Shown here in pieces: positions 1 to 64,000 of a stretch of 64,000 nucleotides of DNA. Every line of letters begins with the position of its first letter. Within the stretch, counting starts at the first letter, position 1. The DNA is taken from positions 75,640,001 through 75,704,000 of the forward strand of contig CM059430.1 of the NCBI GenBank assembly GCA_030390025.1, in the 5' to 3' direction. This stretch comes from Squalus acanthias (Eukaryota). The notes beneath the pieces are model-generated. The model searched no databases and was not told the origin of the DNA. It was given only the letters and a program-made list of their open reading frames with translations. The position numbers and the translations under genes were made by a program.

Positions 1-3000
1 CATTCAATGCGTTCATGGCTGAACATGCTACCTCAGTACCTCATTCCTGCTTTCTCGCCATACCCCTGATCCCCTTAGTTGTGAGTATTATATCTAACTC
101 CCTTTTGAATATATTTAGCGAACTGGCCTCAACAACCTTCTGTGGTAGAGAATTCCACAGATTCACCACTCTCTGGGTGAAGAAGTTCCTCCTCATCTCA
201 GTCTTAAATGGCTTCCCCTTTATCCTTGGACTGTGATCCCTGGTTTTAGTTTTCCCTAACATTGGAAACATTCTGCCCGCATCTAATTTGTCTAAACCAG
301 TCAGGATTTTAAACGTCTCTATAAGATCCCCCCTCATTCTTCTGAACTCCAGAGGATACAAGTTCAGTGGATCCAGTCTTTCTTGATATGTCAGTCTGGC
401 CATCCCAGGAATCAATCTAGTGAATCTTCGTTGCACTCCCTCAATAGCAATAATGTCCTTCCTCAAGTTAGGAGACCAAAACTGCACACAATACTCCAGG
501 TGTGGCCTCACCAAGGCCCTGTACAACTGTAGCATCACCTCCCTACTCCTGTACTCAAATCCCCTTGCTATGAAGGCCATCATGCCATTTGCTTTCTTGA
601 CTGCCTGCAGCACTTGCCTTCCCACCTTCAGTGACTGATGTACCATGACGCCCAGGTCTCGTTGCACCTCCCCTTTCCCTAATCTGCCACCATTCAGGTA
701 ATAGTCTGCCTCCCTATTTTTACCACCAAAGTGGATAACCTCACATTTATCCACATTGTACTTCATCTGCCATACATTTGCCCATTCACCCAAACTGTCC
801 AAGTCACTCTGTAGCCTCCTAGCATCCTCCTCAATGTTCACACTGCCTCCCAATTTAGTGTCATCCGCAAATTTGGATTATCACAATTAATCCCTTCGTC
901 CAAATCATTTATATATAATGTAAACAGCTGGGGCCACAGCACCGAACCCTGCGGTACCCCGCTGGTCACTGTCTGCCATTCTGAAAAGTACCCATTTAAT
1001 TCTACTCTTTGTTTCCTGTGTGCCAACCAGTTCTCAATCCACGTCCACACATTACCCCCAATCCCATGTGCTTTAACTTTGCACACCAATCTCTTGTGTG
1101 GGACCTTGTCGAAGGCCTTCTGAAAGTCCAAATACACCACATCTACTGGTCCCCCCCCCCCCCGTCCACCCTATTGGAAACATCCTCAAAAAATTCCAGA
1201 AGATTTGTCAAGCATGATTTCCCTATCACAAATCCATGCTGACTTGGACCTATCATGCCGCCACTTTCCAAATGGTCTGTTATGACATCTTTAATAATTA
1301 ATTCCGTCATTTTACCCACCACCGATGTCAGGCTGACCGGTTTATAATTCCCTGCTTTCTCCCTCCCTCCTTTTTTAAAAAGAGGGGTTACATTAGCCAC
1401 CCTCCACTCCTTCGGAACTGATCCAGAGTCTAAGGAATGTTGGAAAATGATCGTCAATGCATCCACTATTTCCAAGGCCACCTCCTTAAGTACTCTGGGA
1501 TGCAGACCATCAGGCCCTGGAGATTTATCAGCCTTCAGTCCCATCAATTTCCCCAACACCTTTTCCCGACTGATAAGGATTTCCCTCAGCTCCTCCCTCT
1601 TACCAGATCCTTTGATCTCTTTTATTTCCGGAAGGTTGTTTGTGTCCTCCACAGTAAACACCGAACCAAAGTACTTGTTCAATTGATCTGCCATTTCTTT
1701 GTTCCCAATTATGACTTCACCTGTTTCTGACTGCAGGGGACCTACCTTTGTTTTTACTAACCACTTTCTTTTTACATATTAATAGAAGCCTTTGCATTCC
1801 GTTTTAATGTTCTCCGCAAGCTTCCTTTCATATTTTATTTTCCCTGCCCTAATCAAACCCTTCGTCCTCCTCTTCTGAGTTTTAAAGTTCTCCCAGTCCC
1901 CGGGTTTGCTGCTACTTCTGGCCAATTTGTATGCCACTTCCTTGCTTTTAATACTATCCCTGATTTCCCTTGTTAGCCATGGTTGAGCCACCTTCCCTTT
2001 TTTATTTTTACGACAGACAGGGATGTACAATTGCTGTAGTTCATCCATGCGATCTCTAAATGTCTGCCATTGCCCTTCCACTGATAACCCCTTAAATATC
2101 GCTTGCCAATATAACCTCGCCAATTCACGCCTCATACCCTCAAAGTTGTCCTTATTTAAGTTCTGGACCATGGTCTCTGAATTAACTGTTTCCTTCTCCT
2201 TCATAATGTAGAACTCCAACTTTTCCCCAAGGGGCCTCGCACCACAAGATTGCTGATTAGTCCTTCCTCATTACACAACACTCAGTCCAGGATGGCCTCC
2301 CCTCTAGTTGGTTCCTCAACATATTGGTTTAGGAAACCATCCCTTACACACTCCAGAAAATCCTCCTCCACCGTATTGCTTCCAGTTTGAGTAGCCCAAT
2401 CTATATGCATATTAAAGTCACCCATGATAACTGCTGTGCCTTTTTTGCATGCACCTCTGATTTCCTGTTTCATACCCTCGCCCAACTCACTACTACTGTT
2501 TGGAGGTCTGTGCACAACCCCCACTAACGTTTTCTGCCCTTTGGTGTTCTGCAGCTCAACTCATATTGATTCCACATCCTCCAAGCTAATGTCCTTCCTA
2601 GTTATTGCATTAATCTCCTTTTTAACCAGCAATGCTATACCACCCCCTTTTCCTTTTATTCTATCCTTCCTGAATGTTGAATACCCCTGGATATTCAGTT
2701 CCCAGCCTTGATTGTTCTGGAGCCACGTCTCTGTAATCCCAATCACATCATATCCATTAACATCAATTTGCACAGTCAATTCATCCACCTTATTACGGAT
2801 GCTCCTTGCATTAAGACAGAGAGGGCTAAAAATTGAGTCGCGCCCCATTTGGGGCGCTAACCTCGCCGGGGCGCAACGTTTAGCACCCCGAAAAAATTAG
2901 CGGCCCCACGCCGGAACTTCAGTGGTTGCGCCCCAAGAGGGAAGCGGGGCGCTACTGGAAGCACCCCGCATCCCTCTTGGGGCGCTGCGAGGGAATATCC

Positions 3001-3956
3001 TGGCCCTATGTGCCGCAGCGCCAGGCACTGCGGCACGTCGCGCCACGGTATTGCAGGCCTTCCTCCCCTTCTTAAAGGGGAGGGGCCCTGCGCAGCGCGA
3101 ACCGGGGCCCAGCTGGGCCCCCAGGGATCGGGAGTGCCGGCAAAAGAGCCCGGCACTCAAGAGAAGTGCCGGGCTCTTGGAGCGCAGCCGGCACGTCACA
3201 GTGGGGGGGCTTCACGGGGGTATGGGGATAGCAACAGGGCCAGGTGCTGGCAGGCGGCCAGCAGCAAAAATGGCCGCCTGCCAGCTCCCCTTTAAATATC
3301 GCCGCCCCAGCCGCACGTACGCCCCCCTGAACCCATCGGACATAGTGTCTGCCGGTAAGTCAGGGGTGCGACTGAAGATCGCGGCTGGAGCGCGAGCGGG
3401 GTGCTGCGCACGGCGATGACGTCATCGCCAGCGGCGCAGCGCCACAGGGCTCTACCGGCTGGCTCGGGCCTAACCTCCTGCTGAATTTTGCGGGAGGCGT
3501 GGGCGGCGCTGCGCCCGGGCATTAGCTGCTTTGCACCGCATTAGCGCCCTCTTAAGGCGCTAACGGGAGGCGCAAGCAGCTGAATTTTTCCCCCAGAGCC
3601 TTTAGGCTTGTTTTATTAACACCCTTTGTCCTTTTAGACTTATGATTTAGTATGGCCCTTTGTTTTTCTTGCCTTTGTTTACTCGGATTTCCATTATTGT
3701 TTCTCACCCTTCTAACATTTGTTTCTGACTGCATATTACTTCCCCCTGTTTCGCAACATAGGTTCCCATTCCCCTGCCATATTAGTTTAAATCCTCCCGA
3801 ACTGCCTTAGCAAATATTACCCCGAGGACATCGGTTCTAGTCCTGCCCAAGTGCAGACCGTCCCTTTTGTACAGGTCCCACTTCCCCCAGAACTGGTTCC
3901 AATGCCTCAGGTATTTGAATCCCTCCCTCCTGCACCACTGCTCAAGCCACGTGCTG
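1..3956 (-). mobile_element. CR1-clade LINE, decayed: end of ORF1 (esterase-like) plus ORF2 endonuclease and reverse transcriptase; 3' end runs off the window; split by a MITE at 2823-3594
   Basis: Minus-strand ORFs give KRDGLHL (ORF1), [83 protein letters not shown], broken by frameshifts. Confidence 0.95.
2823..3594. mobile_element. GC-rich non-autonomous DNA transposon (MITE, probably Harbinger/PIF-type) with 3-bp TSD
   Basis: Imperfect TIRs GGGCTAAAAATTGAG and revcomp GGGGGAAAAATTCAG (12/15). AGA flanks both sides (2820-2822, 3595-3597). Excision restores CR1 codons K-A-L-C-L-N. Confidence 0.85.
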
Positions 3957-6900
3957 CACCAGTCCATCCTCCATCAGTTCTTCGCACCTCTAAACAGACT
4001 TACTGGCTGGCTGCTTGGAGACAAGGGACGTGGGTCATGACAACCTTGAGCAGGCCAAATACTGAGGCCCAGGTGTGTTATAATGAGAGCCACATGTACA
4101 CTTGATGTGTCATAGAGCAAGCAATAGGCATGCAGAAGATGCGCTTCAGTTACCTTGACAGATTTGGAGGAGCCATTAAGTACACATCACCCAGAGTCGC
4201 CAGAATCATCGTTGATTGCTGTGCACTGCACCACATAGAGCAGCCAGTGAGGACTGGAGCTGCAGGAGGAGAAATGCACAAATCGCACTTCCTCTTCAGT
4301 GGAGGAGTAGGTGGAAGACGAGGAGGAGGAAATAGAGGAACTTGAGGTGGAGATGGCACCAACAGTGGTGCATATTGCTGCCCGGGATATTTGGGAGGGT
4401 CTCACCATCCAGATTTACTGAAATTGCTCCAATGTTCCCATATGGCTGCCACATGCTTTACTAAGTCCCCCCCCCCCCGCCATCAACAACACCATAAAGC
4501 ATCCCTACAATGACCAAACCATTCCTGTCACCCAAACCAACGTTGCTCGAGTTTAAGTAATGACTCACCATTCACTCCAAGTGGTAAAGCCATTTCCAAG
4601 GTAGCAGGCAAAAATGGACAAGACTGGAAAGTAGTGCAAAGAAAGACATTTATCTGTGTCATAAAAATAACTGAAACTTAAAAGTAACATTTTTTCATAC
4701 ACCCATGTGCATAACATTGTGCATCTAGGGTTGTGCCTTTTTTCTTTTCCGAGTGCTTCTACGAGGTGCAACCCCTGTGGCTTCAGCAGAGGTGGAGGCA
4801 GGCTGCTCACTTCCCTGCTGCGACATGTTAGACACTTTTGGCTGACGGCCTCTGGGCCTTGGAGCCAGTGAGGTCCCCGCCATACACTGTCCCTCCTGCA
4901 AAAGTCAGGGGCAGACTCGGCCATCAGGATCCGAATCAGCCTGTGGGGCTCTGACTTAGGGGGAGGCAACGGGGCGAGTAGGAGCGCTTTGAGAAGTGCC
5001 CCCACTTCCATGTCCCCTCTCACCATCATCCCTTTTATGGGCACCCACACTTCCCTACTAGCAAGGATTTGGAGAACATCTTGCTGAACAGCAGTGGGGC
5101 GATGAACGCTCAAGTCAATGTTTATATCCCTCCTAGGGATGAGGCTTATGAGCACCTGACATCTGTTGCTAACAGCGAGCATGTGCTCATGTGACTGGCA
5201 CATTTGTTGTGCAATGCAGGTGGCCACCCATTCCATGGAACAGCAAATCATCGCCATTGCCTGCGACATGGTGGTGCTCATGTTGGAGATGGACTCCTCC
5301 ATTCTCCACACATTTGCAGACATCGAGGCTGCAAAAGCTTACAGAGCCTCTTGCAATCGTTGCTGCCCCTCCGAGATCACCCTCTTTCTCGATGGCCCCC
5401 GAGGTTCAACATCTGCATGCAGCTCAGCAGAGCTTGGAGCATCCTGCGCCCTCCGGCGAGGAGTCTCCACTGCTGTCACTGTCAACACCAGCTGCTTTTG
5501 CTCACTTGTGAAGTATGAGACACCAGGTGACAACACAACTCTATCTCGCACAGGACTCACCAAGGTTTGTATATCTGCATTGGTGCTAGCTACACTTGGG
5601 TCTGCTGACGGTGCACACTCAGATGCTGGAGCTTCCTCTAAGGAGTCATCCTCCTCCTCTGGTTCGACAGTGGGAGACCTGTGGGAGAGTAAAGTGATGA
5701 ATTAAAGGTGTTGTGATAAAAATGGGTAAAGCTGCCATTATGCATGTGCCGATAGTTCACTGGCTACTGACATCAGTCACCATATGAGTGACTGCTGTAT
5801 GCCATGTGGCTGTATTGGATGTAATTCTGTCACCAGGTTGCTGGGATGTCTCCCTCTCTCCGTCTCACACCGCCAGCAGCTCTGCAACTCGAAAGATCAG
5901 CCGGGACACCTCCTCTGCTCTACTCAATTGAGTGAATTTTGGAGGGACACCTCCGCTTATCTGCCTCAAAGAATCATTGAATCATAGAATGTTTAAAGCA
6001 CAGAAGGAGGCCATTCGGCCCGTCGAGCCCACGACGGGTCTCTGCAAGAGCACTTTAACTGGTCCTACTCCCCGCCCTCTCTGCGTAGCCCTGCATTTTG
6101 TTTTCCTTCAGATACTTATCCAACTCCCTTTTGAAAGCCACGATTGAATCTGCCTCCACCGCCCATTCAGTAAGTACATTCCAGATCATAACCACTCGCT
6201 GCGTAAAAAGTTTTTCCTCATGTTCCCTTTGGTCCTTATGGCAAACACTTTAAATCTATGTCCTCTGGTTCTCGACCCTTCCAACAATGGGAAATGTTTT
6301 CTCTGTATACTCTATCTAGACCGCTGATGATTTTGAACACCTCTATCAAATCTCTTCTCAACCTTCTCTGCTCTAAGGAGAACAATGCCATCTTCCCCAT
6401 TCTATCCACATAACTGAAGTCCCTCATCCCCGGAACCATTCTTGTAAATCTTTTCTGCACCCTCTCTAAGGCCTTCAGATCCTTCGTATGATGCGGTTCC
6501 CAGAACTGGACACAAGTACTCCAGTTGAGGCCGAACCAGTGTTTCATCATCACTTCCTTGCTTTTGTACATAATACCTCTATCTATAAAGCCCAGTATCC
6601 CGTATGCTTTTTTAACCGCTTTGTGCACATATACCCCCAGGACTCGCTGTTTCTGCACCCACTTTAGAATTGTACCCTTTAGTTTATATTGCCTCTCTTC
6701 GTTCTTCCTACCAATATGCATTACTTCGCAATTTTCTGAGTTAAATTTCATCTGCCACGTGTCCACCCATTCCACCAGCCTGTCTATGTCCTCGTGCAGT
6801 CTATCACTATAGTCTCCCTATTGTTCTGGGCTCTGCAAGAGGGAAAGAAGAGAACGTTTAGTGAGATTGATGGAGTGAGTGTAAGAAATGGATGAGCTAC

Positions 6901-7775
6901 ATATGTAGATGGTAACTATGAGGGAGTGGCGAGATATTGCCAAAGGGTGTGTGGTTAGTCAGATAGGGAAGTGAGTATGTACAGAGAGAGAGGGATGGGT
7001 GGGCCTGCAAGGTAGTTTGTTGTGAGGAATGATGTGCAGGAGTAGGCTTGGGAAGCCAGTGTGATGGGGATATGGTGACAGGCACATCAGAGTGAAGGTG
7101 AGTGTGGCATTCAACTCACCCTTCCTGAACTCATGAGATCATTGAATCGTATCCTGCACTGGATCCACGTCCCACTGACCACATCCCTGCTGCAAACCTG
7201 CAAAGCAGGGACAGGGTACTGGATTTGGATGATCAGCCATGATCGTATTGAATGGTGGAGCAGGCTCGACGGGCCGAATGGCCTACTCCTGCTCCTAGAT
7301 TCTATGTTTCTATGTTTCTATGTTTTTCCTCTGCAATCTCCAACCATACAATTTTGGTGTCTTTGTGTGGTCTTGTGCGCCTATCGCCAGGGAAGAGGAC
7401 CTCCCTGTGTGCTCTCACTGCTTGCACCAGAACATCGAGGCTTGCAGCTCTTAATCTTGGTGCGGCCCCCTGCCTTGGTGCATCCATGGCCAAAACTTTT
7501 TTAAGCTCTGTAACAGTAGTCAGACCTCTGGCAATCACCTTGAACAGTCCTTCATCAACCTTCAATGAGATGTGTGCAAGGCTGCTTTAAGTATCGGCGG
7601 TGGAAACAAGCCATCGATGACATCATCAGACACACTCCATTTAATTGGGCCAGGAAACACGCATGACTGATGTAACTGGGGCCATTAAGTAAAAGTCGCA
7701 CTGAAGAATGCGTTGCTTACAACATCGGGTTCCTAACCCGCTACGCGGCCCGCACGCACGCAACCCGATTCCAAC
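3957..7775. mobile_element. Decayed Harbinger/PIF transposon: transposase C-terminus on + (~3957-4420) and convergent Myb/SANT-like second ORF remnants on - (~4565-5700, ~7100-7500)
   Basis: Plus-strand frames give WLLGDKG, TEAQVCYNESH, RFSYLDRFGGAIKYTSPRVARIIVDCCALH (HARBI1-like). Minus strand gives APRLRAASLDVLVQAV..REVLFP...WLEIA. Interrupted by CR1 pieces. Confidence 0.8.
5985..6815 (-). mobile_element. 5'-truncated CR1 LINE (3' end) nested in the Harbinger element
   Basis: ORF 6236-6775 has WQMKFN, KKAYGILGFI, ALERVQKRFTRM, LFSLEQRRLR; CR1-type 3' UTR. Confidence 0.9.
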
Positions 7776-8563
7776 CTATGTCTCGATTTATAAAGCCAAG
7801 TATCCCGTATGCTTTTTTAACAGCTTTATCAACTTGACCTGCCACCTTCAAAATGTGGGTATGTGAAACCCCAGGTCTCTCTGTTCCTCCACCCCAATTT
7901 AAAATTGTACCACTTAATTTAAAGTGCCTCTCTTCACTGTTCATTGGAAAGTGCATCATTTCACACTTCACAGCTATTATATTTCACCAGTCATGTATAT
8001 GCCCATTTCACCAGTTTTTCTATGGCTTCCCGAAGTCTGCTGCTATCCTCCTAACTGTTTACTACAGTTCCAAACTTTGTGTCATCTGCAAATTTAACAT
8101 TATGTCCCCTAAATCCAAGTCCGGGTCTTTGATATATCTCAAGTTTATCAGAAATGATTTGCCTTTAATAAACCTATGTTAGCTGTTCTTTATTAAACAA
8201 TTTTCTTCCAAGTGACATGTTGTACCGGATTACGGCTTCTAGAAGTCTCCCCACCACCTACATTAGGCTGAATGGCCTGTAGTTACCTGGTTTATTTATC
8301 TCCTTTTTTTGAACAGGGTTGTAACATTTGCAAATCTCCTGCGCTTTGGCCATACTCCCATATCCGAGGAAGATGGAAAGATTGTGGCCAAAGCCTCTGC
8401 TATTTCCACCCTTACATCCCTCAGCAACCTGGATGCATCCAATCTGCACCAGGTGATTTTTCTACTTGGCATGCTGCCAGACGTTTGAGTACCTTCACTT
8501 TATGAATTTCTATCCTATCCAACGTTTCTACCGCCTGCTCCTTTATCGTGACATTAGCAGGAT

Positions 8564-9468
8564 TGGCCCAACATTTGGAGGTTTCTCGCGGGCGGATGCC
8601 TCCGACATGTTTAATATCTACGCATTTACCTGGTGGCCCCGGAGATACAGAGGCTTGCGATACTGGGCCTCTCCAGGTACACGGGAGTAGAGGCCCACTT
8701 ATCCCAGGTGCGCATGCGGTTCACAAAGCGCCATCCTGGGAACACGTGGGCTGGCACAACCAATAAAAGAAGTGATCGGACGAAGGGTCATCGACCTGAA
8801 ACGTTAACTCTGTTTCTCTCTCCACAGATGCTAACTAACCTGCTGAGTATTTCCAGCATTTTCTGCTTTTATTTAAGATTAGCAGCATCTGCAGTATTTT
8901 GCCTTTGTAATAAAAGAAGGGAATGTCCCTTCATACTTATGGGGGTTTCGTACGTGTGGAACTCCCATAAATATGAATGGGGATAACTTAAAAAATACAT
9001 GAGCTCATGAAAAAAAAATAATGTCATTTTTAAAATTAATTAAAATGCCATTTAATTAAATATTTCAATCAAAAATTTTATTTTTTGAAAAAAATGTATA
9101 TATTTTAACGGGGCTAAAAATAAACTTACCTTATTGGACAGGGTTTTTAAAATATGAAAGAGTGATAACATTTTATTTTTCGATTTTTAAAACTCTCATG
9201 CTGGTAAAAGCAGGCCTTATGTCTGCTTTTATCAGGTGTAAGAAATTCACGGGCATTCAGTGGCGGGAAGTTGGGCAAATAGCGCAACTCTCCACCCGCA
9301 GAGGCCCATCTCCCGGGGAGTGGAGGATCTCTCAAGAAGATTCTTGAAAGATCGCAAGTTCCGGATTTTAGTGCAAGCGCGTTACATGCCTAAATCCAGA
9401 TCTTCTGCAGCCCCGATAGGCGCGTGCACACCTCGTAAACAACGGTAGGGGGTCCCAAAATACGGCCC
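8564..9468. mobile_element. MITE-like element (GC-rich arms, AT-rich core, GGCCC-type ends) carrying a short Penelope-type 3' fragment at ~8775-8905
   Basis: Ends TGGCCCAACATTTGG ... CCAAAATACGGCCC interrupt CR1 sequence. The internal GACCTGAAACGTTAACTCTGTTTCTCTCTCCACAGATGC block matches (reverse-complemented) the Penelope ends at 24893 and 33607. Confidence 0.6.
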
Positions 9469-9776
9469 ATATTCTTCTTTAGTGAAGACAGATGTAAAGT
9501 AGTAATTTAGTACCTCTTCACTCTTTACAAAATTTCCAACTTTCGTTCCATCTACAAACTTTGAAATTATGTGCTGTATATCCCAGTCCAGATCATTACT
9601 ATATATCAAAAAGAGCAGTGGTCTTAATACCACCCCTGAGGAATATCACACTATAATTCCCTCCTGTCTAAAGAACAACCGTTATCGTGTATTCTCTGCT
9701 TTCTGTCTCTTACCATTTCATGTCTACTCTGCCACTGTCCCTTTAATTCATGGGCTTCAAATTTGCTAACTGCTCT

Positions 9777-10444
9777 TGCAGTGGGGAAGGAGTTAAACTG
9801 ACATCGTTGGCAGTTTCACTCAATGGTGTAATAAAGACAATAATCTAATAGGCCTTTGCAGTAGTAAGCTTTTTCTAAATTGCTGAACTGGCAGTTGAGA
9901 TAACCTAAGCAATAGTGTTAGAATGATTAACGACTGCATACTGTGTCATTTGGAGACAATTGTAAATAGCCGGATATTGAACCATAAGAGGCCAAGAGGA
10001 TGTAAGTTATGTTCTGGCAGGAAACTAAAACAATGAGTTGGAAGTGAAGAGGCTGAGAGAGGCAGGAAAGCAGGACAATGAGTCAGAAGTACAATGCTGA
10101 TGAGACTCCATCTGGCATAAACAAAGGTCATAGGTGCAACAACAGCTTGTGGGATAACGGAGACATACTTTTCTGATAATAAAGGCGGTACTTTAATATA
10201 ACGCGGCATAGGCAGCCAATCAGTGAAGATGCATGCGGGCCAAGGTCCAACCAGTTGGCAGGAATGAATATTGCATGAGCTGGACATATGTATTGTAATG
10301 TATAAAAATGTAGTGTTTGCTGTAACAATTAGGAGAAGTCTGGCTAAGACAGAGCAGATTTTCTCCCCACCGGTGTAATAAAGACGACTTGATTATCGAT
10401 CCGAAAACCTTGTGTCGAGTGCTGGTTTAAAATACTCCACAACA
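9777..10444 (+). mobile_element. Solo LTR (668 bp) with 4-bp TSD
   Basis: Starts TGCAGTGG and ends CCACAACA (TG...CA, 6/8 inverted match). CTCT on both sides (9773-9776, 10445-10448). CCAAT ~10216, TATAAAA 10301, AATAAA 10377. Interrupts a CR1. Confidence 0.8.
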
Positions 10445-11324
10445 CTCTATTATGTGGCACTTCATCAAATGCCCTTTGAAAGGCCATATACCCAACCTCA
10501 TCGCACAACCTTCATGAACCCTCTCTGCTATTTCAGTAGAAAACGCAATCAAACTTGTGGGACACAATTTTCCTTCAACAAATCAGTGCTGGCAGCCATT
10601 TATTCATCCAACTTTATCCATGTGACAATTTTGTCTGGATTATTGTCGCTAAAAGTTTTCCCATCCCGGACATTAGGTTGATTGCCATGTAATTACCGGT
10701 TTAGCCCTCCCTCCCTTTTTGAACAGGGGTATAACTTTTGCAATCGCTCAGTACTCGAGCACCAATTCCATATTCAAGGAGGATTGACATATTGTGGCTA
10801 TAGCCTCCGCTATTTCCATCCTCACTTGCTTCAGTAACCTGGGATTCATCCCATCCCGACCGGGTGACCTTTCCACTTTGAGCACTTCCAGCATTTTAAA
10901 TACCCGCTCGTTATCGCTTTTTATCGTATACATTGTCTCTACTGTCTCCTCCTTTACTTTGACATTGGCTGGCAACCTCATGCTTTGTGAAAACAGTTGC
11001 AAAGTATTAATTTAGCACATCAGCCATGCACTCTGCCTCCACAAGATGATTTAATTTTTGTTCCCTAATCGGCCCTACTGATTATATTACTATCCTGGTA
11101 GATAAATCCTAAATCAGAACGCCATGATCACTTACTAACTTGAGTTATTTGAAAAGTTATAGAAATGTAGATTTAACCTTTATGGGTAATAAATTCATCT
11201 TGGGCGGTAGTGCACAATGGGCAATATCGATTCGGCGGCCTGTTTTGCACTCCGCTTGAATTTCCTTTCCATTAAACTCTCGCCACAGGAGTCGAGCAAA
11301 ATCAAAGTATGTTTCAGGTCCAAC

Positions 11325-11505
11325 TGAGAGGGCTGACCTGGATTTCATTCAACGTCTTATCCGCAAGACGGCACCTCCAAAAGTGCTGCACTCCTTCAGT
11401 ACTGCACTGAAGTGTCAGCCGGGAGTATAAACTCATTTTTTTGGAGTGGGTATTGAAACATTAACCTGCTGACTAAGAGCCGAGACTGCTACCACTAAGC
11501 CAACA
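11325..11505 (-). mobile_element. tRNA-derived SINE fragment
   Basis: Minus strand reads GGCTTAGTGGTAGC (A-box-like), then a degenerate B-box, then a CTGACACTTCAGTGCAGTACTG...GGAGGTGCCGTCTT body. Confidence 0.6.
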
Positions 11506-12411
11506 CTAGATAAGGTCAATCACTACAGCCTCGGAAGGAGGCAGTTATTTGAGTAATTTACTTGGATAGATATGGAATATTAAATAGTATAGATAGGGTG
11601 AATGAAGGAGTTCACATTAAAACAAAAAGTTGCACTAGAGGGCAAAAGCAAAGCAACTTTGAAATATTTTAAAAACTGATATCGGAAAGTGTTATTTTTT
11701 GCTCAGTGGCGAGAATAATTCTTCAGAAGAGGTTACAAATCCAAAACTGCATTGTAATTGTGTCTAGATGCTCTAATGGGAGAGCTGGGATACTAGAGCT
11801 TCAATAGGCAGACTGGTCCATACTGGCCCTTGACTTTTCTCTTGCTCTTATTATCCATTTCATAGTGAGCTACTTTCCAGTGCATCACTGTTATTCTCTA
11901 TTAACAGAAGGTCTGGAGGACAGAGAATTAATATCGTAGAATATTGGTGCAATTTTTTTTACTCTTTCTTATTTTACTGATTTGTAGCAGAAAGCTTATA
12001 CTTAGAAGTAGTGTAGATGGTAGAGATGTCAAAAGAAGACAGAAACACACGGCAGTTCAGTCAGCATCTGGGAGAAGAACAGAAACGTTACTGTTTCGGA
12101 TGTTGACCTCTTTTCAAAACTGAAACTGAAGAGGTGCGGCGCAGATTAATAATATATATATGCCTTGCTCTTTCTAATTGTACGGGTAAAAATTGCTCTG
12201 ATCCTTAGCTGTAGTGACATCGTGAGTATTTTTGCTAGAAATACTGAGCAGAAGAAATCGTGGTAAAGGCATTTATAAAAATCTTTGTTTCCAATTGATA
12301 TATTTGGTTGTGATGGAAAAACAATTCCTCTATCCTTTATATGCAATCGGAATACAAGTTCGTTCTTCAGAGAAGTGCTCCCGAATTTGTTACACATGCC
12401 GCTAAGACATT

Positions 12412-12900
12412 GGCCCGGATTTTCCGGGGTCTATGACGGCGTATGCACAGAGTACGCGAACGTATGTTCCCCGTAAATTCCGGGTTTCCACTAAATGAGC
12501 TAGGTTATTTTTGACCCCATGAACAATGTTTAAATGTATTTTTCAAAAAGTTAGATTTTAGTTTTAAATGTTTAATTAAATTGTATTTTAAGTAATGTTG
12601 ACCATGTCATGATTTATTTTTATTTCAGTCTTGTGAAAATGTATTTTTTAGACGGTTCCTAGTATGCTTATGGGGATTCCGTAGATAAATCCCCCTTTGT
12701 GATTGTTCGGCCTGACCCACGTGATCCCAGCGAGGATTAGAACCGCCTGTGATACCTGGGCCTTGGCAGGAGGCCCGCGGGCCCAGGAGCGCGAGTATTC
12801 CAAGGTACAGAGGCACCAGGTAGGTGCGGAGTTAACTTGCATTTCGGAGGCATTCGCCCGCGGGAAGCCTACGACCGCAATTTCCAGCTCCAATATCCCC
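12412..12900. mobile_element. MITE-like fragment of the same GGCCC-ended family
   Basis: Starts TGGCCCGGATTTTCC; AT-rich core; GC-rich arm related (inverted) to 8580-8760. Confidence 0.5.
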
Positions 12901-12928
12901 ATCGCCCTGTAGTGTTTAATCAAAACAG

Positions 12929-14069
12929 GCGTTACATGAACACACCAATATAACGCCATAAAACCATTATAATCATTTGGTTGGATCATGTAATGATCTC
13001 TATAATATAGACTGTAATGAACGAGATGTGTTGCTGTGGTTTGGTAATTCCGCTGGTGACCTTCCGTACAGCTGAACTGGGCAGAATACAATACCAATTC
13101 GAGTAATTTTACTGAGAACAGGTCACACTATTGCAGATTTAGTCATTGTAATAGTTATGAATGCTGACATTGACATACACTGCAGAATAAAACATTAAAT
13201 AATTTGGAACATGTCAATGCAGAAATGTCAAAGTAAATCCGGGAAGTAGTAGCAGAGGACAGAAAGTAACTAAAGTAAGACATATTTTTAAATAAGGTAT
13301 CAGGAAATATTGTTTGTTACTCAGAGGCTGGAATATCTGGTCAAGAGTGGCTACAGAACCAACACCAGTTGGATTGAAATTGTGTCTGGGTGATATAATG
13401 GGAGAACTGGGGTACTGGGGTGTCATCCTATCGGATCTTTCAGATTCATCTCGTTTTCTGCACCTCTCTTTTGAAAGAATGATGCGTCCTTCACTTTCAC
13501 CAAAGAATTTCAATTTAAAATCATAATTGGGAAGACATCTGATAACGTGGGGCACTCATTATACTGGTTGATAATTTTCGTTGTACAATAACTGTAGATC
13601 AAGGACCTCAATTGAACATTTCGGTAGTGAGAACGCCAAGTTCCTCGTATCCCATCGCGACTATCACTTTTGAAAGTTGTACAGATATTTATGAACACAA
13701 AAGCTCAGTTTTGTGTGCGCATATTTCAGGTGGTCACGGCTAGGTAATATATTCGGTTGTATGAACAGGAAAACTAGTTAGCATCAGACATCGTACGATC
13801 CCTGAGGAAAACTGGCGATGTCTGCAACATAACCAGCGTGCTGCAGATAGCGCCAATAGAAATGTCTTCCATTTAAGTGCAATCATGATATACTCAAAGA
13901 AATCGAAATAGTGTCCTTTTGGCTACAGCAGTAGAAGGGTTAACGATTGGGGGTTTTGCTGCTCACGTACACAGATAGATACAAATTTTATCAAAACTGT
14001 ATTGCGGTTTCTGTTGTACTGAAAACTGTTGCCCGGCATTTGTCTCTAATATTGTTGCTTACGAGTAAG
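12929..14069 (+). pseudogene. Heavily decayed IgSF pseudogene: V-set domain, second Ig domain, C1-like domain and TCR alpha/delta-like TM
   Basis: One frame from 12989 reads CNDLYNIDCNERDVLLWFGNSAGDLPYS*TGQNTIPIRVILLRTGHTIADLVIVIVMNADIDIHCRIK (C-x15-W, Cys-Cys 64 codons). Domain 2: GRTGVLGC (13421), TGA at the Trp position (13472), FRC (13582) TITVDQGPQLNISV. C1-like: KSSVLC (13714), GDVCNITSVLQI, FKC (13878) NH. TM: TVLRFLL / LKTVA / LLLTSK. Needs several frameshifts and stop read-throughs. Confidence 0.5.
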
Positions 14070-14369
14070 GGAGGAAGCGGTTCTTGCCACATCATTACTT
14101 CAAGCACGAGGTTTATTGTAACATAATGGAAACGCGTTATCTGGTTAGCAAATAACTATTGCAGAAGTTTCGATACAGAGTTAACAACATATTCGAACAT
14201 CGGGAGAAAGCTAATTCTGCCCATCTTCAAAGGCGTCTTTATTAATGGCTGTTACTCCTCACGTTAACCATCGAGTCTGGCAATGGTAGAGTTCGGTTCG
14301 GAGGTAGGAGATGGAAAACTGAGGACGCCTGTTGTGTTCTTTTTCACTGCAGAGTTTCTTTGAATTACA

Positions 14370-15985
14370 AAAATAATAACATAAGAAATAAGAGCTGGAG
14401 AAGGCCATTTGGCCCTTCGAGCCTACTCCGACATTTAGCAAGATATTCTTCATCAATTCCACCCTCCCGCACTATCCCCATATCCCTTAATTCCTTTAGA
14501 TCCCAAAAAATTATCGACCTCTGTCTTGAATATACTCAACGACTGAGCATCCACAGCTCTCTGGGGTAGAGAATTCCAAAGATTCCCAACCCTTTGAATG
14601 AAGAAACGTCTCCTCATCTCAGTCCTAAATGGCCGACCCCTTATTCTGAGACTGCGACCCCGTGTTCTAGATTCCCCAGGCAGAGAATCATTTTCCCAGC
14701 ATTAACCCTGTGAAGCCCCTTAAGAATTTTATATGTTTCAAGTCGATCACCTCTCATTCTTCGAAGGAATATAGGCCTAGTCTACTCAATCTCTCCTCAT
14801 AAGGCAATGCCCTCATCCCAGGAAGCAGTCTCGTGAACCTTGGTTGCACTGACACTAAGGCAAGTATGTATTTCCTTAGGTAAGGAGACCAGAACTGTAC
14901 ACAGTACTCCAGATGTGGCCTCACCAATGCACTGTATAATTGTATTAAGACTTTGTTACTCTTATACTCTAATCCCTTTGTAACAAAAGCTAACATACCA
15001 TCCACTTTCCTAATTGCTTGCTGTACCTGCATGTTAAATTTCTGTTATTCATGCAGAAGGACACCCAGGACCCTCTGTTTGCAAATATTTCCCAGTCTCT
15101 CACCATTCAAAAAATATTCTGCTTCTTTGTTTTTCCTACAAAAGTGGATAACATCACACTCCCCCACTGTGTATTCTATTTGTCATGTTCTTGCCCACTC
15201 AGTTAGCCTGTCTAAATCTCTCTGCAGCCTTTTTGCATCCTCCTCACAGCTTACTTTCCCACCTAACTGTGTATCATCAGCAAATTGGATATGTTACATA
15301 CAGTCCCTTCATTTATGTCATTAAATGCTGAGGACTAAGCAGTGATCCTTGGCGGTATCCCGTTAGTTATAGCCTGCCAACCTCAAAAAGTTCAGTTTAT
15401 TCCTACTTTCTGTTTTCTGTCCATTAAGTATCCTCAATCCATGCTAAAATATTACCCCCAATACCACGAGTCCTAATTTTATGTAATAACCTCTAGTGTG
15501 GCAGCTTATCCAATACTTTTTGAAAATCCAAATACACTGCATCCACTGGTTCCCCCTTATCCATCCTACAAGTTACATCTTCAAAAAAATCTAAACAGGT
15601 TTGTCAAACACGATTACCTTTTCATAAAACCATGTTGACTCTGCCTAATCATATTATTATTTTCTAAGTGCCCTATTACCACGTCCCTAATAATAGATTC
15701 TAGCATTTTGCCTACTACTGATGTCAGGCTAACTGGTCTCTAGTTACCCTTTTTTTCTCTTCCTCCCTTCTTAAATAGTAGGGTTATATTTGCTACCTTC
15801 CAATCCTTGGGGACTGTTCTACTTGGGAATTCTTGAAGATTAATACGAGTGCATCCACTATCTCTGCAACTAACTCTTTTAAAACCCTAGGATGCAGGTC
15901 GTCAGGTCCAGGTGATTTGTCGCCACTTAGTCCCATTAATTTCTCTAGTGCTATGTCTTTCGTTATACTGATAGAAGCCCTGTAA
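14370..15985 (-). mobile_element. CR1 LINE, 3' ~1.6 kb
   Basis: DKSPGPDDLHPRVLKE, LVRPHLEYCVQFWSPYLRK; ATAAGA-repeat tail at ~14370. Confidence 0.9.
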
Positions 15986-16469
15986 ATTTCAATACACTGT
16001 CTGTTATCGTCAAACCATAGGCGTCGTTCCCTACATGCAGCTTGTGCCCTTTTTCTGTTCACTGTCACGGTAATATGGGACTCTGAACTCTGGAGGATCG
16101 ATTCCATGAGGAAGGATTTGTGACACCGCCGCAGTGCCGTAAATGGGTAGCTATGGAATCGGCAAGACAGGTGTCAGGGGATTGGAAGGCAGACTCAAAT
16201 ATTCCGCCGGAGTTTTCTCCATTTTGCGTCGCACCTTCGAACGGACGTTGCGCTGAACGGGACCGGAAACGGCCGGGTTAATTTTAATTCCATCCTCCCT
16301 GGGGGGATCTGGCATGAAATTATCGGGCGCTCATAACATTGCAATCAATGGAAAAGCAAATCAGGCAAATTGGATAAGTGCGGCCAATCCACGACTGCCC
16401 GCTTTGGACTTTCACCAAAGTTGAATTTTACCGCCATAGCTATTCAGCACTTTTTCCGCCAATCTTCAT

Positions 16470-17095
16470 TGAATCATGGAAGCTTCCAGTACAGAAGCGG
16501 GACATTCTCCCGATCGTGTCTGTGCCGGCTCTGTGAAAGCATTACCAGTTTGTTCCACTCTCCCCGCGGTTACCCAGAGCCCTGCAACTTTTTATTTTAC
16601 AAGTATTTATCCAATTCGCTTTTCAAAGTTACTATTGAGTGTGCTTCCCCCACCTTTCAGGCAGTGCATTCCAGATCACAACAACGTGCTGTGTAAAAAA
16701 TAATCACCTCATCTCCCATCTGGTTCCTTTGCCAAGTACCTTAAATCTGTGTCCTCTGTTTACCGACCCTCCTGCCAATGAAAAGGAGTTCTCCTCATTT
16801 ACTCTATGAAACATTCTCATAATTTGTAACCTTTTAAAGGTTCAGCATGACTTTGTGCTTTTGTAACCTATGCATTTATTTATAAACCCCAGGAGCGCGT
16901 GTGCTTTTTAAACAGTCTGACCAACTTGTCCTGCCATCTCCAAAGATGTGTTGATGTAAAGCCGTGGGACTCTCTATTCCTGCACCCCCTTTAAAATTGT
17001 CACATTTCGTTTATATTGCCTCTTCTCATTCTTCTTTCCAAAACGCCTCATTTCACACTTCTCTGCATTCAATGTCATCTGCTATGTGTCGATCC
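16470..17095 (-). mobile_element. Old CR1 3' fragment
   Basis: Nucleotide similarity to the CR1 3' ends at 5985-6815 and 63515-64000. Confidence 0.65.
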
Positions 17096-17689
17096 CTTCT
17101 GCCCTGACTTGAGCCAACAACATCTCCACGGAGCACCAGAGAATCTGGACGCTCTGCTTGGGACCGAGTCCCCTCCCCAAGCGCTGCTGCTTCCTCTGAT
17201 ATCTTGCACTCTCTGCTTCACAAAATTTAAAGCTGGAATCTTCTCCACGCGCCAACCTGAAACTGGGACGGGTAAGCGCCTGGAGAATTAAGGAACGTTC
17301 TGGCGCTGAGGGGAATCGCTTCTTGTCCTCCCGCCAGATGAAAGTGGTGGTGTTGGTGGGGGGGTCACTCAGGATTCAGCACCTTTACACAGTTCCCTGG
17401 CATTCAAAATTGCTCCCCAGAGCCATCATGCGCAATGTGGTGGTAACTCATTGCATGTGGCAGCAAAAGCCAGCAGGACCCCAATGGAGGGAGAGAGGGA
17501 GAAGACCTTCTAGCGGCCGTTATTCCCTCCAATGTGATCACACTTATCTTCTGGCGTGGGCTTCCTTCTCTGCTGTGGCTGCTGGTCTTCCGTTCTAACC
17601 GGCCTCGGGGTTCTCTTCATCCCCCTTAAATGCCCGGCCATCTCTCCAGGTGCTGCAGTGGAGATCCACTGTTATTTTAAGAGAAGCGA

Positions 17690-19700
17690 GTACCATCCGT
17701 GGCGAACTAAGAAAGTAAAGGATCGTATCAAATTCAAAACGAAGGCATACAATGTTGCCAAGATTGGTGGGATGCAAGAGGATTGGGAATTTTTTAAAAA
17801 CCTGCAAAGGATGACTAAAAAAATAATAAAGAGAGAGAAGATGAATTATGAGAGTAAACTGGCAAGAAATATTAAAACAGATAGTAAGAGCTTCTTCAGG
17901 TATATGAAAAGGAAGAGAGTAGCTGAAGTAAACTTTGGTCCCTTAGAGGCTGAGACTGGGGAATTAATAATGGGGAACGGTGAAATAGCAGAATCTATGA
18001 ACATATATTTTTTACCTGCCTTCACGGTAGAAGACACTAACAACATCCCAATAATGGCTAATCAAGTGGCCACAGGGAGCGGGGAACTAAAGACAATCAC
18101 TATCATAAAGGCAAAAGTACTTGGTAAAATAATGGGACTAAAAGACGACAAGTCCCCTGGACTAGGGGGCCTGCATTCCAGGGACTTAAAAGAAGTGGCT
18201 GCAGAGATACTGGATGCATTGGTTGCAATATAAGAAATTCCCTGGACTCTGGAGAGGTCCCAGCGGATTGCAAAACCTCAAATGTAACACCCCTATTTAA
18301 GAAAGGAGGGAGACAGAAAGCAGGAAACTATAGACCAGTTAGCCTAACATCTGTCGTTTGGAAAATGCTGGAGTCCTTCATTAAGGAAGCAGTAGCAGGA
18401 CAATTTGAAAATTATAATGCAGTCAAGCAGAGTCAGCATGGTTTTATGAAAGGGAAATCATGTTTAACAAATGTGCTGCTGTTCTTTAAGGGTAAAACGA
18501 GTAGGGTGGAGAATGGTGAGCCAGTGGATGTGGGGTATTTGGATTTCCAGAAGGCATTCGATAAGGTGGCACATAAAGGATTACTGCATAAGATAAGAGC
18601 TCACGGAATTGGGGGTAATATATTAGCATGGATAGAGAATTAGCTAATAAACAGAAAGCAGAGAGTCGGGATAAATGGGTCATTCTCCGTCTGAAAACGA
18701 TAACTAATGGGATGCCACAGGGATCGGTGTTGATGTCTCAACTATTTACAATCTACTTTAATGACTTACATGAAGGGACTGAGTGTAATCTAGCCAAGCT
18801 TGCGGATGAAACAAAGATGGGTGGGAAAGCAGGTTGTGCAGAGGACTCAAATAATTTGCAAAGCGATATAGACAGGCTAAGTGAGTGGGCAAACATTTGG
18901 CAGATGGACTATAATGTGGGAAAGTGCGAGGTTATCCACTTTGGCAGGAAAAATAAAAAATCTATTCATTATTTAAATGGAGAGAGACTACAAAATTCTA
19001 CAGGTCAGAGGGACCTGGGGCTCCTTGTGCATGAAACACATAAAGGTAGCTTTCAGGTACAGCAAGTAATCAAAAAGTCAAATGGAATGTTGGCATTTAT
19101 TGCAAGGGGGTTGGAGTATAAAAGCAGGGAAGTCCTGCTACAACTGTACAGGGTATTGGTGAGACCACACTTTGAGTACTGCGTACAGTTTCGGTCTCCT
19201 TATTTAAGGAAGGATATACTTGTGTTGGAGGCAGTTCAAAGACGATTCACCGGGTTAATTCCAGAGATGAGGGGGATGACTTATGAGGAAAGGTTGAGCA
19301 GGCTGGGCCTATACTCATTGGAATTTAGAAGAATGAGAGGTGATCTAATTGAAACATATAAGATACTGAGGGGGCTCGACAAGGTAGATGCTAAGTGGAT
19401 GTTACCCCACGTGGGGAAATCAAAACTCGGGGGCATAGTTTCAGAATAAAGGGTCGCTCTTTTAGAACTGAGATGAGAATTAATTTCTTCTCTCAGAGGG
19501 TCGTAAATCTGTGGAATTCTCTGCCCCAGAGAGCCGTGGAGGCTAGGTCATTAAATACATTTAAGATGGAGATAGGCAGATTTTTGCAAGATAAGGGAGT
19601 GAAGGGTAATGGGGAGCGGGCAAGGAAGTGGAGTTGAGCCCAAGATCAGCCATGACCTTAATTGGCCTATTCCTTCTACTATTTCTTGTATTCCTATGTT
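17690..19700 (+). mobile_element. CR1 LINE ORF2 (RT and C-terminus), 5'-truncated
   Basis: ORFs 17556-18233, 18365-18643, 18628-19449 and 19395-19637 carry [57 protein letters not shown]. Confidence 0.95.
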
Positions 19701-20650
19701 ATATTTAGTCTGTGGGCACGGGCAAGTTGTCTCTTCGTGGCGGAAATACCGCCGTAAATCGCGGTTCCTCTCAGATAAAGTTCGATTAGATAAACATGGA
19801 CTGAGATCGGGGTGGATTCGGAAGGGCCGGTCGAAGTCCCGCCTGGAACGAATTCCGACGCAAAGAGGAGAATCCTCCCACTGATGTCCTCTTTACCTGG
19901 CTGCAGCCTTTAGAAATCTGTGCCATCATCCTTTTACCGCATTAATAATGAAACCCGAGGGAGGGAGTACTGGTGGGTTAGGAACGGAGTCACTTGGACC
20001 AGATGTATCTCAAAATATCACATTTCTCAAAGCTTTCCCACCTTCTCATTTGCCAAGCGAACCTCCACAACCCTTTCTTTATATCTCGTCCTCCAGTTCT
20101 ACTATGTCATTGACTAATCAATGAGTTTCTTCAACGTGTTGCGAACCTGTCACTTTGATGGTATGTTATTGAGATAAAGCACATAAAGGCCGATCAATGG
20201 GGCTTTGCTTTAACTTCGGATTACAGATCCTGTTGAATTGAGGTTCACGTCCTGTCTGTTAAAAAGTTTACCTGAAACAGTTTTTGATACCTGATACGAC
20301 ACCTGACCACATCATCAATCAAATCGGATTATCTACACACTAATATTTCCAAACCATCAGAGCCGCGCTTCATCGGCAGAAAAATAGCTATTATACAATG
20401 TTTGTGTGTCAGTACACATGGGCCTTGTCGATTATTTAAGAAGATATTTTCGGTAATAATCGGTCCAGCTTTATTTTTCCTTTCGTTTCTTCCAATTCAT
20501 CTTCCAATCTTTCTATTTTTCTTACTTGCTTTCTGTCTATCTATTTAGCTAACTATGTCTATCTATCTATTTAGCGATCTATCTATGCGTGCCTATGTAT
20601 ATTTTGTTTCTATCTTATAACTAACGTTTAAAATTATTTTACTGCTGCAG

Positions 20651-20915
20651 TGCTCCAAACCCCTGAAAGCACCAGTGTGATGGCAGGTGCAGACATTACG
20701 TTCCATTGCAACACCAGCTCTGTCCAGGATAATTCAGATGTGAAAGTTTATTGGTGGAGACTTGGCGACAATCACTTCTTACAACCAGGTTCTGACGGCA
20801 GAAAACGAGTCTTCCTTTGAAAAACGGAGAGACTTCCTTTCAGATCCTGAATGCCCGTGTCCCAGACTCCGGAAACACGATGATAGAGGAGCCCGATCGA
20901 AGCATGTTGTGCACG
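20651..20915 (+). pseudogene. Gene A V exon (VJ-type Ig V domain), disabled
   Basis: Acceptor ..CTGCAG| and donor |GTAAGC. Reads VLQTPESTSVMAGADITFHCNTSSVQDNSDVKVYWWRLGDNHFLQPGSDGRKRVFL*, shifts to KNGETSFQILNARVPDSG, then a ~31-nt deletion removes YYC, then DRGARSKHVVH. 25/52 identical to gene B V over the N-terminal part. Confidence 0.88.
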
Positions 20916-21889
20916 GTAAGCGACCTTGGAAAGAGTCGCGACCGCTCCTATTGAAGGATCGCCATTCTAAAATAACAAAACCAGGCGGAGCGGCCATGTT
21001 ATGAGGCTTCTTTTAGTCGAACTTTTGTACATTTATGTTTGGATATTTACAGTGCAGATATAATTGAAGTGCTTTAATATATAGGATTAAGTAGATGGTA
21101 TCATAAATTGTTTTTATTATTTAACGCATCTACCCATGAAGGTAGTTTATGTACGATGATTAGGGAACATTATTTAAAATCAGATCTGAGGTCGTATCGC
21201 GGTTTTCACCCATTAAGTTTTATTTTCTATTCATATATGTAAGATAAGTATCCAGGACACTTTACAGAAGAGGGGTCTGAAGCCAAGAGCGTGGGTTGTG
21301 GTAGCAAACACGAGATGGGTGACTGTCCACAAGGACAGAAAACAAAAGAGTTTCTACAAATACTGGTACGATCACACCTTAATTTCTGTGCACAACTATA
21401 TCACCAATCTACAGTGAGGATACACAAGCATTGGACGCAGTGTAGAAAATGAAAACTAGCTTGAGGAACCGGAGTGAGGTCCAGACTTGAGGAGTTGGGC
21501 CTGTTTACTTTGAGCGCACAAGGCGCATTGGAGATTGTATTCTAGTACTCGAGATTATTAAGAGAATAGATAGTTGGGGTTTGCCCCAAAGACGGCAAGC
21601 AGTGGATAGTGGCTGAAAGGTTACAGAGGAAGCCGACAGAGAGTTTAGATTGAACTACTTTTCGCAGAAAATTGTGAATATGTGAAAGCGGCTGTACAGT
21701 GGACGCAGATTACATGAAAGATGCTAAAGGAAAATTGAATCGTTTTTGACGAAGTGAACGGATGTGATGTTTCAGATATGGGGAATGGACAGCTAGACTG
21801 CAAAGTATTTTCCAATCCTGCATTTCAGATGATATTATTACTGTGTATTCTTAAACGTTTGTGACAATGAAGGCGACTGTCTCTAACTT

Positions 21890-22700
21890 CATAGAATCAC
21901 AGAATCTTAAACCACAGAAACAGACCATTCAGCCTATCGTGCCTGTGTCGGCTCTGTGAAAGAGCTCTCCAATTAGTTCCACTGCCCTGCTATTCCCATA
22001 TAACCCTGCAAAGTTTCCCTTTTCAAGAATATATTCAATTCCCTTTTGCAAGTTACTATTGAATCTGCTTCCACCACCCTGTCAAGCAGCGCATTACAGA
22101 TCACAAGAAAAAATGCGCAAATTATGATTGCAAACACAGTAGAAAATAATAAATTTCATTCTCATTTGCGAGTGGATTCTACAGCAAATGTTGCAGAGAT
22201 TGAACTGGCTGAAAATGAAACAGATGAAGGAGAAGTTGGATCAAATACTGAAACATGGGGAAATAAGTTTATTAATTATGTAAAAAAAACTCTTCTCTCT
22301 TCTGTATTTTGGCCAATAATCTTAAATCTGTGGCTTCTGCTTACCGACCCTCCTGCAACTAGAAACAATCTCTCCCTACCTATCAAAACCCCTCATCACT
22401 TTGGACACCTCAATCAAATTTACTATTTAACCTTCTCTGCTGTAAGGACAACAATCCCAGCTTCTCCAGTCTCCTCACAACACTAAAGTCCCTTATCCCT
22501 GGTATCATTCTGGTAAATCTCTGCTGCACCCTCTCAAAGGCCTTCAAATCCTCCTCAAAGTGTGGAGCCCATATATGAGCAAAATACTCCAGCGGAGGCC
22601 TAACCAGTGATTAATAAATGTTTAGCATAACTTCCTTGTCAATGTGCTTGTCCTGCCACCCTCAAAGATTTATGGTAGTCCAATTATATAAATTGACCTG
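21890..22700 (-). mobile_element. CR1 3' fragment with an unrelated ~200-bp insert (~22105-22280)
   Basis: CATAGAAT-type tail and CR1 3' sequence similar to 5985-6815. Confidence 0.7.
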
Positions 22701-23114
22701 CATGTTAAATTCCTCGGGGTCCTATCGGTTTCACCTCGATAAATTGAGCAGAATACTGAGTTGTAACTCTATCAATAATGACCCTGAATACTGGGAGATG
22801 AGAGTGACAATGCCGCTCTCCGAGGTAGAGCTCTGCATATACATGGAGAACAGAGACGGAGGATCTACAATCTATGAGCATCTGAATAAACTCCATGTAA
22901 ATATACAATGTGGTCCTCGGGACTCTTTGGTCATTTATGAAAAGTAGATATGGTACTAGCCCGGAGTTATACTGCATGCGTGTCGAACCCAACTGTGAGC
23001 CAGCCTTCTCCAAGGAATCTCACCCGCTTCTCGTGGAATGCGGTCAGATCACAACTCTCGATTTAAATTGTAACTTTAACAAGTCCGAATGGGGGCACGC
23101 TTGACAGTAATAAT

Positions 23115-23300
23115 GGGCCGTAATTTGCGACCCCTGCGGGTGCGTACGCATGCGAAACGCGTGCGCCCTTGGGATACATGGGCCTGTGCCCGCGCCTACC
23201 CGGAGAGGCCCAGGGGCGCAATTCTCCAGAACTCCCGGACCAGCAGGTAAATTGGTGGAATTTTTGCAGGTCGGAGGCATACTACCGCAAATTTTGGCCC
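23115..23300. mobile_element. Short MITE with ~15-bp TIRs
   Basis: GGGCCGTAATTTGCG ... CGCAAATTTTGGCCC (revcomp GGGCCAAAATTTGCG). Confidence 0.7.
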
Positions 23301-23940
23301 ATTATATCTCCAGTCTAATGTTAGCCTTGCTGTGTGTCAGGCTGGAAGAGGCTGTGCCTGGACATTCAGCCACTTTCCTCATTCAGCTCAACGGGTGACC
23401 ACCTCAAACATCACTTCCCGCCATTCCCACATAATTACTTTTCCAGCAAGATGTTTATTTTCTCTATACAGTTTTGAACAACGTTAGTTTTTCTGCCCGA
23501 CAATATTCCCGGGATCAATGTATCGCTTCTCCAGACGGTAATCATTTTGCCCAATTGATTCAAATGTACAAATCATATCGCGAACAGTTTGAATTAATAT
23601 TACCTGAATAAGCTTTTCATATTTATTTAAAGCTGTCCAATAAGAAAACTGAGCGAAAAGGTGCTCAGTCCACGCAAAGAATCATGTTACCCTTTGTTCA
23701 ATTTACAAAACTGAATGCGATTTGTTTGAAATAAGTTTTGCCTGCTTTTTTCAACCTGCTTAATAACAAAACTGAGCAAAAAGCTGCTGAGCTGAAATAT
23801 AAATATAATTCTTTGCGTGGACTAACCACAAGCGGCGACGGCCTGAATGTCTAGTCGCACTGATTTGTTTCTCCTGACCCTGCGACAAGCTTCTGCATCG
23901 TCCGTATATTAGTGTAGAAAGTTATGGGAAGAATCTTAAA

Positions 23941-24698
23941 GGCCCAGAAATTAGGCTCCCTGGCTTCCCGCGGGTGCAAGGATCCCGCGTGCACCTACCT
24001 TCCACGCCTGCACTTAACCTCTGGGCCCACGGGGACTTCAGCTCCTGGGCCTCCCCCAACTGCCAGCGGGCAGTGCTTGCGTGTCCCAGGGGCGTAGTTA
24101 GTGTGATGCGTCCCCTGGGATCACGTGGGCCATGGAGAGGCAATGGCAGAAGACCATCTTTCATTCATAGATTTGACCTGTCAAATCTATGAATTAAAAT
24201 CGGCCCCAAAACAACAATTAAACTTCAAATAATTTTTTTAAGAAACCATCACATTTTTAAAATAACTATAAGTTTAATAGATTAACTACTTTAAACTAAA
24301 ATTTTAATTTTTGAAAGAATTAAATTACTTTTTAACAGTGCTGAAAATAAACTTACCTTTCTTTGAAGTATCTAAAAAAGATATAGCTGTTGAAAATTTT
24401 TTTAAATTGGAATTAAGTAATCACTTACCTTGTTGAAAAAGGGTCTTGCGCCTCCTTTTTAAAAGCACAGCTTCTTCAATACTTACCCTCCCGGAGAAAC
24501 CTGAAAAAAAACCTAAATTTGCCGCGTGTGTGCAGACTCCACCGAGCAGGCGGTTCACCTCTGAACAGCTCCCTTCACGAGACCGGAAGTTCCGGTTTCC
24601 CGAGCATGCGCAGTGCATGCAGGAAAGCAGCACTTCAGGTGGCCTTACGGGTGAGTACACAGCAAGTACTCACCCCGCAAGTGCCGAATAACTGGCCC
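23941..24698. mobile_element. MITE (GC arms, AT core), inverted relative of the element at 51253-52013
   Basis: Starts GGCCCAGAAATTAG and ends AATAACTGGCCC; internal GCATGCGCAGTGCATGCAGGAAA is the revcomp of the motif near 51326-51348. Confidence 0.6.
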
Positions 24699-24829
24699 AT
24701 TATTTCGAATGGTTAAATAACCAAAATGCGAATTGGAATCATCGTATGATATTCAGGAAGACTGGACGCCAAACGGGACTAAAATAGCAGAGTCTAGGCA
24801 ATTAGTGTATTCTTAACCCCCTTCCTCAG

Positions 24830-26240
24830 CTTCCCCAGAACCCGTGAGACTGGTTCCCAAAGTGTCCGGAACCAACCCATCTACTCTAACACGATAGCAA
24901 AATACTGCGGATGCTGGAAATCCGAAATAACAACAGAAAACGCTGGAAAAACTCAGCAGGCCAGGCAACATCCGTGGAGAGAGAAAGAGAGTTAACGTTT
25001 CAGGTCGAAACCCTTCGTCGGAACTGAGAGAGCAAGAAATAAACAGATAAAAATGCAAGGGGGAGGCTGGGGGGGAGGAATAAAAGAACAAAAGGGATGG
25101 TCTTTAGTGAGTAGAGACATTGAGAGATGATCAAGGCAAGACGAGATGATAATGGGACAGGTTGAGAAACAAAAGGTAAGGTGTGAAATGCTGGCAGAAT
25201 CAGAGACAGCTGCCGTGGGGGGAGAGAGAGAAAAAAAGGAAAAAGGCACGGACCAAAAGAGTGGATAAAATGTATACATTTGTGGTAGGAGCCTGGTGTT
25301 ATGATCTGAAATTGTTGAACTCGTTATTGAGTCCGGAAGGCTATAAAGTGCCTAAACGGAAGATGAGGTGCTGTTCCTGGAGCTTACGCTGCGCTTCAGT
25401 GGAACAATGCAAGAGGCCGAGGACGGTGAGGTCTGAGTGAGCGTGGAGGGGTGAATTAAAATGACAAGCGACCGGAAGCTCGGGGTCACCCTTCCGGACT
25501 GAATGTAGGTGTTCCGCAAAGCGGTCACCCAATCTGCGTTTGGTCTCCCCAATGTAGAGGAGACCACATCGTGAGCAGCGAATACAGTATACTAGATTGC
25601 AAGAAGTACAAGTAAATCGCTGTTTCACCTGGAAGGGGTGTTTGGGGCCCTGGAGAGTGGGAAGGGGGGATGTATAAGGGCAGGTGTTGCATCTCCTGTG
25701 CTTGCACGGGAAGGTGCCGGGTGAAGGGGAAGGGGTGCTGGGGTTGATAGAGGAGTGGTCTGGGGTGTCTCGGAGGGAGCGGTCCCTACGGAATGCTGAA
25801 AGGGGAGGTGAGGGGAAGATACGTTTGGTGGTGGGATCACGTTGGAGGTGGCGGAAATGGCGGAGGATGATCCATTGAATGTGGAGGCTGGTGGGGTGAA
25901 AGGTGAGGACAAAGGGAACTCTATCGTGGTTCCGGGAGGGAGGGGCCGGGGTGAGGGCAGAAGTGCGGGAGATGGAACGGACACGGTCTAACACTTGTGT
26001 GTGAAACGGCCGAGTTCTACCCGGAGGCTCTCACCTTCACTTGGTATAAAAATGACACCAACATTGTGACTGGGATCAACACCATTATAAAGCTGAATTC
26101 GAAGGGAATGTATGAAGCTTCCAGCAGATTGGAAACGACACAGCCAGCCCAAAGCGGTGCTGTATATACCTGTGTGGTGTCTCACCTCACACTGCAGAGT
26201 CCAGCCGTGGCTGTTTACTTTGCTTCCAGTTCTAACCCAG
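24830..26240 (+). pseudogene. Gene A C1 exon, split by a Penelope insertion (exon pieces 24830-24892 and 25995-26240)
   Basis: Acceptor CCTTCCTCAG| and donor |GTAAGA. Removing the insert plus one TSD copy gives an open 309-nt exon: [103 protein letters not shown] (C1 motifs C..FYP...W and YTCxVxH). Confidence 0.92.
24893..25986 (-). mobile_element. 5'-truncated Penelope-like retroelement (GIY-YIG endonuclease end)
   Basis: ORF 25341-25994: NLVYCIRCSRCGLLYIGETKRRLGDRFAEH, PVACHFN, QEQHLIFRLGTL. Flanked by TCTAACAC at 24885-24892 and 25987-25994. Confidence 0.92.
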
Positions 26241-26708
26241 GTAAGATGCTGACATTTGTGTAAATATGATCAGCCACTGACAACTTTAAATTGGCTTTAT
26301 TTGCTCTCAGTCCTTTTAAAGATTGTTTCCTTTTGCGGATTGGTAAAGCGGATAAAAGAGGCAAACGGCTCGTATCCGAGGCAATTTGCGACACTTTATT
26401 CTTAGCTTCAAATGTCATCATTGTCGTGTGACGACAATCCAAAAATTACAATTTAATCCAATAAACTGAACAATTGACGTTCCTGATTCTGTTTAAGGGG
26501 AAACAAGCATCAATTAAACTATCTTTTATAATAGAATTATATCAGCGTGTACACGTTAACAGTCTCAGTCCTCATGCCCTGCTATGGTAGCACTGAAAAT
26601 ATAAATCGTACAACTAACATATTGTTCAAATCTCTGGTTGCAATACAACGCCTACAATGAAGAGCTTGGCATTGACTCGTAATATTATTAGTTTTATTAT
26701 GATTCTAG

Positions 26709-26825
26709 AAGTTTACCGACACACATCCATTTACCGACTGATTGTTGGATGTACAGGGAGTGTACTGATATTTCTCGCCCACATCACCGTCCTTGGGAGC
26801 AGTTGCAAACTCAGTAACTGTAAAG
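26709..26825 (+). pseudogene. Gene A transmembrane exon
   Basis: TTCTAG| ... |GTAAC, 117 nt, phase 1-1: EVYRHTSIYRLIVGCTGSVLIFLAHITVLGSSCKLSNCK; aligns with the gene B TM exon. Confidence 0.8.
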
Positions 26826-27240
26826 GTAACGAGCCACCGATGGAGTTTCACTGTGATAATTCTGTAATAAAGGGAGAGCAAGATGACGGCGGGTAGATGT
26901 AGGAGCGTGAAAGGTCAACAGAAATGAAATTCTGTTTATAGGTTGAACAATTGTAATTGGTTCCAAGATCTGAAATGCACTCAACAAATATGATAGACGA
27001 GCACCGTTTTTTGCATTTTTTGGTGCTGAATTGTAGCTTTGAATCAGTGATGCCCTGTGATCCCTGAAGGCATTTCAGGAACGTTAACTCTAGATTGTTC
27101 AGCCAAGGGGGCGGGAGGGGAGAGTTACGGTTACTTTTTCAAAACTTTTCATGAACTGTGATCCTGAAGGTGTGTTTGGATGCGCTTTCGGTGATTCACT
27201 CACTGATGTCTGGTCAAAGTTTAATGTTATACTTCACTAG

Positions 27241-27284
27241 GCGCCCGCGGAAAGGAAGAGTGGCCTCGACATGTGGAAGAACGG
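27241..27284 (+). pseudogene. Gene A putative cytoplasmic exon 1
   Basis: CTTCACTAG| ... |GTGCGT; phase-1 entry compatible with the TM exon; GARGKEEWPRHVEER. Confidence 0.5.
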
Positions 27285-27599
27285 GTGCGTTTCTCTCCTA
27301 CATTTTCGAAAACGCTTGAACTGTAAAAAAAGTGATCCTAAACTAAGCATATTTCAAATGTACGCTTTACACGATTACTCCTTATATTGTTGGTAAATAT
27401 TTGTGTTCATGTCCACGAGGGGCCACCGTAAAAAAAATCAACAAATCATCAGCAGTCTCAGTACCAGGGTAAAACATTCCCAGCCAAGTACAGCACTGGG
27501 TTCACGCCGGCCAAACGACACTGACGGATGACGCCCACCCCCCCCCCCCCCCCGGACACTCCCCCTCACCCCACCCACCAAATCCCAGGTCTAGTTCAG

Positions 27600-29520
27600 T
27601 AGCGTTACTTTCGCTAGGTTGCGCTAGTTTTTTCAGCGCAATTCGCCCGAAATCAGCCAAACCACTGCAAAAATTCGGGGGCTTTACGCCAACCGTTACC
27701 GTCAGAAAATCGTGATGAGGGCGACAGCAGTTCTTTTACCAGCAGGTGGTGAGCCCCGCAGCGTTGCCGGTAAGATGCATCGCCCTCGAAATTAAAATGA
27801 CGGAGCAGTGATGTCATTCTGCATGCAACGCCGAGTTAACATTACCACCGCGAACTTGGCATTTGCACTGAGTTCAGTGTTGGGTCCTAAGCTCTGCATG
27901 TAAACCCAGCGTGCAAGCAGACTCACAGGGGCTCTATCAGTACCTCTTAAAGGGACACACACTTCTTTCTGGTAAGTTTGCCTTTAAGCTTTTGGACTGG
28001 ATTTTTTGAATTTACTGTAGTAGTGATTTGCTGCAATACATGTTAAAAGATTGTTTCAACGTATACGGAGTGCAGAAAGAAGGATGAATCCCAGACAGCC
28101 CATTCCTGGATGGGATAATCTGCCTGCGGTCCCAGTGACCACAGTCCCAATTCCCGTTTCAACATTAGTGCCACACCATACCTTCCCTCTGTTAATGAAC
28201 ATCACAGCGTTGGCCACAATACTGAAAGAAAAGCCACCACAAAGCAAACCTTCCAATCCAATTTTATATATCTATCCATCCAACATGAAATGAAGCAATC
28301 AACTCTTCACCCTTATGCATTCCCTTAGTGACTGCCTTGTGTGTGCCTTTGCTCATCCTACTGAAGTCACGCAGTGCTACCTTAGTGGTTGTAACATGAC
28401 TGGTGGAAGTGAGGGACACTGCAAATGGCCTTGCTGGTCGACCTTGAGGAGGTGGTGGCTGAGAGTGTGAAATCTAGTGAAGCTGTTTCTTCTTATCTTT
28501 CTTCATTCTCCTCGCCCTCATCTTGGCCAACCATTTTCTGAGAAAGCTGCATTTCTTGTGTGTGTGAAATGAGGAAGGCACAAGTGTGGTGTTGTGGTGA
28601 AGGGAGCGCGGGAAAGCAAGAGGTGCATGCCAGAAGGAGGATAATGTATGAAAATAGCAGCATCTTGTATCCTATCAGCTGCTCCGCTGGCCAAGGGCCC
28701 CTGCCAAGAATGGGCTGCACTGTCTCATCCAACGGACTGAGGTGTGGCTAGAATTGGAGATGTGCCTCATGTTTTGTACAGATTGTTGGTAGGTGAGTGA
28801 TGGGGGGGGGGGGGGGCGGTGTTATGCTTTGAGCAGTGTATGAGGCTAGTGCTGCAGTTGGCAGGAGACGGCTATTGAAGATGCATTCACTGACCTTGGC
28901 AACTGATCTGTGATCCTGAAGCTTCTTTGGGCATTGTGAACAGATGGTGGGGGCGACACTGCTGGCAGTGAACACGTCGGTGATGTGCTCCCATTTCTGG
29001 AGGGCCCTCTGGCCCCTTTTGGGCAGAGGATCCCTCATGCAGTGTTGACACCCTGCACAAAGGTGGAGTGCTGCATGTGAGACTCTAGGAGCCCCTTCCC
29101 TGGCTTGCTGAGCCACTTGTGTTAATGTTGAAGCACTTTTCCCATTTTTTGAGGTGCAGAAGGGAAATCAGCTTTAAGTGCTGAAGACTCCCATTTGAGA
29201 TTTATTTTTAATGTTTTCTTTGTTAAAAAAAACTGGAAGAGCTACAAACTGCATTGTTCACTTCATTTTAATTTTCATAAGAGCATTTAATACTTTGCCC
29301 ACTTAAATTCCCGCAGTTCCTAGCGAACTCCGTAGCCTCATTTCCAGAGACTGTTGGAAGCTGGAACGCTGCACTTCCGCCACCAGGAGAGCGTTACACG
29401 GTAAAAACCTTTTGCCCCAAGCGCGAATTTTCCATGGTAGCGCTTCGTCCATTTTAAGCGGTCATTCATCCGAGTTGCCGGTCACACCGCCAACTCTCGT
29501 GGCGGCCACGAATATTTCCC
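27600..29520. mobile_element. Non-autonomous Harbinger-derived element; a homologous copy lies at ~52240-54320
   Basis: Long collinear similarity to 52240-54320; minus-strand remnant MAQQAREGAPRVSHAAL resembles the Myb/SANT ORF start of the 3957-7775 element. Confidence 0.65.
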
Positions 29521-30109
29521 CGAGGAATATTAAGCATACATTACGTTCAGCGCAAATCTAGATAGAGACATTTTTACACTGGTGTAAAAAACACCACACT
29601 AGAATCTGCCCCAAACACAAAACTGGCCACCCCCCTCCCCCCAGATCATTGCAAGTTTCCTCTAATTGCGCCTATTTTAGGGCTTTCGAGGAGGCTCTTA
29701 AAATTAAGCTTTCTTTTAGGCACAGGGCACATTTTAAAACTTTCAAATATATAGTTCTGTTAATTATTAAGAAACTGACTACTGTATACCAATGTAACTA
29801 ATAAATGGTTCTGTAAAGTTTATAAAGTTATTTTCAGTTATTTAAAATCGGGGTACTCACAGTGCTAGACACTCGGAATAAAAATGCTTATATTTTCTGA
29901 TAAACCCATTGTCAGCTGTATTAATAAAGCTGCACCAGGGTACCAATCTTAAATATATAAATGTTAATGCAATTTAAAAAAAAATTCTAAACCGCTGCCT
30001 GTTTGCACTGATACATGACAGATTTTAAGTTCGGAGATATGCAAATTATTTTGAGCAGAAACTTGAGGAAAAAGCTCTTCTCAAAATTAACGCATTTATG
30101 AGTGCACTT

Positions 30110-30290
30110 TACGTCCGGATCATCGATAGCGACCAAAGTGTAAACTCTAGAATAATGATCCCACTGCACCGTCCCATCAAATACTTACAGGGTAGTGCAA
30201 TGTGCATACATACAGAGTAAAGCTCCCTCTACACTGCCCTGTCAAACACTCCCAAGGCAGGCACAGCACGGGTGAGATACAGAGTATAGC
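30110..30290. repeat. Two to three degenerate ~65-70 bp tandem units
   Basis: Recurring ACAGAGTA..AGC and CTGxCCxxTCAAAxACT motifs at ~30170, ~30212-30250 and ~30279. Confidence 0.45.
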
Positions 30291-30571
30291 ACAATGCAGT
30301 TGTTCACTGATTGTAGAGGAGGTTATTCTGCTTTTCAGTGTCTAGGAATTATTTGAATTCGAAGGATTGTAATGGATTTTTATTACTCGTCTGAACAAGC
30401 AGAAAAATTGTGCAATTTCAATAATGATACACTGTTAGTGATATATTCATTATTCAAATGACATATTCGTGAATCTTCAATTTAGCTCCAGCCAATCGCA
30501 CTCTGTTTGATCCAGCACTCTGCTGATTAATTAAGGTCATGAGCTAACCGAAAATCGCTTCGATTTTACAG

Positions 30572-30616
30572 ACGACGGAAGGGACGGTAGAAAATAGACT
30601 GCTGCAGATGGCATAA
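30572..30616 (+). pseudogene. Gene A putative terminal cytoplasmic exon
   Basis: TTTTACAG| acceptor, phase 0 matching the previous exon; TTEGTVENRLLQMA*. Downstream basic sequence may be a frameshifted longer tail. Confidence 0.4.
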
Positions 30617-31499
30617 GTTGTAATCAAAGACGGAAATGTAAAGAGAACGAAAAGTGTAAGCAGAGGAACAGGCGAAACAATAAGGAAAGAATTTTTGATC
30701 ATCTAACAGAACAAAGAGTGAAATGATGCCACTGGTGGATATAACATTTCACTGGACCGTGCTGGCCTTATCTATTAGTGTTACATATATAAAAAATACA
30801 GGCCATCCCGATAGTTTTGTTAATCTTAAATTAAAACAGTAAATAGTGGAAAACACAATACGATCTGACATCACTGCTCCGATGAGGCATTCCATCCGAG
30901 CTTTCTCTTTCAGATGCTGTTCTTTATGCTGTTTATTTCTCCTTAATTGTAATGTTTCCGGTGTGTTTACATTAACATTATGACATGCTTTCATGACTCC
31001 CTGTCCAGAGATTCAACTATTAAAATGTAAAATGTAATCATAGCAAACGTTACCGAATTATTTTAGCGATCTCCACTCATTGTCAAAGTTGTTGCCTTAT
31101 TCATTGTTAGTAATATTTAATTTAGTCAGTCATGAGTTAAGTATTTAATATATTTAGCGCTCCCAAAATAAAGCTTTTACTTTTCAAGTTAAGCACATAA
31201 ATGCTGGGTAAAGAAGATTATTTTTTTCTATTTATGCCACCCATGTTAGATTCATGCCTTAGCGTGCCAGATGTCGATGGGGGATTCGAACCCCCTCTAT
31301 TTTATCCCAAAATATGCTTCACTAAATCACTAGGCACAAGTATGAAATTGACATATCCGATACCGATCATCCTTGCTCCTTTTCATCGCGTTTACCAATT
31401 CGGTAATGTCCTGAAGGTTGCGGTCAGCGATGACAGAACAGCGCTCACCATTCATTACGGTTACAGTTGCGCACAGACGTTTCGTGGGGTTTGATCGGC

Positions 31500-33600
31500 A
31501 ATTTATGTTCATTTTCAGCGCCGCACCCTCTACAGGGGATCTGTTGCATGTGTGAACAGGAAAATTAACTGTGCGTCTCTTCAGCCAGACTCTGAAACTT
31601 GGGGGCGATCCAGAAAGAGGTCGATCCTGGAGGTGCAGCAAGAAGTGCAGGGGGCTTTGACAGTTTTAGCGACCGTGATACTGCAAATGTGCACAGAATG
31701 GAGGAGTCCATCTCCAACATGAGCACCACTGTGTCGCAGGTGATGGTGGCTATATTCTCTTCGAAGCAAAAGATGGTCACCTGCAGGGTATAGCTAATGT
31801 GTCACTCACATGATTACATATGATCTATGGAGAATAGATGGCTATCTTTGGAGAATAGATAGCAGACGCTCATAGATCTCCTTTGTAGGTGGGTTGTAAT
31901 TGTAGGCATGGGTCCTGATGGCCCCATTGATGTGCAGCAAGGTGTTCTCCACTTCCTTGCTCGCAGGAAAGTGCTGGTGGCCCATGAGAGGGATGATGGC
32001 GAGAGGGGACACGGAAGTGGGGGCTCCTCTTAAAGTGCTCACACTTCTCCACCGTTGCCTTCTCTCAGTCAGAGCACCACATGCCTCCTGGAATCACGAT
32101 GGCCGAATCTGCAACTGCACAGTCGCAGGAGGTGCAGACATTGGCAGGGCCATCACAGGCTCCAAGACCCAGAGGACGTCTGCCGCAAGTGTCTATGCAG
32201 TGAGGATGCTGCATCTACCTCTGCTGAAGCCAGAAGGTTATAGCACCTCGTAGAAGCAAGCAAAAGAGAAAGGTGAAACACAAGTAGATGCACAAGGGTC
32301 AGCACTTGGGTGTTTTATGAGAAATCTTGTGGAAATATGGCTTTCATTATATCTCTGCTCAGTCTCAGTACTTGGCCTCCTCACGGTGTCATGGGCCACG
32401 TCTTCAGTGGATAGCCCTTGTCTCCAAGCAGCAAGCCAGAAAGTATGTTTGGAGGAGCGAAGAGCTCAGGGAGGTTGTACTGGCGCAGGACGAACGAGTC
32501 ATGGCAGCTGCCAGGGAATTTGGCACACACATGCATGATGATCTTGCTATGGTTGCAGACAAACTGCACATTGAGGGAGTGGAAGCCATTGCGGTTGACA
32601 AGGCACTTGGGTGATGATGGGGTGCCCTGATGGCCACATGTGTCTAGTCGAAAACGCCCTGCACCCGTGGGAAGCCAGCCAGAGCGAGAAAGGCGAGCGC
32701 CTGCTCAGTAACACTGGCTACATCAGTGGCAAAGTTGATATAATTGGCAGACTTGTCAAACAGGGCATCGGTGACCTGTGTGATGCAGCTGTGGGCAGCC
32801 GACTGCAAGATGCCACAAATGTCTGCTGTAGATCCCTGGAAGGAGCCTGAAGTGAAGAAGTTGAGGGCACTAGTGACTTTGACAGCCACTGGTTTGGCAT
32901 GTCCACCCGCTCCTCTGGGCTGCAGGTCGTGCTTCAGCACTCTGCAAATGTGTGAGACGACCAGCCGTGATAGCCTGAGCCTCCTTTGGCAATGCTGCTC
33001 ATGTCATGTTGTATACCCTGTGTTGGGGATATTACCTCCAGCGCGGTGCAGCCCTGCTCTGATGCCCTCTGTCCTGTGGAGCATCAGGTGGTTGAGGAGA
33101 ATGTTGGTGGTGTTGTTGTCAGTACTGCTGGTGTGCCTGGTGTGCTGGTGTTGGGGCTCATTGTGCTCCGATTCTGACACCAATGTGAGACACTATGAAT
33201 GGCACCATGCTCATGTAATAGATGGCACCTCAGGTAAAGATGAAAGAAGCAATCTGCCAATGGTGTGTTAGGTTCTGCCAATGAGGAGACAGTGGATCTC
33301 GAATTGGCTGAAAATACTTGTAACCTCTAGAAAGCTAAATCTGTGATGACAATGCACTTAGCAACAGCATCTGAACTCGGAAAGTAACCAGGTGTCAGGT
33401 GGAAGTATTTATTGTGCATTCCATGCACTAATGAGTTCTATCAATGGCCACTGAACTTCCGCCTTAGGTTCACGGACGTGGTTCCCGAGCTGCGTGATTC
33501 ATCTGGTCATCCAGTGAAATTGGAAAGTTAGGGTTAAAAAGACGCCCAAGGGTCTGACATGTGCCTAATAATTATATAAATTATCTCGGCCAACTCTGCT
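31500..33600. mobile_element. Decayed Harbinger transposon: transposase on - (~32350-33200) and convergent second-ORF remnant on + (~31565-32290)
   Basis: [55 protein letters not shown]. Plus-strand MEESISNMSTT matches the 4565-5323 ORF. Confidence 0.88.
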
Positions 33601-33606
33601 GTTCAG

Positions 33607-34589
33607 GTACAAAAGCAAAATACTGCGGATGCTTGAAATCTGAAATAAAAACAGAAAATGCTGGAAATACTCAGCAGGTCAGGCAGCATCTATGGAGCGA
33701 GAGACAGAGTTAACGTTTCAGGTCGATGACCCTTCGTCAGAACTGGAAAAAGCTGGATATGGAACAGGTTTTTAAGGAAGTGCAGGGGCAGCTAAAGGGG
33801 GGAGGGGAGGAAAGAACAAGAGGGAAGGTCTGTGATAGGATAGAAGGCAGGAGAGATTAGGAGAAATTGAGAGAGATTAAGAGGTGGTGCAAGGCAAAAT
33901 GAGATGTTAATGGGACACATTACGGAACAAAAGATGACTCTAGATGAAGTTTAAATGGCACTGGCAGAATGAACGACAGCTGCCATGTGGGAGAGAGAAA
34001 AAAAATGGGAAAAAAAGGATAGGGGCAGAGGTTATGGTCTGAAATTTTTCAACTCTATCTTGAGTCCAGAAAGCTATAAAGTGCCTAATTGAAAGATGAG
34101 GTGCTGTTCCTCGAGCTTACGTTGAGCTTCATTGGAACAGTGTAAGAGGCCGAGGACGGTGAAGTCAGAGGGGGAGTGAAGCAGAAAATTAAAGTGACAG
34201 GCAAGCGGAAGCTCGGGGTCATCCTTACGGACTGAACGGAGGTGTTCCGCAAAGCGGTTACCCAATCTGCATTTGGTCTCCCCGATGTAGAGGAGACCGC
34301 ATCGTGAGCAGCGAATACAGTATACTAAATAGCAAGAAGTAAAAGTAAATCGCTGTTTCACCTGGAAGGAGTGTTTGGGGCCCTGGATAGGGGGAAGTGT
34401 GGAGGAAAAAGGGCATGTGTTGCATCTCCTGCGCTTGCATGGGAAGATGCAGGGCGAAGGGGAAGGGGTGTTGGGGTTGATACAGTAGTACACCAGGGTG
34501 TCGCGGAGGGAGCAGTCCCTTCAGAATGCTGAAAGGGGAGGTGAGGGGAAGATGTGTTTGGTGGTCGGATCACGCTGGAGGTGGCGGAA
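33607..34589 (-). mobile_element. Second Penelope-like (GIY-YIG) fragment
   Basis: ORF 34074-34493: YCIRCSRCGLLYIGETKCRLGNRFAEH; same 3' end as 24893-25986. Confidence 0.9.
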
Positions 34590-34734
34590 ATGGCTGCGCT
34601 GGCAAACACACCCGAGTGAAAGGCGCGTGGGGGCGGAATGCTGGCATGTTACCGACCCGCTCCAAAATATTTTTACTTTCACTTCCGGCCCGCCTCCATC
34701 CCACCCACATGGACGCCAGAAAATTCCGGCCACA

Positions 34735-35260
34735 GATTTCCAACCAGGAAATATAAGTTTGAGGAGGACATAAGTGGGACAAAGCTCAAAGTAATAAATC
34801 GAAAACAAACTGATTTTAAGAGGATGAGAATGGAACTAGGGAAAATAACTGGAAAAAGTGACTTACAATCAAAGAGTCAGAAAAGCAGTGGGAAATATTT
34901 AAAACAGAGATCATAGAGTCCAGGGGAAATATATCCAACTAAAAAGCGAGTACAAACTAACCAGTAAAACACACCATGGATGAATAAAGAAATAAGAGCA
35001 AAGTGAAACTGAAGAAAAAGGCAAACACTAATTACATAGAAAACAAAGGAGAAAGATGACAACAGGGAATACGCGAAGTTTAGAAAAGCAGTCAAAAAAA
35101 CAATTGGGAAGCCAAAGAGAAACTACGAAATTAAATTATCAAGGAATATAAAAATAGTAAAGTATTCTACAGACACATAAATAACAAAAGAAAAACCAGG
35201 ATTGGGATAGGGCCACTGAGGAATACACACGATAAAGTCACAAGTAATGACAGCGAGATG
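34735..35260 (+). mobile_element. CR1-type ORF2 internal fragment
   Basis: DFKRMRMEL, PWMNKEI, SKVFYRHINNKRK, IGPL linker motifs across frames. Confidence 0.6.
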
Positions 35261-36029
35261 ATTTGTAACCTAGTGGGTATTGGAAACATTTGTTGACGTA
35301 CATTTATATTCATTTTTAAATCCAATATGTGCAATTTTTCGAGACATTCACCCCTTCCGTTATTGGGTCTCTATTGAAGTAATTGATGATATTTAACCTG
35401 AATTTACAGACTGAGTGTCTGATAAAATGATTAATTTATCAATCCTGGATTTCTGGCGATAGCCACCACAGAGAGTTAGTTAAGTAAATTACTTCAAGAC
35501 TCCCGGAATGGCCGACATGGGATTGTAATGTAACAATGTAATTTTGAGTACCTCGCCCATCACAGAGGAGGATAATTTGAGCGTCATCTGAGTTAATCAG
35601 GAGAGACCGTTAAGTGTTACTTGTAATAAAGGTTACCAGATTTGTTATGTTAACTACTAAGAACATAAATATATGTGATTTTAAGAAAACCTAGTTAAAA
35701 TAGAAAGCATTAACGAAATGATGCCTTAATTTAATATTGGACCCCAAAATCTAGAGAGGTCTAAGATGGTTCTGCTTTGCCTCCTCTATTTTGTGTGCAT
35801 GAAACAGGGCTTGACAACATTAAGTTTCATTTTAAATCAGTTCAACAAATTAAGTTAAGTCTTCCGCTATAGGAATAAGCTGCACAATTTTACAGAAATA
35901 TGAAGGGTAGTGATCATTGTAATCAATCAATTAATGATTCATGTTTGTTTCAATAGATTTTGCGATTTTGGAAACCCTCTGCTGATCCAAGTATGCATTG
36001 TGCCTGCGTTGCAGTCGTTAAATGAATCA

Positions 36030-36119
36030 ATGTTTAAAATTGGGAATACGTTTGTGCCTTTCCTGCAGCTGCAGTTTCTTCCGCTCTCCTTCTTACAGAC
36101 CATTTTATGGTCACGAGAG
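36030..36119 (+). other. Possible leader exon for gene B (tentative)
   Basis: ATG 36030 MFKIGNTFVPFLQLQFLPLSFLQTI.., then GAG|GCGAGT (GC-type donor). The frame is 1 nt short of the phase 1 needed by the V exon. Confidence 0.25.
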
Positions 36120-36369
36120 GCGAGTAATCCCTTACTTCGATTCTTCACAGACATTAAGAATTCAAGATCAAATCTTCAACTCGACTTGCAAATTGTTCAC
36201 TTACTAATTATTCAAGTTGAATTACTGAGCGTAAAGGAACGTGGTCAGTTGAAATTGTTTGAATGAAATAAGAATGATTAATCAATGAAAAGAAGCGAGA
36301 AGTAATGGACTTCTTCGTGCGTTAGGGCGCAGGAACTGTTTTTTTCAAACATACCTGCAAATTTGATTA

Positions 36370-37243
36370 AACAACAACAACAACAACAATTTGTATTTAT
36401 AAAGCTCCTTTAACGTTGTAAAACGTCCCAAAGCGCTGCACAGGAGTATTTGAAGCCAAAAAAATTGACACCGATCAACATAAGGAAAAATTAGGGCAGG
36501 TGACCAAAAGCTGGGTCAAAGAGGTACGTTTTAAGGAGCGTCTTAACGGAGGAAAGAGAAGTAGCGAGGCAGACAGGTTTAGGTAGGGAATTCCAAAGCT
36601 TAGGGCCTAGGCAACAGAAGGCAAAGTCACCAAACTTTGAGCGATTATAATCAGGGATGATCAAGTGGGCAGAATTAGAGGAGCACAGATAACTCGGGGA
36701 GTTGTGGTGCTGAAGGAAATTACAGAGATAGGAAGGGGCGAGGCCATGGACGGATTTGAAAACAAGAATAAGAATTTTGAAATCGAGGCACGGCTTAACC
36801 GGGAGCCAATTTAGGTCAGTGAGCACAGGGGTGATGGGCGAACGGGACTTGGTGCGAGTTAGGACACGGGCAGCCGAGATTTGGATGACCTCAAGTTTAT
36901 GTAGGGTGGAATGTGGGAGGCCAGCCAGGAGTGTGTTGGAATAGTCAAGTCCAGAGGTAACAAAGGCATGGATGAGGGTTTCAGCAGCTGATGCAAGGGC
37001 AGAGACGGGTGATTTTACGGAGTTGGAAGTAGGCGGCTTTGTTATGCTGCAGATATGTGATCGAAAGCTCATTTCAGGGTCAAATATGACACAAAGGTTG
37101 CGTACAGTGTGGTTCAGTCTCAGACAGATGTTAGGAAGAAAGATGGAGTCAGTGGCTTGGGGACTGAAAACAATTGCTCCGGTCTTCCCATTACTTAATT
37201 GGAGAACACTTTTGCTCATCCAGAACTTTATGTCAGACAAGTC
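36370..37243 (-). mobile_element. L2-clade LINE 3' end with (CAA)n tail
   Basis: ORF 36491-37240: AETLIHAFVTSGLDYSN, AARVLT, PITPVL.DL.WLPV, HGLAPSYL, GPKLWNSLP, KTLLKTYLF. Confidence 0.9.
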
Positions 37244-37279
37244 ATATGTTTTGATGGGTCGAATTGTTAAGGAGCCGAT

Positions 37280-38498
37280 TGAAATAGATAAGGGAGTATC
37301 AGTGGATGTGGTGTATTTGGACTATCAGAAGGCTTTTGATGAGGTCCCGCATAAGAATTAGCGTGCAAAGTTAAAGCACATGGGATTGGGGGTATGTTAC
37401 TGACGTGGATAGAGAATTGGTTGGCAGACAGGAAGCAAAGAGTTGGAATAAACGGGCCTTTTTCTGAGTGGCAGGCAGTGACTAGTGAGGTACCGCAGGG
37501 ATTGGAACGAGGACCCCAGTTATTCACAATATATATTAATGATCTAGACGAGGAAACTAGATGTATTTTCTCCTATTTTGCAGACGACACAAAGCTGGGT
37601 GGGCGTGTGTGCTGAGGAGGATGCAGAGAAAATCCAGTATGATTTGGACAGGTTGGGGGATTGGGCCGATGCATGGCAGATGCAGTATAATATAGTTAAA
37701 TGCGAGGTTATCCACTATGGTGGCAAAAACAGGAAGGCAGATTATTATCTGAACAGCAATAGATTGGAAAAAGGGCAAGTGTAAGGAGACCTGGGTGTCC
37801 TTGTGCACCAGTCGCTGAAGGTAAGCATGCAGGTGCAGCAGACAGTTAAGAAGGCAAATGGTATGTTGGCCTTCATAGCGAGAGGATTCGAGTACAGTAG
37901 CAAGGATGTCTTGCTGCAGTTGTAAAGGGCCTTGGTGAGACCACACCTTTCGTATTGTGTGCAGTTTTGGTCGCCTTATCTGTGCAAGGGTGTTCTTGCC
38001 ATTGAGGGAGTGCAGCGAAGATTCACCAAAATGATACCTGGGATGGCAGGGATGTTGTGTGAAGAGAGATTGCGTCGATTAGGCTTATATTCGCTAGAGT
38101 TTAGAAGAATGAGAGGGGATCGCATTGAAACTTATAACATTCTAACAGAACTAGACACACTAGATGCAGGAAGGATGTTCCAAATGGCGGGGGAGTCCAG
38201 AACCATAGGTCACAGTCTAAGGATAAGTGGTAAGCCATTTAGGAATGAGATGAGGAGGAATTTCCTCACCCAGAGAGTGATGAACCTGTGGAATTTTTTA
38301 CAACAGAAGGCATTTGAGGCCAATTCATTAAATATATTCAAGAAGGAGTTAGATATATTTCTTCAGGCTAAAGGGATCAAGGGATATTGGGAGAAAGCAG
38401 GGACACGGTACTGAATTTGGATGGTCAAACATGATCTCAATAAATGGCGGATCAGGCTCGAGGGGCCGAATGGCCTGCTCCTGCTCCTATCTTCTATG
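37280..38498 (+). mobile_element. CR1 LINE RT 3' part
   Basis: DVVYLDYQKAFD, FADDTKL, WQMQYN, RRMRGDRIE. Confidence 0.92.
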
Positions 38499-39589
38499 AA
38501 ATTATAGAATCTCCCTGTAACGGCAGGAGATTACTGGTAGAGAAAACACAAACCCAGACACAATGCTGCAATAGAATGGCCCAGCAGGACGCTCGTGGTA
38601 GCCTAAGTCATTAATGTGTGTATTATTAATTACAATGATGTGAGTGGTAAAATGGATCCGGAAGCAAGTGAAATAAATGAAGAATTTGCAGGAAACAGTG
38701 AAAGAGATAGTTGATTGTGGAATCATGGGGAAGGTATTTTCCTGAGAGGCAAGGAGGGGATGTAGGATATTGACTAATATAATATTAATGGCTTGGTATG
38801 GATAAAGGATATCATGGGCTAATTAGTGTTGGAATGCGTAACTCCGAACAAGATTCATATACGGAGAGTGGATTAATTAGCAGTTAATACATTATTAGTA
38901 GTTCAGTAACATATATCTGCAAGTTTCGAAACTCTACACAAAAAAAGGGAATCCCATCGGGGCTCTCAGAGACAACCATAACTGTGCACGTGGAAAAGCC
39001 ACACTGCTACGAACCTGTACGCATGTAGTTTCAAGGCTACTTGGAATAGCGGTCGCAGCCCCTTAGGTGCCTCCAATATTTATAGTTAGTACAGAAATGC
39101 ATTTATTATTATTCATTACCTCCCATTAACTTTTAGATGTCTTTCTGTGTCTAGACGAAAATGTTCCAGGTCTTAGAGCGCTCTAGACTCGGAGTACTAC
39201 CTTCTTTCCCTGGGTAAGCACATATCTCTTGTACATGTCCCTTCCTACAAGGCCACCTCTTCTCCACCCCTCTAACTGTTACTATTCTTTGCTCCTCCAC
39301 CTTGTAATAGGTAATTAGTAATTGTTTCTGCTGCAACCTACAGCTACAGACTAAGTGCCAACTTTTCATACTGGATCTATTGCAAGTGAAGTATATGTTC
39401 TCCCCTTGCGTCTCCCCCCACTATGACCATATCGCTCTTACATCCTTCAGTTAGCATAGAGGGCGATAGAAAAGGAGAGCGGGTAGAAATCGCATTGGGT
39501 GTGATCCAGCAGAACATCTGGTGAGAAATAATGTGTAAAACATTAACAAAATAAAAGTCAGTTTTAATATCTGTGTATTAAGAGAATAT

Positions 39590-40650
39590 CTTCAGTGTGC
39601 ATCTTGTAGATGGTACACAGTGCAGCCACGGTAAGCCGGTGTTGGAGGGATTGAATGTTTAAGGTGTTGGATGGGTTTCCAATCCAAGCAGGCTAATTTG
39701 TCCTAGATGGTGTCTAGCTTCTTGAGTGTTGTTGGAGCTGCACTCAAATAGGCAACTGGAGAGTATTCCATCACACTCCTGATCTGTACCTTATTGATGG
39801 TGGAAAGGCTTTGGGGAGTCAGGAGATGAGACACACGACGCAGAATACCGAGCCACAGATCAGCTCTTGTTGCCACAGTATTTATTTGGCTGATCCAGTT
39901 AAGTTTCTGGTCAATGGTGACCTCCAGGATGTTGATGATGGGGGATTCGGCGATGGTAATGCCGTTGAATGTTAAGGGGAGGTGGATAGACTCTCGTTTG
40001 TTGGAGATGGTCATTGCCTGGCACTTGTGTGGCGCAAATGCTACTTGCCACTTATCAGCCCAAGCCTGAATTTTGTCCACGTCTTGCTGCATACGAGCAT
40101 GGACTGATTCATTTTCTGAGGAGTTATTAATGAAACAAAACTATGCAATCATCAGTGAACATCCCCACTTCTGACCTTTTGATGGAAGGAAGGTCATTTA
40201 TGAAGCAGCTGAAGATGGTTGGGCCTAGGACACAGCCCTGAGGAACTCCTGCAGCGCTGTCCTAGGGCTGAGATGATTGACCACCAACAACCATAACCAT
40301 CTTCCTTTGTGTTAGTTATGACTCCTGCCAGTGAAGACTTTCCCCCGATTCCCTTTGACTTCAATTTTTCTTCGGCTCCTTGACGACATATCCGGTGTAA
40401 TACTGCCTTGATATCACTGTCAGCTCTCCTCTGGAATTCATATCTTTTGTTCGTGTTTGGTTCAAGGCTGTAATGAGCTCTGGAATCGAGTGGTCCCATG
40501 GAACTCAAACTGAGCATCGGTAAGTAGGTTATTGGTGATTAAGTTCCGCTTAATAGCACTGTCGGCGACGCCTTCCATCACTTTGCTGATGATTGAGAGT
40601 AGACTGATGGGGTGGTAATTGGCCGGATTGGATTTGTTATGCTTTTTGTG
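39590..40650 (-). mobile_element. Second LINE family (CR1/Jockey supergroup RT), decayed; another fragment at ~42740-43290 (+)
   Basis: KSNPANYHPISLLSIISKVME, AWADKWQVAFAPHKCQAMTIS, DQKLNW, RSVMEYS. Confidence 0.8.
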
Positions 40651-41619
40651 GAAAGGGAAATGGATCAATACTTGAAGGGAAAAAGTCGAGGGCTATGGGA
40701 AAAGAACGGGGACTGGAACTAATTGGATAGTACATTCAATTAGCCGCCACAGGCACAATTGGCAGAATGGCCCGATTCTGTGCTGTATCATTTTATACTT
40801 CTATGATTCTATGAAGGTATCACATTGCCGCCGAAAGAAATGTCACATGCCATTGAACATGAAATATATGTGGTGCGGCATTGCCACCTACTGGTGAAGT
40901 AGCATATGACACAAGGGTCACATGACAGGAGTCTTAGAGTTAAAAGCGTAGATCTTGACTTTGTGCAACAGGGTTAAACGGGAGATAGCGAGTCAGCAGT
41001 CCGTTTTGCATCTTTCCGAAGTTTATTTCCAATCCATAGAGTCAAGATCTACCTCAATATGTGCGAAGCAAATTACCTGATGTTGCATAGAACTGTCCAT
41101 CAAAACTAATCAGTGAGATTTAGAACAAGTCGAGGCTCAACACTGCAAAACGCTTCGAGCGGTGTCGTACATCAGTCAGGTATATCACTACCATGAGAAT
41201 CTGTATGAATCTGTTCGTTATAATAGGGTATTCGAATAACGATAAGGAGCAGGAGTTCTACTACTAGACCTGCACTCTTATAAAATCCACTAACCGAGGG
41301 GGGGTTAGGGTAGTATAGTGAGGATGTGACCCCAGCTGATTCACAGATTCTGAGGTGGCTTGTTTATAGGGGAGAAAGAAAATAAGGACTGATATTTTTA
41401 TAGCTCCATTCACGACATCAGGACATCCCAAAGCGCTTTACAGCGAATGAAGTACACTTGATTGGCAGTCACTGCTGCAATGTAGGAAATAGGGCGGCGA
41501 ATTTCCGCACAGCTAGGCACCATAAACAAAAATTAAATAAATGGCCAGATAACGGCCTTATTTTGTGCTGTATCATACAATCCTACTCTGATAATCTGTT
41601 TTAGTGATGTTGGTTGAAC

Positions 41620-42690
41620 TGTCTGTGAGGCACAAATAAGGGCATTGGCGGAGTGGTTGGCGGGGATACAGGCATGCAGTCACTCTGAGAGAGGACAGCA
41701 AGTGCATCTCCAATGTATCCAAGTCCACTCTCCTGAAACTGTGAATGAGCATTCCTATGGATCTCTGCAAAAACTGAGTACAGGTATGATGTGCCACTTT
41801 TGAAAGCCCTGTCATCATTGACTCCCACAGCCATGTTGACAGCAGGTTAAGCTTCCATAGCAGCAGGCGAGCTGCCATGGAGACTATCAGAGCTGTCAAC
41901 AGTAGCTTCATCATGGTAGGAGTCACTGTCGTCTTCATGGAGCGTGTCACTCAGTCCATATTAGATAGTATGATTTCCATGCTCTGCATGAAGACCTGGC
42001 ACAAATTAAAGCTGGACTCCTCCTTGCTCTGAGCGTTTCCACGCAATCCCACTTGCAGAATGGCCAATGCACATAGCATTTGCTGATGTATTCCCCTCCT
42101 CAGCAGTCTGGGCACACGAATTCAGCATCTAAGCCCTCTGCTGCAGAGATTGCACGTGATCTCGCCCTCCTGATATCTGTTATCTTTGACATCCTATCCC
42201 TTCGCCTTTTCTCCTGCACACCTATTGCTGGTGATTCAGCATGTGAAGGATCCCTCCGCTGGGATTCACTCTCGAGTATGCATCGTGCCAGTTTCTGTGA
42301 TGCTGCTTGCTAAGGTCAAATCGCGTGACGATGCATCTTCATGAAGGCTTGCCTCCTCTTCCTGAAGTGGCAGAGGTGTGTTCACATTTTCATCATCGGA
42401 TATTAAAAAGAGGGACAAGGGTTAACTTTTAGTGTGACGGGAGAGCAGAGAGTGAAATGGGTACTGAAAGCATCTGCAGTTTGTCATGCAGAATGTAGGG
42501 TGAAATAGAAGCATGGAGATAAAATAAGGACAAGTTATAAAGAAACACTGTGCGGCCTCTGCTCCAGCGTTACAATTCCCCCAAATTATGACTCAGCACA
42601 TGCTCATGATGGCCAGCTCAAGGAACTTAATGTGCAGACAAACTCGGCCACCTCCTGTTGCAGCTTCTTGCAATATGTTTTCCTGGAAGA
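41620..42690 (-). mobile_element. Harbinger second-ORF-like remnant
   Basis: Low-complexity coding-like sequence resembling 4900-5700; no intact ORF. Confidence 0.4.
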
Positions 42691-43289
42691 AAGTAGGGAA
42701 TGTGTTAGAGACATCCATCTGAAGTGCTGTGGGAGGTCCGCAGGGAAGAGTTCAGTTACTTCAACAATGTCCTTCCCTCCAGAATTAGTTCAGAAGTGAG
42801 GTTGATGAATGCAGAATGTTCAAATCCAATCAGAATTCCTCAGCTAATGATGCTGTCCTTGCAAGCTTGCAGTACGACCACCAGGATTCGCCTGTTCAAT
42901 GCCATAACATTTGAGCCACACAAATGCCAGACAATGACCATCTCCAACCATAGAGACCATAAGCGCCTGTCCTTGATATTCAATGGCATTACCATTGCCC
43001 AATTCCTCACCATACGTATCATGGGGGTCGCCAATGACCAGGAACTCACCTGGACCAGCCATTTATAAACCATGGCTAGCAGAGCAGGTTAGAGTATGGG
43101 TATTCTGCGGAGAGTTTCTCACTTCCTGATTCCGGAAAGTTTCTCCACCATACACAAAACATAGGTCAGAAGGGTAATTAAGTACTCGGCAGGAGCCTGG
43201 ATAGGTGCAGCTGCAACAACACTCAAGGAGCTCGACACCATCCAGAATAAAATAGTCCCCTTGATTAGCACCTCATCCACCAAGTTTAA

Positions 43290-45830
43290 CAAATAGAAGT
43301 AAATGGGTATGATGTAATTGCCATTACAGAGACATGATTGCAGTGTAACCAATGCTGGGAACTGAATGTTACAGGGTACTCAACATTTACGAAGGACAGA
43401 CAAAAAGTAAAAGGAGGTGGAGCAGCGCTGTAAATAAGGGATCAGATCGGTACGGTAGAGATAACAGATCTTGGATCGGCAGATCATGATGTAGAACTGG
43501 AATCAGTTTGGGTGGAGCTAAGGAACAGCAAAGGGTGAAAAACATTGCTGGGAGTTGTGTATAGGCCACCAAACAGTAGTGGTAATGTAGGGCACAGTAT
43601 CAATCAAGAAATTAGAAGTGCATGTAACAAGGGCAATACGGTAATCAAGGGGAACTTTAATCTGCATATTGGCTGGGCAAATCAATAAACACTAATGGAG
43701 TGGAGGACGAATTCTTAGAATGCATGCGAGATGGATTCCTGGATCAGTATTTGAAGGAACCAAACGGGGAACAGGCTATTCTGGATCTGATACTGTGTAA
43801 TGAGAAAGGGCTAATCAATAATCGTGTGGTAAAGCGGCATTTAGGGGCAAGTGAATATAATATGATTGAATTTTACATTAAGTTTGAGAGTGATGCAGTT
43901 CAATCTGAAACTAGGGTTTTCAATCTAAACAGAGGAAAATACAAGAGTATGAGGGACAAGTTGTCCATGGTAGATTGGGAGACTGCACTAAAAGGTATGC
44001 AGGTGGACATACAATGACTAACGTTCAAGGAAACAATGCATAATTTGCAAAAAAAAACATATATTCCTCTAGGGCATGAAAACCCAAAAGAATAAGTGAT
44101 CCAACCATGGCTAACAAAATAAATTCAAACGAGTATTAAGTCAAAGGAGGAAGCTTATAAAGTAGCCAGAAAAAGCAGTCAGCGTGAGGATTGGGATTAT
44201 TTTAGATTTCAGCAAAGAGGGACCAAGAAATTGATTAAAAAAGGGAAAATATAAGATGAGCACAATCTAGCCAAAAATATAAAAACGGATTTTAAAAGCT
44301 TCTACAGGTATGTGAAAAGGAAAAGACTGGCAAAGGTAAATCTAGGTCCTTTACAGTCAGAGACGGGAGAATTTACAATGGGGAATGAGGAAACCCCACT
44401 ATTGAAGAAAGGAGCGAGAGAGAAAACGGGGCACTACAGACCTGTTAGCCTCACATCAGTAGTTTGGAAAATGCTGGAATCTATTATATAGGATGCAATT
44501 ACTGGGCACTTACAAACTAATAGTAAGATTGGGCAGAGTCAACATAGATTTATGAACGGGATATCCTGTTCGACAAACCTATTGGTGTTCTTTGAGGATG
44601 TAACTAGTGGAGTAAACAAAAGGGAACCGGTAGATGTGGTGTATCTGTATTTTCAGAAGGCATTCGATAAGGTCCCACAAAAGAGGTTGGTGAACAAAAT
44701 TAGAGCACATGGAATTGGGGCTAATATACTAACATGGATTGAGAATTGGTTAACAGACAGAATACAAAGTGTGGGGATAAACGGGTTTTTTTCAGGATGG
44801 CAGGCTGTGACTAGTGGGGTACCGCAAGGATCGGTGCTTGGGCCCCAACTATTCACAAACTATATCAATGATTTGGATGAGAGGACTTAATGTAACATTT
44901 CCAAATTTGCTGATGATACAAAGCTAGGTGGCAGTGTCAGTTGTGAAGAGGATGTGAGGAGGCTTCAAGGGGATCTCGAAAGGGTCATTGAGTGGGCGAT
45001 ATCATGGCAGATGGAATATAATGTGGGTAAATATGAGGTTATCCACTTTGGTAGAAAAAACAGAACGGCAGAGTATTTCCTAAATGGTGAACGATTGGGG
45101 AATGCAGATACACAAAGGGACCTGGGTGTCCTTGTACATGAGTCACTGAAAGTGAATGTGCAGGTGCAGCAAGCCATTAGGAAGTCAACTAGTAAGCTGG
45201 CTTTCATTACAAGAGGATTTAAGTACAGGAGTAAAGAAGTCTTACTCCAATTATATAGGGCCTTGGTGAGACCACACCTGGAGTACTGTGTACAATTGTG
45301 GTCTCCTTACCTTAGGAAGGATGTACATGCCATAAAGGGAGTGCAACAAAAGTTCACGAGATTAATTCCTGGGATGGCGGGACTGTCGTATGAGAAGAGA
45401 TTGAGTAAACTAGGACTGTATTCTCTCGAATTCAGAAGAATGAGATGGGATCTCATTGAAGAATACAAAATTATCACAGGCTTGATAAGGTGGATGCTGG
45501 GAGAATGTTTCCCTTGGCTGGGGATTCTAGAACCAGGGGCCACAGCCTCAGGATACAGGGTCGGCCATTCAGAACTGTGATGAGAAGAAATTTCTTCACA
45601 CAGAGGGTGGTGAATCTTTGCAATTCTCTACCCCAGAGGGCTTTGGAGGCTCAGTCATTGGGAATATTCAAAACAGAAGTCGATAGATTTCTGAGTAGTA
45701 AGGGCATTAATGTTATGGCGATAGGGCCGGTGAATGGAGTTGAGGCAGAAGATCAGCCATGATCTCATTGAATAGCGGAGCAGGCTCGAAGGGCCGAATG
45801 ACCTACTCCTAAACCTATTTCTTATGTTCT
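43290..45830 (+). mobile_element. CR1 LINE ORF2 with an internal deletion near 44390
   Basis: Endonuclease remnants, [32 protein letters not shown]1 3' tail. Confidence 0.93.
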
Positions 45831-45959
45831 TAAGTTCCACTCCCTTTACCGCCGGCGTAATCTGGCAACAGTGTGTACTATCCACAGCACGGGGCGTGCT
45901 TTCAATGACCAATCTTATGGACGTTTGTGTCTGATTGTCACCCTGCTCTGCTGTTGTTC

Positions 45960-46420
45960 AGGCCACGTTTCAAAAGAGCATTTTAAATGAGAACAGCTTT
46001 GTCACCCACAAGCCATCTGTTGACATGATTTTACTCCGTGGAGCGGTCAAGGACTGTTAGATTTCAATGGATGTATCATAGTGACAACTTCTAGCATACC
46101 TGACATTGAACTGTAGGATCGTTTGCATGATGTCGCACACAATATGTACATTGAGAGACTGGAATCTTCTCCTGTCGAAAAAAATGATCTTTTGGGTGAA
46201 GAACATCATGTCAGCCTGGGTCACAAACCAACCCTTTGGTCTTATGGATAATGAGCTCACCGAGCCTAAATGATGACCTGGTGGTGGAAGTTAGTTTCAG
46301 GTCTGGCTTCTTATGTAGAGATTCTTCAGTAAGTGCAGCCACCTCAGATATATCTCTTGAGTGACATCTTGGAAGGAGGATTTATCTAGATCTTATTGTG
46401 CTCCTTTGATGGCAAATAAA
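45960..46420 (-). mobile_element. Harbinger transposase remnant
   Basis: FFDRRRFQSLNVHIVCD...ARSCHY resembles the [14 protein letters not shown]...GSCHD motif. Confidence 0.55.
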
Positions 46421-47244
46421 GTTTGCTTCCCTGTTATGCTCTTCCTCCTGCTCTACTTAAGACGCTGCAGAGAAGAATCCCCTTTGGAAACCCATTTATT
46501 GAAGCTTATGTGAATTCCGAGGAAAATATTTCCGGCTGCCACAAAGACCACAGAAAGAGAGATCGAAGGCCGACTTGCTTTCATAAATTGTCAAGTTATT
46601 GGTCGTTCTTGTAGAACCAATAACGCCTTTTAAAAAGTTACTTCCACCTCGATTCCCGGCAGCAGGTATCGAGCCCAGCTTCAGACGGGACAAACCTGGC
46701 ATGAATGACGGCTTTCGAATGGTTGTTGTCATCCTGTAAAACCCCTCATTTCCTTATCACCGCCAATAGGGGTGCCGGTAATTCTTACCACTACCTCCAC
46801 TTCTAACAACACGCACAAGGGCCGGTATTTCATGACGACCGATTCCCACCGTTTACCTCCCGCCAGCCCAGATTGGACTGGTTCCGCGAATAAATTCAGA
46901 GGAAATTCTACATCAGGATGTCACGCTTCATTTTGACGTATATCATTTCCGGCTCTTCAACGTTCTTACGAACCATCAGCCAGTTCACAGTCTGTCGCTC
47001 CGAGTGATCAATTGGGTCAGAATGTTGGCGAGTGCTGTACTTCAGTGCCTCTCTGTTCTGGGAATCATGTTCACAGATACCTGTTTCTATACCTTGCATT
47101 CTCGCTAAAACGTGGAGTTGCTTAACTTCCATTTGATACAACATGCTTCATTGTCCTTTGCACATATTGCCTGACTCGCTTACCCTCGCACTTTTTCTCC
47201 TGTAATATTCTCACTAATTCGGTTTTGATTTTCTTTTCCGATAG

Positions 47245-47565
47245 GCTCCTGTGAAAATTCGCTCAAAGTGACTCAGCTCCCTGAAAGCGCGAGCGGAATC
47301 ACGGGTAAAAACGTTTCCTTTCATTGCTCGATTCCCTTCTTTCAAGACGGACCACGGGTGAAGGTATTCTGGTGGAAACAGGGTGATAATAAATATCTAA
47401 GCACTGGACCTGATGACAGAAAAGTAACTGACTCCAAAACTAAATTCAGCGGCTTCCTTCAGATAATCAATGTGAGTGTCCAGGACTCGGGAGTATATTA
47501 TTGCACTGTCGCCCATCGAGGCAGAATAGTTGGAAACGGAACGGGATCCAATTTAATTGTTTGGG
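47245..47565 (+). CDS. Gene B V exon: germline-joined VJ-type Ig V-set domain
   Basis: Polypyrimidine tract + TAG|, donor |GTAAGT, 321 nt, phase 1-1, open: SCENSLKVTQLPESASGITGKNVSFHCSIPFFQDGPRVKVFWWKQGDNKYLSTGPDDRKVTDSKTKFSGFLQIINVSVQDSGVYYCTVAHRGRIVGNGTGSNLIVW. Confidence 0.93.
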
Positions 47566-48909
47566 GTAAGTATAAAAGATGAGGCGAATGAGATCCCTGT
47601 GACTGTAATATTTCACTGCAAATATATTCAGCGGATCAATCATACTTTGGAATTGTTTGCATTCTACACTGTTTCGCACTTCGAAGCATTGTTCAGTTAT
47701 ACTTTGAAGCATTTACTTTGGAACTCAAATTTCAATTGTTTTATATATATCAATTGTACTTATACGGAAGACTGATAGCTTTACATGTTGATGAGTGTTT
47801 CAATACTTCCCTATTATTAAACAAATCGGTTGTCCTTTTAATTTTGTGGATAGCGTAAAACGCGCTATATCGGAGCAACTGCTCCTTATTCACCCTTTGT
47901 ATTGTCCTTTCCTTTGAAGTGAATTGAATCAAATATCGGTATAACGATCGGCCCCAAAAGTTAAACTAAAGTTCAATATGTTAACAGACTCATTCTAAGA
48001 TTTAAGAGCACCATCTCTACGTCATTGTCTTGGTTTGTGAGGACTAACATTTACTCTTTGAATACAGATTGGCGGGTTTATAATATAATGATCCACATAT
48101 TGAGAGTCTTGAAAGCCGGGTGTAAATAACAGTTAGTTATTGTCCTCTGCCTGCATCCCGATTCTCTCACTGCTAACTTACCTGACGAAGGAGCGAACTG
48201 CTTCGAAAGCTTGTAAAATTAAATAAATCTGTTGGACTATAACCTGGTGTTGTGCGACTTCTCATTTTTGCATCCCGGAAGACCAACCCCATATTTTCAT
48301 AAAGTTCCTAATCTCCAGTAAGTAAGATGTTGACCAGAACCTGAGTTCTAAAGCCTCACCCGCTTGGGAAAATCGAATTTTGTCGCCAATTGTTATACTG
48401 CAACCCTTAACCAGGTTTTAAATCGGTAGAATTGTAAGATCCCCGATTAAATGTACGGAATATAATTTCAGCAACCTTTCTCAATTGCATAAGTCATATT
48501 ATTTGCTTCATCCAAGGAGCCATATAGAGGGAGAAGCAGACTGTGTTCCTTACCCTTATGGAAAGGGCCTGTGGTGTATTTTAATGTTGTGAATTTAGAT
48601 CAGATACATTGAAGAACAATACTTCCTTGTGCTAATTGTTAAAGTTGTGAAGATGTTAAAAAACTGAAAAATTAGCACTGAATAATAATAGAATACAACA
48701 GAAAATTATATAGCGCAAATGTAATAGAACATCACACAATTTATCCACAAATAAAGAGGGAAACATGAACATCAGGTTTAGATTTAGAAGATGCCGTTAT
48801 CTATGTCCCTACTGATAGCGCACAGAGAAAATGTCCAGTCACAAATGCAGCGATGGGTTTATAACCTTGAATGATGTCGAAGTAACGTTCTTTTCCTCTA
48901 CTTTTCTAG

Positions 48910-49218
48910 TTCCGCCAACTCCACTGAAAATTGTCTCTCTGGAACCTGAAAAGAATTCACTTGCGTCACTGACTGTACTGTGCGCAACATCTCCCTTTTA
49001 TCCGCAGAATATCAGCTTCACCTGGTATAAGGATGGAATCAAAATTACAACAAGGATAAATAACATTCATCAACCAAACACCGATGGACTATATGAAGCT
49101 TCCAGCCGGTTGGAAGAGACGCAGGATGTCCAGACCTGGACCGTTTATACCTGCCTGGTGTCTCACAGAACCCTCAAAATTTCCGTCACGGCCACCCACA
49201 TTGTTAGGAACCCTACAG
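48910..49218 (+). CDS. Gene B C1-set Ig domain exon
   Basis: TTTTCTAG| ... |GTAAGA, 309 nt, open: [43 protein letters not shown]...GLYEASSRL...[11 protein letters not shown]...NPT. Confidence 0.93.
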
Positions 49219-49809
49219 GTAAGATTGTAGATCACAGTTATCCTGCAGACAGAGCAGTTGCTGCGACTCTCCCGGTTGGACAAACTGTCCTTTCTCACTC
49301 GTTGTTCTACCTCAGGCTCTTTCACCAGGTTTTACTTCAATAAAAGTGTAGGAATCCTGGTTGCCTTTGTTCACTTTTAATCAGGTTTAATTCTGTTCAA
49401 AGAGCTCTACGATTGCTGCTCATGGTCCCCTGCCTCAATGGGCGTCTCCTACTGCAGTCCTGGTGTCACGGCTCAGAGTTGGCACTGACTCTTGGGGCAA
49501 GAGCGGGCGGTAACTCCGGCCGACATGTTGTTGCAGAATTGCTGCCTCCTGCGTCCCACAATCTGTGCTCACAATCTGCTGCAAACTGTAATTGTATCAA
49601 CAGCTATTAGACACAGTGAAAAGTTAAAAAATAACCGTTTTCACTTTCAGTCGCCATCTTATTATCAACAAGAACCCAGGTAAAATTAGTTTCGAGAAAA
49701 TATGTTTTTCCTAACACTAGACTTTCGTGAAAAAAGTACAAAATGTCAAAGATTGATTTAAAATGTCTCTGTTTTTTGAGACCACGTGTTTGCTGCGAAT
49801 AATCTTACG

Positions 49810-50582
49810 ACAGGAGGCAAGGGAATACACAATGAATGGTAACACCCCAGGAAAGGCAGAGGATCAGAGGGACCTTGGTGTGCATGTACATAGATCCCTG
49901 AAGGCAGCAGGGCAGGTAGATAAGGTGGTTAAAAAGGCATATGGGATACTTGCCTTCATTAGCCGAGGCATAGAATATAAAAGCAGGGAGGTTATGATGG
50001 AGCTGTACAAAATGCTAGATAGGCCACAGCTGGAATACTGTGTGCAGTTCTGGTCGCCACACTATAGGAAGGATGTAATTGCATTGGAAAGTGTGTAGAG
50101 GAGATTCACCAGGATGTTACTTGGGCTGGAGCGCTTCAGCTATGAAGAGAGACTGGACAGGCTGGGCTTGTTTTCCTTAGAGCAGAGAAGGCTGAGGGGG
50201 GACCTGATTGAATTGTACAAAATTATGAGGGGCATAGATAGGGTAGATAGAAAGGAACTTTTCCCCTTAGTAGAGGGGTCACTAACAAGGGGGCATAGTT
50301 TCAAGGTAAGGGGCAGGAGTTTAGAGGGGATTTGAGGAAAAACTTTTTCACCGCGAGGGTGGTTGGAATCTGGAACTCACTGCCTGAAAGGGTGGTAGTG
50401 GCAGGAACCCTCTCAACATTCAAGAAGCATTTAGTTGAGCACTTGAAACGCCATAGCATACAAGGCTACGGACCAAGTGCTGGAAAATGGGATTAGAATA
50501 GCCAGGGCTTGATGGCCGGCGCGGACACGATGGGCTGAAGGGCCTCTTTCTGTGCTGTATAACTCTATGACTCTATGACTCT
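49810..50582 (+). mobile_element. CR1 3' end in the gene B C1-TM intron
   Basis: RDLGVHVHRSLK, RPQLEYCVQFWSP, LEQRRLRGDLIE; ACTCTATG-repeat tail. Confidence 0.92.
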
Positions 50583-50668
50583 TTAACAGGAATCCATTAC
50601 GTTAGTTGTGTTTGAATGCCAATTTGGACAAATCCTTAATACATATGTAATTTACTTTAATATTTTAG

Positions 50669-50782
50669 ATCGTGCCAACAGCTCCCGTGTCTTACTGATT
50701 TCCAGATGTGCATGGGTTGGACTGGTATTGCTAATGGTGGCACTCATTATTGCGAAGCGATGTCAATCAAAGAAAAGTAAAG
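50669..50782 (+). CDS. Gene B transmembrane exon
   Basis: TTTTAG| ... |GTAAT, 114 nt, phase 1-1: DRANSSRVLLISRCAWVGLVLLMVALIIAKRCQSKKSK (hydrophobic span plus basic stop-transfer). Confidence 0.88.
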
Positions 50783-51252
50783 GTAATAAATCATTGTTTT
50801 ACTTTAAGAAATTCCGGAAGATAATTTAACAAAGATTACCTGCAGATTGCATAGAATTAAATATTAATTGCAACACGAAACGGGCCTATCGGTCTAAAGA
50901 TTGCTTATCCCCCAGCAGTATCTAATCCCATGTGGTCACCCGCTTCATTTATTTCTATTTCCTTCCACCACCCAGCCAACCTATTCTTAAATATTGGCTT
51001 GGGCTCTGATTAATCTATGAACTTCGGTAATGCATTCCACATCTTCACAACCCTCTGTGCGAAAAGGTTTCTCCTCCTCTCTTACATCCAATCCTATATC
51101 TGTATAGGCTCGTTCTAGACCCTTCAATCTCTGGAAATAGTCTGGGGTAATTTTGGCGATGGTGTAAAATTGGCGATATTGGATCAGCCCGATTTTCCTT
51201 CATTGGAAAGCAAAATCGGGCGAGGTGTATAATGGGCAGCAGATCTCATAAT

Positions 51253-52013
51253 GGCCCGAAAATTAAACCTAATACGCGAGAGTACGCACTGTGTAGTCTC
51301 CCGTATCAGATCCCGAATTGCCGATTTCCTGCATGCACTGCGCATGCGCAGGACACCGGCACTTCGTGAATTGAAAAGGGGTCGGTTCCTAAGTGAACCA
51401 CGTGCGCACTACAGGCTGTGCGCACGCAGTGCACTTAGTTTTTTTTCAGCTTTGAACGCGCAGTTAAGTGCTGAAGATTTTAGACACAAAGAAAGCAGGC
51501 GTAGGACCCCATTTTAACAAGGTAAGTAGTTAATTAAGTGTTATTTTAAAATTTTTTCAACAGGTTTATCATTTTTAGAGACTTTAAAGAAAGGTAAGTT
51601 TATTTTTATAACTTTTAAAAAGATTTTAAATGTTTTCAAAAATTTAATTTTTTGTTTAAAGTGTTTAATTTATTTTACTATACTTATTTTATTAATGTGT
51701 TGGCATTTTTAAATTTATTTGAGGTTTAGCTGTTCTTTTGGGGATTTGTAGTATTCATAGCTTTGACAGCTCTTGCCGTCAAAACTATGAATGAAAGATG
51801 GTGTGCTGCCATTGGCTCTAACTGAATGACGTGATCACAGAGCGCGCACAAACTAATTGGGCCTCTGGGTCACGCAAGCACTGCACGGTTCCAACAGAGA
51901 GAGCCTTTGAAACTAAAGTTCGTGTGGGCCCGGAGCAAAAAGGTAGGCGCGGAGTGCGATATCGCGGGGAATCCTTACCCCCGCGGGAACCATCCATGTT
52001 TAATTTCTGGGCC
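51253..52013. mobile_element. MITE with 16-bp TIRs nested in a shorter palindromic element (~51144-52040)
   Basis: GGCCCGAAAATTAAAC ... GTTTAATTTCTGGGCC (14/16). Confidence 0.75.
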
Positions 52014-52239
52014 ATTGTCCCTTTTACACTACCGCCAAAATGATGTCTGTCCAACCTATCATATCATTCATAATTGTAAATACATTTAATGACCCCATAA
52101 TCTTCTCTGGTCTGATGAAACAGTTGCAATGTTCAGAAGTTGGTGCAGAGGGGAGTATCTTTGGGTAACTGGACAGTTCAAGGGGCTGGTATTCTATCAC
52201 AGGAACAGAACAGCGTTGTGCTACTATTACACTCAAATC

Positions 52240-53156
52240 ATGGGCTCAAAATTCGGGGGCTTAACATCACCCATTACTCGCAAAAGGTTGCGTAAAGTAA
52301 GCAGCTGCCGCTCTTTCGCCAGCTGGTGTCGAGTCCCGTGGCGTCCTCCATTTTCCCAGGCCCGACGGTGCTGCCGGTATAATCCAACTCCCTGCAAATT
52401 AAAATTAGTGAGAGGTGACATCGCCGACTTAATGTCAGCATGGCGAACTTAGACCTCAGTACTGAGTTCAGCGCTGGATCCTAAGCTTCGAGGTAAACCT
52501 ACTGTGCAGCAGACTGACAGTGGCGCTGTCAGCACCTCTTAAAGGGACCACTACATATTTCAGGTAATTTTACATTTAAGCTTTTGGACTTTGATTCTTT
52601 AATTTATTGAAGTAATAGCTTGCTGCAATACAAGTTAAAAGTTTTTTTTAACTGTGTAGGGAGTGCTGCTGGACGATTGCAGGACCTCTGAGAAGAAAGT
52701 AAATGCTGAAAATGCTCTGCAGGTCAGGCAACATTCGTGGAGATAGTAACATAGTTCACGTCTCAGGTCAAGATGCTGCCTGATCTGCTGAGTATATCCA
52801 GCATTTTATGGTGTCATTTTAGCTCTACAGCATCCGCTAGCCGAGGGAAGAGGGAGACGCAGGAGAGGAAGACGTAGGAGAGGAAGGAGCAGCAGAGGAA
52901 GAAATCGAAGAGAAGGAAGCCGAAAAGGAGGAAGCCAAAGAGAAGGAAGCAGATGCAAGGATGAATCCGAGACAGGTCCTTGCTGCACAGGATATCCAGG
53001 ATGGAATCATCTGCCTGTTGTACCAGTGACCAGAACCACAATATTCCCATCAACATTAGTAACTCACGTTACCTTACATCTGTTATTGACCATTACGGCG
53101 TCCACATGGCCACGATGCTGAAATAAAAGCCACCACGAAGCAAACTTTCAAATTCA

Positions 53157-53192
<36 letters not shown>

Positions 53193-54320
53193 CATTGAAT
53201 GTGACATCAAGACATCGACACATCAACCTTATGTATTCCCTTAGTGACTGTCTTGTGTGTGCCTTTGCCTATCCTACTGATGTCACGCAGTGCTACCCTA
53301 GTGGCTGCAGCATGGCTGGTGGAAGGCTGCTGACTTTCAATGAAGATCACTGCAGATGGGCTTGCTGGTCGCCCTTGAGGAGCTGGTGGCTGGGTGTGTC
53401 AAATCAAGTGACGGTGTTCCTTTTTCTTCTTCTGCTTCACTCTCCTTCCCCCTCTTCTTGGCCAACTATTGACTGGGCAAGCTGCATTTCTTTGTTGTGT
53501 GAAATGAAGAAGGCACAAGTGTAGTTTTGTCGTGGTTGGAGGGCGGGTTTGCAAGAGGTGCATGCCAGAAGAAGGATAACATATGAGGATACCAGCCCTT
53601 TGTATCCTTTCTGCCCCGCCATTGGCCAGGGGCTCAGCCATGTCTCTGTTAAGAGTGTCTTGCACTGTCTCCTCCAAGGGGTGAAGTGAGGGTAGGAATA
53701 GGAGATGTGCTTCGTGATTGGTACAGATTGTTGGTAGGTAAGTGATTGGTGGGGGGTGGGAGTTTTGCTTTCAGAAGTGTGTGATGCTGGTGATGCAGTT
53801 GTTAGGAGACGACTTTTGAAGATGCATTCACTGACGTTGAGCCTGTGGCCTGATTTTATGAGCTTCTTTCGGCACTGGAGCCAGGTGGTTGGTGCGATAC
53901 TGCTGGCAGTGACGGCCTCGCTGATCTGGTCCCGCATCCTTCTTTCTGGAGGGCCTCCTGGCCCCTGTGGGTAGAGAACATCTCATGCATTGTTGACACC
54001 CTGAAAAAAGCTGGAATGCTGCGTGTGAGACTCTGGGCGCCCATTCACTGGCTTGCTGAGACATTTGTGTTAGTGCTGAAGCACTTTTCCCATTTTTGGA
54101 TGTTCGGAAGGGAATTGAGCTTTAAGAGCTTGAGACTCCCATCTGGGTCTTCTTTTTTTTAAGGCAATGAGGGATAAAAACTGTATTTTTTCACTTAATT
54201 TTTATTTTTATTAGTTCAGAAGGCATTGCCCTTTTAATTTCCCTCAATGCCTAGCGAGCTCTATTGCCTCGCTTCCAGATGCTCGTAGAAACTGGAACGC
54301 TGCTCCTGGACGCGAACTTC
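52240..54320. mobile_element. Non-autonomous Harbinger-derived element, copy 2; contains a purine-rich run (~52845-52950) and (TA)n (~53159-53188)
   Basis: Collinear with 27600-29520; minus-strand MSQQASEWAPRVSHAAF and TWLQCRKK (Myb/SANT-like). Confidence 0.65.
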
Positions 54321-54701
54321 ACTTTTACTAATATTAATCATCTTAAACCTGCCACAATCGCGAGCTGTAAACCTGTTTAACCTTGATTGTACTGCTCAGT
54401 GAGGAATAGGCCCGTTCTTATCCCTAACGTTCGCTGTGATTGAACAGTAACGGACGGCTAAATCCCGTGTCACAGGAGCTTTTTTTTGTTTGTTAATTTA
54501 AATGGCCCGAAAATCAGGTCCCGCCGACCGGCGATTTCCCTGTCCGCGCTCACTGTCAAAAACTCTGACCCGGGAGTCCGCTCAATTGAAGTAACAACAG
54601 AAATAAATAACTATTTTGTATCTCAGTTGCTGCAGAGAGACGCGGATGCAAAGCCGCCCTCCGATGCAATAGCATTGACCAGTTCCAATAACAACCTTCA
54701 G

Positions 54702-54790
54702 GGATAAACATTGAAGGAGAGACAGCATCCGGCTGGGAATCAGAACAAAGAGACACAGATCGCCCACAATTGAACAAAAAATACATCACG
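54702..54790 (+). CDS. Gene B putative cytoplasmic exon
   Basis: CCTTCAG| phase 1, open and hydrophilic: GINIEGETASGWESEQRDTDRPQLNKKYIT; weak donor |GTGCAA. Confidence 0.4.
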
Positions 54791-56719
54791 GTGCAACAAA
54801 TAGGATGAATCTGGTTTTAGTAATCAGGCAGTTTTTAAAATGGACGCCCGATTCGCAACGCCAGTTTTAGGCCGGGCAGCATGTTGGATGCCCAATCCAC
54901 TGGTTGTCGTCTGGTCTGTTTATAGCAGCTCCGGGCCTTATTTTTGTCATGCTTTTTTAGTTCCATTGACAGAATATGTATTCCAATGTTACCCGCTATT
55001 AACAGAAGTTGCACGTGATGAAGTGTTAACATTATAAGTTGTGACTGTTTCCAACCTATTTTACTCATTTGTATTCAGCAAGATTAAACTACTTGTAATA
55101 ATTTTTGAACACCGTGTGTAGTCTAATCATTCCTGACATCTGGGCATGTTAAATTTGAAGCTAACTATCAGCTAATGTTCGATACATGTGCAGAAGTAAA
55201 TTTCAATCTCAAACATGGTTTCATAATATTGGGCTAAGAAATGTTCCAGTTCTTATGTGACTGTTCTTTCCTAAAAATACCTAACAGAATAAATCGCGGA
55301 GAACCTGGCGACAAGATGAATTTTGGTACCCTTTAAAACAGTTCGCTTTCTGGGGAAAGATTTACTGGTAGCTTTACGCGATGGAATGGCTGATGGTTCT
55401 TTGCTAAAGGTGTTTAGCATATTGTTGCACAAAGCGCACACAGAAAAGGTATACGCAATTTTTAAATATAAATTTCAGTTAAAACATTATACCTGCATTA
55501 TACATCCTGGAGACATGTCTGTTGGGCATCTTGGGGAGTTAAGGGTTAACAGTCAAACTTCTTTACATCTTAAAGCATCAGGCTTTCCAAGATATAAACA
55601 GGATGGATTTGTGGTGTCGTAAGGTGAAAGTGTGGCTTGTGTTCTGATATGTAGAGTGCTTGTGTAAGGGAATAAGTGATAGTAATAAAATATAATTTTA
55701 GTTTTCAGGTAGCAAAACGGGTAGTGAGTCCTTTTGCTGAAGATAACAGTAGGTAAAGGAAGTCTTGTTTAAAGGAAGTGGTTCTGAGGTAAACAATGGC
55801 AAACTGTTTGCATACATAGTCTGTTTTCAGAGGATTTGGGAAATAGATAGGTTATTTTGATATTTTCCTTTGATGTAGTCAAAATATGGTGGATAAAGGA
55901 AGATGGTTTTCAACAGTTTGTGAGAGTGTACTCGAAAGATACAGAAACCCAACACCCAATCACTGTATACAGTTAATGACCGATCACATTTCCTCTGTAT
56001 CGTAATATAGGAAGTATCGGAACATAGGAACAGGAGTAGGCTAGTCAGCCCCTCAAGCCGGTTCCACCATTCAATTACAACATGGCTGAGCTGGAACTTA
56101 ACTTCTTCAAACCGTCTTGGTTCCGTAACCCTTAATACATTTGCCCAACAAGTATCTCAATTTTCTCCTCATAACTGTAATTTCTAATCCCTGGCATCTC
56201 GGTGTATCCATTCTGTGCGCTCTCCATATGATATGAATGACTGAGCAGAAGTTTCGTGCTTACTCGAAACGTGTTGTTGTGAACAAGACGAGAAAGGAGG
56301 TAACCTAACACCAATGCTTACCCATAAATCTTTTTGAACCAGTTGTATAAATTGTGTAATAATGTTGTTCAAAAATATTGTAATATCCTGATTGTGAAAC
56401 TGGATTTGTCGCTATTGTTTGGTTCCTTCAGCTCGTGCAAAAACAACTTCTCAATAAAATATTTCTGAAACTGCAGATTAAAAACCCAAGCTCGGCATCA
56501 AAAGGTTATTGTTTTCCTATTCATCTCCTCTTCTGTTCAAACTTGGCGCTGCACTGCTCTCTGACATTATCTTTCATTTGAGAACATTAGTATCTGCTGA
56601 CAACACTCCAAACTCATCTCCCTAAGAAGAGTTCGTTTTCCAAAACCTGAAAATATCAAAGATCTCAATAAAGAAAACCAGGCGGTGAGAAACTGATCTC
56701 TCCCCACCCTCCACCCCAT

Positions 56720-59700
56720 GTCCAACGTGGACAATAGATTTGTTTACATTCTGGAGCCATTTCGTTACACCTTGGTAGAACCGGGACCAATATCCTCGCA
56801 GGGGTGGGGGGGGGGGGGGGGGGGGGGTTGCTAGTGCTGTTTAAAAGGATTTAAACTAGTTTGTCAGGGGGATGGGAACCTAAGTGTGGGTCCAGAACAG
56901 ATAGAAACAAAGCTGGAAGTGCAAGTTAGAAAATAGTCAGGAAAACTAGTAGGAAGCAGAAACAAAGGCCAACTGTAAAGTAGGTCAAAGTGCAGAAAAA
57001 TATTAAACAGGCAAAGTTGAAGACACTTTATCTAAATGCAGGTAGCATTCGCAATAAAGTGGATGAGTTAATGGCACTAATAAAAGTAAATGGGTATGAT
57101 GTAACTGCCATTACAGAGATATGGTTGCAGGGTAACCAAAGCGGGGAACTGAATGTTCAAGGGTACGCAATATTTAGGAATGGCAGACAAAAAGGAAAAG
57201 GAGATGGCGTAGTGCTGTTAATAAGGGATGAGATCGGTACGGTAGAGATAAAAGATTTTGGCTTGGCAGATCGTGATGTAGAACTGGAATCAGTTTAGGT
57301 GGAGCTAAGAAACAGCAAAGGGCGGTAAATTTTGGTGGGAGTTGTTTGTTGGTCACCAAACAGTAGTAGTAATGTAGGGCACAGTATCAATCAATAGATA
57401 AGAAGTGCATATAACAAGGGCAATACAGTAATCATGGGGAACTTAAATCTACATATTAACTGGGGAAATCAAATTACCACTAAGTTTGTGGAGGACGAAT
57501 TCTTGGAATGCATGCTAGATAGTTTCCTGGATCAGTATGTGGTGGAACCAACCAGGGAGCAGGGTATTCTGGATGTGGTAATGTTTAATTAGAAAGGGCT
57601 AATCAATAATCTTGTGGTAAAGGGGCCTTTAGGGACAAGTGACCATAATATGATTGAATTTTATGTTAAGTTTATGAGTGATGTAATCCAATCTAAAACT
57701 AAGGACTTCAATTCAAACAGAGGAAACTACAAGGATATGAGGGACAAGTTGGCCATGGTAGATTGGGAGACTGCACTAAAAGGTATGAAGGTGGACATAC
57801 AATGGCTAACATTCAAGGAAATAATGCATAATTTGCAACAAACATATATTCCTCTAGGATATAAAAACCCAAAAGCAAAAGTGATCCAACCATGGCAAAC
57901 AAAAGAAAGTAAAGTTAGTATTAAGTCAAAGGAGGAAACTTAGAAAGTTGCCATAAAAAGCGCTCAGCCTGAGGATTGGGATCTTTTCAGAATTAGCAAA
58001 GGGGGACCAAGAAATTGATAAAGAGAGAGAAAATGAAAGATGATCACAAACTAGCGAAAAATATAAAAACGGATTGTAAAATCTTCTATCGCTATGTGAA
58101 AAGGAAAAGACTGGCGAAGGTAAATGTAGGACATTTACAGTCAGAGACGGGAGAATTTAAAATGGGGAATGAGGAAATGACATGGAAATTAAATAAATAC
58201 TTTGTTTCTGTCTTCATGGAGGAAAACACAAAAAAACTCCCAGAAATACGAGAAAACCAAGGGTGTGGGGAGAATGAGAAACTTAAAGAAATTTTTATTA
58301 GTAAAAAAACATTACTAGCAATATTATTGGGACCAAAAGTCGATAAATCCCAAGGATTGAATGACCTACATCCCAGGGTTTCGAAAGAGGTGGCCATTGG
58401 GATATTGGACAAATTGGTTGTCATCTTCTAACATTCTATAGATTTTGGAACGGTTCCTGCAGATTGGAGGACAGCAAACGTTACCACGCAATATAAGAAA
58501 GGAGGGAGAGAGAAAACGGGGAACTACAGATCTGTTAGCCTCACATCAGTAGTTGGGAAAATGCTGGAATCTATTATAAAGTATGCAATAATTGGGCACT
58601 TAGAAACTAATAGTAAGATTGGGCAGAGTCAACATGGAGTTATGAAAGGGAAATCCTGTTTGACAAACCTATTGGAGTTCTTTGAGGATGTAACTAGTGG
58701 AGTAGGCAAAGGGGAACAGGTAGATGTGGTGTATCTGGATTTTCAGAAGGCCTTCGATAAGGTCCCACACAAGGTTTTGTGAACAAAATTAGGGCACATG
58801 GAATTGTGGGTAATATACTAGCATGGATTGAGAATTGGTTAACAGGCAGATCAAAAAGAGTAGGGTAACTGGGTCTTTTTTAGGATGGCAGTCTGTGACT
58901 AGTGGGGTACCGCAATGATCGGTGCTTGGGCCCCAGCTATTCACAATCTATATCAATGATTTGGATGAGGGAATTAAATGTAACATTTCCAAATTTGCTG
59001 ATGGTACAAAGCTAGGTGTCAGTGTCAGTAGCGAAGAGGATGTGAAGAGGCTTCAAGGGGATCTCGACGGGCTTAGTGGGTGTGCGAGAACATGGCAGAT
59101 GGAATATAATGTGGATAAATGTGAAGTTATCCACTTTGGTAGAAAAAACAGCAAGGCAGAGTATTTCCTAAATGGAGAAAGAATGGGGAAGGCAGATGAA
59201 AAAGGGACCTGGGTGTCCTTGTACATGAGTCACTGAAAGTGAATGTGCAGGTGCAGCAAACCATTAGGAAGGCAAATGGTATGCTGGCCTTCATTACAAG
59301 AGCATTTGAGTACAGGAGTAGAGAAGTATTTCTCCAATTATATAGGGCCTTGGTGAGACCACACCTGGAGTACTGTGTACAATTTTGGTCTCCTTACCTA
59401 AGGAAGGATATACTTGCCATAGAGGGAGTGCAACGAAGGTTCACGAGATTGATTCCTGGGATGGCAGGACTGTCGTACGAGAAGAGATTGAGTTAACTAG
59501 GCCTGTATTCTCTTTAATTCAGAAGAATGAGATGGGATCTCATTGAAGCATACAAAATGATTGCAGGGCTTGATAGGGTGGATGCTGGGAGCATGGTTCC
59601 CTTGGCTGAGGAATTTAGAACCAGGGGCCATAGACTCAGGTTAAAATGTGGTCTATTCAAGACTGAGATGAGAAGAAATTTCTTCACACAGAGGGTGGTG

Positions 59701-59928
59701 AATCTTTTGAATGCTGTATCCCAGATGGCTGAGGAGGCTCAGACATTGGGCATATTCAAAACAGAAGTCGATAGATTTGTGACTAGTAAGGGCATCAAGA
59801 GATATGGCGATAAGGCCGGTGAATGGAATTGAGGCAGAAGATCAGCCATGATCACATTGAATGGCGGAGCAGGCTGGAAGTGCCGAATGGCCTACTCCTG
59901 CTCCTATTGCTTATCTTCTTATGTTCGT
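56720..59928 (+). mobile_element. Near-complete CR1 ORF2 (endonuclease + RT) with the ORF1 end, decayed; poly-G at ~56800-56828
   Basis: [54 protein letters not shown], 3' tail. Confidence 0.95.
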
Positions 59929-61309
59929 ATATAACCATATACTAAATAATGCGCAGTATTGTGAGTGAGACTGCCAGACTGTCACGGCTGTTTCATATAC
60001 ATTGCAATACACAAACAGGCAACATAAGTTAGATGGATACGATTTGATATTCTACAAATTCTAGGGCATCAAGATTTCTATGGGCTGCCGCTCATTAGTC
60101 AATCCTAACTGCCAACCAGATTTCGCCATCATTCCGCCTTTGAAACTGACCGCAACTTCTGGATTTGGCAGGTATGTAGGCGGAAATCCCGAGGTTGCGG
60201 TCAGTCATTAACAGCTCAGACACAGGCTACGCTGTGTCCACCCGCTCAACAGAGCCAGCAATCCGTGTAATCAACCAATACAGGGAAAGTGATCAAAACT
60301 TCAGTTATTCAGCAGGAAGTACTTTGTTAAATTCCCCACTAAAATTTAAGCCCAAAGGGATTAGGTGCAGCTGGGGTTTTAACAGCATTATCAATGCTAA
60401 ACAAATGTTAAGGGACTCGAAAACCAGTTTTCATTTTGTGCAGTATGAAATTTGCCCATTTTAATAAAATATGAAATTGAGAAGAAAATTAAAAACAAAT
60501 CTGTTTTAAAGTTTGTCCATCCTTATTTCAGGTTTTTAATTCACCATCTTAGAGCCTCAATCTTTGTTTCCTCCCTTTAACAATTTAAAAATAATAGTAT
60601 TTCAAGAGCTTACTCACTTCCTCGTTCGCTGTCTGAGAACTGTGTGTTTTGATTGGCTGCTCAGACAGCTAGTGACGTCACAGCAGTTCGCACAAGGGGA
60701 ACCCCACTACAGTTCATTAATTTGAATTGCGCTATGGGAACCTCGAAGTTCTCGACATATGGATTGCAATATCCTTGTGTGAAGCGTACTCCGGGGCCAG
60801 CAGCGAACGCCTTCACTTCGCTGCTGACCACGAATTCCGGGAATTATTTATTATTTCTACTAAAGTTAGCACAACTTTCAAAACGGGAGCTGGAACTTCC
60901 GGTTTCATGTAGAGAGAAAGTTAGGTGATTGTACATGAAGCGGTTTTCATCCTAAATTATTTCAAATGTAAGGATATACATACGAGCATTTTAATCTATT
61001 AAATGTCATCATTGGCCCCATTTTATTCTGTCGTTCTAAAGATACATACAGAAATAGTTGAAAGTGAGAGCAGCACTTACGCAACACACATGGAAACATT
61101 TTTCAATATCTGAGACAGTAGGTCAGAGGCATCCGAATAACAAGTGACCTGTGCATTGTGAAACAAGGTATTCTTTAAAAGATACCATCAGCTGCAGTGA
61201 ATAGTAAAAAAAAAATCTGCTTTTACCTCTTCGACCCAGCGTATGTTGCGACATCGTACCAGCATAGTCTATACTTTTGTACCAATTAACTGATTCTATC
61301 TAAACTAAC

Positions 61310-61620
61310 TAACTAAATCCAGAAAACGGGAGTTGACACACCACATCGACAATTTGAGAATGTGAATTCAGTTTAATAAAACCTGTAAACAAAAAGCTTA
61401 TGTTAGTAAAATTAACCACAAAGCTGTCGGATTGGCGTAAAACTGGTTCACGAATGTTCTTTGTGGTAGCAAACCTGCCGTCCTTACCCGGTCTGGACTT
61501 TATGTGACTCCCATCCCCTACTAACTTGGTCGACTCTGAACTTTCCACTGAAGTATCCTATCAAGCGATGTGCAATAAATGTTGGCCTTGTTCAGCGATG
61601 TCCGCGTCCTGAGAATTAAT
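61310..61620 (+). mobile_element. SINE-like fragment
   Basis: Body motif CTGCCGTCCTTACCCGGTCTGG..TATGTGACTCC recognised as a short interspersed repeat; family not determined. Confidence 0.4.
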
Positions 61621-62229
61621 AAGAAACATGACAACATTCATAGGCTGGCCGTGCCAGTGTGCGCCACTCACAGATACCTTTTTTTATTATGCAGCGGTTG
61701 AACACGCAAAATGGCGAGAAATCGGCGTACACTTCATTTCCCTCATTTACCCATCATAGCATCCAACTGAACTTGGACAACCCCAATGTCTTTGCCTCCA
61801 ACTCCTTGGTCAGAATATGCTGCTTCGCCGCAGCAGTCAGACGACCGAGCAACCATGGAGAACCTTATCGGAAAATTGTAGGTTATAATGCTCAACTTCA
61901 CAAAGAACCCAAATGGTTTTGTCACTTTTTGCTGCAGCAAAGGTGTAACTTCAAGTATATAAACCTTGCCAGTTGCAGGTGATTACTCCAGACTAGTCCT
62001 AAGAGTGGACTACAAGAATGAACTATGATCACTTATTTATGAGTTAATTGGACTGATTCTGCCAGTAGGGCACCGGATGTGTCGGCATGTTATGCTGGCC
62101 GGGAGGCTGTGGGCCCATAGTGACTGAATTCGCTTCCAATAATTTAATGGATGGACTTTCGACCCGCGATTCTCGTGGCAGCTTGCATCATTCTGTGCAG
62201 GAAGCACCCAAACACGGTATCTGTCCTAG

Positions 62230-62805
62230 CATAGAATTATAGAATCATACAGCATAGACGAAGACCTTTCAGTCCATCGCGTCTGTGCTGGATCTTTGGA
62301 AAAGCTATCCAATTGTTTTCACTCACCTGCTCTTACCCCATATCCCTGCAAAATTCTCCTTTTCGAATATATTCAATTACCTTTTTAAAGATAGTATTGA
62401 ATCTGCTTCCACCACCATTTCAGGAAGTGCTTTCCAGATTATAACAAATCGCTGGATTTTTGATAATTATCTTAAATCTATGTCCTCTAGTTACTGACCA
62501 CAATGTCAGTGGAAACAGTTTATTCTGATCTACTCTATCAAAATCCCACATGATTATCAACACCTCTATTACATCTCCCATTAACCTCTCTGCTATAAGG
62601 AGATCAATCTGACTTTCTCTCATCTCTCCACACTACTGAAGTCCCTCATCCCTGGTACCATTCTGCTGAATCTCCTCTGCACCCTCTCCAAGGCCTTGAG
62701 ATCCTCCCTAAAATTTGGTGCGCAAAATTGGCCACAATACTCCAGCTGAGGCCTAATCAGTGATTCATAAATTTTCAGCATAACTTCCTTCCTTCTGTAC
62801 ACTAT
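62230..62805 (-). mobile_element. CR1 3' fragment
   Basis: LIRPQLEYCGQF, ALERVQRRFSRM. Confidence 0.85.
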
Positions 62806-63514
62806 GACCGGAATGATCCCGTTGCTAAGCGTGAGGGTTTGGGGGCGGATCAGCAGTTAAACTCATGGAAATTGACAGCGCGTTGGCAACCCGCCGTCAT
62901 CCCGTCGACTTCTGCATTTAACTCGGGTGCGTTTGGAGATGCGCCACAGACCCTCTCGGGAGAGGCGGGCGACCTCGTTCAAGTACTTAAATGCTTGATG
63001 AGAGACCCTTAAGTGGGTTTTTAACAGCAGCTTTTGGCTTTAACTTCAGGAGCATGGGTTTCATGCACCTCGGTAACCTCGCCTGTGAAGGGGAGCTGGA
63101 AGCTCAGTGGCCTTTGTGCGAGTCCATTAATTGAGAGCCTGGAAAAATACATTGCACCTGATTACTGAACAAATGGAAACGCTCTTCCTGGCTCCATTTT
63201 GTGCAGAGATTTATCTGTCAGCAGTTTGCAGCTCATTTCTGCAATCTCGGAATTCACTCCCACCACATTGCTAGTCGCTATGGTTGAGGGATTGGCCCTT
63301 TAATCAGCACTTTACCTGCCATCTATTACATCAGCATGTGTGCCACTTATGCTGTCTCACCTTGGACCTCAGAATCGGAACAAGATGAGCCCCAGCAACG
63401 ACAACACCAGCAGCAGCAGCAGCCACAACACCAGCCGTCTCCTCACCATCCTGATGCTGCAGAGGAGGCAGTCAGCACAGGGCTGCACCACGCCGGAAAC
63501 GATGCCCCATCGAA

Positions 63515-64000
63515 TCATAGAATCATAGAATGGTTACAGCACAGAAGGAGGACATTCGGCCCGTTGAGCCCGTACCGGCTCTCTGCAAGAGCACTTCAGC
63601 TAATCCCACTCCCCGCCGTTTCCCCGTAGCCCTGCATTTGATTTCCTTCAGGTATTTATCCAACTCCTTTTTGAAAGCCACGATTGAATATGCCTCCACC
63701 AGGCTTCCAGGCAGTGCATTCCAGATCATAATCACTCGCTGCGTAAAAAGATTTTCCTCATGTCCCCTTTGGTTCTTCTGCCAATGAACTTAAAACTGAG
63801 TTCTCTGGTTCTCGTCCCTTTCGCCAATGGGAACAGTTTTTCTCTACTACTCTGTCTCGACCCCTCATGATTTTGAATACCTCTATCAAATCTCCTCTCA
63901 ACCTTCTCTGCTCTAAGAAGAACAACCCCAGCTTACCCAGTCTATCCAAGTAACTGAAGTCCCTCATCCCAGGAACCATTCTTGTAAATCTTTTCTGCAC
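63515..64000 (-). mobile_element. CR1 3' end inserted in a Harbinger 5' fragment (~62805-63510)
   Basis: QKRFTRMVPGMRDFSY, RRLRGDLIEVFKIM; ATCATAGA-repeat tail. The upstream Q/H-rich stretch resembles the transposase N-terminus near 33000-33200. Confidence 0.85.

What the first reader, a model, noticed from the sequence alone, without database searches (positions are those of the whole stretch)
47245..50782. Intact non-rearranging antigen-receptor-like gene: germline-joined VJ + single C1 + TM
Seen: three open phase-1 exons. The V exon runs from YYC straight into GNGTGSNLIV in one exon; I found no RSS heptamer/nonamer at the junction. A true C1-set exon and a TM exon follow. Established: C1-set domains are largely confined to Ig/TCR/MHC/beta2m/tapasin/SIRP/B7H6-type molecules, and single-exon VJ domains with a GxGTxLxV strand typify NKp30 and SIRP. 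V(J)-C1-TM is the proposed architecture of the pre-RAG receptor ancestor, and such non-rearranging genes have been reported in some non-mammalian vertebrates. Inference: a member of a lineage-expanded VJ-C1 immune receptor family. Whether this family is already named cannot be told from sequence alone.
Basis: partly seen in the sequence, partly recalled or inferred. Interest (0 to 1): 0.75.

Follow-up and report, generated by a model that had tools for sequence, protein, structure and literature searches.

The report
Shark paired V-C1 immune receptor gene
This shark gene encodes a non-rearranging, antibody-like surface protein from a gene family of cartilaginous fishes whose members come in matched forms that likely switch immune cells on or off; this copy has the likely activating form, but its first splice site is mutated, so it is probably not made.

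Summary
Two things were missed. (1) The gene belongs to a multigene V(J)-C1-TM family of cartilaginous fishes (16 named species, chimaera included). Members carry either a TM arginine with a short tail or a long tail with ITIM-type tyrosines, and Arg/ITIM pairs share 80-89% ectodomain identity: the signature of paired receptors. This copy is the Arg, tyrosine-free type. (2) It is probably not intact: the leader exon (47022-47076) ends in AT instead of GT, so it is likely a young null copy unless the base is an assembly error. A decayed paralogue lies upstream. The V domain is short and VNAR-like. The family forms its own clade, apart from the SIRP, UrIg2-like, IgH and B7-like rows sampled; its deeper kinship (SIRP, PRARP, one coelacanth V-C1 gene) is unresolved. 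In catshark it is not on the MHC chromosome. I found no description in 10 literature searches, but the key PRARP and VJC1 papers were not available.

The parts
47022..47076 (+). Gene B leader (signal peptide) exon, 18 codons + 1 base
   Evidence: tblastn and ungapped scan with horn-shark leaders: best hit in the window, score 71 against 27 for the next
47077..47078 (+). Non-canonical first-intron donor, AT in place of GT; intron is U2-like at its 3' end and does not match the recalled U12 5' consensus
   Evidence: sequence; in-frame open alternative GTs only at 47032 (removes most of the signal peptide) and 47083 (crude score -7.8 against 3.8-7.4 for the gene's real donors)
47245..47565 (+). 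Gene B single-exon V(J) domain, short type (Cys-Cys 59), GxG strand germline-joined
   Evidence: AlphaFold2 model pLDDT 90; best structural match VNAR, Z 14.0, rmsd 2.0, 98 aligned, tied with NCAM I-set domains
48910..49218 (+). Gene B C1-set exon
   Evidence: Pfam C1-set 51 bits; 73% identical to XP_067906080; V-C1 joint in run X6
50669..50782 (+). Gene B TM exon with an arginine near the outer end of the helix (LLISRCAW)
   Evidence: same motif in horn-shark XP_067906084 (P0009) and stingray P0020; C1-TM joint in run X1
54627..54707 (+). Gene B last (cytoplasmic) exon; three possible acceptors (54627, 54636, 54640), none gives a tyrosine; stop ends at 54691 or 54707
   Evidence: homologous to the tail of P0009 and P0002; no exon like the ITIM tails found downstream in the window
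20644..20873 (+). Gene A (decayed paralogue, other subfamily) V remnant, frameshifted, no intact F and G strands
   Evidence: tblastn in two frames against P0021 and P0027; translations
24830..26240 (+). Gene A C1 exon, split by a 1102-bp insertion (24893-25994) with an 8-bp target-site duplication (24885-24892, 25987-25994)
   Evidence: both halves match P0064 (64% and 82%); duplication; insert has a GIY-YIG hit, 21.6 bits, just under the cut-off
26709..26825 (+). Gene A TM exon
   Evidence: 50% identical to the P0064 TM region; AG..GT bounds

Best explanation
Gene B is a germline-encoded V(J)-C1-TM receptor gene of a cartilaginous-fish multigene family that likely works as paired activating and inhibitory immune receptors; this copy has the likely activating design but is probably a young null because its leader donor reads AT. 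Shown: exon structure, family membership, TM arginine, tyrosine-free tail, ITIM-tailed paralogues with near-identical ectodomains, AT donor. Inferred from established paired-receptor biology (recalled: LILR/PIR, NKp30, NKp46): the long-tailed members would recruit SHP-1/2 through their tyrosine motifs when the V domain binds a ligand, and the Arg-TM members would pair with an ITAM adaptor of the FcR-gamma/CD3-zeta type and activate on the same or a mimicked ligand; the C1 domain would act as a spacer. Ligand, cell type and adaptor are untested.
For: 47 of 47 hits of the family profile are named from cartilaginous fishes, 16 species. In 8 of 9 species with two or more hits that give a contig length, all lie on a contig of one length (horn shark 10 of 10, catshark 6 of 6); S. 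torazame is the exception. Of 79 distinct TM regions, 16 have an outer-end Arg and 2 of these a long tyrosine-motif tail, against 41 of 63 without Arg (Fisher p 1.8e-4; rows are related, so p is overstated). Arg and ITIM forms recur as close pairs in separate subfamilies: 80, 82, 83 and 89% ectodomain identity, against 43-51% between Arg forms of different subfamilies (V tree). Long tails repeat a two-tyrosine unit with spacings of about 22/14/23. The ectodomain of this copy is not decayed: 1 of 54 otherwise invariant columns changed, against 0-6 for 12 relatives. Donor defect.
Against: No functional or expression data for this copy. The AT may be an assembly error or one allele of a heterozygote; the undecayed ectodomain fits a working gene just as well. 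22 of 63 non-Arg TMs lack a long tyrosine tail (some are short isoforms or partial models), and 3 of the 7 Arg/ITIM pairs compared were only 50-52% identical. The Arg call is a simple rule on a hydropathy window and missed at least one visible case (P0033). Adaptor coupling through Arg is carried over from mammalian receptors.
Confidence: 0.65

Rival explanations
1. Gene B is a working activating receptor: the AT is an assembly error or a minor allele, or the weak in-frame GT at 47083 rescues splicing.
For: Four of five exons are clean; the ectodomain is as conserved as in relatives; terminal branches of 0.14-0.15 match those of P0010; spliced joints exist in relatives.
Against: The only donor sequence available reads AT; the alternative GT scores -7.8 on a crude recalled matrix; the neighbouring paralogue is a clear pseudogene, so turnover is under way in this cluster.
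Confidence: 0.35
2. The family is the cartilaginous-fish counterpart of PRARP / the tetrapod VJC1 genes (V-C1-TM with ITIM/ITSM), that is, new members of a named family.
For: Same architecture as recalled for PRARP. A coelacanth V-C1-TM protein with two tail tyrosines 24 apart (XP_005987622, P0202) is the best non-chondrichthyan C1 match seen (52 bits) and is sister to the family in the C1 tree (99/90, bootstrap not fully settled).
Against: P0202 does not join the family in the V or V+C1 trees; moving it to SIRP is not rejected (p-AU 0.30); its own search returned only itself; that P0202 is a PRARP is my guess, as the papers were not held.
Confidence: 0.35
3. The family is the chondrichthyan SIRP family, with one C1 instead of two.
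For: SIRP-family proteins of coelacanth, lungfish and pig are among the nearest V+C1 matches outside the family; human SIRP-alpha ranks second and fourth among solved structures; the four-tyrosine tail resembles the recalled SIRP-alpha layout; family + P0202 + SIRP C1 as one clade costs only 0.6 log units (p-AU 0.45).
Against: SIRP V domains score only 14-19 bits on the family V profile, against 55 or more for full family V domains; V is shorter (54-59 against 60-66); single C1; Arg near the outer TM end rather than the recalled mid-TM Lys of SIRP-beta1; no supported SIRP+family branch in any tree.
Confidence: 0.25
4. It is a germline-joined Ig light chain, a TCR chain or a UrIg paralogue: a direct relic of the gene that the RAG transposon invaded.
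For: VJ-C1 layout, split leader, automatic names such as 'Ig lambda-like'; UrIg2 is the top solved-structure hit for the C1 exon and for the first profile (summed over several domains); family + UrIg2-like C1 as a clade is not rejected (p-AU 0.19).
Against: ITIM tails and Arg/ITIM pairing are not antigen-receptor features; no F/W before the GxG; V lacks the CDR2 region; best sequence match of V to an Ig light chain is only 34 bits; UrIg and UrIg2 have three or more C1 domains (PMC12227049); in Mustelus and Hemitrygon the family and the UrIg2-like protein lie on contigs of different length.
Confidence: 0.07
5. It is a B7-family ligand (B7H6/NCR3LG1-like) or tapasin-like protein, as some automatic names say.
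For: V + C1 + TM layout; automatic names.
Against: J-type GxG strand in at least 90% of 73 aligned sequences; the B7-like rows form their own clade (100/97) apart from the family (98/97) (the label 'B7-like' is mine); signalling tails.
Confidence: 0.04

Closest known systems
PRARP (Fu et al. 2019, J Immunol 202:1992) and Xenopus VJC1 genes (Ohta et al. 2019); papers not held, seen only as titles and citing sentences in PMC10751288 and PMC11599192, content recalled
   Same: Non-rearranging single-exon VJ, one C1, TM, tyrosine-motif tail.
   Different: Recalled as one or two genes per genome in bony vertebrates, inhibitory or switch type; here a multigene family with Arg-TM partners and a short V. 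Orthology untested.
SIRP family (SIRP-alpha/beta/gamma)
   Same: Joined VJ plus C1-set domains, paired inhibitory and activating members, four-tyrosine tail (recalled layout).
   Different: SIRP is V-C1-C1; activating SIRP-beta1 uses a Lys and DAP12 (recalled); V is longer; separate branches in all four trees.
NKp30 / NCR3
   Same: Single-exon VJ with a GxG strand; Arg near the outer TM end (recalled); structural match Z 12.7, 26% identity.
   Different: NKp30 has no C1 and no ITIM partner; shark NCR3 genes are in the MHC (supplement of PMC10751288), while this family in catshark is on another chromosome.
UrIg / UrIg2 (PMC12227049)
   Same: Elasmobranch, non-rearranging VJ + C1 domains, split leader.
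   Different: Three to eleven C1 domains, secreted or long TM homodimers, liver and gill expression, MHC or AgR-complex linkage; separate clade here.
IgNAR V (VNAR)
   Same: Short V lacking the CDR2 region; top structural matches.
   Different: VNAR rearranges; identity 22-28%; tied with I-set domains; no grouping in the V+C1 tree. Convergence is the simpler reading.

Membership tests
Paired Ig-superfamily receptors (functional class) | Clustered paralogues with similar ectodomains, some with ITIM tails and some with a charged TM residue and short tail | tested here: met
   two head-to-tail copies in the window
Paired Ig-superfamily receptors (functional class) | Phosphatase recruitment and ITAM-adaptor coupling on leukocytes | not testable with these tools
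   needs cell assays and expression data
SIRP | V-C1-C1 ectodomain | tested here: not met
   one C1 exon in the window; one C1 in nearly all homologues (P0007 has a duplicated C1)
SIRP | Phylogenetic grouping with SIRP V and C1 | tested here: inconclusive
   no supported joint branch, but not rejected (p-AU 0.45)
SIRP | Conserved synteny; CD47 binding | not testable with these tools
   no genome held; no flanking cellular gene recognised in the window
PRARP / VJC1 | Joined VJ + one C1 + TM + ITIM/ITSM (recalled) | tested here: met
   met by the long-tailed paralogues; gene B itself has no tail tyrosine
PRARP / VJC1 | Orthology to the published sequences | not testable with these tools
   papers and accessions not held; proxy P0202 gave mixed results
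NKp30 / NCR3 | Single V domain, no C1 | tested here: not met
   C1 exon present
NKp30 / NCR3 | MHC linkage in sharks | tested here: not met
   catshark members on a 198.8-Mb contig; the catshark MHC-chromosome gene list ends at 163.4 Mb; indirect, and for catshark only
UrIg / UrIg2 | VJ followed by three or more C1 domains | tested here: not met
UrIg / UrIg2 | Phylogenetic grouping | tested here: inconclusive
   separate starred clades; forced C1 grouping p-AU 0.19
Rearranging Ig / TCR | RSS-flanked V and J segments | tested here: not met
   no RSS near the gene
Germline-joined shark IgL | Full-length V with F-G-x-G J motif, no TM exon | tested here: not met
   N-G-T-G-S strand, Cys-Cys 59, TM exon spliced to C1 in a relative; no shark IgL sequence was available for the trees

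The most novel reading that the evidence does not exclude
Cartilaginous fishes have their own, so far unnamed, system of paired germline VJ-C1 receptors with a VNAR-like short V, older than the shark-chimaera split, independent of SIRP, PRARP, NKp30 and UrIg, which serves as their KIR/LILR-like checkpoint family on NK-like or myeloid cells and shows that the two-domain VJ-C1-TM design survived as an innate receptor.
Probability: 0.35. Interest if true: 0.75.

Novelty: new variant of a known kind. Interest (0 to 1): 0.55.

Why it matters
Inhibitory and activating receptors of NK and myeloid cells are poorly known in cartilaginous fishes; the review I checked has no hit for ITIM, SIRP or NKp30 (PMC6795676, term search). 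A conserved, expanded, paired family gives concrete candidates and markers, hidden in databases under misleading automatic names (SIRP-like, Ig lambda-like, tapasin-like, B7H6-like, MHC II-like). It also adds a VJ-C1 lineage that any account of antigen-receptor origins has to place. This particular copy matters less: it is probably a null, an example of turnover in the cluster.

Tried and rejected
No whole genome is held, so no synteny from the source genome. No RNA holder was listed on record for the region; 9 small-share runs were listed, 4 of the 9 were laid; none of the pieces shown covers the leader exon (32 pieces shown, 12,595 not shown), which says nothing about its splicing. The first AlphaFold2 model (P0009, 8 sequences) had pLDDT 55 and was not used. 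The search with the coelacanth protein returned only itself; its Atlas look-up gave unnamed V/C1 clusters and SIRP clusters at 0.95-0.96 without resolving kinship. Tree caveats: 12 chosen rows yielded no V; three C1 domains (P0105, P0096, P0202) were missed and the P0052 row was a V domain cut by mistake (fixed); P0105 and P0152 were dropped; no NKp30, PRARP, IgL, TCR-constant or named tapasin sequence was available; labels 'UrIg2-like', 'IgH', 'B7-like' and 'SIRP' for P0114 are mine, from architecture. All three AU tests were non-significant. A U12-type AT-intron was considered and rejected on the recalled 5' consensus. No leader or tail exon was found for gene A; the Arg in its TM replaces a Leu of P0064, so no claim is made from it. 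Literature: 10 searches found no description of this family; the PRARP search was swamped by an unrelated acronym. Earlier scan findings by sequence, words and nearby place were empty.

Full report
Observation. The window is repeat-rich shark-type DNA of 40-53% GC. Pfam calls the first V-set and the second C1-set, both above the curated cut-offs. The V exon carries its G strand in the same exon, and a two-strand RSS scan of the window found 1 loose match, 17 kb upstream (consensus recalled). Contigs from related runs bridge V to C1 (one contig, run X6) and C1 to TM (one contig, run X1, GT..AG at exactly the predicted bases); they differ from the window by 6-8%, so they show that the family is spliced this way, not that this copy is (4 of 9 listed runs laid).

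Horn-shark homologues locate a leader exon at 47022-47076 and a last exon from about 54627. The leader is followed by ATACCT where GT is needed. Unspliced, the frame stops after 28 codons. Of 12 GT sites between the ATG and the V acceptor, two are in frame and open: 47032, which removes most of the signal peptide, and 47083, which scores -7.8 on a crude recalled matrix against 3.8-7.4 for the gene's three real donors. The V exon has no methionine to restart from. The ectodomain shows no decay (1 of 54 otherwise invariant columns changed; 0-6 in 12 relatives), so this is either a very young null or a base error. I put about 0.65 on null. The tail is short and has no tyrosine with any of three acceptors, and no exon resembling the long tails lies downstream in the window. 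The TM has an arginine near its outer end, as in horn-shark XP_067906084.

Neighbour. A second, head-to-tail paralogue (gene A, 20644-26825) of another subfamily is a clear pseudogene: frameshifted V, and a C1 exon split by a 1102-bp insertion with an 8-bp target-site duplication.

The family. The V exon found 7 proteins among 165 candidates, 54-80% identical, all from sharks and skates. A profile found 47 among 3281 candidates, all named from cartilaginous fishes, 16 species including the chimaera Callorhinchus. In 8 of 9 species with two or more hits that give a contig length they share one length, and accession numbers are close together, which points to one cluster per genome (inference). 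A search of all 1.84 billion representatives gave 77 proteins at E up to 1e-30; on a V-only profile full family V domains score 55 bits or more and everything else scored among the 201 proteins then held scores 24 or less (printed for ids from P0100 and three others). Of 20 representatives looked up by name, those outside cartilaginous fishes were SIRP-like proteins (lizard, unnamed; lungfish, coelacanth, pig), a paddlefish repeat protein, a frog TCR V array and one coelacanth V-C1-TM protein.

Paired design. Among 79 distinct TM regions, 16 have an outer-end Arg; 2 of these have a long tyrosine-motif tail, against 41 of the 63 without Arg (p 1.8e-4, rows not independent). Arg and ITIM forms sit together in separate subfamilies, at 80, 82, 83 and 89% ectodomain identity in 4 of 7 pairs compared and 50-52% in the other 3; Arg forms of different subfamilies are 43-51% alike. 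The long tails repeat a two-tyrosine unit (spacing about 22/14/23). This is the layout of paired receptors; the signalling steps are inferred from mammalian receptors (recalled) and untested here.

The V domain. Cys-to-Cys spacing is 54-59 in all 42 family rows measured, against 60-66 for SIRP, 67 for the UrIg2-like row and 71-74 for IgH. A confident model (pLDDT 90, 73 sequences) matches VNAR best (Foldseek ranks 1-8 and 10; VIA Z 14.0, tied within 1 with NCAM, basigin and Ig V domains; NKp30 Z 12.7). So the V is a short type without the CDR2 region; the fold does not settle kinship.

Kinship. The family is one clade in the C1 trees (99/99; 97/85) and the V+C1 tree (98/97); the V-only tree is unresolved at depth. 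The coelacanth protein XP_005987622 is sister in the C1 tree (99/90) but not in the others. Forced groupings with SIRP (p 0.45) or with UrIg2-like C1 (p 0.19), and moving the coelacanth row to SIRP (p 0.30), are all unrejected. No NKp30, PRARP, IgL or TCR-constant sequence could be included. Catshark members lie on a 198.8-Mb contig, while the published gene list of the catshark MHC chromosome ends at 163.4 Mb; in two species the UrIg2-like protein lies on another contig than the family. MHC or AgR-complex linkage is therefore unlikely; a paralogon link was not tested.

Literature seen. PMC12227049 (UrIg2): parts 1-4 of 8 and a supplement term search with 0 hits for family accession stems, SIRP or PRARP. 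PMC10751288: passages and three supplement searches. PMC11599192, PMC6795676, PMC8455134: passages from term searches. PMC3964593: supplement term search only, 0 hits for SIRP, NKp30, ITIM. Fu 2019 and Ohta 2019 were not held; the shark NCR3 and first UrIg papers were not read. Ten searches found no description of this family. Because the most relevant papers and their supplements are outside the library, 'undescribed' is provisional.

Verdict. A real gene of a real, conserved family, best read as paired innate receptors with a VJ-C1 ectodomain: it works like SIRP/LILR-type pairs, is built like PRARP, and is not shown to belong to either. This copy is the likely activating type and probably a null. 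Novelty: new variant of a known kind. Interest 0.55.

Noticed in passing
window 20644-26825: Second family gene, decayed: frameshifted V, retroelement-split C1, TM exon; closest stored protein P0064.
   Followed up: yes
window 24893-25994 and 33614-34594: Two related (78%) elements with a GIY-YIG hit, Penelope-like by recall; the first has an 8-bp target-site duplication inside the C1 exon of gene A.
   Followed up: partly
window 43290-45840: LINE with a reverse-transcriptase hit, CR1-like by recall, ending about 1.2 kb upstream of the gene B start codon; 87-89% identical to a copy at 57076-59926.
   Followed up: partly
P0202 (XP_005987622, coelacanth): V-C1-TM protein with two tail tyrosines, automatically named SIRP-like; candidate bony-vertebrate relative of the family or a PRARP.
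   Followed up: partly
P0007, P0016, P0019, P0021: Gene models with duplicated or extra domains (V-C1-C1, V-C1-V-C1, V-V-C1); some may be fused predictions. V-only forms with ITIM tails (P0098, P0154, P0181) also occur.
   Followed up: no
P0105, P0106, P0148, P0066, P0077, P0083: A divergent subfamily whose TM regions start with a WW motif and whose tails, where scored (P0066, P0077, P0083, P0106), have no ITIM-type motif; present in chimaera and rays.
   Followed up: no
supplement of PMC10751288, reedfish chr12 (NC_041405.2, 7.5-11.7 Mb): A cluster of genes with the same automatic names (SIRP-like, tapasin-related-like); could be B7-like genes or relatives of this family.
   Followed up: no
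window 29858: Single loose RSS-like match (exact heptamer, 13-base spacer, nonamer with 3 mismatches), not next to any Ig exon; likely chance.
   Followed up: no
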